From Octopus vulgaris (lineage: Eukaryota), in NCBI GenBank assembly GCA_951406725.2, contig OX597819.1, positions 86,366,001 through 86,430,000 of the forward strand: 64,000 nt of DNA, read 5' to 3'. Made by a program: the position numbers and the translations under genes. Under the pieces are notes generated by a model that did no database searches, had not been told where the DNA came from, and saw only the letters and a list, made by a program, of their open reading frames with translations. Below, piece by piece: positions 1 to 64,000 of this stretch (position 1 is its first letter; each line of letters starts with the position of its first letter).

Positions 1-2590
1 ATTACAGGGTAAATGTTTTTTAAATTTTCTCCTGGTTTACTGAATTAACTTTTATTTGCGGTTGAAGCTTTGGCTGTTATTTCTAGTGGGTGAATGGCCT
101 ATTATGGCCGTTCCTTTATTGTTGATGTTGAACTTAAAAATGGTCTATGACTATTTTAATTTTTTCCTACTAGGCCGCTGGTGGCAAAAGAATTCTACAA
201 AATTTTTTTTGCCACCCTATATTGATTAATTATGAATTTTCTGGTTAATTCCGTAATGGAATCGACGGCTTATATTTATTTGCTGCCGATAAATTTGGCG
301 CGAGTGCGACGATTTGAAAATTTTAGGTCAGATATAAACTTGGCAACGTCGGAAATGCCTCGTGAAAATATCTGTTCCGTCTTGGGCTATTTCTTACTGA
401 AGAATCTGAGGGCCTGTGGAAGATTAGCTTGATTTAATTTAATCAGGTTAGTTTACCATTAATCAGCAGATGAAACGGTATATCGTATAAGAAATTACAG
501 GGTAAATGTTTTTTAAATTTTCTCCTGGTTTACTGAATTAACTTTTATTTGCGGTTGAAGCTTTGGCTGTTATTTCTAGTGGGTGAATGGCCTATTATGG
601 CCGTTCCTTTATTGTTGATGTTGAACTTAAAAATGGTCTATGACTATTTTAATTTTTTCCTACTAGGCCGCTGGTGGCAAAAGAATTCTACAAAATTTTT
701 TTTGCCACCCTATATTGATTAATTATGAATTTTCTGGTTAATTCCGTAATGGAATCGACGGCTTATATTTATTTGCTGCCGATAAATTTGGCGCGAGTGC
801 GACGATTTGAAAATTTTAGGTCAGATATAAACTTGGCAACGTCGGAAATGCCTCGTGAAAATATCTGTTCCGTCTTGGGATATTTCTTACTGAAGAATCT
901 GAGGGCCTGTGGAAGATTAGCTTGATTTAATTTAATCAGGTTAGTTTACCATTAATCAGCAGATGAAACGGTATATCGTATAAGAAATTACAGGGTAAAT
1001 GTTTTTTAAATTTTCTCCTGGTTTACTGAATTAACTTTTATTTGCGGTTGAAGCTTTGGCTGTTATTTCTAGTGGGTGAATGGCCTATTATGGCCGTTCC
1101 TTTATTGTTGATGTTGAACTTAAAAATGGTCTATGACTATTTTAATTTTTTCCTACTAGGCCGCTGGTGGCAAAAGAATTCTACAAAATTTTTTTTGCCA
1201 CCCTATATTGATTAATTATGAATTTTCTGGTTAATTCCGTAATGGAATCGACGGCTTATATTTATTTGCTGCCGATAAATTTGGCGCGAGTGCGACGATT
1301 TGAAAATTTTAGGTCAGATATAAACTTGGCAACGTCGGAAATGCCTCGTGAAAATATCTGTTCCGTCTTGGGATATTTCTTACTGAAGAATCTGAGGGCC
1401 TGTGGAAGATTAGCTTGATTTAATTTAATCAGGTTAGTTTACCATTAATCAGCAGATGAAACGGTATATCGTATAAGAAATTACAGGGTAAATGTTTTTT
1501 AAATTTTCTCCTGGTTTACTGAATTAACTTTTATTTGCGGTTGAAGCTTTGGCTGTTATTTCTAGTGGGTGAATGGCCTATTATGGCCGTTCCTTTATTG
1601 TTGATGTTGAACTTAAAAATGGTCTATGACTATTTTAATTTTTTCCTACTAGGCCGCTGGTGGCAAAAGAATTCTACAAAATTTTTTTTGCCACCCTATA
1701 TTGATTAATTATGAATTTTCTGGTTAATTCCGTAATGGAATCGACGGCTTATATTTATTTGCTGCCGATAAATTTGGCGCGAGTGCGACGATTTGAAAAT
1801 TTTAGGTCAGATATAAACTTGGCAACGTCGGAAATGCCTCGTGAAAATATCTGTTCCGTCTTGGGCTATTTCTTACTGAAGAATCTGAGGGCCTGTGGAA
1901 GATTAGCTTGATTTAATTTAATCAGGTTAGTTTACCATTAATCAGCAGATGAAACGGTATATCGTATAAGAAATGACAGGGTAAATGTTTTTTAAATTTT
2001 CTCCTGGTTTACTGAATTAACTTTTATTTGCGGTTGAAGCTTTGGCTGTTATTTCTAGTGGGTGAATGGCCTATTATGGCCGTTCCTTTATTGTTGATGT
2101 TGAACTTAAAAATGGTCTATGACTATTTTAATTTTTTCCTACTAGGCCGCTGGTGGCAAAAGAATTCTACAAAATTTTTTTTGCCACCCTATATTGATTA
2201 ATTATGAATTTTCTGGTTAATTCCGTAATGGAATCGACGGCTTATATTTATTTGCTGCCGATAAATTTGGCGCGAGTGCGACGATTTGAAAATTTTAGGT
2301 CAGATATAAACTTGGCAACGTCGGAAATGCCTCGTGAAAATATCTGTTCCGTCTTGGGCTATTTCTTACTGAAGAATCTGAGGGCCTGTGGAAGATTAGC
2401 TTGATTTAATTTAATCAGGTTAGTTTACCATTAATCAGCAGATGAAACGGTATATCGTATAAGAAATGACAGGGTAAATGTTTTTTTAATTTTCTCCTGG
2501 TTTACTGAATTAACTTTTATTTGCGGTTGAAGCTTTGGCTGTTATTTCTAGTGGGTGAATGGCCTATTATGGCCGTTCCTTTATTGTTGA
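1..2590 (+). repeat. Tandem array of 493-bp units (~5.25 copies, cut off by the window start); retrozyme-like, one hammerhead ribozyme per full unit
   Basis: The same 66-aa spurious ORF recurs at 232, 725, 1218, 1711 and 2204 (period 493). Units differ at only ~3 positions. The array ends in (TA)n. Confidence 0.97.
389..495 (+). ncRNA. Type I hammerhead ribozyme, copy 1 (further copies 882-988, 1375-1481, 1868-1974, 2361-2467)
   Basis: Stem I ATTTCTTA(389-396)/TAAGAAAT(488-495); core CTGAAGA(397-403); stem II ATCTG(404-408)/CAGAT(467-471) extended by a long hairpin; GAAA(472-475); near-palindromic stem III CGGTATATCG; GUA triplet, predicted cleavage after 487. Confidence 0.88.
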
Positions 2591-2610
2591 TATATATATA
2601 TATATATATT

Positions 2611-2823
2611 AGTTTCAAATTTTTGCACAAACCCAGCCATTTCTGGGTAGGTGCTAAGTAGATTACATCGACCCCAGTTCTCAATGTGTACTTACTTTAT
2701 CGATCCTGGAACGATGAAAGGCAAAGCCCACACCGACGGAATTTGAACTCAGAGCGTAAAGACGGACGAAATGACATCAATCATTTTGCCCGGCGTGCTA
2801 ACAAGTTTGCCAGCTCGCCGCCT
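2611..2823 (-). mobile_element. tRNA-derived SINE with Meta-domain-like core
   Basis: Minus strand ggcggcgagctggc... head, ...ctgagttcaaattcc B-box, gcctttcatc...tcgataaag core; multiple copies in the window. Confidence 0.8.
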
Positions 2824-3796
2824 CAGTATTATATATATTACAATATAGTTACAGTAGAAATAAAGTGCATAAGATATGTACAGTGTAACAATTACATTTG
2901 AGGTATACACGTAATAACTGAATTAGATATTGTTCACTTTGTTGTGTTTTGCTATGCACGTGAACCCCTAGTCCCTGATGCAACAACGATTGGGAATCGT
3001 TATTCTACATGGCTGCTTCATCTGCTGAAAATAGCAAATCATCTTAAATTAAAGATATTCTGGAGAAATAGTTTACAAGAGAGTCACGACTCGAACGCTT
3101 TTTATAGCTTTCTCCAGTTTGTGACGCTGCGGAGCGAACAACTACAGTCAACCAATTTGCTTTCAAGCCAATGAAGGAAAACTTTGTCTGGAGTCACTTG
3201 AACGATTAGAAATATGCTAGATTTCTTTAAAATCACACTACCCTGCCTTATATGTTACAGTAGGAGACACCAGATCATGCAGTAATCTATGCGTGTGTGC
3301 ATGTGTTTGTGTGTGTGTGTGTGTGCGTGTGTGTGTGTGTGTGTGATTATTTATGTACATATGAATATCTGGAAAGAAGTTGTGAAAGCGTAAAAAATAT
3401 ATAAACCAGGTGAAAGTTGCCCGGGAACAGTGTTTACCTAGTTTTCTCAATGAACGACTCAACTTTAAATGATTCAGACTGCTCAGAACTATTGATAAGT
3501 TTTAATCTTCCAACTAAATCTAGACCGATGAAGATAGCATCCATCCTTCCAGCATCTCACGTGTTTGTTTATTCACTCGCTAAAAACAAACATTGAAAAT
3601 TTCAAAATTAAAGCATAAAAGATGCATTCCGCGCCGAACGAAAAAAATGGATAACTGGATATCTTTACTTCGATACATACATGTGTGTGCATGTATATGA
3701 GTGTTAAATACGTATACATATATGTGTCTGTGTTTGTGTGTGTGTGTCTGAATGTGTATACACATACACGTACACACACACACACACAAACACACA

Positions 3797-3856
<60 letters not shown>

Positions 3857-3889
3857 AAAGTAACTGAAAGAAAATGGAGCATTTCCGAC

Positions 3890-4380
3890 ATCTGCTTCTC
3901 TTTGCCTTCAGCTACGGTCTCAATTCGATCTCAAAGCTTCTCTGCTTTATCTCGAACCTGGTCAGTTCAATGAGGGTCGACTGAATCAACTCATCCACGA
4001 GTATCTGTTCTAAGACACTAGGAAATTTTCACCTAGCAGACGAGATGCTCTCTTCATATCGTCGTCGCACGTCACCTCCACTTAAGGGCAATCCACCTGA
4101 AAGTACTTGACCAGCGATATGGCGTGCTTCTTGGATAGGTGCTTCGCCCCTGCGTCGTTAATCTGGCCCCAAAAATGTTATTCAAGAACTCACTTGGAAA
4201 TTCTCTTGCAGTCATCATATTCTCCTGATATAGCTCCTTCAGATTATTGCGTTTACAGTCGATCTCCATCGGTCGGCTTGGTATTTCATTCAACAGCGAG
4301 GTGGCACTGAAAATGTAGCTTAAAATATTCTTTGAATTAAGACCCAGTGATTTCATCCGTCAAGGAATCTACTCCTTGAA
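3890..4380 (+). pseudogene. Degraded mariner (DD34D-type) transposase fragment
   Basis: ORF 4107-4310 contains SSYSPDIAPSDY, matching the mariner HPPYSPDLAPSDY motif. Boundaries approximate. Confidence 0.7.
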
Positions 4381-4506
4381 TGTGCTGGCCTTGTGCCAAG
4401 ATTTGAAACCATAATTACAGTTCTTATATATTGCTCACACTGTAATGTATAGGAGATAAACTGAATGTTTGTTTGTGTATGTACGTTTATATGTATATAG
4501 GCTGAG

Positions 4507-4540
<34 letters not shown>

Positions 4541-4939
4541 GAGACAGAGACAGAGAGACAGACAGATAGACAGACAGGCAGGCAGAGATGAAACAGTTTT
4601 CTGAATGTCGAGGTAAAGCAGTTTATCAATGAAATTGTGCAGCAGGTAAATTATGTTAACAAGGTAAAGCAGTAGTTTCGAGCAATACAATAAAAGCACT
4701 AATTTGTGTAGTTTTGTCTGCCTCACTGTCTATCTGAATCTATCGTCATCCCTCATCTCCGGTTCTCCCTCTTCATTTTCTGGTTTTATTAATAAACTTT
4801 TAATAAATATGAAGTATAAAATGCATGTGATTTTAAAGTTTGGAATCCTTTGTAAATGTGTCCATCTACCGGTTATTCTCTGAAGCTGTACTTGTGTTGG
4901 AGCAGGAATGCAATCGATTAAAACGACTATTAGTTAGTT

Positions 4940-4976
<37 letters not shown>

Positions 4977-5089
4977 GTATCTCAGAGATACAGGGTTCGA
5001 TTCTCTGTAGCCATCTGCTGGCAACTTCTAGAAGTATCTGCCCAATTTTCTAGACTGTTTTTACAGGTATAGCCCGTCCGAAATTTAGT

Positions 5090-5975
5090 TTATTTTCTGT
5101 TGAATTTACATAGGGCAAACTGGAAACATATTGAGAAAGAGATCCGTAAACGTAACTGGCTAAAATATCTCTCCTCACCAGACATCGACATGAAACTTCA
5201 ACAATTCACGTCTGTAATACAAACTATATGCTACAAATGTGTCCGGAAGAGAAAGACCACCGTACACAAGATCAAAATCCCCAGGGAGAGGAAAGTTCTT
5301 ATGAGACAGCGTACAAAAATTTCAAATCGCCTAAACAAACAAATTAGAAGCAGTGAAAAATCCCGCCTGAAAATACAACTGCTGACTGAAAAAAATCTGC
5401 AACTCTCCCATGAAAAAGAAAGAGCAGATAAAGAATCCTGGGCTATAGACAATATAAAATCTAACTCCACAGCCTTCTACAAATTTTCAAAAGAAACAGC
5501 CTCAGTACACTGCATAGTAGGGCCACTCCTCGAAAAAGATGGTTCACTCACAGAAAATCCAATGAAGATATGTGAAATAGAAAATGAGCAATTCAAAAGT
5601 GTTTTCACTCCACCCTTAGAATACTTGCAAGTCAGCAATCTAACTGACATTTTCGCTACTGCATGAATATAAAAGAAGACGATGTGATATGAAATGAACT
5701 CGAACTCAGCTACTGGCCTTGATGGATTCCCAGCAATCCTTCTAAAATGATGTGAGTCCTAGCAAGACGACTGCAGTCTCTCTTCCAAAGCTTCCTTGCA
5801 ACTGGAAAACTTCCAAGCAAGATAAAGAAAGAGAAATATGACCCAGCCATGAAGGAGGTAGCAGAGCGAACAGAGGTCAAAAACTATCTCCCTGACCTCA
5901 CACATCAGCAAAGTCACGGAACGAATAGTCAGGAGAAACTAATCACCTTCCTTGAGGAAAATGACTTGCTGACTT
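5090..5975 (+). pseudogene. CR1/L2/Jockey-like LINE ORF2 fragment (linker to RT start)
   Basis: ORF 5100-5666 (RANWKHI..., IKSNSTAFYKF...VGPLLEKDG, EQFKSVFT), then frameshifted ATGLDGFPAILLK and RT-start-like sequence. A related fragment lies at ~13195-13380. Confidence 0.8.
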
Positions 5976-6307
5976 AGTACTAATTCTCTTTTGCCGAACC
6001 GCTAATTTACGGGGACGTAAATACACCAACACCAGTGGGGGAACAAATGCACACACACACATACACGCACACACACATATACTTTAGGCTTCTTTCAGAT
6101 TCCAACTACCAAATCCACTCACAAGTCATTAAGCGGCCAGAGAGTATAAAAGAAGACACCTACCCAAGGTGCCACGCTGTGGGACTAAACTCGGAAACAT
6201 GCAGTTTGGAAGCAAACTCAAGACCACACAACAAAGCCTGCAAACACACACACAAACGCATACACACACACACGTATAAACATTATCGATGACACTTTCA
6301 TAGGATA

Positions 6308-6820
6308 CTAGCAGTATCGCCCGGCGTTGCTCGGGTTTGTAAGGGAAATAACTATATAAGCATTTTTAGAGAGTTACTTCCCTTATAGATGCCAATTCGG
6401 GCTTTCTTAGCCATTTCTGTTTTGGTGTCTTCAAGCCATGAAGTCGTTGTTCTAAAAGAACGCTGGTCTCCTTGACAACGCTTTACGACGTTGATTTCCT
6501 TACACTCCCTTCCCCACAGCTTCACGAGGGAGGGAAGAAGAGGGAGAAGCAAACAGGTGCAGGTGTGACCATGGACGCCAACTCCGCCGCCATCGACACA
6601 CGAAAAATTATGCATTAAAATGGAATAAAAAATGATGTTAAATTATTTTTAAAATCGTAGACTCATCGTAGACGCACGCTAATACCCAGACAGGCTCGAT
6701 ATGAATCACGACTATAAGATACCCGGTTTTGGTTAAACTGCACCGCAAAATGTGGGAGTAGTTAGGAATCTAAATCGAAGGGGACAGACACTCACACAAC
6801 TACAGTTTTATATATATAGA
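6308..6820 (-). mobile_element. Non-autonomous Helitron
   Basis: Minus strand A|TCTATATATATAAAACTGTAGTTG... to cccgagcaacgccggg hairpin + CTAG|T. Ends resemble those of the 43376-45527 element. Confidence 0.88.
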
Positions 6821-7324
6821 TATGCTTTGTTTATACACCCATTAGCTGCAGGACAGCGTTCTGAGAAGCACTTCTTCATGGCGCCAACCGTTAAAAAGTC
6901 ACTGACTATCTCAGACCAGGCAAACAACTCATTCAGAAGGGCAACGAGTTCGATGAAAATCGATATTTCGATATCGTTTTAGTTCATTGGCACTGTATAC
7001 CCGACTGACCTCGAAGCGATCGTATCGCTGGTCAGATATGTATTCAAATAGTGTAAAGTCTCTTTGCTGATGTGTTGTGGCGTAGCCTTTATGAAACAAA
7101 AGTAGTATCTGAATTTAAATTAACTCTAATATTTCGCTTTCGTTTTAGCTCATCCGTGACGTACACCGGATTAACCACAAAACGTATATATTTGCGTATG
7201 TGTGTATCAGTATATATGTAAATGTGTGTGTGTGTGTGTGTGTGCGTGTGTAATATATAAATGTATATGTATATATATATATATATAAGAAAGTTGGTTT
7301 GTGAAAGCACGTGGTTGAATATAC

Positions 7325-7575
7325 AGAAAATAGTAAAAAGTGAAAAAACTACAGAAGGCTTGTTTTAAAAGGTTAAAGAATATATATTTAAGTCAATATG
7401 TCTGAAGAATATTATAAATTTTTTTCTTACAATGACATAGTTTAGAAGAAACTTTCTTCTATACTATGTCATTGTAAGAAAAAAATTTATAATATTCTTC
7501 AGACATATTGACTTAAATATATATTCTTTAACCTTTTAAAACAAGCCTTCTGTAGTTTTTTCACTTTTTACTATT

Positions 7576-7579
<4 letters not shown>
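7325..7579. repeat. Near-perfect palindrome, 127-bp arms around position 7452
   Basis: Arms are reverse complements with one visible mismatch and a 1-nt spacer. Confidence 0.93.
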
Positions 7580-7667
<88 letters not shown>

Positions 7668-7671
<4 letters not shown>

Positions 7672-7821
7672 GTTATATTTCGGAATGGTCATTTTGCCAG
7701 TTTAGCCAATAAAATCACACGCACTATATATTTGGTGTTACTTTGCTTCAGTGTTATTTATTTTTTGCTTTAATCTTATTGGCTAAACTGGCAAAATGAC
7801 CATTCCGAAATATAACAATAT
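7668..7821. repeat. Inverted repeat, ~43-bp arms, between (TA)n tracts
   Basis: tattgttatatttcggaatggtcattttgccagtttagccaata versus tattggctaaactggcaaaatgaccattccgaaatataacaata. Confidence 0.88.
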
Positions 7822-7852
7822 CTGTTTCAACACACGACATAAAAAATCTTGC

Positions 7853-8481
<629 letters not shown>

Positions 8482-8557
8482 TATATATATGTATAATCCT
8501 AATGATTTTGCTTTCATTTCGTAATAGACAGCTATCATGGAGTAAATGCCAGCTTTC

Positions 8558-8591
<34 letters not shown>

Positions 8592-8825
8592 GTATATATC
8601 TATTTATCACTCGAAGAGACACATCTGCACCGTAGGATGCTCCTAAACCAGTTGTTAAGTATCCCACCCGTGAGGTATCGATGCTAGATGCGTCGAAACG
8701 ATTAAAGAGATCAATAAAAAATTTTCCATCTTCCGTCTCTCATTCACCAAATACATAACGGACTGTGCTTTATCAATAAGCTACAAGATATAAACCATTC
8801 GTTTTATTATCTTATAATAATAATA

Positions 8826-8862
<37 letters not shown>

Positions 8863-9076
8863 GTACACATACATATATGTGTATATGTATTTTTGTATGT
8901 ATGTTCGTATGTCCATATAGTTTTGATTGCTTTCATTGCATATGCGCATCGTTATCCATCACTAAACATTATCTACTTTGAGTTCAGCCTTTAAAAATGA
9001 ATTAGTTCCCCTTTTCCTGAAGTTTCAAAAATGTTTATGGCGTAAACAAAACAAAACATGTATTTATGTATATATA

Positions 9077-9705
9077 CTAGGTGAATAACCCTATCGTTGC
9101 CAAGCAATTTTTAGAATAGAACGTCTTGCATTAATATTTATTCTATGTCAGAGCATGCATTCTCCGACAGATAGGTCTTTTAATCGAGACAGATTTGTGC
9201 AATTTTTCGGATAAAAACTTCGTTGAGGATTTTTTCCCTTTCAAAATTATTTACACATCTATTCCACCGGTTCACATGACTTTATTCATTAAAACTTCAG
9301 AAGTTCTTACAACTTTGCTCTTCCTAATTGCTCTTCCTAATGATTTTGCTTTCATTTCGTAATAGACAGCTATCATGGAGTAAATGCCAGCTTTCGAAAT
9401 CTGTTTTCTGGTTAGGTAAAACTGATTAAACTTTAAAACTCAGTAACATTTTTCTGCAATTTTTCTGGCATAAATAAATAACAAAATCCAATTTAACGTG
9501 AAAAATTATTACAATTTACCTAATTTTAAATTTTTGACGTAATTTTGAAATCTCACAATATGTGACAGCAACAGGGAAGTCCCTACAAAAGTAGAGAGAC
9601 GGACAGTTATAGGACGTGACATACACGCGCCCGCGCACACACACATACACACATTTACAAACGTACACACTGGTAATCACGAGTTTAAAATAATGTATAG
9701 TACAC
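9077..9705 (-). mobile_element. Probable non-autonomous Helitron
   Basis: Minus 3' end ...ttggcaacgatagggttattcacCTAG|T at 9077. The 5'-end-like sequence near 9700 is duplicated at 10960-10991, where it reads A|TCTACTATAC. Confidence 0.55.
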
Positions 9706-9711
9706 CTGTGC

Positions 9712-10862
<1,151 letters not shown>

Positions 10863-10870
10863 TGTGTGTG

Positions 10871-10957
<87 letters not shown>

Positions 10958-11026
10958 AGTTAATCACGAGTTTAAAATACTGTATAGTAGATATGTGTAT
11001 GCATGTGTATATATATATATAGATGT

Positions 11027-11345
11027 GAGGGCGCGTGGCTTAGTGGTTAGGGCATTCGGCTCATGATCGTAAGGTCGTGAGTTCGATTCCCGGCGACGCG
11101 TTGTGTCCTTGAGCAAGACACTTTATTTCACGTTGTTCCAGTCCACTCAGCTGGCAAAAATGAGTTGTACTTGTATTTCAAAGGGTCAGCCTTGTCACTC
11201 TCTGTGTCACGCTGATTATCCCCGAGAACTACGTTAAGGGTACACGTGTCTGTGGAATGCTCAGCCATTTGCACGTTAATTTCACGAGCAAGCTGTTCCG
11301 TTGATCGTATCAGCTGGGACCCTCGTCGTCGTAATCGGCGGAGTC
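11027..11345 (+). mobile_element. tRNA-derived SINE
   Basis: gcgcgtggcttagtggttagg A-box, gagttcgattccc B-box, gtgtccttgagcaagacactt core. Confidence 0.85.
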
Positions 11346-11579
11346 TTTATATATATAGATATGTATGTGTGTATGTGTCAGTGAGTGAGTGTTTGTTTGC
11401 GATGGATAGCAGAAAAGCCACCTACTCCGTCTCTCCTTAAAGCTACGTATTCCTCACACATCCCTTTCTCTGATGGACTTCCCTTTCTACGATGGACATC
11501 CCTTTCTATGATGGACTTCCTCGTCTAGACAACATATGAGTGTTCAGCCTTTGCCGAATTACCTGCGCAAATGATTTGT

Positions 11580-11745
11580 GTATAGTGATCGACGTTACAC
11601 GGTGCACCACGCGTCAAGTGCCAAAATGATCGCAGAGCAATGTGAGATGAAGTATTTTGTTCAAGAACACAACGCACCACCCGGTCCAGGAATTGAAACC
11701 ACGGTATCGCGATTGTAAGTGCAACACCTTAACCACTAGTCTGAG
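11580..11745 (-). mobile_element. tRNA-derived SINE fragment (related copy ~22615-22790+)
   Basis: Minus strand ctagtggttaaggtgttgcac...ggtttcaattcctggaccggg. Confidence 0.7.
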
Positions 11746-11761
11746 CATATATGTGTATGTC

Positions 11762-11803
<42 letters not shown>

Positions 11804-12772
11804 CGTGTGTCTGTGTCTGTTGTGCGTGTGTTCTCTGTGTATGTGTATACAGGCATATCTCAATTTAATCAGTAAATGGGTTCAAATCATGCGACTTAAC
11901 TCGAAAAGTGACGTAACACAAAAGAACTTTTAAGAAATATTGGCTCATATCCGTCTTTGCGTATTTTTACACGTATTTTATTTGACTTTTTCCCTTTCAA
12001 AACTGGTTTTTAGGTGGGGGTTTTTAAAAAGTTTTTATGCTTTTAAATTTGTTCACAGAGACCAACATAAAATCCGATAAATTGGTTGAATTTGTTGCTT
12101 ATTTTTTCCCATTACGTTTATGAATTTGTTTTGCAAGATCTTTGATTTGAAACTATGTGTTGAAACAGATACTGTTATACTTCGTGGTGGTCTTTTTTGC
12201 CACATAAATACACGCAAGGTATTAATTAGTCAGCCTGAGACTAAATTTGAAGATACTTGCCAAACGTACCACGCGAAACCACATGTTTGCAACGCAAGCT
12301 TCTTCACCATACTGCATGATTTTTACGATTATGAATTGCAAATGTTAATACAAAAAAGAAATTAGTAGGTGATTTATCAATTTAGAGCATATTTGTACTT
12401 TTGTCGTTTCATAGTTCAGGAGCCATTTGTATGGCAGCTAGTGATGGATTGCCAAAATTGACAAGAACAACGTTGGTAAACTTTGGGAAAAGTTATTTTT
12501 CTATAACAATATTTCCTTTTAGAAATTCTGTCAGATTCCTGTCAAAAACAGCAGCGCAATAACGAACAACACAAACAACGGCAAAATGTTTCATACAATC
12601 ACTTCCTCCCAAACATAAAAATATCTTTTGTCGCAACTTAAAATGTCCACCCCTTACTAAAACAAACAATAGATTTCCACCTTTTAATCTCCCATTACGT
12701 ACAACATACACGCATTCGCACACGCACGCGCGCAGGTGTGTATGTGTGAGTATATATACACATCTATGTATG

Positions 12773-12836
<64 letters not shown>

Positions 12837-12889
12837 ACATAAAACTTACTAGGAAAAGGATGCATGTGGTTCAATCAAATAATAGTATA

Positions 12890-12950
<61 letters not shown>

Positions 12951-13526
12951 TATATACATATATACATACGTATACATACATACTTACAAGTATACGTATA
13001 TACATATGCATATGTGGGCACAGGACATCACAAAACGTAAACAACAAAAACGACGAAATGCGAGGACATGGAATATGAACTTTCTTTGCGAACAACTAAA
13101 GAAACCAATGGAAAACAAGACAAACAACACAAAGAACAACTATTCATCAGTTGTCGGCTGTTTTTCTAATCAGTATTTCGAGCAATTTACAAGATACATG
13201 AATCTGAACTCATCTACTGGCCTTCATGGTTTCCCAGCAATCCTTCTAAAAGCATGTAAGTGAATCCTAGCAAGATCACTGCCGTCCCTCTTCCAGAGCT
13301 TCCTTACAACTAGAAAACTTCCAAATAAGCTGAAGGAAGGTAAAATATGCCCTATTCATAAAGGAGAGGCCAAAAAACTACAGACTCTCTTTCCCCTCTT
13401 TCTCTTTTGCTCTCTCTCTCTCTCTTTCTTTCTCTCTCTCGTTACTCACATGTGACCATCGTCCATCTATCTTCTCCTCACGTGACCATCTTTCTTTTTC
13501 TGCACGGACGTTTAAACGAACAGACG

Positions 13527-13571
<45 letters not shown>

Positions 13572-13953
13572 GCTTTTCTCTTTTCAAAAAAGATGTTTCT
13601 CCCAACGTTCACTATTTTCCTCTCGTTCTAGTCTAACGACCTCCATGTTTCTTTCCGTTCAGTTCCCTTGTATGTCTGGACTGTTATTTTTTGTATTCCC
13701 AGCTTTGACCCTCCATAAAGCCTAAACGTTGTTTTAGAATTTATGGGAGCAACTGCCTTTGAAGACTCTGACAATTGATGAACAGTTCTTTCTCTGTTTT
13801 CCATTTTTCTATTCGTTGTTTATCTATTTCATTCGTTTTCCCCTCTTTGTTTACATATTTCATGTTATTTGCACGGTTGGTGACGTATGCACCCATGTAT
13901 TCATATGTATATATATATATACATACATATATATATATATACATACATATATA

Positions 13954-14062
<109 letters not shown>

Positions 14063-14091
14063 GTATTTATATATATATATATATATGTATG

Positions 14092-14127
<36 letters not shown>

Positions 14128-14177
14128 ATTGAAGAAATGGAGTTGAACAAAGATTGAACAGAAATCGTTTTATTGCA

Positions 14178-14257
14178 TTCTACACGTGTTTCGAAAGGCA
14201 CAATTTACCAAATTCCGATTGAATAAGGAGACCATATTGTGTCTTTCTCTTCAGGAA
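14178..14257 (-). ncRNA. Minimal hammerhead ribozyme motif (PLE-type)
   Basis: Minus: TTC CTGAAGA GAAAGACACAAT...ATTGTGCCTTTC GAAA CACGTG TA GAA; 12-nt stem II with one mismatch, palindromic stem III, short stem I. Confidence 0.7.
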
Positions 14258-14641
14258 AAAATAGGAAATCCGTTGGAAAAAACAAAAACAGAACAGAGGC
14301 GGAGCAAAACAAATCGAACGAGGCTCCTAAGAGCCCATGGCCAAACTGATTATCAATGTATGTTGAAAACTGGTGGTGGGTACGTTGAAGGTTTTAACGG
14401 GTCAGGCAGCGGTCATTCCGGTGGGTGGTAGATGTTCTTTGTGACCGAGACTAAAGTTCTGACTATTTAAAGAATATTAGGTGTATTATATGGGGCGGGA
14501 CAAAATCTACTTAGAAACATGTGTGTGTGTACTGTTCTATGTGTTCGTATGTGCGTTTGATCACGTGGCCGTCAGTTGGTAAACAGCCCTACACAATGGT
14601 CACTGCTATAAAATCCGTCGGGTGGCAGAAAAAATTTTTTT

Positions 14642-14673
<32 letters not shown>

Positions 14674-15051
14674 CATGTATACTCTACTCTTTACTCTTTT
14701 ACTTGTTTCAGTCATTTGACTGCGGCCAAATCGACCCCGGGACTCATTCCTTGTAAGCCCAGTACTTATTCTATCGGTCTCTTTTGCCAAACCGCTAAGT
14801 GACGGGGACGTAAGCACACCAGCATCGGTTGTCAAGCAATGCTAGGGGGGACAAACACACACACATACATATATATATATACATATATACGACAGGTTTC
14901 TTTCAGTTTCCGTCTACCAAATTCACCCACAAGGCATTGGTCGGCCCGAGGCTATAGCAGAAGACACTTGCCCAAGATGCCACGCAGCGGGACTGAACCC
15001 GGAACCATGTGGTTGGTTAGCAAGCTACTTACCACACAGCCACTCCTGCGC

Positions 15052-15105
<54 letters not shown>

Positions 15106-15267
15106 TTATCGCCATACTAATATGGCATTCTTATAAAAATAAGAATAAAGCTAACCGCTTATTAGCTCCATGAGGCCATCGCCTTAAGTTAGCTATTTGA
15201 TACACAAACTGTATCCATATAACCTTTGAACAAGGGAGGTCAGTCGCTCCACACTACTTGGCCGGCA

Positions 15268-15309
15268 GCTACAGACGCGTTTCGGGGTATTGCCCCTTTT
15301 CAATGCAGC
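15268..15309 (-). ncRNA. Minimal type I hammerhead ribozyme with U3-A8 core
   Basis: Minus: GCTGCA TTGAAAA GGGG caata CCCC GAAA CGCG TC TGTAGC. Confidence 0.85.
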
Positions 15310-15630
15310 GTAGCCAAACCAGTAGGTGTCGCTTCCGACAATCTCTGTTCAAAGGTTTTATTTACCTAGCTTCGGTGGAATACATCCACTTGTTTTCAAT
15401 AATAGAAATATTAAAATTACTAAGTCTCTCTAAAAGAGAACAACGGCAGCGTTCCCGGAAAATATTAGTTATCGCCATACTAATATGGCATTCTTATAAA
15501 AATAAGAATAAAGCTGACCGCTTATTAGCTCCATGAGGCCATCGCCTTAAGTTAGCTATTTGATACACAAACTGTATCCATATAACCTTTGAACAAGGGA
15601 GGTCAGTCGCTCCACACTACTTGGCCGGCA

Positions 15631-15672
15631 GCTACAGACGCGTTTCGGGGTATTGCCCCTTTTCAATGCAGC
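15631..15672 (-). ncRNA. Minimal type I hammerhead ribozyme with U3-A8 core (second copy)
   Basis: Identical to 15268-15309, 363 nt away. Confidence 0.85.
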
Positions 15673-16583
15673 GTAGCCAAACCAGTAGGTGTCGCTTCCG
15701 ACAATCTCTGTTCAAAGGTTTTATTTGTGTGTATGTGTGTGTATGTGTGCAATGATGACAAGGGTGTGTATTGGCTATTAGCAGGCCAGTATGTAAGAAT
15801 TAAGGAGTGGTGTTTTGGAGTCCAATCACAGGTCAAAAACAAAAAGGTATGTGTGTGCGTGTATGTATATGTATCGTGTGTGTGTTTTGTTTGTAGTGTG
15901 TGTGTGTGTATGTGTGTGTTTGTGCGTGTATGCGTAGAGTTTGGGTGTGTGGCGAGTAACTGTGTTTAACTTAGTGTATGTGTGCGTGTGTGCTTGTACA
16001 TGCGTGTGTGTGTATATATATATATGTATGTATAATTGTGTGCGTGTATGTTTGTGTGTGCGTGTATGTATAGTTGTGTGCCGTGTGTATGGGATGTATG
16101 TGTGAGTTCATTTGTGTGTGTATGTATGTGCGTGTAGTTGTGTGTGCGTGTATGTGTGCGTTTGTATGTGTGTGTGTGTAAGCATATATGGATGTATATG
16201 CGTGTATCCGTGGGGTTGTGAGTTTTGCGTGTGTGCGTGCGTATGTGTGCACATGTTTTGTGTGCGTATGTATGTGTGTGTCTGTGCTTATATGTGTGTA
16301 CGTATGTGTATGTGTGCGTGCGCGTGTAGGTATATATTGTGTGTATGTATATATGTCGGTGTGTATGTGAATTTGTGTGTGTTTGTACGTGTGTATGTGT
16401 GTGTGCGTGTATTGTAAATATATGTAAATGTGTGTGTGCGTGTGTGTGTGCGTGCGTGGGAGTGAATGTATGTATATATGTGCGTGTGTGTACAAATGTA
16501 AGGGTTTATATGTGTGTTTATATGTTTATATGTGTGTATATGCATGTATGCAGGCACACACTTTATAATTGAAAGATTGATGG

Positions 16584-16632
<49 letters not shown>

Positions 16633-16829
16633 GTATATTTATGTGTGTTTATATATAAAAATCTGGAGATTCTACTAGAGTAGATGCAAGCACTAATATA
16701 TGATTTATAAAAACATGTAACATAGTAATAAAAATCTGCAAATGTAAAACCATCCAGATTTCTGAGTACCTTATTTCTTCTAATATATAATACCTGTACA
16801 TCACCTCCAAACCTTCTAATATATATACA

Positions 16830-16897
<68 letters not shown>

Positions 16898-16913
16898 CAT
16901 GTGTATGTGTATG

Positions 16914-16946
<33 letters not shown>

Positions 16947-17061
16947 GTGTGTGTGTGTATCGCATGTAACTATTGCTATTGCTAATATAAATATTAGCTA
17001 ATATACACACATATATATGTGTGTATGGGTGTATATATATGTGTGTGTGTGTGTATGAATA

Positions 17062-17373
17062 TCACATGTAACTATTGCTAATGGCAATTAAACGGAGATT
17101 TATTTCAAGGCAGTATTCACAAGAGAATAAGAATGTAGATTTATTGCTCTTTATATGAAAATATACCGCATTGGAAGTGATACAACTGCATTTGACAATC
17201 CTGTTTGATTGAAAGTAGTTGTAATACGTTAACTCTAATGGTGATTCTGTGTATACTTCACTATCAGAGCCATCAATAATGACGGAGCTCTTCATGAAAT
17301 GTGTAGGTGATGAAAGTTCTCTTGAGATTTTGAGGATATAAATAAAACAACAGGAAAAAAATCTATATATCAA
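17062..17373 (-). pseudogene. Possible degraded Penelope GIY-YIG endonuclease fragment
   Basis: VYTESPLELTYYNYF...CEYCLEINLR loosely follows the PLE pattern YIG.TE..FK.RY.NH...C.LCL.EK. Confidence 0.4.
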
Positions 17374-17671
17374 TCACTCCCCAGATATAAACACAGATGT
17401 GAAAGAAATATCCTAATCTCAAGAGTCCTCAGAATGTAGGTGCTTGCTATACTTTAAAAAATATTTCATATTTTACAAATTCCATAAAGATGTTAACCAC
17501 CAACATTTTAGGCTCGGGAATAGCTATGTGGTTACGAAGCTTGCTTTACAACCATGTAGTTTCTGGTTCGGTCTCTCTGCGCAGTACCTTGGGCAAGTGT
17601 GTTCTACTATAGCCCAGACTGACCAATGCCTTGTGAGTGAATTTGATAGACGGAAACTGTGTGGATGCCCG

Positions 17672-17733
<62 letters not shown>

Positions 17734-17896
17734 ATACACAAGCAACTCTGAATAAATCTGATAAAGCATAGCTTTATGTAAAATACAGTCAACAACGTTG
17801 AGTGATTTGCGCTGGCAGATCGCCCCATCTTGGAAAATAACGAATTAGCGCCAAGCAATGTTTAGGCATAACCAAAGTTTAGGTTAATTAAAAGGT

Positions 17897-18126
17897 TTGT
17901 GATATATTTCAAATGCCGAAAGGCAAATTCACTGCAGTTATCTCTCTTAGGTACTCCTTATTGATAAAAGCCAACTAGCATGAAACATCGATGCCTGGTA
18001 ATCCTGATAGATAAAATAGGGACACAAGAAATAGGGTGTTTTCACCCCTTTTTATCATAACAGAAATATTTTCTCTTCGATAACTACAGAGAATTTGCCT
18101 TTTAGCAGTTGAAATATGTCGCAAAC
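17897..18126. mobile_element. MITE-like element with ~45-bp imperfect inverted ends
   Basis: gtttgtgatatatttcaaatgccgaaaggcaaattcactgcagttatc versus gataactacagagaatttgccttttagcagttgaaatatgtcgcaaac. Confidence 0.6.
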
Positions 18127-18291
18127 ATAGCGTGATGTGTTACAAGAAGTTTGCTTTCCAACCACATGGTTCCACATTCACTCCCACTACGCAGCATCTT
18201 GGATAGGAGTCTTCTAATACATCTACAGAATGACCAAATCCTTGTGAGCAGATCTGGTAGACGGAAAGCAGCCCGTCGTGTATGTATGTGT

Positions 18292-18374
<83 letters not shown>

Positions 18375-19163
18375 TGTATGTATGTATATAAGCAATTAAT
18401 ATCTTGCTTGGCTTCGCTGATGAAGATTAAGAAGGAAGGCTGTTGTCCATGTCGTCTACTGCTCGTTCGTGGCTGATAAGACCGATGTGGGATCAACATG
18501 TCCGATCGCGATGATGACAGAGGTATGATTTCCAAGGTCTGATAATGAAGCTGCATTAGTTTTTCGCCTCTGACGTTTGTCTTCAAGAGAAGCACTGCGA
18601 GAGATCTCAAAGGAGGAAACAGCATCGCTGATGGTATGGCGCGAAGCAGCACGGTCAGTTGGACCACTCACAATAATCAATGTCACAAACGCTAAGTAAT
18701 TGATTAAGGCAGTCCTCGGAACGCTTCTTTGGTGCTCCCCTGTTGCAGTGACCAGTGGTGAGCTCACCGTACATGATGATCTTGACGTTCGGGAAGAATG
18801 GAGTCTCTGACGTTTTGAGCTTACGCTCATCGACAGAAAGTGTTCAGGGGGAAAACTGGAGAGAGAATGAAGAAAACAAACGGAGAGAGAAAAGAAATGT
18901 ATAGCGATTAATGGTTCAATATGATGGAATGACCGGAAGAAAGAAGCTGAGTGAAAGGGAGATAATAACAGTGACCCAGTTGCACAAGCGCGTGTGCGTA
19001 TGCATGAATAGTATGTATGAGTGTGTATGTGTGAATGGGTGAAAGTGCGTGTGAATGTATGCCTGGGCAAGCTTAAAAGTATCTGGGTTTGTATATGTGT
19101 ATAAGTAACTGTGCGTGCATTGTGTGGAGTAATGTGCATTTCATGTATTTGTGTGTGTTTGTT

Positions 19164-19198
<35 letters not shown>

Positions 19199-19629
19199 AT
19201 GAGAGAGAGAGGGAGACAGAGGACTAAACAGAGCAAGAGTTGCTGAAGAGGTCGCAGGATGTGTGACGAAAGATTTCAGACAAATGACATTAAAATAATA
19301 TTAATAAAGTTAAAATGAAGAACGAGTGTATAGCGCGTGTGTTTACTTGTCATAAAAATATGACCCTCCCTGAATATAACAATGTTTGTTTTCACTGTCC
19401 TGTTTGTGTTACCAATTTTGACCCTCCGCAAAATCCCAAAGTTTATTCAATTTGCTTTGCGGGAGCAACTGTTTTATCGAAAGCGTATATTGTTGTTAAA
19501 TGCTCGAAATCGGTGAGTAGTAAAACGACCAACAACTGATGAAGGGTCGTTCTTTATGTTGTTTGTCTTGTTTTCCATTTGTGTCTTTCGTTGTTCGAAA
19601 AAATAGTTCATATTCCATGTACTCGTATA

Positions 19630-19702
<73 letters not shown>

Positions 19703-19744
19703 GTATAGATATTGTCTGCATATACGTATATAAGCATATATATA

Positions 19745-19890
19745 TATACAAAAATTCTATAATTATGAGCATATTTATAATTAGGGTTCAACAAAATTTG
19801 TTTCCCCACATACCGAAATTTAGAAATAGCAGTTAAAATTTTGCTGAACCCTAATTATAATTATGCTCATAATTATAGAATTTTTGTATA
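19745..19890. repeat. Inverted repeat, ~55-bp arms
   Basis: tacaaaaattctataattatgagcat...gggttcaacaaaattt versus aaattttgctgaaccc...atgctcataattatagaatttttgta. Confidence 0.88.
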
Positions 19891-19982
19891 AGTTTACCGA
19901 TAAGGGTTCTTTTAACATACCGAACTACTTGGTAAAATTATTAATTATTAATTGGTTAATTAATTTTACTATTTATTATTAT

Positions 19983-20049
<67 letters not shown>

Positions 20050-20213
20050 TATGTATATACAAAATTTAGAGGACTGACCACTAAAAGTGGACAGTCTATA
20101 TGCTAGATATAGACGTCAAATCTCCATTTTCCACTGAGAATGTGTTCTCAAGAAAAAACAAAGTGTAAAAATAAGCAAGACAAATGAAGATATACGAAAT
20201 AAAAAACGATTAC

Positions 20214-20288
20214 CTATGTACTAATTAGTTTCACTTGTTAAAATTTACGTATATGGACATGCAAACATCTGCAAGCTCATCAGCATAG
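20214..20288 (-). ncRNA. Type I hammerhead ribozyme motif
   Basis: Minus: CTATG CTGATGA GCTTG...CAAGT GAAA CTAATTAG TA CATAG; canonical core, palindromic stem III. Confidence 0.8.
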
Positions 20289-20465
20289 TCTGTCGTTTAC
20301 AAAACACAATTTCCAGAACTAGATATATATTCGCATTTGAAAGATACACATAAATATAATTTATAGAACTTTATACATGCTGGATTTCGATTGAGCGTTC
20401 TGTTCTAGTTCTGGATATTGTATGAGAAAATTATATCCTTCAGGTTATAATGTGTATTAATGTGT

Positions 20466-20503
<38 letters not shown>

Positions 20504-20592
20504 AAATTAAATTAGAGAAAACGATAAAGAAGAATTAAAATACTATATATAAAATACCATAAAAACTAATTAAAAATATCAAGTACATATAC

Positions 20593-21065
20593 GTGGCACT
20601 CCGTCGGTTACGACGACGAGGTTTCCAGTTGATCCAACCAACGGAATAGTGTTGACGTGAAATTAACGTTCAAGTGGCTGAGCACTCTACAGACACGTGT
20701 ACCTTTAACGTAGATCTCGGGGAGATTCAGCGTGACAGAGTGTGACAAGGCTGGCCCTTTGAAATATAGGTACAACAGAAACAGGAAGAAAGAGCGGGAG
20801 AAAGATGTGGTAAGAGAGTACAGCATGGTTCGCCACCACTCCCTGTCGGAGCCTCGTGGCTAAGCAAGCAGGTCAACAGAAGAAAGAGTGAGAGAGAGTT
20901 GTGGCGAAAGAGTACAACAGGGATCGAAACCACCCTCTGCCGGAGCTTTGTGGAGCTTTAGGTGTTTTCGCTCAATAAGCACTCACAACGCCCGGTCTGG
21001 GAATCGAAACCACGATCCCATGACCGCGAGTCCTCTGCCCTAACCACTGGGCCATTGCGCCTCCA
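20593..21065 (-). mobile_element. tRNA-derived SINE (same head family as 62727-63030; tail shared with 11027-11345)
   Basis: Minus strand ggaggcgcaatggcccagtggttagggcag...ggtttcgattcccagacc. Confidence 0.85.
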
Positions 21066-21940
21066 CATACATATATATATACATATATATTATGAACTGA
21101 TGAGGTGAAGTTAACTGAAAATAGTAATTAAAAGATTGATAGGTTATCTTATTATCTGGAGCAATATTGTAAAGAGAAAGTATTATGACATTCTGTCGTA
21201 AAATATTTAATTGCAAGTAAGCGAAATAGAAGGTATAAACATTTATAAAATGAAATTAAATCACCAAGAAAATGACAGGGTTATATGGAAAGAATAAATA
21301 TCTGATGAACTAATCATATCCTTGGAGGAAAGATAAAGCATATATAGAAGTGAATGACATAAATCTTGGAAGAGTAGAAATCTTATGTATTGAAGATAAA
21401 AGAAATGGCAGTGAAAGTTGAGTTACACTGAAAAATAACTTTCAAAGTTGGACGTATATATTCGTAATGAGGAATAACAAATAACAAAAAAGCAAACAAA
21501 AATATATCAGAATTGAAATGTAGTTCAAATATACTGTACAAATAATCTAATATTGTGCGAAAAAATTCGCTCCGCCTGTGAAAAAGAGCTGGCGTCCCAC
21601 CAACAGTACTAGCTGCGTGATTAAGTTGCCTAGAAGCAAACAAAACTGACAGCTGATACCTGTCAAAAAGAATGAATGTCATCGACAACCACTTGTTTAG
21701 CTGCAAGCAGAGATGCTTGTTGATACCTATCATAAAAATCGTATGTTATCGACAAGTTTATCAATCTCGCAATCTGTTCTAAATCAAAATTATCTGATGA
21801 TATCAGTCTCTATGAACGGACTTCAGCAGTAATGCTTTTAATCACGTAGCTAATTACCTAATCTACCATAAGAACAATTGAATGGTAGTCAACTCTTTTA
21901 AATTCTCTAAACTAGCGGTTCTCAACTGAGTTAGTAACAG

Positions 21941-22157
21941 CGGATCTTTTCAATCTCAGTCACAGATTTTTTAATTAATTTTTTTTAACTAAACTGTTTG
22001 AAACTTCGAATACTGGTTGAATATGTCACGTAGAACACGGTTTACTCTTAACGATTTTGACAAGATTTTGTATTTTAGAAGTTATTTCCTGTTAAAATTG
22101 TCGTATTTGGGTAATTTTAACCAATCAATGACGTGTATTCAGTTGAAGAAAGATCCG
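21941..22157. mobile_element. 217-bp MITE with CGGATCTTT termini and 6-bp flanking direct repeat TAACAG
   Basis: taacag|cggatctttt ... aaagatccg|taacag. The interior is also found at 33582-33792. Confidence 0.75.
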
Positions 22158-22929
22158 TAACAGCATCCGCTGAAACATCTTTTGCTTCTCTCTCTAATAA
22201 TTCTTTCTACTGTAGGTACAAGGCCTAGAATTTAGCGGGAGGGGACTAGTCGATTACACCGACCCCAGTACTCAACTGATGCTTATTTCATCGACCCTGG
22301 AGGATGAAAAGCAAAATTGACCTCGGCAGGATTTGAACTCAGAGCACGCCGCCTTACATCTTTTTATAATACTTTCTACTACAGGTGCAAGGCCTAAACT
22401 TTTGCGGGGTGGGGCTAGTTGATTATATTGACTCCAGTGCTTAACTGGTACTTATCGTTCCCGAAAGAATGAAAGGTAAAGTTGACCGCGAGAGAATTCG
22501 AAAAATGCACTACTTCTTTTATTCATCATTTTGCAGAGACAGACTTCAATACTTTCCTTAGAGGGTCACATCGATGGCATAGACGTTATCTAAGGTGTCA
22601 CTGAGATAATTGACCTTGTGGTAAGGGTGTTGCACTAATGAGCGCGTGATCGGGGTTTCGATTCCCAGCCTGGCTGTGCGTTGTGTTCTTAGGCAAACAC
22701 TTCATATTGCTCTAGTTCACTCCACACTGTAAATGAGTTGCCTTGGGACGGATTGGCGTACAAGGGTGAAGGGGTGACTCAAGAAAATCACCAGAACAGA
22801 GGTTTTGCAAGCCAGTTCTGCATTCAGCGATCGAAAGAAGGAATAGTACAACCGTACTATGAATCCCGATTAGTCGAAAGAAGAGGAGGAATTGTAACAT
22901 AAAATCTCTCATCACTCAATAAAATTGAC

Positions 22930-23860
22930 TAAATGTAATTTTTTTCCTATGATAAAAGAAAATCAATTATATTTTCGCGAAGGTTCAATACTCAAAAAAA
23001 CCTTTCTGCATGATAGCCATTTCATTCTTAGTGCAGCAGAGAGTTTTGTAAGTTACTCTTGCTGCATTAAATTATATAGGGAATCATCTAACATTTGTTG
23101 GATTGGTTTTAATGAAATACAGTTGTTTGATTCTGGAGTAAAATCTACTGTACATTCCTGTCATGTTAGTAGCACTGTCTATGCATATTGCAGCAATCAT
23201 ACTCTCATACAAATTTAGAAAAGTTAGCGAAACTTGAGGAATTTTAGTTGATGTAGTTTGCAGTGTTAAAGTCTAAGAAAGAAAGGAGAAGAAAATCTTT
23301 TCGTTTAATTCATTTTCAGAAAGATATCGAGCATAACAACATCTGTGCTTGACTAGCAACATCGGTGCTTTCATCTGAATGTATCACAAACGTATGAGTT
23401 CTGTTATCTTCGTTGACTTAGCGAATCATTTGACGTTTCATTTATTCTAGGATTCCCTGTCAATCGAAAGTAGTATTGATTTCATCTTCACTGCAGTGTT
23501 TTCACTGGCTACACAACGGTACATTTCATATGCAGCGATAGGAATCAAACATTCATCAGCTATATGCGTTTTCACAAACTTTGTAATCATTTCTGACACA
23601 ATATAGGACATTTTAAGTAAAATAAAATGTTGTTACATATGAACCCAGCAAGTTTTTTTTTCTTTTTAGCTTGAATAGCTTTGTTATTCAAATCTTCTGG
23701 CTTGTCTGTCTTTAAGTTATTCATTTGAAAGATGATGCTTCAATTTTGATAGCTTTAAACTTTCATTTGATAATTCCACATTACACACAACAAACCTCTG
23801 TGTTGGTTTCTACTGGATACAAAACTGCTTATAGTGTAAGAAGTATTGTATAACTTAGTT
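22930..23860 (-). pseudogene. Degraded hAT (Charlie/Buster-like) transposase
   Basis: Minus fragments VVCNVELSNESLKLSKLKHHL (BED-finger region) and AHIADECLIPIAA, plus downstream remnants with stops and frameshifts. Confidence 0.7.
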
Positions 23861-23990
23861 ATTTCTTTTGGTTTAAGTTTTTCTATACATAGATGAGATT
23901 TCCACTTAGAAATCTACACGTTAGTTTAATTATAAACAATGTGTATATGCATGTGTATATATATATACATATATCTACACACATATATAT

Positions 23991-24274
23991 ATATGAATAA
24001 AAAATGGAGTTAACGCAGGTTTAAACAAGTATTTTTACTTTCTACACATGTTTCGAAAATTCCACTGATACTATTCAAAAGAATAAATGGTATAAACAAT
24101 GCAATCTTCTCTTCGGGAAAGTGAAAAAAACGAAACTCGTCAATACTCCCGAAGAGAAGATTGCATTGTTTATACCATTTATTCTTTTTAATAGTATCAG
24201 TGGAATTTTCGAAACATGTGTAGAAAGTAAAAATACTTGTTTAAACCTGCGTTAACTCCACTTTTTATTCATAT
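23991..24274. repeat. Inverted duplication (~127-bp arms) of a hammerhead-bearing segment
   Basis: 23991-24117 is the reverse complement of 24148-24274, with about two mismatches. Confidence 0.93.
24037..24122 (-). ncRNA. Hammerhead ribozyme motif with U4C core variant
   Basis: Minus: ACTTTC CCGAAGA GAAGATT...AATTTTC GAAA CATGTG TA GAAAGT. Confidence 0.65.
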
Positions 24275-24469
24275 TATTCAAAATATTCAACGTAAACACG
24301 AAGTTTCAACCTTTATAAACAAGGAGTTACAACATCTTTACTTGTGAGATTTTTGCTGCCCTGGTAACTATTTATTTATTTTTCCGTGTTAATTGTTAAC
24401 AAGGTAAAAATACACTCATCTATGTATATATATATATATATATCAGTATATATATATACATATATATAC

Positions 24470-24542
<73 letters not shown>

Positions 24543-24928
24543 TAAAAACGGTAAGATAACAAAAGAAAGAGACCTCAATATTATGTAAATAGAGGAAATT
24601 TATCTATAAAATAATTTGTTACATTACTCAATAGTCAAGATAAAACGCACATACACACACATACACACAGACACACACATACACACACACACATGCACAC
24701 ACACACTTACACACACACTCACACACACACGTCCATTTCATATATCTTCTTTCAATTTCTGCTCTCTGCAAATAAAATTTTTACGGATACAGGGACCCGA
24801 AATAATAAGGTTGAGAAACGCTGGTATAGATTACGCCTAAACGAAAACGATCACAGTCACATCCTGCAAACATACTTCGGCATCTGAAACTCAGAGTTTT
24901 ATCTTGACTATTGAGTAATGTAACATAT

Positions 24929-24970
<42 letters not shown>

Positions 24971-25373
24971 GGAACAAAAACGTAATAGAGGACATCAAAA
25001 CATTCGGACAGATAGACGATACAAAGGCAGACAAGAGAAGACTGGTCATTCGTGGTTTTCTTTCGTCAGTCAAGTTCCAGAAGTCACTACCATTTCGGGC
25101 AGTTTCACTTGAGATGGTTCGATCTTGTTGACCCCCAAAAAGTCTAAGCTAAGAGCATTAGACCACTTTGTAAAGCTAGCAAATGTGTACGGCAACAAAG
25201 AAAAAAAAAAACTAACAAACAATTAAAAAACGGAGTACATGGTACACAATTACGAATACAAACAACAAGAAATAACAACAGGTGTCTTTCGACTGAGAAC
25301 GAATTAAATTGAGCTGGCGGGTATGAAGTGAAAGCCTAAAGCAGGTACACAGGAGATGGACACAAGAGGTGTC

Positions 25374-25439
<66 letters not shown>

Positions 25440-25536
25440 TGTATGTATGTATGTATGTATGTTTGTTTGTATGTGTTATGTCTGTATGTGTATCTGCATA
25501 CATACATATACATACATTCATACATACATACATATA

Positions 25537-25572
<36 letters not shown>

Positions 25573-26365
25573 TGTATGTATGTATGTATGTATGTATGTA
25601 TGTATACACATAAAAAGAGAAGACAGACTCAAATTTTTCAGATAAACAATCAAATATAAATATATAGGTAATTGTTATAGCTGAAACTTAGATTACAAAG
25701 ATGGTGCCACTTTGGCGTGTGATCTACAATTTAAAGAGAGATTACTTTAGGTTACTTTTTTGTTCACTTTGTGTTTGTGCTAATTTTCTGTGTGATTTAT
25801 GTAAGCAAGTTTACTTTGGTTGTTAATCTACGTGCTTATTTCGATTATTATATTGTTTATTCAAGGTTTCTTATTACTATTTACTATGAAATAAATGAAA
25901 CATGATTTTCTTATAAAAATATTAAGAATTTTGAAAAAATACATTTGCAATGCTAAGTATGTCCTACAGTAATCGCCCTTGTAGATCACACGCCAAAGTG
26001 GCCCCCAAAGAAGTAGAGGGGAGAAGGTGTTATAATTCCGACAGCTGTTTCTGAGGGCTCAGAGTAACTTCATAATGTTGGTAGATATTGATCAAAAATG
26101 TTCAACCTGTAATGGAAGCAAACGAATGTTAGTAAACGTCATCAGGATGGATATTTAAGAGTCTTTCTGTTTATTTAAATCATTGTTTCCATATCTCTTT
26201 ACTTGGATTTCCCTTATAGCTACTCTTTACCCTGCTGACTTGCTCTTCAGTGAAGATATGGGAGAGTAAGTTCTGATCATTTGAACTCTACAAAGTGCTT
26301 TCTGTGTTGAGATTCTCTCTATCTCATCTGTTGATTATGTCTGTCTGTCTGCCTCTCTCTCCCTT

Positions 26366-26424
<59 letters not shown>

Positions 26425-26515
26425 AGAATTTACGGAAAAAAACAAAAGACGAAGACAGGTGGTATACAAAACAAACAGATGTATTAGTATAACGCTCAGG
26501 AATAGAAGAAAAAGT

Positions 26516-26551
26516 CTTTTACGTTTCGAGCCTACGCTCTTCTACAGAAAG
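26516..26551 (-). ncRNA. Very short hammerhead-like motif with A6U core (second copy 36898-36933)
   Basis: Minus: CTTT CTGTAGA A GAGC gtag GCTC GAAA CG TA AAAG; the copy has CTGTGGA. Confidence 0.5.
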
Positions 26552-26609
26552 GGACACAGAAAACAAGGTGAGAAACAAGGAATGAAAAAAGGAGGGAAAT
26601 ATATATATA

Positions 26610-26673
<64 letters not shown>

Positions 26674-27550
26674 ATTGTGTCGAGGATCTATAATCTTTTA
26701 AGGCTTATATGAGTGATCAGTGAAAACCAAGTATATTAGTTTTTCATTGATATATATAAGTATTTAAAACATTTATGAATGAGAAAAGGAAGAAAACGGA
26801 GACATTGACATACATACATTAGTTTGTTTAAAGATATTTAAATCTATGTTGTGAAATTCCCATCCTACACCTGTTTCTACATCCAATTCGTTCCATTACA
26901 GAAATCAAATTAAATAATTTTAATTTAAATTTTTACGAACAAATATTAATGATACAGCATTTTTAGAGGGTGATTAACTAGCAGTTTTGACACGTCATCT
27001 TGTTTTCTTTTTGTAATCTTCAGTATTGTTAACAAACGCTGCACAACTACTTGGTGAATGTTACCACCCTCTCTCTTACTCTCTCGCTACCCATCTTTCT
27101 TTCTCACTCGCTTTGATCTCTCTCTCTCTCCCTCTCTCTCTCTCTCTGTCTCGTTCTCTCTCTAACATCTATTTCGCCCTAACTACCACACTGACACCAA
27201 AAAAACTATCATGTATTGCATATGTACGCGCACAAGTATATCAAACGTAATTGTTTATATCTATATATAGGCTAATAACGCACACATTGAATAACACACA
27301 CGTCTGAGTCTGTCGTAAGGCAACCAACACATTGAAATGTAACTTCCTTTGGCAAAATTGTCCCCTAATAAACTGTTCTCAATATGAAAATTTAAATTAA
27401 GAATATTTAATTTAATTTCTGAAATGGAACGAATTGAATGTGGAAAAAGCTGCAGGGCGGGAATTTCACTACATGGGTTTAAATATCTTTAAATAAACTA
27501 ATGTCTGTATGTTAATTTCTCCGTTTTCTTCCTTTTCTCATTCATATATA

Positions 27551-28791
27551 CAGAGTGCGTAAGATATTTGAGGACAGATTTATGTTTAAACACAGATATA
27601 TAATAACTGATAATTTTATTTATCAAAAAATGCTCAGAGGATAACAATAAACATTTTCTATAATGTTATACAATAAAGCCACCTTCAGCTTCAACAACTG
27701 CTTCCATATCGAAATCATCTACGTGCTCGAATCAGGAGGTCCTGGTTCATTTTGGACATTACTCTGACTATGGTAGCTTTCAAAGAATCGTTGGCGTTAT
27801 GGACGTGTTCATTGATCTCTCTCAACAACGCTCCATATGTAACAGTCCAATGGATTGAGATCTGGGGAATTAGGGGGACAAATGTTAGGGGTTATGTGAT
27901 CATGAAAATTTTCAGCCATCCGTTCCTGTGCTACTAGATCTATGTGTGTTAGTGCAGGGTCTTACTGAAACACACATGGTCTTCCATTGCATACACTGTC
28001 TATCCATAGCTTAACAATTATTTCCAGGATCTCAATGTAGGTGGCAGAATTAACTCTAAGGCCTTGTGGGAAGAAGTAAGGAGGCATCACATCTCTTTCA
28101 TTGCTGACAACCCTAAAACCATCATAGTTGCAGGAAATTTTGTAAGCATAACACTTGGAACTTCAGAATGGTCTGCACATAACCATCTGTCATTTCTTCT
28201 CTTAACTTTTTGATCTTGGTCGAAGTTTTCTCGTGTGAGAAAAATCAAATCAAATCTTCTGCTGGATTTTTCAGTTTGTTTAAGATTTTTCAGTTTGTTT
28301 AGATCTTATGTAGTGATTTTTCTTTTTTTTCTTTGCTTCTTCCTCATCGTATAAGACTTATATCTGATGTCTTCGTGGACAACATTTCTGACTATTCCTT
28401 CTGACACAAGTAGATCTTTTTCAATTGATCTCATGGACTTTCTAGGATTATAATCAATGGTCTGTTGAACTTGCTGGATAAATTCAGATATTCTGATGAT
28501 TTCAGAGCGCTTAGAATGCTTTTTTATGCTTTGATACTGGTGATACGTTTCCATCTTCAGTCACTAGCGCCTTACAAACTTTGTAGACGAAAGATCTGGC
28601 AACTTTTAACAATCGAGATTTGTCTAAATCGCTACACTCAGCCTATATAACCACAATAGCAGCTTGTTTCTTTATTTCTTGAGTAAGCTGAGGGTCTATC
28701 ATTATTATTTTCTGAAACAAAGATTATACAGAGTTAACAAAAAAATGCAGCAATGACCCCACAAAAAGTATGTCCTCAAAAACCTTACGCA

Positions 28792-28796
<5 letters not shown>
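27551..28796 (-). mobile_element. Tc1/mariner element, maT (DD37D)-like, degraded transposase
   Basis: TIRs cagagtgcgtaagatatttgaggaca / tgtcctcaaaaaccttacgcacc in TA context; minus-strand HTH segment (ORF 28306-28554) and PPNSPDLNPLD motif. Confidence 0.85.
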
Positions 28797-28861
<65 letters not shown>

Positions 28862-29244
28862 GAACATCTTGTAAATAAGCGTCGCGTGTGTCTGTTATCT
28901 ACAGAAAATAAAGGAATTCGCAAAGGCAAGAAGGCTGTAAGGATAGCTTAGGGAAACGGGTGAATACCCCTTTAGAAGACGTGGGGCGGGAGCAAAGGCT
29001 CCGCAGAGAATCGAGCCCTGCAACTCTCAAAATCCGGCTGAGTGCTCTGGATCATTAAGCTAACAGATTTCGTCTAAGTATCGCTAAATAATAGCTTTTA
29101 GAGTGTGAGAACAATTTGTAAAGAAACTTATAACCGCTGCGCGTGTATATATCTACACAATATATATATATATATATATATATTTGTAAAAAATGAAGTT
29201 CGAAAATGCTGCTGTATTATACAATTTTTAATTTTTATATATAC

Positions 29245-29288
29245 ATTATAACATGTTTCAGTTCCTGAAATGAACCTTATCAAAAAAA
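29245..29288 (-). ncRNA. Degenerate hammerhead motif with U3-A8 core
   Basis: Minus: TTGATAA GGTTC atttcag GAACT GAAA CATG TT; stem I poorly paired. Confidence 0.5.
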
Positions 29289-29662
29289 GTTATATATAAA
29301 AAGAGACAGCTCATGCCGTCAAACACAAGAAATTCATTTATAATACACAACGGAGTCAGACATCTTAGAGTTCATGTATAGTTGATATATAGTTCATGTA
29401 TAGTTGATATATAGTTTGAAGTATATTTCAAAGTGTTCGATGCAGTGGCCCACGGTGGCGATATGTATTCAATACAAAAAGCAGATCAAAGTGGTGGAAA
29501 GCGGTCAATACAGAAGATTGATGTTTCCGAAAGAGCGAGGAATTCATTTTTACCTTAAGCAATTGTGATGACCCATGGTGGAAGTTCGCTGGGTGGTTCT
29601 AGTGATTTTTTGTGAAATGCTTGGTTTTATAATGCCTGTTAGGTGGTCAATCTAGCGTAGCG

Positions 29663-29995
29663 TGACGTCATCAATGTTTTGACCAATCGTTTCGTTAGGT
29701 GGCTTTAATCAAGTGGAACGGGACGTCATCATTATTTTGACCAATCGCTGCATTATAACTCCTTCTTGTTTGTTTCCTGTCTTGACCAGTCGCTTCGTTA
29801 GTCAAGCATAGCGGGATGTCATCCAGATTCTGCCCAATCACGACTTATAGCTACATTAGATCTGTCCCCTGTCTGTACTTGTTAGGTGACTATTCAAGCA
29901 GAAAAGGACGTCATCAATATTCTGACTAATGACTGTCCCCTGTTTGTATCCTGTCCATTCTAGCAGAGCTAGACGTCATCAACTTGTTGACCAAT
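29663..29995. promoter_or_regulatory. Five copies of a GACGTCA-N12-CCAAT module (CRE/ATF-like + NF-Y-like)
   Basis: Modules start at 29664, 29722, 29815, 29907 and 29972, each with a 12-nt spacer. Function is inferred only. Confidence 0.4.
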
Positions 29996-30270
29996 CAGAA
30001 TCGGGTCTGACCCATAGCTGTATCGTATGTATCAGGGTCAGATTTGCACGAAAGAATTTTTTTCCCTTTTTTACTAAGGCATATTTCCGTCAGAGTGAGT
30101 GTCTGTTTGAAGTAGCGGCCGTGGTGAAATTTGGTTCTCCTTTTCGGAGGACTTAACTTTTGTTTTAGTATTCCTGGCCCAGGGTGTTTAAACTTGGTCT
30201 AAATTTTTTTATGAAATATAGTTCTTTATATAGTTCTTTATTATATATATATATATTTATACACACATAT

Positions 30271-30315
<45 letters not shown>

Positions 30316-30365
30316 GATATATATGCATATATATACATGTATATGTATATACATACATATATGTT

Positions 30366-31339
30366 TCTATATGTAATATAAATTGGACATGGGCGATCGT
30401 TGTATTCTTTCTTGTCTTGAGGTTCACAGCCAAACGACTGGATGGATTTGCATTAAAAATGGCACACATATGAAGACGGGTACATAGATTGAACTGCGGG
30501 TTGTATATTTTTCCTAGCCCCCATAGATACCGAGAAAATCGATTAAAACTTTTCTAATGGAATTCCCCTGTTTGTTCCGCCATTACAACAACCAGTTGCT
30601 CACACAGTCGGCATATACCATTTCGCTAGCAACAAGGGGAGTACAGGATGACACTCAGCCAAAACTTTCGCTATGCTGTCTCTCTTCTTTCACCTCTTTG
30701 TGGGGTTAATAATCTTAATCTTTAGTTACAGTTTCTCATCCAAACTAAATAATAGGCAGAATTGTCGGTTTAAGACAGTAGGGTGTTTTGAGGGAGATTT
30801 GGCTGCTATTTCTACCAGGTTTACCTACGATGTAGAGGTCTGAAATTAATTTTCATTCACATATTTGCACTTCAAAAATTTAACATAATCTTTTCCATAA
30901 ATCAACTATCGTAAACACATACACACGCGCAAGCACGCACGCACACACATACACACACATACACACACATACACACACACACACATACTCAAACATACAC
31001 ACACATACACACACATACACACACACATACACATACACACACGCACATACACACACATACACACACATACACACACATAGACACACACATACACACACAT
31101 ACATACACACACACACACACATATACATACACACTCACACACACACGTCCATTTCATATATCTTCTTTCAATTTCTGCTCTCTGCAAATAAAATTTTTAC
31201 GGATACAGCTGGAGGCTCCAATTGAAACAGAGACCCGAAATGATACGGTTGAGAAATGCTGTTATAGATTACGCCTAAACGAAAACGATCTCAGTCACAT
31301 CCTGCAAACAGACCGGGTGAGACCGGGCTTAGCTTCTAG
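30366..31339 (+). mobile_element. Non-autonomous Helitron-like element
   Basis: 5' TCTATATGTAATATAAA, then an aaacgactggatggatttgcattaaaaatggcaca motif; 3' GC-rich ccgggtgagaccggg + CTAG|T. Segment 31146-31310 is also present at 24729-24871. Confidence 0.7.
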
Positions 31340-31341
31340 TG

Positions 31342-31406
<65 letters not shown>

Positions 31407-31714
31407 AACCACTATTAGGCAAACCAAACAGTGAAAAACATAAACCAAAACATAAAAATGAAAATAATTAATATACTATACAAAATATATAAAATATAAA
31501 ATTCAAAAATTTAAATTCTTTAAATTTAAAATTAAAATTATTAATTTATATTTATAAATTTTTATTTATTTTTATATATATATACATATATTTTTTAAAT
31601 ATTTTTATATATTTATCTTTTTTTATTTTAATTTAATTTTTTTAAAAATATATATAACTATCAAAAAGTATTAAAAAGTTTAATATAAGATAAAAAGTAT
31701 ATATATATTTATTT

Positions 31715-31747
<33 letters not shown>

Positions 31748-31760
31748 AACATGCATATAC

Positions 31761-31802
<42 letters not shown>

Positions 31803-31979
31803 GAGAGATAGATTCATAATTCAACTTTGAATATTATGTATACATGCAAACACACACACACACACACACACACTCACACACACACACACACACACACACG
31901 TGTTCAGGTTGAATTATGAATGAAACGTAAATTTCATCTGCTTTTAAATCTCTCAAAATATAGGCGTTCTTGAATAATC

Positions 31980-32300
31980 ATCCTCCCCACTGTTTATTGG
32001 TTTTTCAGATCCAGCCCTCTGCTTTTATTACCACCTAACGATTCCCCTTAAGTAATTTTTCAGTAATTTTTTCCACCACCCACGCTTTTATCCTCACCCC
32101 CTGCTTATTAATTTTTGAGTATTTTCCACCACTCCCCGCTTTTATTCCCCCACCCCGCTTATTAATTTTTCAGATTTTTTCCACCACCTCCGCTTCTTAA
32201 TTTTCGAGATTTTTTTCACCCCTCCGCTTTTATTCCCCACCCTGCTTATTAATTTTTAAGTCACCCCCACCCCGCTTTTATTCCAATACTTCCTCACCCC
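31980..32300. repeat. Degenerate ~50-60-bp subrepeat cluster (ccgcttttattcccc / gcttattaattttt), likely DNA-transposon subterminal repeats
   Basis: The motifs recur about five times. Confidence 0.65.
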
Positions 32301-32404
32301 TTGTTAAATTTTGCTAATCTGTTTCCGGTGAAATTTTATTGTAAGTTATTCATATTGATACAACAGCTGGAAAATCTAATAATTTTATTTTACGTTAAAA
32401 ACAT

Positions 32405-32435
<31 letters not shown>

Positions 32436-32499
32436 TATTACATATATATATAGTATATACATATATATATTTATGTATATATATGTATATACATATATA

Positions 32500-33123
<624 letters not shown>

Positions 33124-33827
33124 TATATATGACAAAAAAAGAACATTGCAAGTAATACCATATGTTATAAAATAAATAGGATATATAAACTAAATAACTT
33201 ATTCGGGTTTTTAAAGAAAAATCACGGGTGACAGCCTAGAAATTTCTAAATAATGATTTCTCATTTAGGCACAAGACCAACAATTTGTGGAGAGGGATAA
33301 GTGTGGATTAAATCGGAGCCTAATTCATTTGTTCCAGAGAAGTATTTTTTGAAAAAGTAACAAAGGTTTAAAGTTTGATCATTTTTATCCAATCAGAAAA
33401 CAGGATTTAGAAGCTGTCATTTTGTGCGTGACTGCAATCGCGATTGTGACGATAACATGTCTTTAAAGAATTGGATCAGCGAAAAATGACCAAAAAATTA
33501 GTAAACAACACATATTTTGTAGTTTTACGCATTCAATATGAATTTAATGCGAAAAAAGAATAAACAACAAATTTTGTGGTTCGGATCTATTCAATTTGAC
33601 GACCAGATTTTTTAATTAATTTTTTAAAACTAAACACTTCGAAACTTCGGATACTGGTCGAATGTATCACATAGAACACGGTTTACTCTTAACGTTTTTG
33701 ACAAACTTTTGTATTTTAGAAGTTATTTCTTGTTAAAGTTGTCGTATTTGGGTAATTTTAACCAATCAATGACGTGAATTCAGCTGAAGAAAATTACTGC
33801 TGCTGTTTGCGAACAACTTCCGGGTCC

Positions 33828-33869
<42 letters not shown>

Positions 33870-33877
<8 letters not shown>

Positions 33878-34839
33878 TTAATAACAGGCAGAAGTTAAAG
33901 GGTGACAATGGCCAATTTCGTGTTTGATAAGTGCCAATGATATATAAATACATATATGCCGATGATATATATACATACACATATGTGTAAAAAAATCTCA
34001 TCATGCAATCGAACCAATGAAAAAGCCTCTACCTGATCGCTCGACACGCTAAAACTAGCAGCTAAAGTATCCCCTCATTGTAAATCACACCCTCATTGTA
34101 CGTAATGTTCTAGATTATCCCTAAAAAACGGTTTACTGAAGGCTGGAATGTGTTTAATGATAGGTTTTCTGTAACAGGGTTGATTTGAGGCTAAATAACA
34201 ACATAATTATGGTCTTTAGTGAAAATTGTGCGGGTGAAAAGATCAATGGGGGTGGGGGTGAAATTTCCGAGGCTTCCACCTCACCCCACCCCGTTTTTTG
34301 GACCCCCAAAATGGTTTTGTAGCATATTAGGAGGTCACAGGAATTCATTCAACGAAAAAGAAATTTCCAATGATTCCGGGATGGAAGGGGGGCCCACCCT
34401 TCTTTCCGAACCAAAACAAGGGATTTGCAGCTAATTAGGAGGTCAGGGTACTTAATTCCACGCAAAATATCCAAGTTTTTTTTCCTTAGTGAAAATCGTG
34501 CGGGGATTAATATAGAAATTTACCATAATCTTGTTGTTATTTAGCCTCAAATCAACCCTGTTACAGCAAACCTATCATCAAAGACATTCCAGCCTTCAGC
34601 AACCCGTCTTTTTAGGGATAATCTAGGACATTACGTACAATGGGCGTGTGATTTAGGTAGGGATACTTTGGCTGCTATTTGTAGCGTGTCGAGCGACCAG
34701 GTAGAGGCTCTTTAATTGGTTCGATTGCGTGATGAGATTTTTTTACGCATATATGTATGCATACATATCATTGGCACTTATCAAATACGAATTTAGCCAT
34801 TGTCACTCTATAACTCCTACCTATTATTAATGTTTGTGT
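33870..34839. repeat. Foldback structure: ~320-340-bp diverged inverted arms around a ~310-bp spacer
   Basis: 33870-34213 aligns by eye with the reverse complement of 34522-34839. Confidence 0.88.
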
Positions 34840-35595
34840 AAATACGCTTGGCTTGTTACTATAGAAGCAGGCACCTATAATATCTATGGCTTTCGATTGG
34901 CTAAAATTACCCAAAATTTGCAAATTTTAAAAGCTGTTAACTGTTTATTTATTGATCTGTCGGGAAAAGGAATTTCATGTCAATAATTAGCATATAAAAC
35001 TACACCAAATTTGAAATCAATTGGAACAAAATTGAAGAAATTGAGAAGTGGCAGCCAAACAGAAAAGATATGAATATTGTATTTCTGCTTTAATTTAATT
35101 TCCTGAATGTCATCATAATCTTAAATTACGAAAACCCATCTTCGTAAACTTTCATTGAATTATTTATTATTCAAATATTATTTAGATGTGAAGCTGTATT
35201 GCGTCACTTCATTAGTAAATAAGCCGTTGTTATTCCTAACCAACTTTTAACATTCATTTAACATGTATGTGTATGTGTATTTTGAACATATGTGCGTGTG
35301 TGTGTATGTGTGTATGTATTTTGAACACATGCACTCGTGCGTATGCATGTGAGTAGCAAACATGAGAGCATGTACGCACGCACATACGCACACACCCCCA
35401 CACACGCACATACACGTACACACACACAAACACACACACACACAGGCATTTATACATTAATTCATAATCGTTAGTCAAACAAAATTTATTTTATTTCGCC
35501 TCTAGCTCTTCCGGAACTTAGACTTATTTTGAGTACTTTATTCTAAGTGGCCGGACATAGCTACTTCGAAATGGTCACCTCTGAATAGACACACA

Positions 35596-35657
<62 letters not shown>

Positions 35658-36124
35658 TGTTTGTGTGTGCGTGTTTGTGTATGTGAATATAAATGAATGT
35701 ATGCATGTATGTATATTTATGTATACGTATATTTTAGATGTCTATAGCATCATATAGATATAACCACCTCTTAAGAGTGGTCATATAGATATAACTTAAT
35801 GTGTTAATGTAGAAAAGTGAAAACAGAATGGTTTGAGTATGGAATCTCAAAATTACTGGTTTATCGGTACCTGTAATCAGATCGACTAAATTAGTTTAAG
35901 GTCAAGTGAGAATAAAAAGCACGACGAAAGATGGAAAACTAATATCAATGTTTCGAAATCATTTATTCGAAATTCAATAGAATAGATGTGTGAGGAATAC
36001 AAATGAATTAATGCATAATATTTGTGAAGAAGGAATCTCACAAAGAGCCAGAGTGCTCACCTCTACATAACTAAGGCTACGACCTGGTTGAGTTATTGCA
36101 GCGCCGGACACTTTTGTTCTGTGG

Positions 36125-36360
36125 TATCCGGCAGAATCGTTAGCACGCCGGGCGAAATGCTTAGCGGTATTTCGTCTGTCTCTACGTTCTGGGTTCAAAT
36201 TTCGCCGAGGTCGACTTTGCCTTTCATCCTTTCTGGGTCGATACGATAAATTAAGTACCAGTTACGCATTGGGGTCGATGTAATCGACTTAATCCGTTTG
36301 TCTGTCCTTGTTTGTCCTCTCTGTGTTTAGCCCCTTGTGGGTAGTAAAGAAATAGGTATT
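36125..36360 (+). mobile_element. tRNA-derived SINE, Meta-domain-like
   Basis: ggcagaatcgttagcacgccggg...gactttgcctttcatcctttctgggtcgat...gtgggtagtaaagaaata. Confidence 0.85.
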
Positions 36361-36502
36361 TGCTCAGATGATGAGAAAATACAGTACAAATATTTCGTGT
36401 AGGCCTGGTGGAACTGTAAAAGCATCGGACCAGATGGAGTACGATATTCGTTCTGACTCTTTGGCAGCTGGTTTCTCTGAAGATTGTCAAAATGATATGG
36501 AC

Positions 36503-36544
36503 GCCTCTGATGAGAACCCAATACGGTACGAAAATCGATTAAAG
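36503..36544 (+). ncRNA. Degenerate hammerhead motif
   Basis: GCCT CTGATGA GAACC caatac GGTAC GAAA ATCGAT TA AAGT; one mismatch each in stems I and II. Confidence 0.5.
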
Positions 36545-37009
36545 TTGGTCATCATTTTTTCAATCTGCGGAGAATTGGCTTAAATTTGCCCTGGTTATTA
36601 TTATACGATATGTTACGGATATATGTGTGTGTGTGTATATATATATGTATGTGTGTGTGTGTGTGTGCATGTATGTATATGCACACATATATATATATGC
36701 GTGTGTATGCGTGTATATCTATCTATCTATCTAATTATCTCACACCCGTCTTCGTCTTTTGTTTTTTTGTAAATTCTCACTATATATATATATATATACA
36801 TATACATAGGGAGAATTCACGAAAAAACAAAAGCCGAAGAGAGGTGGTGTAGAAAACAAACAGATGTATTAGTATTACGCTCAGTATTTGAAAAAGTCTT
36901 TTACGTTTCGAGCCTACGCTCTTCCACAGAAAGGAACACAAAAAGAAACAAGGAGAGAAAAAATGTGTGTAGTGGCTACCGATTTATCATGGCGATATAT
37001 GATATATAT

Positions 37010-37097
<88 letters not shown>

Positions 37098-37199
37098 ATG
37101 TGTGTGTGTGTGTATATATATATACACACACAGTGTCAGAAAGTACTCCAGACCCCGGTAATTAGCAATAATCTGCAAATCTCAGGCGATATCCACAAT

Positions 37200-37605
37200 G
37201 GATTATTGTCTTTATACCAGGGACAGCAACCGCTGTTGCATGTGCAAACATTTTAGATGCATCATCGAGAAAAGAGCCACACGAGTGACTGGTATAATCA
37301 CTCATAGACATACTCCAATTCCAATACTATCCCACATACACGCTCTGACCTCTTATTGCATTTCGTACCGCTATTATAATGGTCTCTGCTCTACGGAGCT
37401 AGCTGGGTGTCTATCACCTCCACTAAGGCATTCACGTCTCTCTCATTCATTCTATCATCACTCGTGTTGTGATTAATGCCCAAGACTCAGCGGTAATCAT
37501 TTTGCCCTCTCCTTCCCTCTTCAAACCAAATCTACCTGGAATTTCTTCCTTGTTTACGTCGACCGCACAGATGTTGAACTACAAAGACTCGAGAAGAATA
37601 TAAAT
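37200..37605 (+). pseudogene. CR1/Jockey-like LINE 3' fragment
   Basis: ISYRYYNGLCSTELAGCLSP resembles LINE ORF2 C-termini; related to 45690-46430. Confidence 0.55.
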
Positions 37606-38686
37606 CCGTTCTTATTTTTGGTATAAAGCCAGGAATTTTGGAGAGTGGGGAAGATGATTATATCGAACCCATTCAGGAACTGGTACTTATATTATCGACC
37701 CCGAAAGGTTGAAATGCAAAGTCGACCTCGGCGGAATTTGAACTCAGAACTCAGATGAACGAAATGATGTTAAGCAGTTTGTCTGGCGTGCTAACGTTTC
37801 GTATGTCTTTATTGCCCACAAGCGGCTAAACATAGAGGGGACAAACAAGGACAGACAAACGGATTAAGTTGATTACATCGATTCCCGACCCCGAAAGAAT
37901 GAAAGGCAAAATCGACCTCGGTGGAATTTGAACTCAGAACGTAACGGCAGACGAAATACATATTTCTTTACTGCCCACAAGGGGCTACACACAGAGGGGA
38001 CAAACAAACGGATTAAGTCGATTATATCGACCCCAGTATGTAACTGGTACTGATCGACCCCGAAAGGATGGAATTTGAACTCAGAACGTAACAGCAGATG
38101 AAATACCGCTAAGCATTTCGCCCGGCGTGCTAACGTTTCTTATTTCTTTATTGCCCACATCGACCCCAGTGCGTAACTGTTACTTAATTTATCGACCCCG
38201 AAAGGATGAAAGGCAAAATCGACCTCGGTGGAATTTGAACTCAGAACGTAAAGACAGGCGAAATACATATTTCTTTACTGCCCACAAGGGGCTACACACA
38301 GAGGGGACAAACAATGTTAGACAAACGGATTAAGTCGATTATATCGACCCCAGTGTGTAACTGGTACTTATTTGATCGACCCCGAAAGATTAAAGGCAAA
38401 GTCGACCTCGGCGGAATTTAAACTCAGAACGTAACAGCAGATGAAATACCTATTTCTTTATTACCCACAAGGGGCTAAATATAGAGGGGACAAACAAGGA
38501 CAGACAAACGAATTAAGTCGATTATATCGACCCCAGTGTGTAACTGGTACTTATTTAATCACCCCCATAAGGATGAAAGGCAAAGTCGACGTCGGCGGAA
38601 TTTGAACTCAGAACGTAACAGCAGATGAAATACCGCTGAGCATTTCGCTCGGCGTGCTAACGTTTCTGCCAGCTCACTGCCTTTCA
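37606..38686 (-). mobile_element. Concatemer of Meta-like SINE segments flanked by a 14-bp direct repeat
   Basis: About six recurrences of gacccc..aaag...gaatttgaactcagaac; a single intact head at ~38682; agaagaatataaat at 37592-37605 and 38687-38700. Confidence 0.85.
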
Positions 38687-39160
38687 AGAAGAATATAAAT
38701 GATATAGATCTCTCTTTACTGTTTTGAAGAAGCCATGACAGCCATGGTCACTTGCGACTTCTTACAGATCCAGCAAGTGACAAAACAAAAAAAACAAAAA
38801 AATTCCACCTGACCTGTATTTAATTCCAGCCAAAATTCTGTTACAGCAGCACAATATGTGCCGGTATTTGATATAAGCTGTTCGGTTATAATTATAACCA
38901 AAACCGCTTTCTAACTCGGTTTTCACACATAATATAATATATACACATTAAAAATATTATATTTTACTATCAGCTTTTGTAATCGACCCACTCGAAATGC
39001 GTTGCGTTAGATGAATTATGCACGCGCGTGCACACACAGAGACACATACACCTACTTTATTGTATAGATATATGTATATAAAAGTTACATATGCGTATCT
39101 GTATATTTATGAGTATTATCAGATATGCAAACACAGACACACACACGCACGCAAACACAC

Positions 39161-39202
<42 letters not shown>

Positions 39203-40229
39203 GTATACGTGCATATCAACGTATATCCATGTACGCATATATGTATGCATGTATGTGAAAGTTACATATATGTATCTATATTTATGCGTATATGCAGATA
39301 TGCATACAAACACAATCACACACCTACACACACACACACTCACACGCACATATATACACATACGTGCGTACGCGCGCGTGTGTATGTGTGTGTGTATGCG
39401 TATGTGTGCGTGTATGTGTGTGTGTGTGTGTTAATGTGTGTGTGTGTGTGTTAATGTGTGTGTGTTTTGCAGTAAAGAAGTAAGTAAGATGAAAGTAACA
39501 ACCGCCTTCATATTGATTTGTTGGGAGAAGAAAAAGTAATTAAATCGAAATTGTTACTTACGTTAGAAAATTCCCGGTAAAGAATTTCCAGGAATCCTAA
39601 GCTAAATACAATAAATACAATGCTCAGATAATAATTGAAACGAAGCAACATAAAAGAAAGCGATTGGAAATTATATACACAGAGTTATAATTATTAAAGA
39701 GGCTTGTAAGATATCCATTCAGATGTCAACAGCGAGAAGTTAACTCTTTCATGAAAATATTTCTAATGAAATTCACAATCCAACTATTTCACATAATCTT
39801 TTACTAAATCTTTTCAAAATAATTAAGAATTTTCAGGCTATAATTCATAATTTAACTAAAACGTCATGTTGTTATTCTAGTAACCTTGGAACCTCATAAA
39901 TTTAACATACCTTCTACGTGAGCCAATAAAAAGTGATGTTATTAAGTTTATGCTCAAAATGTAATTGAATACTGAAGTTACAACTTCGGTTTTGCAGAAA
40001 TTTTGGTTACTGATTTTTCTGATCCAAGTGTGTTCACCTTCAGGAACACACTCTAAATTAAACAAACATTAAATTTGTGGCTGTGTGGTAAGAAGCTTAC
40101 TTCCCAACCACATGGTTCAAAGTTCAGTCCCACTGCGTGGCACCTTGGGTAAATATCTTCTACTATAGCCTCAGGTCGACCAAAGCCTTGTGAGTTGATT
40201 TGGTAGACGAAAACTGAAAGAAGCCCGTC

Positions 40230-40276
<47 letters not shown>

Positions 40277-40318
40277 AAAATACAAAGACAGACAGACCCC
40301 TTCCCCGCACACACACGC

Positions 40319-40373
<55 letters not shown>

Positions 40374-41119
40374 TTATTTGTCGAAGCGCTTAGTTACAGG
40401 TACTTAAATACACCAGCATCGGTTGTCAAGCAATGATGAGGGGACAAAGACAGACAGACTCCCCCCCTGCACACACACGCCTGGTGTATTTAAGTACCTG
40501 TAACTAAGCGCTTCGACAAAGGGGCGGTAGAATAAATACTAGGCTTACAAAGAATAAGTCCTGGAGGCGATTTCTTCGACTAAAACCCTTTTAAGGCGGT
40601 GCTCCAGCATGACCGCAGTTAAATGACTGAAACAAGTAAAAGACTAAAAGAAAAATTAAATGAAATACAGTATGAATGAAACAAATTTATTAATACTGTA
40701 TTATGTGCCGTCTTAAAGCATGAGCACACAGAGTGCCTGGGGACTTCACAAGTCTAGCGGGTGTCAATTCTAATCTGGCTTTCAATAAATACATAAGATA
40801 CAGGGCGTTGATATTCCCAGTGATGCCACAGGTCTAGGGTCTTCATTCTCATCTATGTATGCTGTGGCTAGCTATCAAAAATTACTATAGGAACTACTGT
40901 ACTGTTTCTCCTGGGGGGTCTTACGTGTCTAGAGGTCCAATTCTGATCTATGTCCGCTGTGGGTTTCAGTTAATAAATGCTATGGGTCCCAGTGCATTGA
41001 TGTACCTGAGAGCTTATAGTGCTAAGTTAGTCGTGGCCTGAGCTAATTCTGACCGAACCTTACCTAAAAATCAACATATCTAATATGCAGAAAGCATTGT
41101 TCTTATTTCTTTTTTTCAG

Positions 41120-41299
41120 AGGTATATTGCCCACACCTATGTTGTTGATATTAACAGTCAGGGTCGTCTGTTTCTCTATCTACATTGTGACGTGTATGCT
41201 TCTCTAGAGAGTGAGGTGAAACGACTAAAATCGGAAATCAAAATCGCGCTGCTTGCAACATATACCTCGTCAGTCGACACTTCCAGTATAGTAATACAT
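41120..41299 (+). CDS. Candidate internal coding exon (60 aa, phase 0-0), SEA-domain-like C-terminal half
   Basis: Strong acceptor tcttatttctttttttcag, donor cat|gtaagt, 180 nt open: RYIAHTYVVDINSQGRLFLYLHCDVYASLESEVKRLKSEIKIALLATYTSSVDTSSIVIH. The domain call is tentative. Confidence 0.6.
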
Positions 41300-42001
41300 G
41301 TAAGTTTTTTTTTCTTTTCTATGGGTCGAGATCAACCAAATACCGAAGGAGTGATTTATTCATCAATACTCTTTCTCTAAAATATGTGGCGTGGTTACCA
41401 AGAGAAATCACTAGTGTTATCTGTACCATTACCTCAGAGAAATACCTTAATTTTAACTGTCTCAGTCCTAGAAAGATACGTTTTTTAATTCTATACCTGT
41501 TTCTCTATAAATCAACAAAACATTGAAGTAAATTAGTCTGAGACGCCATAAATATACTAATTGTCTTAGTTTATTCTGTTTAGGGACTCCTACATGGCTA
41601 CTTTGCAAGTACAGCGAAACCTATGTTTTGGTGAGGAGGTTTGTTACGATCGAAACATATCTAGAGTTGTCTCCCACGCTTGCCATACCTATTAGTATAA
41701 GATCAGTCGTTTAGCTAATAATCTCTCTAATAATCTGCATTAGTATTTCTAAGTAGATTTTTATATGCTCTATATTAAGCATGTTCACTGATAGTCTAGA
41801 ATGTGATTTTCGACAAGGCTCGTAAGTAAATGCAAACACTTTTTTCCCAAGAAAGGAAACGAGAAGTTACGTGAAGTAAAAGTCCTAATCAATCAATATA
41901 GAAAATATGAATAATGAAATAAATAAACAGTGGCCACGGATTAAAATTTATGCTATCAATGAACATTTCTCTCGAGTTTATATTTGACACTATAAAACAC
42001 T

Positions 42002-42104
<103 letters not shown>

Positions 42105-42681
42105 TGTGTGTGTGTATGCGTGTGTGTGGTGTTTTGGATTGTCAAATAGAAATTAGAGAGAAATGTTTGTATATATTCTTTCATCCCTTCATTTATTCTT
42201 TTTTGTTTCAGTCTTTAGGTTGTGGCCATGCGAACATTTATCTCTGATATATATATATATATATAACGAAAGAAATATACTTTGATAAAATTTATTTTAC
42301 CACAGGAAATTCTTATTTTACGACTGTTATATCGTACTTTAATAAACATAGATACATAATTTATTTAATTATATTTTATATATTATTTCATTATATTCTA
42401 TAATAAGTATAATAATTACTTACATATCTGCAATAATATATACACAATCTTTAAGTTAATGCAGATATTAAGCTAGCTCTGCATTTTTGGAACGTTATGG
42501 TAAGAAAGTTTTAACATATATTTCTTTTAACCTGGTGAGCTAGCTTAATATCTGCATTAATTTAAAGATTGTAGACTGTATATTGAAGCAGACATCTAAG
42601 TAATTTATTATCTCTTATGATAAAAGGCAGATTTTCTCTGCCTGTTCCCATGTTCCTTTTTAATACAACTCTACAATATAG

Positions 42682-43116
42682 AATTTCTTCAATTGGAATT
42701 TACCTACGATTTTTACAAGTAGATTCGATTGGGTCATGGCATATAAAGTTTTTTCAATTTGACCTCTAATTAAGCAAAAATTCGAGAAAAGTAAATATTT
42801 TACGATTTGCCTCTCTAATTTCAACTGCTTCACTCCTGCTATTACCATAATTTCTCCTACTTTCTCTTTGCAAGTGTACCTTAAACCACTACTCAAAAAA
42901 AAAAATACAGAGCAAACAGAAACAAATAAATACATAACGATTTACTCCTCACACAATTTCTTCAATTGGAGTTTACCTATGATTTTTCCAAGTACATTCC
43001 ATTCGGTCATGGCATATAAATTTCTTTCAATTTCACCCCCAATTAAGCAAAAATTCGAGAAAACTCAATATTTTACGATTTCCCTCTCTCACTTCAAAGG
43101 TTTTACTCCGCCTATT
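42682..43116. repeat. Diverged direct repeat (~160 bp, offset 273)
   Basis: aatttcttcaattgga...gtcatggcatataaa...aattaagcaaaaattcgagaaaa at 42682 and 42955. Confidence 0.85.
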
Positions 43117-43324
43117 CTCTTTACACACATAGATACGCAAACATATACATATATGACAGTGTCAATTGTTGAAAGAAAATTGTAAGCTAAGGTGTGTGTG
43201 CGTGCGTGTGTGTGTGTGTGTGAGTGTGTGTGTGTCTGTGTGTGTGTGTAGGAAGTGAAGGATAAAAATCTGGCAAGAAGTGGACAGATGTACATATATA
43301 CATACATACATCCATACATACATG

Positions 43325-43355
<31 letters not shown>

Positions 43356-43375
43356 GTATTAATGTGTGTGTGTTA

Positions 43376-45527
43376 TCTCTCTCTATATAAAGCTGAAGTT
43401 GTCTGTGTGCGCCAGGTTTGGTAGCCTTCAACTAACACTATCTCCTCCGAGACCCTGCGGCGCAAGTTGACCAAAATTGAGAGTATGATAGAAGGGTTGC
43501 TCTTCCTTCTGTAGAAGATAAAATTCAAATCGGACCATGTTAACACCAAAAATTATTTACATCAAAAAGGTGCTTTTTTCTATGAAAATCCCTATTTTTT
43601 ACGATTTTTTCACTGCTGTGTCGCCACTTTTCGGTGTATTTCAACCAGAAAAATGTTCACTTGAAGAGAATAACACGATGGCCCACAGACGTGCTCTTGA
43701 GGCACTAGATAGATCTCTCAGAGACATCAAACACTCTTCAGCTCTCATGGGAGGCATAACACTTCTTCTTTCAGGGGACTTCCGACAAACACTTCCCGTT
43801 ATTCCCAAAGGGACTACAGCTGATGCAGTAAGTGCCTGTCTTAAGTCATCCACATTGTGGCCATTGGTGAAGACTCTCAAACTTCACACCAATATGCATG
43901 CTCATATGCGACGTGATATCACATCAGCAGCATTTTCTCACACTCTCCTTGCACTTGGCGAAGGCAAAATACCAGGGGATGAAAATGGTAATATTGCCAT
44001 CGATTCCATTTGTACCATTGTTAAAACGCCTTCTGATCTCAGAGATGCAGTGTTCCCAGATCTACAAGCTAATTATCAGAATATGGATTGGATTGGCCAA
44101 AGGGCTATTCTGGCCCCGAGGAATAAAACTGTTCACCATATTAATGATGAAATGCTAAAACTCATTCCTGGGGATGTCTATGTATATAAGTCTATCGATA
44201 CAATTCCTGACCCAGAGGACGTCATCAACTATCCAATAGAAGTACTCAATTCCTTTGAGCCCCCCGGACTACCACCACACATTCTCAAACTTAAAGTTGG
44301 TGCCCCTATAATGCTCATTAGAAATTTGGTTCCGCCAAAAGAATGCAATGGCACACGTTTCATCGTTAAGTCCTTATCTCCCAATCTGATTGAGGCCACC
44401 ATTATCACAGGGTGCGGTCGAGGCAACGTTGTGCTCATACCTAGGATGCATCTTTTCCCATCAGGAGCAGACCTACCTTTCATATTTCGGAGGTCCCAGT
44501 TCCCAGTAAGGCCATGTTTCGCAATGTCAATTAACAAAGCGCAGGGTCAAACACTGTCTGTGGCGGGAATACATTTGGGAGAGCCATGTTTCTCTCATGG
44601 TCAGCTTTATGTCGGCAGCAACAGTGATGCTTTCGCATTCGTTCCACAACGAAAAACAAAAAAACATTGTGTACAAGGAGGTTTTATAGGATTACTACGT
44701 TTCATCATTTTCGAACATGTTAATATTTCACTTACATACGACTCTCTTTTATGATGGCATTTACATTTTTAGGCGTTTCATGACATTAATTCACACTTAA
44801 CCAACACCTGTCCTTCGCTCACCTCTATTTCTATCCATTCATCATCAAACCACCAACCTCATCTTCTATATCCAACGTACATGACACATCTACCTCCTAC
44901 ATCTACACTCTCACTGTTAAAGTTTACATAAGTGACAACACGATCGCAACAAACATTTTGGAAACTAAGCAACAGATCATTTTATACAACAAATTTAATC
45001 ATAACGCCCATCAATGAAAACATCTCTACCACTGTGTTGTGATTCATCTATTCAGCACTACTACAGTCTTGCCGGTCTGACATATGGTGAGTAGATGCTA
45101 TTGTTCTATATTTTATAAATTATCCATATTTACTTACCCATGCTTCATTCCCTTCTTGCCTACATAGGGCATCCATTCTCTCTTAACACAGCATGAAGTT
45201 TTGTAACAGCACATCCGCTGCCGTTCGTGGAAAATGAAGAGACCCTATTCACCTGCGAACGTTTTACACCGCCTTCCACGACTATCAAATTCTTACAATT
45301 ATGAGAACAATAACATGGCTCTTTTCAAGGCAACCTTACATTCAATTCTTACACCATTCTACGAGGGGTTAGGAACCCCTTTACACGGCTTTCTATACAC
45401 TTACAAATACATTCATTCGCCGTAAACTTATATCAATATTTTCCTGAATAATCATCATAATTCAGTGCAATCATTAACAGTACTTTCAAGCAATTCAGCC
45501 CCGAGCATCGCCGGGCAATTCTGCTAG
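43376..45527 (+). mobile_element. Internally deleted Helitron
   Basis: A|TC start; cccgagcatcgccggg hairpin + CTAG|T end; contains a helicase remnant. Confidence 0.92.
43660..44620 (+). pseudogene. PIF1-family (SF1B) helicase part of Helitron RepHel, truncated; within ORF 43537-44754
   Basis: LLLSGDFRQTLPVI, ILAPRN, GAPIMLIRNL, CNGTR, QFPVRPCFAMSINKAQGQTL, FSHGQLYV are present. Walker A, the Walker B DE and the ALSRV end of motif VI are missing. Confidence 0.92.
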
Positions 45528-45689
45528 TTTATTATGAAATATAATAAAAGAAATTATCTATATATGTTTATTAAGCTGAGAAACAATTGTCGTTAAATAA
45601 GAATTTCCAATGGTAAAATAAGTTTTACAATAGTATGTTTCTCTCTTTATTTCATTTATTTATTTATTTATTTATTTATTTATTTTAAA

Positions 45690-46430
45690 GCATTCGCTCC
45701 TTACAAGGTCCTTATATCACTGAAAACGTAAGAGCTATTACAATAAAATGGACGCTAGACAGAAGTCAATAGGTGACGATGTACATTAGGTTTAAAAGAC
45801 TGGAGGTCATATTGAAGACGAAAACAAGACTGTGGAAGGGAACTCCAAAGTTCAGAGGTGCGAGGGAAGAAACTGGAAAAGTAAAGTGCTTTGCGATACT
45901 TAGGAGGTTGCACAGTATACTGATAAGAACTGAATGCAAGTATAGTTGATAGCTGATAAGTTCTTAAAGGTGGAACCAGAGAAGAGAGATCAGCTGAATA
46001 ATGTCAATAAAAATACAGAAAACGATAATGAAGCCACACGACGACGATGAGAAAGTGAACCCAATATAAAAAAAAGATCAGGACCAATAACATTACAAAT
46101 ACGGCTTTTAGAATGCGATCCAACAGAGTTAAACAATCCACAGGAGCACCTGCTAATATGTAACAACAGTACTCAATGCAGGGGCGAATGGTGGACTTAT
46201 AAAGATAAAGAATATTCTCAGGAGTGAGATAACTCCTTGAATGAAGGAGTGGGCCTACCTTCATTGCAGCCGATTTGGCAAAAGATTCAATGTAAATTCT
46301 CCAATAAAAATCATTAGAGAAAGTCCCTCCTAGGAGACGAAGTGAACGACTCTCAGGTAAGTCAACACCATCCATCGAAATCAATGGCAAGAAAGGATGT
46401 CCAAAACGATTATTGATAATTTTATGCACT
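45690..46430 (-). pseudogene. CR1/Jockey-like LINE ORF2 3' fragment
   Basis: LRLLGGTFSNDFYW..., LYKSTIRPCIEYCC; (TAAA)n tail near 45650-45685. Confidence 0.8.
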
Positions 46431-46562
46431 CCTTAGCCTTTTCTGTTGTATTGTGCCATATATTCTATATGTTTTTTTTCTTGTAGAATGATATATTGAA
46501 GAGCTTTACTCCGAGTACTGCCGGATAAGTTGAATCTATATATTGTGCCTTATATATATATG

Positions 46563-46650
<88 letters not shown>

Positions 46651-46692
46651 CATATATATGTATATATATATATTTAGAGAAAGAGAGAGATA

Positions 46693-46821
<129 letters not shown>

Positions 46822-47202
46822 TTATATAACTTGGTTTAAGAAGAGACAAACTTTAGATAATCATCCTATAGTTATAATTTACATCAACATAATAAATACC
46901 TATAACTCTATAAGTACACCAAGACAAGGAACATATCAATATATTATTTAGAATAGAAATAAGAAATACGTGAAGTAAAAATATACGTGAAAAGGATAAA
47001 TAGATAAAGAGTGATACATCGATTAAAAATCACATTAAATTTAAGATTTAAAAAGTTGAACTAATAATTAAGAATTATAAGATACATCGACGGCAGTGAG
47101 AGATCTTAATGATGAATTTAAAATTCAGAGAAATAATAAGGATAAATTTGTTTTAAGAGTACTAAAGAAATGTCTATAGAGGACTATAGCCCCATACAAG
47201 AT

Positions 47203-47293
47203 TTATTTCGAGGGCTGTTTCTGGAGTCCATTCGTCTACAATGTATGAATCCTTTAATTCTGCACTGATGATATTCCCTTCATCAGGAAATAA
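47203..47293 (-). ncRNA. Hammerhead ribozyme motif in a PLE terminal region
   Basis: Minus: TTATTTC CTGATGA AGGG...TCCA GAAA CAGCCC TC GAAATAA; perfect 7-bp stem I, decayed stem III. Confidence 0.65.
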
Positions 47294-47589
47294 GGAAATA
47301 GATAGCAAAACTTGAAGAAATATAAGGGAAAGGCTAATTTAAGGTTACATTGTGCTGGTCGTCGGCCATTTTTACAATAATTCGCGCTTATATATGCAAA
47401 GAAATTTTTAGTGTAGAATGATAGATCAAAAATATTTTTTGGTGGGGTTAGGCATGATGGAAAAAAAGAAGATTTTAAAAAAATAATTTCTGGGTAATAA
47501 TTAATTACTAATAGAGGACGAAACATAGACTGCTAAATACTTCACTCCCTATATCGCGTCTTATGGAGCTTCTTGGAGGATGAATGAAA

Positions 47590-47760
47590 TTTATGAGTAC
47601 ATGAACGAATGGTATCAGAGAATTTATTTAATGTGCCCGAATTGTAAGATCTAAGGATAATGAACGATTTCCTAATGCATGAATTACATTTGTTCATTAT
47701 AGCATTATAGGGGAGAGCATTTTTTTCCTATCATGCATATGATGATTATCTAAATTTTGC
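47590..47760 (-). pseudogene. Penelope GIY-YIG C-terminal remnant
   Basis: Minus translation ALPYNAIMNKCNSCIRKSFIILRSYNSGTLNKFSDTIRSCTHK fits the PY...C.LC..EK..I...LNKRSE...C.H pattern. Confidence 0.6.
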
Positions 47761-48134
47761 CTTTTCTTACACCAAGTTATATAATGTCTAGCGTCTCGGG
47801 TTTGACCTGAGCATTTTCGAGCAATTGTGTAAAAAAACATTTTTCGAAAGCAAAAACAAGATATATATATATATATATAAGCAAAATAGCTAGTTATAAA
47901 ATCTCAAGAAGAGATAGAGTGGTAACATATACTAAAACAGTAAAGTGAGTAGTCCCATCAAAGTGGCAGTTGAATGTTAGCGATGTATTGTATATAAAGG
48001 GTACAAAGCTTGCAACGAAAACCAGCTGGCGGGGGATCCGCCTGGGGCTAAACTAGTTGTGACATTCAACTGACACAGCAGTGTGCTGTGATGAATCTAC
48101 CAACAAACATACAAAACATCTAACGGTATAAATA

Positions 48135-48223
48135 TTTTCCCCCTGAAGAGATTATGCTCAGAAATATGAACTTAATATTTAATCAACTTCACTGTATGTA
48201 ATTGAAACAGCTGTCAGGGATAA
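48135..48223 (+). ncRNA. Hammerhead ribozyme motif
   Basis: TTTTCCCC CTGAAGA GATTATG...TGTAATT GAAA CAGCTG TC AGGGATAA. Confidence 0.7.
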
Positions 48224-48319
48224 TGATCGATTTGTTGTTGATATAAACTCTTATCAACTTCACAATCGCCATTTTATACTACATACAGACGTCAGTATGT
48301 ACACATACGTATGTATATA

Positions 48320-48384
<65 letters not shown>

Positions 48385-50134
48385 ATTTGTGTGTGTAAGT
48401 ATCTGTGTGTATGCATTTTATAAGTCTTAAAGGAAACTAAATTTAAACGAAAGCTATGTACTTATTTAAAATATGAATATATTCAATCTATAACTTAATA
48501 ACTAAAATTCCACTTCACCACTGTTAGCTATTGTTCACGTAATCAGGTCTCTATACGGAAAGGTCAAATACAAGTTTCTGTTAGTTAGACATCATATAGA
48601 TAAGAAAATGATAATTATAAGTTAGCTATATATCATATTTTAAAACTTTATCTATTTCCTGGCGTAGCGTCCTGTTTCTGATATAATGTCACAGAAATGA
48701 TTAAGTGGAAGACATTCTGATATAATGTCACAGAAATTATTCACCGGAAGACATTGTCGTTGCAGCCAACTGAGAGGCATGGAATGCAAGGGGAGAAGAA
48801 ACTGGGAGGGTAGGTGAGATGTTCGAACTTTTCCCAAAATTAGCAATAAAGTGAAATAGTTCATAAAGTCAGATGTAGACCCAATTCGCTATTGTCCAAC
48901 CACAGTCACTGTTAGACACCTGAATAGAGATAAAATCTATTTTATCTCTTAATTTTCAATAACTATTACGGTTTTTGTAAAATTAGATCAGCTATTTACT
49001 GTAATATGATGTAGCGAAGCCTAGAGTCGAAACTTTACTGCTTTAGTAAGTAAGATCAGACTTCACTTAGATCAGGTAGCGTGTGCTGAATATTAACTAA
49101 TCGGCTTGCAGAATTATCACCTCTTATCATATAATTTTCTATCATGGTCTTGCGCGAACAGAGGTTATAAAATCGCGCTAGAATCAGCGGAAGTTAGAAA
49201 AGATTCCAGGCAAGATAGACGAAGTAATTCTTCAGATCTTTTCAGTTTGGCTATTAATTTTCGAAAATTCAAAAGTTTATTGAAATTTTTAAAATTTGGT
49301 ACATTAATGTAGTTTTCCAAGCTAAATCTCAGGAGATATTTCACAGGCCGGGCAGGGACCTGTATTTAAAAGTATTACTTCGCCTCTAATGTGCTTCTCC
49401 AAGCACGTACCATATCCTTGCTTTTTACCACACAGATAAGTATCCAGGAAATTCTTTGTCATTAACACAACAGGGGCACACATAAGATGCACAAACAACA
49501 AACTCTTTAAACAGTTCGTTCCTTGGTTGCAGCTCAACCTCAGGTTAAAGAAACCGTTGACAATAATAAACAGAATATTTTTTCACATTCTCAAGCGCAG
49601 CTGATCTTTTCTGTAATTAATGTAACAATGAAATGCATTTACTTCTAGCTCATCACAATACACAATGCACTACTGGCAAGCCGCCCTGTAATTATGCAGA
49701 AACAGTGGTATACTTCTGCAAAAATAAATGTTATTTAAACAACGTTGGATTAGCTTAATTTTGTGATGGAATACAGTCTTAACATCACACCAATAAATCA
49801 AAACCCTTTTAACCAAAGCCACAATGATATGTAAAATGAGAACTTTGGTAGAAGCAATATCACAATCCTTTAAATAAACAAAGGATTTGACCATCTCTGG
49901 CATTAAATATTTTCAGTTATTTTACCCAAGTATAGGTTTTTGAATCTAAAATTCTTTTAGGGTTACTCCATCTGAAGGAACCCGAAATTGCACTGATAAG
50001 TACTCTTAGTACTATATTCTGAGAACTCTTGTGTATTCAAGGTTCGTTAATGTTTCTCACATTCTTCCTTCTGTAAAGCAATGAATTACATTATTTACAT
50101 TTGACGGTAATTTGTCCTCATCTTGTTTGTTGTT

Positions 50135-50180
50135 AACACAACGTTTCGGCTGATATACCTTCCAGCCTTCATCAGGTGTC
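50135..50180 (-). ncRNA. Minimal hammerhead ribozyme motif within an inverted duplication (~50087-50289)
   Basis: Minus: GACAC CTGATGA A GGCTG...CAGCC GAAA CG TT GTGTT. Confidence 0.7.
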
Positions 50181-51313
50181 TTGGGGGAAATTTCGAACCT
50201 GGAGGGTACATCAGCCGAAACGTTGTGTTAACAACAAACACGATGAGGGCAAATATCCGTCAAATGAAAATAATGCAAATAATGTACATAATTCCCCATC
50301 TCTTAAATATAGAACAGCAATGAATTAGTTTTGTATTTCAATAGCAAATACTCTGCTACAGATGATAACATTTTTCACCATCATATTCTGCATCATTCAA
50401 CTGCAGCCATACTAGGATACTGCCTTGAAGGATTTTAACCGAATAAATCGCCTACATTACTTTATTTTTTGTTATGTCTGGTACTTATTTTATCGAACTC
50501 CTTTTACTGAACCGCTGGCTTATGGTAACCTAAAGAAACGATGACTGGTTGTCAAGCAGGGCGGGGACGAACACAAACATACACATATATTATACACCAT
50601 CTCACATACACGTATTGTGTGCGAGTGTGTGTTTATATGTATTTGTGTGTGTGTGTGTTCGCGCGCGTGCGTATGTGTGTAACAGTTATATGTTATTGAT
50701 AGCTGTAAAGGATACAGTAGTGATTAGTATTGGTGGCGAGTTAATGAAAGCCTTGTGGGATAAGCACCAAAATGAATTGACAGAAGGAAAAAGTTACTTC
50801 TTACAGATTTTGTTTGTTCCAATTCGTATCACTGGGGACTGTGTACAGAATATATATATATATATATATAGTAAAGTAGTCGATGATAGTAACGTCAAGT
50901 CCCGCACAACTTTTGAGGATATACTTGTGTCAAATATAGGTGTTAGAAAGACATAGGTGCTAGAAAGAGATAGGTGTTATAAAAAGATTTGTTGCTAAAA
51001 AAGTGTTAGACGCATGACGTCTAAGAGCGAAAACGAACCACCCGAACATATTCGGAGAGAGTTCGAATTTATGAATATTGGGAAGCTGAGAGAAGATCGG
51101 GAGGAGAACAAAGAAAATGAATAGGTTTATCTGTGTTAAACTAAATTTCGCCTAGGAACGGCATATGACAGCTGATTCCTATGAATTTCCGAGTACAAAT
51201 TCCGGAAGCATAGGAAAGACGCTTACAGAAAAATTCAGGTTAAGGTTTCAATTTCTAGCTAAGAATTCAAGAAATAACCGTTTCATAAATATAACTATAC
51301 ATACATACATACA

Positions 51314-51363
<50 letters not shown>

Positions 51364-51774
51364 AGTTATAACTAACGAGAGAAATATAGAATGATAACAT
51401 TTATTTAATCATTGGAAATTTTTATAAAACAATTGTTTCACAACTTAATGAAACAAAAATAGTTTATTTTATTATATTTTACAATAAATGAATTACATGT
51501 CTGCATTGACACACACACATGCACGTACATGCATGCACATACACACACACGCGCAATGGGGTTCCACATGGTTTTAAATAACATAACTCATTCTCAAAGC
51601 ACTGGTCGATCCGAAGCTATAGTAGACGACACTTGCCCAAGGTGTTTCATAGTAGGAGTGAACCTGCACACAGAAATGATTTACATGTTACCAAGACACG
51701 TTTTGCCAAACAACTCTGATTCCATGAATAGTAACTGAAAATATATCTAACAAGGGCACTCAAAGAATGTAATC

Positions 51775-52025
51775 AACTAAATCCGTTTGTCTGTCCTTGT
51801 TTGTCCCCTGTGTTTAGCCTCTTGTGGGCAATAAAGAAATAAGAATTGTTAGCATGCTGGACGAAATGCTTAGCGGCATCAGTTCAAATATCACCAAGGT
51901 TGGCTTTGCCTTTCATCCTTTTGGGGGTCAACAAATTAAGTACCAGTGAAACACTGGGGCTGATATAATTGACTAGTCCCTTCTCCCCAAATTTCAGGCC
52001 TTGTGCCATTAGTAGAAAGAATTAT
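51775..52025 (+). mobile_element. Meta-like SINE fragments (tail-body-alternative tail)
   Basis: gtgggcaataaagaaat, then ttgcctttcatccttttggggtc, then caaatttcaggccttgtgcc. Confidence 0.75.
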
Positions 52026-52702
52026 GTATAGTAAATAAATAAATAAATAAATAAAAACACCTGATCACAAAGCTACTTGATGAAGACAGTTTTGTTGTGA
52101 GAATAATTCACTTGTTAACCATCAGTTAAGTGTTGATATAATGATTTCTAACCCTAACTTAGGTTATAAATGTGATAGGGGAACTGGTTAATTGATGAAC
52201 TTGGTACCAGTATTTGAGTGGTACTTTATTTTATTGGGTGAGAGGGAGAGAGAAAATGAGGGAGAAAGAGAGAGAGAAAGCAAAAGTGATTACAGTCATG
52301 TAATCTTTAGTGTAGGAGCTACGACAGAGAATGGAAAGTATATGTTTTATCCATTTTTTAAAAATAATTCTTGTTAAAAGTTATGAGGAGTCTTCATTAT
52401 TTAGTAATTTGTCTTGTTAAATTTTGAACCTAAGATTATAAATTTGAAATGAGAGTAATTTCATATCTAATATTGGTTCTGTTGGTTCCAGCCTTTGGGA
52501 ATATTTCAATGTGCAGAAAAAAAATTCTCGATTTCAATTAAGGAAAGCCTTAGAGAAATGTTTTCCATTCATTCGAACAAAATATATATTTCTATCTAAC
52601 AATATCGCAAAACGCCGCCACAAAAAAATCTAACTGTATTGAAAATTAGTTAATGTTTGATTGTTATATGAGACATGCGTGTCATGCTATTTGTATTTGT
52701 AG

Positions 52703-52845
52703 TTTCAAGTAGCCAGATATTGATTTACTCAATCAGTAGAATTTTGGAAATTAAATATTTAACACCAAGTTATGCAACAGGAAAATTCAATGACAACGAA
52801 GCACTCATTAGAGATTCAAAAGTTAGTTTGGATCAATATGCTTAC
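52703..52845 (+). CDS. Weak candidate coding exon (phase 1-0)
   Basis: tatttgtag acceptor, tac|gtaaga donor, open frame SSSQILIYSISRILEIKYLTPSYATGKFNDNEALIRDSKVSLDQYAY. Confidence 0.35.
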
Positions 52846-53989
52846 GTAAGACATTCATTATTTGTATTGGGAGTCATGGTTCTTCAGTTATAGTCATTGA
52901 TATAGCAGATTATTCTGATTAAATGCAAATACAATACTTTGATTAAATACATTTCCAGAATACAGTCTATGCCTTTTGATTAGGCACTGTATGTCTCATT
53001 TAGACTTAACTGTGTTTTGAATAGGTAGGCTAGTAATTTGCATCTAATTTGATAGATAACCAAGGATTCATTAGCATTTGGATGAAGATGTAATAATTTC
53101 CTACAGTACAATCACTTACATAAATTTTTAGATATGAATCATAAATCTTGTAGTTACAAAAAAAGATTGTTGACAGTTAAATTTCTAAATATTTGTATGA
53201 ATAACAATATGAAGCAAAAGTTTTAGATGTACTACCCTATTTCAGTTTATAAAATGATTATAGCGAAACCCTTTGTGGCAGATGCACACTTCTGGATCAC
53301 CCTATATAAACTAGCTCACTCAGATTCCCCTAACTCATTTTAATTACCTTGCCAAAAGAGTAGAAAATCAGATGTTCAGATAAGCAATCTTGTTCTTTCA
53401 ACCTTGTACATCTCTAATCCTTCTCTTTCAGTATAGATCATCATAATTAGCTTATTAGTTCATTTCATTATTCTATTTCATTACCTATGTAATCATAGTT
53501 TCATCTTCCATGCTGTATGCTTAAAAAAACACCCTTAAGAAACCTTTTGCTCGATCCAATTCTCTCTCTTTCCCCCTCATTTATTATAGTCACTTATTCA
53601 TCTAATTTTGTCACAGATTGGCTGACCGAAAACTCTTGGTTATAGCTCTAGTTGAAATTTTCAAATGCCCAATTCTATCTCACTATTATCATAATATTCT
53701 CTGACACCGGTAACTTGAGTTTCTCTGCTGTTTCGCAGTGCGCCTGCCCTCCCAACCTCACCACCTGTACCAGAAGTCTCTATCCTCTGACCTCTATCGG
53801 GTGTCTTCCATGAACACTTCTAAAGGCTTAATGCCCCCACCTCCCGATTAGGGTTTATCTCCTATGTAAGGTAGCGATCATATAGCACATAAAAATGATG
53901 GTTTGATGTGTGCAGGTTGAAGACTATTGTACATACAAATGTGAGCTTTCTTTTCAGGTTCATGATGCTGCTGTACCTCGTACCAGGGT

Positions 53990-55780
53990 CTCATGGGCCC
54001 ACACCTCCCACACTCTCAGGGTTGGCACACTGAAAGGTAGGTCTGGCAAGATTGTTGAGATGCTTGAACAGAGATGCGTAAATTTGTGCTGCATCCAAGA
54101 AGGTGGAGAGGTGGTTCTGTTAGGTTCCACACAGGCAAAGAACATAGGTATATGATTTTCTGGGCAGGGAACACTGATGGGGTCGGGGGCGTGGGTATAC
54201 TTCTTGCAGAGAAATGGGTTGATAAGATAATCAAGGTAGTCAGAATCTGCGATAGAATACTTAAGATTAGATTAGCAACCATTATCTTGGCTTATGCCCC
54301 TCAGCCAGGGCTACCTGATGGACAGAAAGACCAACTTTATGACACCTTCTTGCAGACTACCTTGTCGACAAATGACAGGGACCTTCTCTTTGTGGCTGTT
54401 GACTTCAATGGGCATGTTGGACAACAGTCAGGGGGCTTCCATGGCGTAGATGGAGGTTATGGTCTTGGTTCCCACAATGAGGAGGGAACCAAGCTGCTGA
54501 AGTTCTGTGATGCAAATGACCTTTGTAACACTAACTTCAGAAAACCTGCCAGTCACCTATTCACATACCGATCTGGTAGACACACTAGTCAAATTGACTA
54601 CATCCTTGCCAGGAAATGGGAAAGATAGAAATAAACACTGAAAACAGGCAGAGAAGAGTTTCCATCACATTCCAGGTAGAAAAACTACAAGTAGTTGATA
54701 GCTTCCATTACCTAGGTGACCAAGTCAGTAGCAGGGGTGGATGCTCTAAAAGTGTAGCTGCTAGAGTAAGGATAGCCAGGGCAAAGTTCAGAGAGCTCCT
54801 ACCTCTGATGGTGACAAAGGGCCTCTCACTCAGAGTAAAAGGCAGACTGCATGGCAGTGAAACATGAGCTGTGACTGCTGAGGACATACATAAGCTTGCA
54901 AGGAATGAAGCCAGTATGCTCTGCTGGATGTGTAATGTCAGTGTGTGTACACAACAGAGTGTAAGTGCCCTGAGAGAAAAGTTAGACCTAAGAAGCATTA
55001 GATGTGGTGTACAAGAGAGACGACTGCACTGGTATGGTCATGTGTTGCAAATGGATGAGGACAACTGTGTGAAAAAGTGTCACACACTAGCAGTTGATTG
55101 GGAACTTGTGGAAGAGGTAGACCCAGGAAAACCTGGGATGAGGTGGTGAAGCACGACCTTCAAACATTGGGCCTCACCAAGGCAATGACAAAGGACCAAG
55201 ACCTTTGGAGATATGCTGTGGTTGAGAAGACCCAGCAAGCCAAGTGAAACCATAACCATGGCCTATGCCAGTGCTGTATAACCAGCCCATTTAAGAGTAC
55301 TGTTCAATCATTGGACAATAAACTATGCTTGTGAAGACCTACTGAGGCAAGTGAAATTGCTGTCGTGGCTGATGACAGTACCACCTGATTGGCACCTGTG
55401 CCAGTAGAACGTTAGAAGCACCATTCGAGTGTGATCGTTGCCAGGGCCGCTGACTGGCACCCATGTTGGTGGCAAGTAAAAAAAGTACCATTCGAGCGTG
55501 GTCATTGCCAGTGCCACAGGACTGGCTCCTGTGCAGGTGGCATGTAAAAAACACCATTTGAGCATAGCCAATGCCAGTACTGCCTGACTGGCCCTCATGC
55601 TGGTGGCATGTAAAAGCACCCATTAAACTCTCAGAGTGGTTGGCATTAGGAAGGGCATCCTGCTATAGAAACTCTGCCAGATCAGATAGGAGACTGGTGC
55701 AGCCTTCTGGGTCGCCAGCTCTCAGTCAGACCATCCAACCCATGCCAGCATGGAAAGCAGACGTTAAAAGATGATGATGT
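53990..55780 (+). mobile_element. RTE-clade LINE, internally deleted (APE endonuclease joined to RT C-terminus and 3' UTR)
   Basis: LCCIQE, GVGGVGIL, AYAPQ, DFNGHVG, SQIDYIL; then FHYLGD, LHGSET, RLHWYGHV; ends in a gatgatgatg tail. Confidence 0.9.
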
Positions 55781-56204
55781 GTGTGTGTGTTTGTCTCCCA
55801 CCAACACTTGACAACCAGAGTTGGTGTGTTTACATCCCCATAACTTAGCAGTTTGACAAAAGAGACTGGTTAAGTAAGTACCAGGCTTTTAAAAAAATAA
55901 GTACTAGGGTCAATTCATTCAACTATAAATTCCTCAAGGTGGTGCCCCAGTATGGCCACAGTCTAATGACTGAAATGAGTAAAAAGAAAGAACAAAAGAA
56001 GAAATTTCAATAAATATGTTTTTGCTAATAACAAATTATCACAGAAAAGCAGAGTAATGAAAATAAGACAGGGTAATTTATTTGTCTATAGAAACAAAGA
56101 CTTACAGCTTACATACAGTTTGTGCATAGCATTCCTAATTTGTTATTAAATTAATTTGAATCATCAATGAAATATATCACTCTAATTCATGGGATGTCCT
56201 TTAT

Positions 56205-56361
56205 TTACAATTTGGCAACAGAATGTAACATAGCTTCAATGCGACTGTCATTGTGAATAACATTAGCTTTTATTGTGGCAATGATATCTAGTTGTTCTTT
56301 TATTGCTTCATCCAAGGTGGTCAGTTGTAACTTTAAAGGTTGAAGAGCTTTCTCAGTGATT
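56205..56361 (-). CDS. TRAF3IP1: Last coding exon of TRAF3-interacting protein 1 / IFT54 (C-terminal coiled coil)
   Basis: Acceptor tatttcag|a; ITEKALQPLKLQLTTLDEAIKEQLDIIATIKANVIHNDSRIEAMLHSVAKL* resembles the recalled vertebrate C-terminus [45 protein letters not shown]. Confidence 0.85.
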
Positions 56362-58031
56362 CTGAAATATAGCAGATACACAAAATTTAAGCATGATTTA
56401 TACAAAATCTACCAAACTTAAACATGATATATTCAAAATATAAAACAAAATTAACAGCATAAAAAAAAGAAAGAAAAGGAAAGGAAAAAAGAAATGTAAA
56501 GTATTTTTTTCCTTCATATAAATTAGTCTTCTTCACTGGTTGGTAAATTTACATGCAGGTCATGACTCTCTGAATAGACTTAAAACATACTGTATCTTTA
56601 ATATAATCAACAATACTTTAAAATACTCAAAGAAAAGACATTTAAAAGGTATAGTGAAAAAGATGTATTTTGCCAAAAATAGTGATTCTTCTTTTCTGAA
56701 AATGAATACATATATTATAGAAATTGCCTTTTTTTTCTAAAGAAATTTCTATGTGTTATTGCTAGGTGTCAAAGAAAGCATATATAACTTTACGAAGGTT
56801 TCATGGTGTACATCAGTCTCAGTTCATTAGCTCACTAACATGACATAAAGCTACGTTTTACTTTTTATTTTCTTGTCAATAAAAAGTGGAGGACAAAAAC
56901 AAGAAAAAACAAACTGTATTTCGATTTCAGTCAAAGAGAAGACATAAATTCATATTGACAGCGATGGAAGTTTTCTTTACAAACATTCACCAAAGTTTTT
57001 TGGTGGGAGAAAAAACTAACTATATAAATAAAACAATGTATAGTAAAATTCAAAACTGTTGCTGGCTTCTAAAACAAATGCTATTCAGTTTAGAGTAATA
57101 ATTTTATAGATTTTCTTTGCTATAAATTCAATTCATTAGGTGCTGGTTATTTGGTCAATAAATGTTTCAAACAGTCAACGCCATAGCTATAATCTTCAAT
57201 AAGTCTCTCAAATCTGTTAAGGGTTGAATAAATGTTTTATTTGGCAAGAGTTGTTTTTTATGGTTCAATGATTTTCTTTAGTACTAAGTAAAATAGTTTT
57301 GATGCATTTATGTTACAAATAGTAAACCGTATTTTCGAAGGTGTAAAAACCAGCACCAGCTTGTTATATATTAGATTATTTATAACAGAGCAAACAGAAT
57401 TTTAAATAAGTTGTTTACAGCACACACCATGTCGATGAAATAAAATGAAAGTGAAACTGCTTAGGGGGGGAAAAAAAAAGACAAGCACAGAAACCAGGTG
57501 TTGTAGTGAGAAACAGAAGAAATAGAGCCACAACATTTCAGATATTTGACTAAATGGTTAGCAGCACAGAGGAAATCAGATATATCTTTTATTTTGTTTC
57601 AGTCATTAGACTGTGGCCATGATGGATCACCACTTTGAAACATTTTAGCTGAATGAATCAACCCCAGTACTTATTCTATCAGTCTCTATTGGCCTGGTAC
57701 TTATTCTATCAGTCTCTATTGGCAAATTGCTAAGTTACAAAGACACACCAGCACCAGTTGTCCAGTAGTGATACACACATACACACACACACGACAGACT
57801 TCTTTCAGTTTCCATCAACTAAGTCCACTTGCAAGGCTTTGGTTGGCCTGAGACTATAGTAGAAAGCACTTGCTCAAGGTATCATGCAATGGGACTAAAT
57901 TCAGAACTATGTGGTTGGGAAGCAAACTTCTTACTATACAGCCATGCCTGCACCTATATATATATATATATATATATACATACATATACACAGATACACA
58001 TAAATATACACATGTACATACATGTCTACAC

Positions 58032-58078
<47 letters not shown>

Positions 58079-59039
58079 GAAAGAGAGAGAAATAGATATA
58101 GAAAAACAGAGGAATAGAGAGAGAAAGAAATAGAGGGAGAGCGAGAGAGAAAGAGAGAGATTCAAATGAGGGAATAAATACCTAACTACACTTTCAAACG
58201 TATTTTTATAAATGTACATAAATGAACATAGCATCTGCCCACACGTGTATAAATCTCTCAGGATACATAAACTTACATTACTATGATGACATAGGAAAGG
58301 TGAGAGTAAAAAGTTAATAGATAGATACACCTTGAGGATGAAAGGAAAATTCAAGAGTAACTAATATACAAGTATCAAAATGCAATGGAGAAATGGAGAA
58401 TGTAAATTAAGAACAAAAAAAAAAAAGTATCTTGCTATATTTCAGGATTGTCATTTTTTTTTCTTGCCAAATAAATACATGCATTATATATTCCTTCTTC
58501 ACTCGTTTATAATTCTTATTTTATCTTATATCAATTGTCTGGTACATGCTGAGAGTGAGATACATTAGGCTGTCCCCATCAGTTATCTGTGCCTACATTT
58601 GAAGAGTGATGGAATTAATTGCGAGGGAACTCAGTCCACTGATTCATGCCGAGGTGCCATTGTCACCGATGACCAAGCTGCTCATTCTATGGGCGGTTAT
58701 CTGCCGCCTTTTCAGTGCTTGATTCCCAGGGTGCTGGCATTGGGTGCACTCCCCCTCTGATCTGTTGCTGCAACTTGTTCCCATCAGGCTGGTAGGCATA
58801 CAGCATCTGCAGGTTGCAGGGCAGAACCCTGCCACTGCCAGCGGGATCCATGCACTTCTCTCGACTGGGCCTGATGCTCCTCGAACATAAGTAAGGCTAA
58901 CCAATGGGGACTGGCTAATGCACCTCATCCATTGCTTGCACCAGACAGTGGACATAAGATAAAATAAGAACATGATTGGCTATCTTGTCTTTTATATATA
59001 ATTTCCATAGAGCCTATATAGTAGTAATTTTGTCCCTCA

Positions 59040-59300
59040 GATATTATCTTACACCTATAAGACATTTTTCACTACAAAAATGTTTTAATGGACATTGGTT
59101 TTTATTTTTGCAATCATAAGTTTTATTTTCAGGATCTTTTGCTGTTTCCTTATTAACAATGCTATGCCTATTTGTCTCATTTTCAGGGCTAAATTTGTTA
59201 TGTTTATTTCTTGTGTTATGAGTCCTAACCAATGATTTATCTTCTTCCTTGTTCTGTTTCTCATTTGTCTTAATGTTTATACTATTACTTATTTCATATT
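59040..59300 (-). pseudogene. Penelope RT/GIY-YIG linker zinc-finger remnant
   Basis: YDCKNKNQCPLKHFC matches the PLE CNCR.K..CPL...C motif. Confidence 0.65.
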
Positions 59301-59629
59301 TGTTGTTTCTACCTTAAGTATCAACATATATATTTAAATTTAAAACATTTGCATTATTGCTAATATTATCATTTTCGTAATTATTATTTTCTCTTTTTTG
59401 CAGGCTGCATTTTTATAAATTTCGGTTCTAGTTTGCTTGTTATGTATTTCATATTATCCTTAAGATCTTCATCATTTTGGTTATTGAATGAATCATATGC
59501 ATTTTTCTTTTTCTTATAATTATAGAAATCATTTAATTTTTTATTAATCATTTAATCCTTTTATTATTTTATCATGTTTTTTTGAAACACGGAAGCTCAC
59601 CCTTAATTTGTTTGAGATTCCCTCAACTG

Positions 59630-60637
59630 CTAGAGTGTGACACTTTTCCACACAGTTGTCCTCATCCATTTGGAACACATGACCATACCAGTGCAGTCAC
59701 CTCTTGCACACCACATCTGATGCTTCTTAAGTCCAACTTTTCTCTCAGGGTGCTTACACTCTGTTGTGTACACACACTGACATTACACACCCAGAAGAGC
59801 ATACTGGCTTCATTCCTTGCAAGCTTACGCATGTCCTCAGCAGTCACAGCCCATGTTTCACTGCCATGTAGCATAGCTGTTCACACACATGCAGCATACA
59901 GTCTACCTTTTACTCTGAGTGAGAGGCCCTTTGTCACCAACAGAGGTAGGAGCTCTTTGAACTTTGCCCAGGCTATCCTTACTCTAGCAGTTACACTTTC
60001 AGAGCAATCACCCCTGCTACTGACTTGGTCACCTAGGTAATGGAAGGTATCAACTACTTGTAGTTTTTCTACCTGGAATGTGATGGAAGCTGTTCTCTGC
60101 ATGTTTTCAGTGTTTATTGCTCTTGAGTATATGCCACACACAAAACTATCTTCCCAGTTAGCCTTCCTTTGATATTGCTGCACCTCTTATGTGTCCATAG
60201 CTTACACTGGGAACATCTTAAGGAGTTTCTACCTATGCCTTTTCTACAAATTGAGCAGGGCCATCGACCTGAAGGGATTTGTGGTTTGTTTGCCTTCCTA
60301 CTCATTAAGGTTTTGGGTTTAGCTAGGTCGACTCTAAGGCCCTTCGATTCTAGTCCTTGCTTCCACACCTGAAAATTCTCCTCTAGTTCTGATAGTGACT
60401 CAGCAATTAGAGCAAGGTCATCAGCATAGTGAAGCTCACAGAGGCAGCCTGTCTTGAATTCCGCTGTTCTTCCTTTGCCTGGAGGACTATGATGAATAAA
60501 AGGGGGCTGAGGACTGTTAGGGTGTGACACTTTTCACACAGCTGGCCACATCACATGACCATACAGGCAGAGTCGTCTCTCTTGCACACCTCGTCTGATG
60601 CTTCTTATGTCCAACTTTTCTCTCAAGATGCTTACAC
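59630..60637 (-). mobile_element. RTE-clade LINE RT fragments (same family as 53990-55780)
   Basis: ELHYADDLALIAE, WPCSICRKG, FHYLGDQV, MLHGSETW. Confidence 0.9.
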
Positions 60638-60721
60638 TCTCAAATGCTACGTACCTCTACTTGTCGCCTGATCAGGAAGTAGAGGTACGTAGCATTTGAG
60701 AAATCTATTTTTGTAGTGGAG

Positions 60722-60780
60722 GTTTATGCTGATGGAAGATATGGAGTTTATATTCCTAATCTAGAAACGCGTTCATAAAT
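60722..60780 (+). ncRNA. Hammerhead ribozyme motif with A9G variant
   Basis: GTTTATG CTGATGG A AGAT...ATCT A GAAA CGCG TT CATAAAT. Confidence 0.6.
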
Positions 60781-61082
60781 AACCAGACTTTGCTTTCGTT
60801 ATTTCTTCCTTCTGTTTTGCATATGAGAATTACAGGGATATGTCGTATGTGGAGTCTCATTTGTAGAAAATAGAAATAAACAGTCATTGACTGCTATTTC
60901 TAATTTTTCGGTATGTGGCTAAGCAACCTGTTGCCTGCCTCTTTTATTTATATACAAAAATATATCTTGAACTTTTATAAAAATTCCTACCGTTAATGGT
61001 TATATTTACATGCCGAAATCTACCCGTAAATAATAGTTGGTTTTTTAAAAACCATTAAAGATATTATTTACTCTTATTATAT

Positions 61083-61116
<34 letters not shown>

Positions 61117-61643
61117 GTTAAATATGTACACACACACACACAGAGTAAAGTCAAAATAACTCAGTCTCTTGAAGTCCCTTTATTCTGGTAAATCACATGT
61201 GTTATGAATACACAGTGCCTCAAGAAAGATGTTCCCCAATGGCAAATAATGACAGTAATGAGAGATTCACATTTGAATCTGTAAGAACATACTGCCAAAT
61301 GAATAGATACTGTATTATTTGCATGCTTGCAGTTCTGTACACCACCATGAATTACTATACTACAACACTTTTTTTTTTTTATTAGTGCTTAAATTGCCTA
61401 TTCCATTTCTGTATTGCATTTAGATACTTACAGTATAAGAAATACTCTTGTTAACCTTCTGTCTTCATAGTGTATATATGTATTTATATTTTTACACTCA
61501 CCTTTCCTATGTCTTTATTATTAAGTATTAAATTTGCATAGCTGTAGTGGTGTAAGATATGTTTGTTTTTTTTTTACTTTATGCATGTATGTATGTATAA
61601 ATGTGTGTTTTTTTATAACTGGGTGTATGGAATGTTCATTTAT

Positions 61644-61681
<38 letters not shown>

Positions 61682-62257
61682 CATACATACACACACACAT
61701 GCAAATCTGTGTGAGTATGCCTATGTACATGTGTGTATATGCACATATACATCAGCATGCACACACATGTGTATATGTATGTATTTATACACACATACAT
61801 CATACATATACGTGTGTATATGCCTATGTACATGTGCATATATGAATTATATGTGTGTGTGTATATATATATATATATATTTTTTCTCTTTCTCTCACTC
61901 GTATTTAAACTAGCAAGAATCTATGACCACAATATCCCACATGATTTTAGAAAAACATTGCTCTAAAATAATTTAATTTAAATTAATTTATATTAATCAT
62001 ATATCTTAATTATGTAACTGCTGAATTAATGATGTTTATTTCCAATGAAACAGATGTTGAACACCATAAAATTATGATATATCTGTGAAATTTATAATTT
62101 CCTGTTTCCTATTCTAAATATGTATTACTCTTATAGATTAGCTTAGATGATTATATTTACTGTAACTTGATAACATACTGAATTTAACAACCTATTATTG
62201 AGCTTCGAACAACTATGGGTATATTTTTTGATGTTTTAAATATAATCTCTCTATATA

Positions 62258-62291
<34 letters not shown>

Positions 62292-62726
62292 TATATGTAT
62301 ATAAAGAATAACGTCAGGATATGTGAGAGGTGTATGTAGATTTATTAATCCATATGACTTCTATATGACTGTAACTGTTTGTCACCTTCATCATGTAGTA
62401 TTAATTTCAGTATGCAAATAAATCTTATGCATATGTTAGCATCAATATGTATAATAAGCATTATATAATACAATTGTGTATTCACAAGTTAATGCATATA
62501 AAAGAAAGCTAACTCATTGGATTACCAGCACATCATATATGTGTGGTTCAACTATATGTGTGTATGTATATATTAATGTTTGCATTTATTTTCAGTTATA
62601 ATGAAAACAGTTTTACATTAATCTGATGGATTACTCCATACTTATGTAGAGTACAAACTTATTCTCAAACAAGAGTATTTATTGACAGTGACTTCAAAGT
62701 TTTGGCCAGCTAATCTGTTGTCAAGT

Positions 62727-63030
62727 GGAGGCGCAATGGCCCAGTGGTTAGGGCAGTGGACTCACGGTCAGAGGATCGCGGTTTCGATTTCCAGACCGAG
62801 CGTTGTGAGTGTTTATTGAGCGAAAACACCTAAGCTCCACGAGGCTCCGGCAGGGGGTGGTGGCAACCCCTGTTGAATTCTTTCGTCTCAACTTTCTCTC
62901 ACTCTTTCTTCTTGCTTCTTGAGTAACACTGTGATGGACTGGCACCCTGCCCAGCTGTGGGGAACACATATGCCACAGAAACTGGGAAACCGGGCCCATG
63001 AGCCTAGCTAGGCTTGAAAAGGGGACATAT
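62727..63030 (+). mobile_element. tRNA-derived SINE
   Basis: ggaggcgcaatggcccagtggttagggcag...ggtttcgattt; A-rich tail. Confidence 0.85.
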
Positions 63031-64000
63031 AAAAAAAATGTTGTCAGATAGTGATGCATTGAAGTTAATCTTGGTTTTACATAGTTTCTGTTGAGTGAAA
63101 ACCTTCCTTGGTTATTTGGGTTTGAGTGAGTGGTAATTAGGTTGTAAGGTATGTTGTGATAGAGAAGTGCTTTAAATCTGGGGTTACGTCATTGTTTAGA
63201 ATTTATTCATGTAAGTAGGGCCCTTTCAGCTGATGAAATTATTTTTTAGGGGTTCACAAAAAGGATGTAGGTAGGTGTAGGTTGTGCCAGTAGTTTTAGT
63301 TATTTTTGGATTTACTGGATTTAATCCTTTGCTTTGACAATGTAAAGGTCAAAGGTTTAAAGTTTAGTTCAAAAACTTACTAACTGGGGTGTCAAATTTT
63401 TGTAATGGAATTTTTTTAAGGGTTCATGAAAAAATGTAAGCATGTGATAAATTTTAACTAGTGAGCGATTTTTTAAAACTTTTTATTGTTATTTAGGCTA
63501 TTTCCTGTCTATATCTGGAAGACAGGAGTTATTAGTTGGGTATGTCATGGTGCTGCTAGTATAGAAATTTGTTTCTATTATGCTTTGATATCCACCAACG
63601 GATGTGGTAGGTGTAAAAGTTGTAGGTTAGTATGCTTCTCTCTAGGGATTTGTTCTATAAGCAATTTAATTAATATGTAGAAATTTTAAGCTTTGTGATT
63701 TATGGAGGTAGAGTTTGTGGGTTATGTACTTATAAATATTTCTTCAATTCTGTTTCAAATATGGGTATTTTATAGAATATTTTTGTAGGCCTATGGATAT
63801 ATGCAAAAGCGGGCTGTTATGACAGGTATATACTCATACATAAAAATGAGAATAAACATAGAAATTGATTTAAAAATTAAAAATTAGAAATAAAAATATA
63901 AAAATGGGGAAATAATAAGGTCTTTTAACCTGCATATATATGGCTATGTGTGTGTATGTAGGTTTGTGGACTTCTATTAGAAAATCTTGTGATTTTGGTT

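What the first reader, a model, noticed from the sequence alone, without database searches (positions are those of the whole stretch)
15101..15726. Second, unrelated ribozyme dimer (363-nt unit) with compensatory U3-A8 core
Seen: a 1.7-mer of a 363-bp unit with two identical minus-strand minimal HHRs, GCUGCA-UUGAAAA-GGGG-CAAUA-CCCC-GAAA-CGCG-UC/UGUAGC. The usual C3-G8 tertiary pair is replaced by U3-A8, a double change that preserves pairing and argues for selection on catalysis. Each HHR is also enclosed by a 12-bp stem (aacctttgaaca/tgttcaaaggtt). Known: minimal HHRs with palindromic stem III can act as dimers, which tandem copies allow. Inference: a partial dimer is the expected footprint of reverse transcription around a 363-nt circle.
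Basis: partly seen in the sequence, partly recalled or inferred. Interest (0 to 1): 0.82.

Follow-up and report, generated by a model that had tools for sequence, protein, structure and literature searches.

The report
Ribozyme repeat hitchhiking on Penelope retrotransposon
This is one young copy of a large family of ~360-base tandem repeats carrying a predicted self-cleaving hammerhead ribozyme, and its insertion ends carry the signature of Penelope-like retrotransposons, so a matching intact Penelope element in the same genome is the likely helper and the pair would let one test how such animal 'retrozymes' spread.

Summary
Observation confirmed: a 1.72-mer of a 363-bp unit on the minus strand, two identical type I hammerheads with U3-A8. 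It is a canonical (not minimal) hammerhead and one of about 2,000 U3-A8 motifs of a multi-subfamily non-LTR retrozyme family. Helices I and II covary, and the helix III loop takes all four palindromic dinucleotides (95 of 100), supporting dimer action. The new point is the insertion anatomy: 73 of 74 arms end in (TA)n, at two fixed sites 175 or 238 nt past the cleavage site, and 30 of 32 inverted two-armed insertions use one of each, the 'tail' described as unique to Penelope-like elements (PLEs). A young Neptune/Nematis-type PLE with intact 781-aa ORFs targets (TA)n, has two ends and carries the same rare U3-A8 core. U3-A8 is known and family-wide; it switched back to C3-G8 in one clade, beside a mismatched C3·A8 subfamily that still spread. 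Reverse transcription ran through the cleavage site seamlessly (109 of 111), so the template was continuous; circle versus uncleaved multimer is not resolved. Cleavage and expression are untested.

The parts
15099..15726 (-). Retrozyme insertion, 628 nt = 1.72 units; 5' end truncated at unit position 274 (base of the ribozyme rod), 3' end at site A (position 175), single arm
15274..15636 (-). 363-nt monomer from one predicted cleavage site to the next (predicted circle)
   Evidence: circular fold z -6.3
15627..15678 (-). Type I hammerhead 1 (U3 15666, A8 15661, C17 15637) with helix I, UAC/U loop, outer stem, helix II GGGG/CCCC with CAAUA loop, palindromic ACGCGU helix III
15264..15315 (-). 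Type I hammerhead 2, identical (U3 15303, C17 15274)
15221..15357 (-). Long rod enclosing hammerhead 2, closed by the 12-bp stem (15346-15357 with 15221-15232); its 286/47 pair is U-A here and C-G in 11 of 42 insertions, with 1 single change
15584..15720 (-). Same rod around hammerhead 1
15111..15126 (-). Small hairpin just before site A, conserved across subfamilies
15399..15461 (-). 63-nt 'tail' between site A (unit position 175) and site B (238); internal in this copy, terminal in other copies
15055..15102 (.). (TA)24 target microsatellite at the 3' junction
29177..30229 (-). 5'-truncated 3' end of the candidate helper PLE (99.3% to an intact copy), ending in (TA)n, with a U3-A8 hammerhead-like core at 29250-29283

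Best explanation
It is a young insertion of a non-coding, non-autonomous retroelement family (a non-LTR retrozyme) whose copies end at two fixed sites in (TA)n repeats, and it is most likely copied into the genome by the reverse transcriptase/GIY-YIG protein of a Neptune-type Penelope-like element from a continuous, likely circular, RNA. Steps: (1) a tandem copy is transcribed (not shown); (2) two hammerheads pair through their palindromic helix III and cut after GUC, releasing a 363-nt unit whose ends are held together by the long rod and are likely ligated by a host RtcB-type ligase (inferred from covariation and from PMC7229834; not shown); cleavage is likely incomplete; (3) the PLE protein nicks (TA)n on both strands and starts reverse transcription internally, one strand at site A (+175) and the other at site B (+238) of the same RNA (the A+B end pattern is shown; the enzyme is inferred from PMC11167929); (4) RT runs through the cleavage site without a break for 0.1 to 5.5 units (shown), often stopping at the base of the rod, and the two cDNAs join head to head to give inverted arms; the window copy is a single arm from site A.
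For: Family: 180 matches from 40 scored of 1287 candidates, mostly 98-100% identical; 805 + 1149 U3-A8 motifs (controls 0 and 6); homologous units of 339-364 nt across subfamilies. Ribozyme: on 45 distinct natural motifs 94% of cells pair (shuffles 75%, slid controls 29-52%), 14 of 17 pairs have double changes; helix III loop self-complementary in 95 of the first 100 listed (TA 31, GC 30, CG 25, AT 9, counted by eye). PLE signature: in 42 insertions, 74 arms: 36 end at 167-178, 37 at 232-238, 1 elsewhere; 73 of 74 are followed by (AT)3; 30 of 32 two-armed insertions are A+B, 0 A+A, 1 B+B (30 of 31, p 3e-8); other subfamilies also end at about +175-180 and +220-235. Tails and inverted 5'-truncated arms are PLE hallmarks (PMC8557442) and two adjacent internal RT starts are reported as unique to PLEs (PMC11167929). 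Both arms come from one haplotype: 7 of 255 diagnostic-site mismatches within insertions against 3222 of 8573 between. Continuous template: 109 of 111 crossings of the cleavage site seamless; 3 of 74 5' ends within 362..3, about 1 expected. Circle-compatible: 12 variants fixed in every covering unit of one insertion and absent from the other 41, 3 of them in both arms. Helper: 16 of 150 scored GIY-YIG hits lie in 781-aa frames, RT + CX4CX2C linker + C-terminal GIY-YIG, 11 ORFs 95.4-100% identical, (TA)n ends at two sites 38 nt apart with one two-armed A+B copy, 1304 U3-A8 cores with ACAUGU helix III (control 0).
Against: No cleavage or expression data: no run on record as RNA holds it. A C3·A8 subfamily (24 identical motifs at 17 loci, with a tandem trimer and inverted pairs) was mobile, and PMC11167929 found hammerhead cleavage dispensable for PLE insertion in vitro. 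Circle not proven: L161, L162, L164, L166 carry variants in consecutive units as expected from post-insertion duplication, and L162 and L165 show both arms copying a template with distinguishable units, i.e. an uncleaved multimer; 'private' variants are private only among 42 of several hundred insertions. No nucleotide similarity between retrozyme and candidate PLE beyond the core (best E 0.019), tail lengths differ (63 or ~46 versus 38 nt), the PLE's own helix I is weak, and other PLE families exist in this genome, so the helper's identity is circumstantial. The 42 insertions were chosen as best hits (22) or for having several ribozymes (20).
Confidence: 0.65

Rival explanations
1. Same PLE machinery, but the templates are linear uncleaved read-through multimers; arrays grow afterwards by DNA-level duplication, and circles, if made, are a by-product.
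For: Mobile C3·A8 subfamily; unit-specific variants shared by both arms in L162 and L165 and block-duplication patterns in L161, L164, L166; PMC11167929: unprocessed RNA is the dominant insertion substrate in vitro.
Against: Strong conservation of the catalytic core with covarying helices over subfamilies only 66-94% alike; 5' truncation should shorten arrays each generation, yet young arms reach 4.35 and 5.5 units; variants fixed in all units of both arms (L159, L161, L165).
Confidence: 0.27
2. Mobilised by another reverse transcriptase (a LINE, or a different PLE family than the 781-aa one).
For: No sequence similarity to the candidate PLE's 3' end; other PLE families are present; LINE-type zinc-binding fragments occur near some copies.
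Against: Against a LINE: two fixed internal ends used one per arm, inverted arms both bearing 3' ends, no poly(A). Against another PLE: the 781-aa family is the one with intact near-identical ORFs among the scored hits and shares target and core. The figure given is for a non-PLE enzyme; a different PLE family as helper I put at about 0.3 within the best explanation.
Confidence: 0.05
3. A DNA-level satellite or duplication with a chance hammerhead-like sequence and no RNA intermediate.
For: No RNA holder on record (blank, not evidence); some arrays show DNA-level duplication.
Against: Dispersed short arrays on most chromosomes, fixed 3' and variable 5' ends, RNA-structure covariation, 5' ends clustered at the rod's base (23 of 74 in 29 nt).
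Confidence: 0.02

Closest known systems
Metazoan non-LTR retrozymes (coral, mussel, axolotl; PMC7229834)
   Same: Tandem units within the 150-450 bp range, one canonical type I hammerhead each, GC under 50%, no ORF, LTR, PBS or PPT, highly paired predicted circle, co-existing PLEs.
   Different: U3-A8 core throughout; (TA)n targeting with no discernible target-site duplication; fixed A/B ends and inverted arms, which the passages I read do not describe; circles and cleavage shown there, not here.
Vertebrate retrozymes as PLE derivatives (bioRxiv 10.64898/2026.07.22.740005)
   Same: Conclusion that retrozymes are non-autonomous PLE passengers.
   Different: That work rests on co-occurrence and pLTR homology in 31 vertebrates, 3 insects and a coral and uses C3-G8-type descriptors as far as I read; here the evidence is the insertion signature, and there is no pLTR homology beyond the ribozyme core.
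EN+ Penelope-like elements, Neptune/Nematis type, and non-autonomous Chlamys such as MRC1 (PMC8557442); anole Poseidon mechanism (PMC11167929)
   Same: Partial tandems, inverted 5'-truncated arm, tail at one end, microsatellite targets, hammerhead upstream of two RT start sites.
   Different: No protein; tail 45-63 nt instead of 30-40 bp; unit is only ~360 nt with a canonical tertiary-stabilised hammerhead.
U3-A8 hammerheads (PMC3088659; Schistosoma Cercyon PLE minimal hammerheads, PMC4209133)
   Same: Same core covariation, in a PLE context in Schistosoma.
   Different: Here it dominates a canonical retrozyme family and its candidate helper, and all of U3-A8, C3·A8 and C3-G8 occur in related mobile subfamilies.

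Membership tests
Type I hammerhead ribozyme (canonical metazoan) | Core (C/U)3 U4 G5 A6 N7 (G/A)8 A9 ... G12 A13 A14 A15.1-U16.1 H17 | tested here: met
   U3-A8 accepted as natural covariant
Type I hammerhead ribozyme (canonical metazoan) | Helix I 6 bp, helix II 4 bp, helix III 1-2 bp with palindromic loop, supported by covariation | tested here: met
Type I hammerhead ribozyme (canonical metazoan) | Self-cleavage at the GUC site | not testable with these tools
   needs a transcription assay
   helix III and a conserved UAC/U loop with outer stem are present
Rfam hammerhead families | Score at the gathering cut-off | tested here: not met
   0 hits at gathering, none at E<=10
Non-LTR retrozyme | Short tandem units each with a type I hammerhead, dispersed in many copies, non-coding, no LTR features | tested here: met
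Non-LTR retrozyme | Expressed as linear and circular monomer RNA | tested here: inconclusive
   only assembled contigs of runs guessed to be RNA hold it
PLE-mobilised element | Two adjacent 3' ends (tail), inverted 5'-truncated arm, partial tandems, microsatellite target | tested here: met
PLE-mobilised element | 3' sequence similarity to an autonomous PLE | tested here: not met
   only the hammerhead core type is shared; one PLE family tested in depth
Neptune/Nematis-type PLE (candidate helper) | RT followed by CX2-5CxxC linker and C-terminal GIY-YIG | tested here: met
   (RVT_1 28.9 bits, just under the 29.6 cut-off; GIY-YIG over cut-off)
Neptune/Nematis-type PLE (candidate helper) | Placement in an RT tree with reference clades | not tested
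   no reference PLE proteins were fetched

The most novel reading that the evidence does not exclude
A dimeric PLE enzyme primes both strands of a cut (TA)n target on one circular ribozyme RNA at two fixed internal sites and rolls round it, with L165 (perfect period-2 alternation shared by both arms) the footprint of a dimeric circle; the retrozyme and its helper share a rare U3-A8 core that hides both from standard ribozyme searches, and the family records a natural U3-A8 to C3-G8 switch through a mobile mismatch intermediate.
Probability: 0.35. Interest if true: 0.75.

Novelty: new variant of a known kind. Interest (0 to 1): 0.55.

Why it matters
Which enzyme mobilises animal retrozymes, and whether a circle is the template, is open: the papers read propose PLEs from co-occurrence and homology. 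Here the insertions themselves carry the PLE-specific two-start signature (30 of 32), and an intact, young, target-matched PLE is available in the same genome, so the question can be put directly in an existing in vitro PLE assay. The family also offers natural tests of hammerhead dimer action (four palindromic loops) and of the 3-8 pair (three states in related mobile subfamilies), and shows that C3-G8 descriptors and Rfam miss thousands of motifs in such genomes.

Tried and rejected
Rfam: nothing at gathering or E<=10. Expression: no RNA holder listed; contigs of 4 runs guessed to be RNA and 4 of unknown kind cover the unit, also in other organisms, but contigs show no ends, strand or circle, and the 'goes back 363' joint also stands in the large DNA-like runs; not used as evidence. 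Linear cleaved monomers as templates: rejected, no pile-up of 5' ends at the cleavage site (3 of 74, one of them a mis-call in a palindromic junction). Core conservation among 110 young units (0 changes at positions 3-8) is not a test, since loci were picked by that motif or by identity. Link to the 493-bp array: none. Heterogeneous C3-G8 motifs as helper ends: 14 such loci are not homologous to the unit and 140 of 201 nearby ORF fragments gave no RT or GIY-YIG hit. Shared cis-sequence between retrozyme and PLE 3' ends: a hairpin-plus-TATTAT likeness by eye was not supported by blastn or alignment. Single origin of either core state: rejected (AU p 0.0005 and 0.008). Earlier findings of the scan: none returned. 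Kinetics of U3-A8: no readable paper found.

Full report
OBSERVATION. Window 15099-15363 repeats at +363 with one mismatch; the two minus-strand hammerheads are identical, with U3 at 15666 and 15303 and the predicted cut after 15637 and 15274, and they are the only motifs my descriptor found in the window. Each sits at the tip of a ~135-nt rod closed by the 12-bp stem (z -6.4). The 3' junction is a (TA)24 run. Rfam reports nothing. The 493-bp array at 1-2591 is unrelated. The genome is 2.8 Gb in 227 contigs; its repeats look like an octopus's to me, which is recalled and not tested.

THE RIBOZYME. By the definition in PMC4209133 (passages) this is a canonical metazoan type I hammerhead: helix I 6 bp, helix II 4 bp, helix III 1-2 bp with a palindromic loop. 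The genome holds 805 matches to the window's motif with positions 3 and 8 free (first 100 listed all U3/A8; control 0) and 1149 further U3-A8 motifs with another N7 (control 6). They belong to homologous units of 339-364 nt, 66-94% alike between subfamilies. On 45 distinct motifs the structure I wrote from the window sequence is paired in 94% of cells (75% shuffled, 29-52% slid) with double changes in 14 of 17 pairs, including an outer stem beyond a UAC/U loop; the rows were found by patterns that fix the core letters, so the core columns are not independent. The two-base helix III loop, left free in the pattern, is self-complementary in 95 of the first 100 listed and takes all four possible forms (counted by eye): the best evidence here for dimer action. 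In the 12-bp stem the 286/47 pair is changed on both sides in 11 of 42 insertions, on one side in 1.

U3-A8. It is a known natural covariant (PMC3088659, passages; Schistosoma PLEs). Here 475 C3-G8 motifs also occur (control 4), some in sister subfamilies, others unrelated. With a tighter pattern, mismatched cores number 51 (C3·A8) and 12 (U3·G8). The U3·G8 ones are scattered, but 24 of the C3·A8 are identical, at 17 loci, with a tandem trimer and inverted pairs: a mismatch lineage that moved. In a tree of 47 rows (104 of 127 regions kept, then dereplicated; the 23 dropped are listed) with positions 3 and 8 masked, C3·A8 and one C3-G8 group form a branch (94/89) inside a U3-A8 group (100/100), a second C3-G8 lineage lies apart, and single origins of either state are rejected (AU p 0.0005, 0.008). 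The tree is unrooted; a return to C3-G8 is the parsimonious reading, and the order of C3·A8 and C3-G8 is unresolved. So pairing at 3-8 is favoured over time, but the double change is old, family-wide and not strictly required for mobility.

HOW IT MOVES. I mapped 42 insertions (22 from the best hits, 20 picked for several ribozymes). Of 74 arms, 36 end at unit position 167-178, 37 at 232-238 and 1 elsewhere; 73 are followed by (AT)3. Thirty-two insertions have two inverted arms, and 30 use one end of each kind (0 A+A, 1 B+B, 1 irregular). Other subfamilies, the C3·A8 one included, end at the homologous places. PMC8557442 (passages) lists partial tandems, an inverted 5'-truncated copy and a tail at one end as PLE features; PMC11167929 (parts 1-2 of 4) shows that a PLE protein cuts and extends both strands of AT-rich DNA, starts at two adjacent internal RNA sites, and calls the tail unique to PLEs. 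The two arms of an insertion share a haplotype (7 of 255 versus 3222 of 8573 mismatches), as expected if one particle primes both strands. 5' ends cluster at positions 34-62 (23 of 74), the 3' base of the rod, by RT stalling or local palindromic annealing (inference); the window copy stops at the rod's 5' base.

CIRCLE OR NOT. RT crossed the cleavage site cleanly 109 of 111 times and 5' ends do not pile up there, so templates were continuous. Twelve variants are fixed in all units of one insertion and absent from the other 41, three of them in both arms, and arms reach 5.5 units: this fits copying round a monomer circle. But L165 (alternating 72C/T in both arms) and L162 need templates with distinguishable units, i.e. 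uncleaved multimers, circular or linear, and L161, L164 and L166 look like post-insertion duplications. No run on record as RNA holds the unit, so expression is open.

THE HELPER. A GIY-YIG search gave 6136 candidates; 16 of the 150 scored lie in 781-aa open frames. [quoted passage not shown] It ends in (TA)n at two sites 38 nt apart, one copy has an A arm and a B arm, and its terminal repeat carries a U3-A8 core with a palindromic ACAUGU helix III in 1304 places (control 0), though with a weak helix I. A fragment lies in this window at 29177-30229. Against: no similarity to the retrozyme beyond the core, a different tail length, and other PLE families in the genome.

WHAT IS KNOWN. Non-LTR retrozymes and their circles are described, with PLEs proposed as helpers (PMC7229834, passages; supplement unreadable, and it may list cephalopods). 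A 2026 preprint argues PLE origin from co-occurrence and pLTR homology in vertebrates (parts 1-3 of 5; supplements not seen). Searches for octopus or cephalopod retrozymes or hammerheads, and for retrozyme with Neptune, returned no description of this family or of A/B tails in retrozymes (listings only); the library lacks most subscription papers.

VERDICT. Real and functional-looking; a new variant of a known kind. Its value is the direct PLE insertion signature, a testable helper, and natural variation at the dimer helix and the 3-8 pair. Interest 0.55.

Noticed in passing
window 1-2591 (+): 493-bp array, 5.3 copies 99% alike, cut by the window edge and ending directly in (AT)n like a PLE-type insertion; unrelated to this family and to the candidate PLE; no hammerhead with helices in my scan.
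   Followed up: partly
window 29177-30229 (-): 5'-truncated copy of the young 781-aa PLE, ending at its site A in (TA)n, with the U3-A8 core.
   Followed up: yes
L091-L095, L098-L100 (e.g. G000:C4:80857199-80857949): Subfamily with a mismatched C3·A8 core that nonetheless made tandem and inverted insertions with normal A/B ends.
   Followed up: partly
L165 (G000:C16:8588600-8591600): Period-2 alternation of one variant along a four-unit arm, in register with the other arm: possible dimeric circle, or a two-unit duplication.
   Followed up: partly
L070-L074, L079, L080, L083-L089: Hundreds of heterogeneous single C3-G8 hammerhead-like motifs with an ACAUGU helix III, perhaps remnants of older PLE ends; no RT or endonuclease fragment found nearby.
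   Followed up: partly
L139:857-2257 and 2176-4521: The candidate PLE has a 466-aa ORF1 overlapping the RT frame, suggesting a programmed frameshift.
   Followed up: no
L129, L143: Retrozyme copies lie next to PLE copies in the same TA-rich stretches, as expected from a shared target.
   Followed up: no
L052/L053 and L054/L055 (G000:C1:67.41 and 67.47 Mb): The same array with the same flanks occurs twice in opposite orientation about 61 kb apart: a segmental inverted duplication or an assembly duplicate.
   Followed up: no
runs X6, X11, X15, X17, X18: The unit occurs at 90-99% identity in contigs of several other coded organisms, so the family is shared among relatives.
   Followed up: partly
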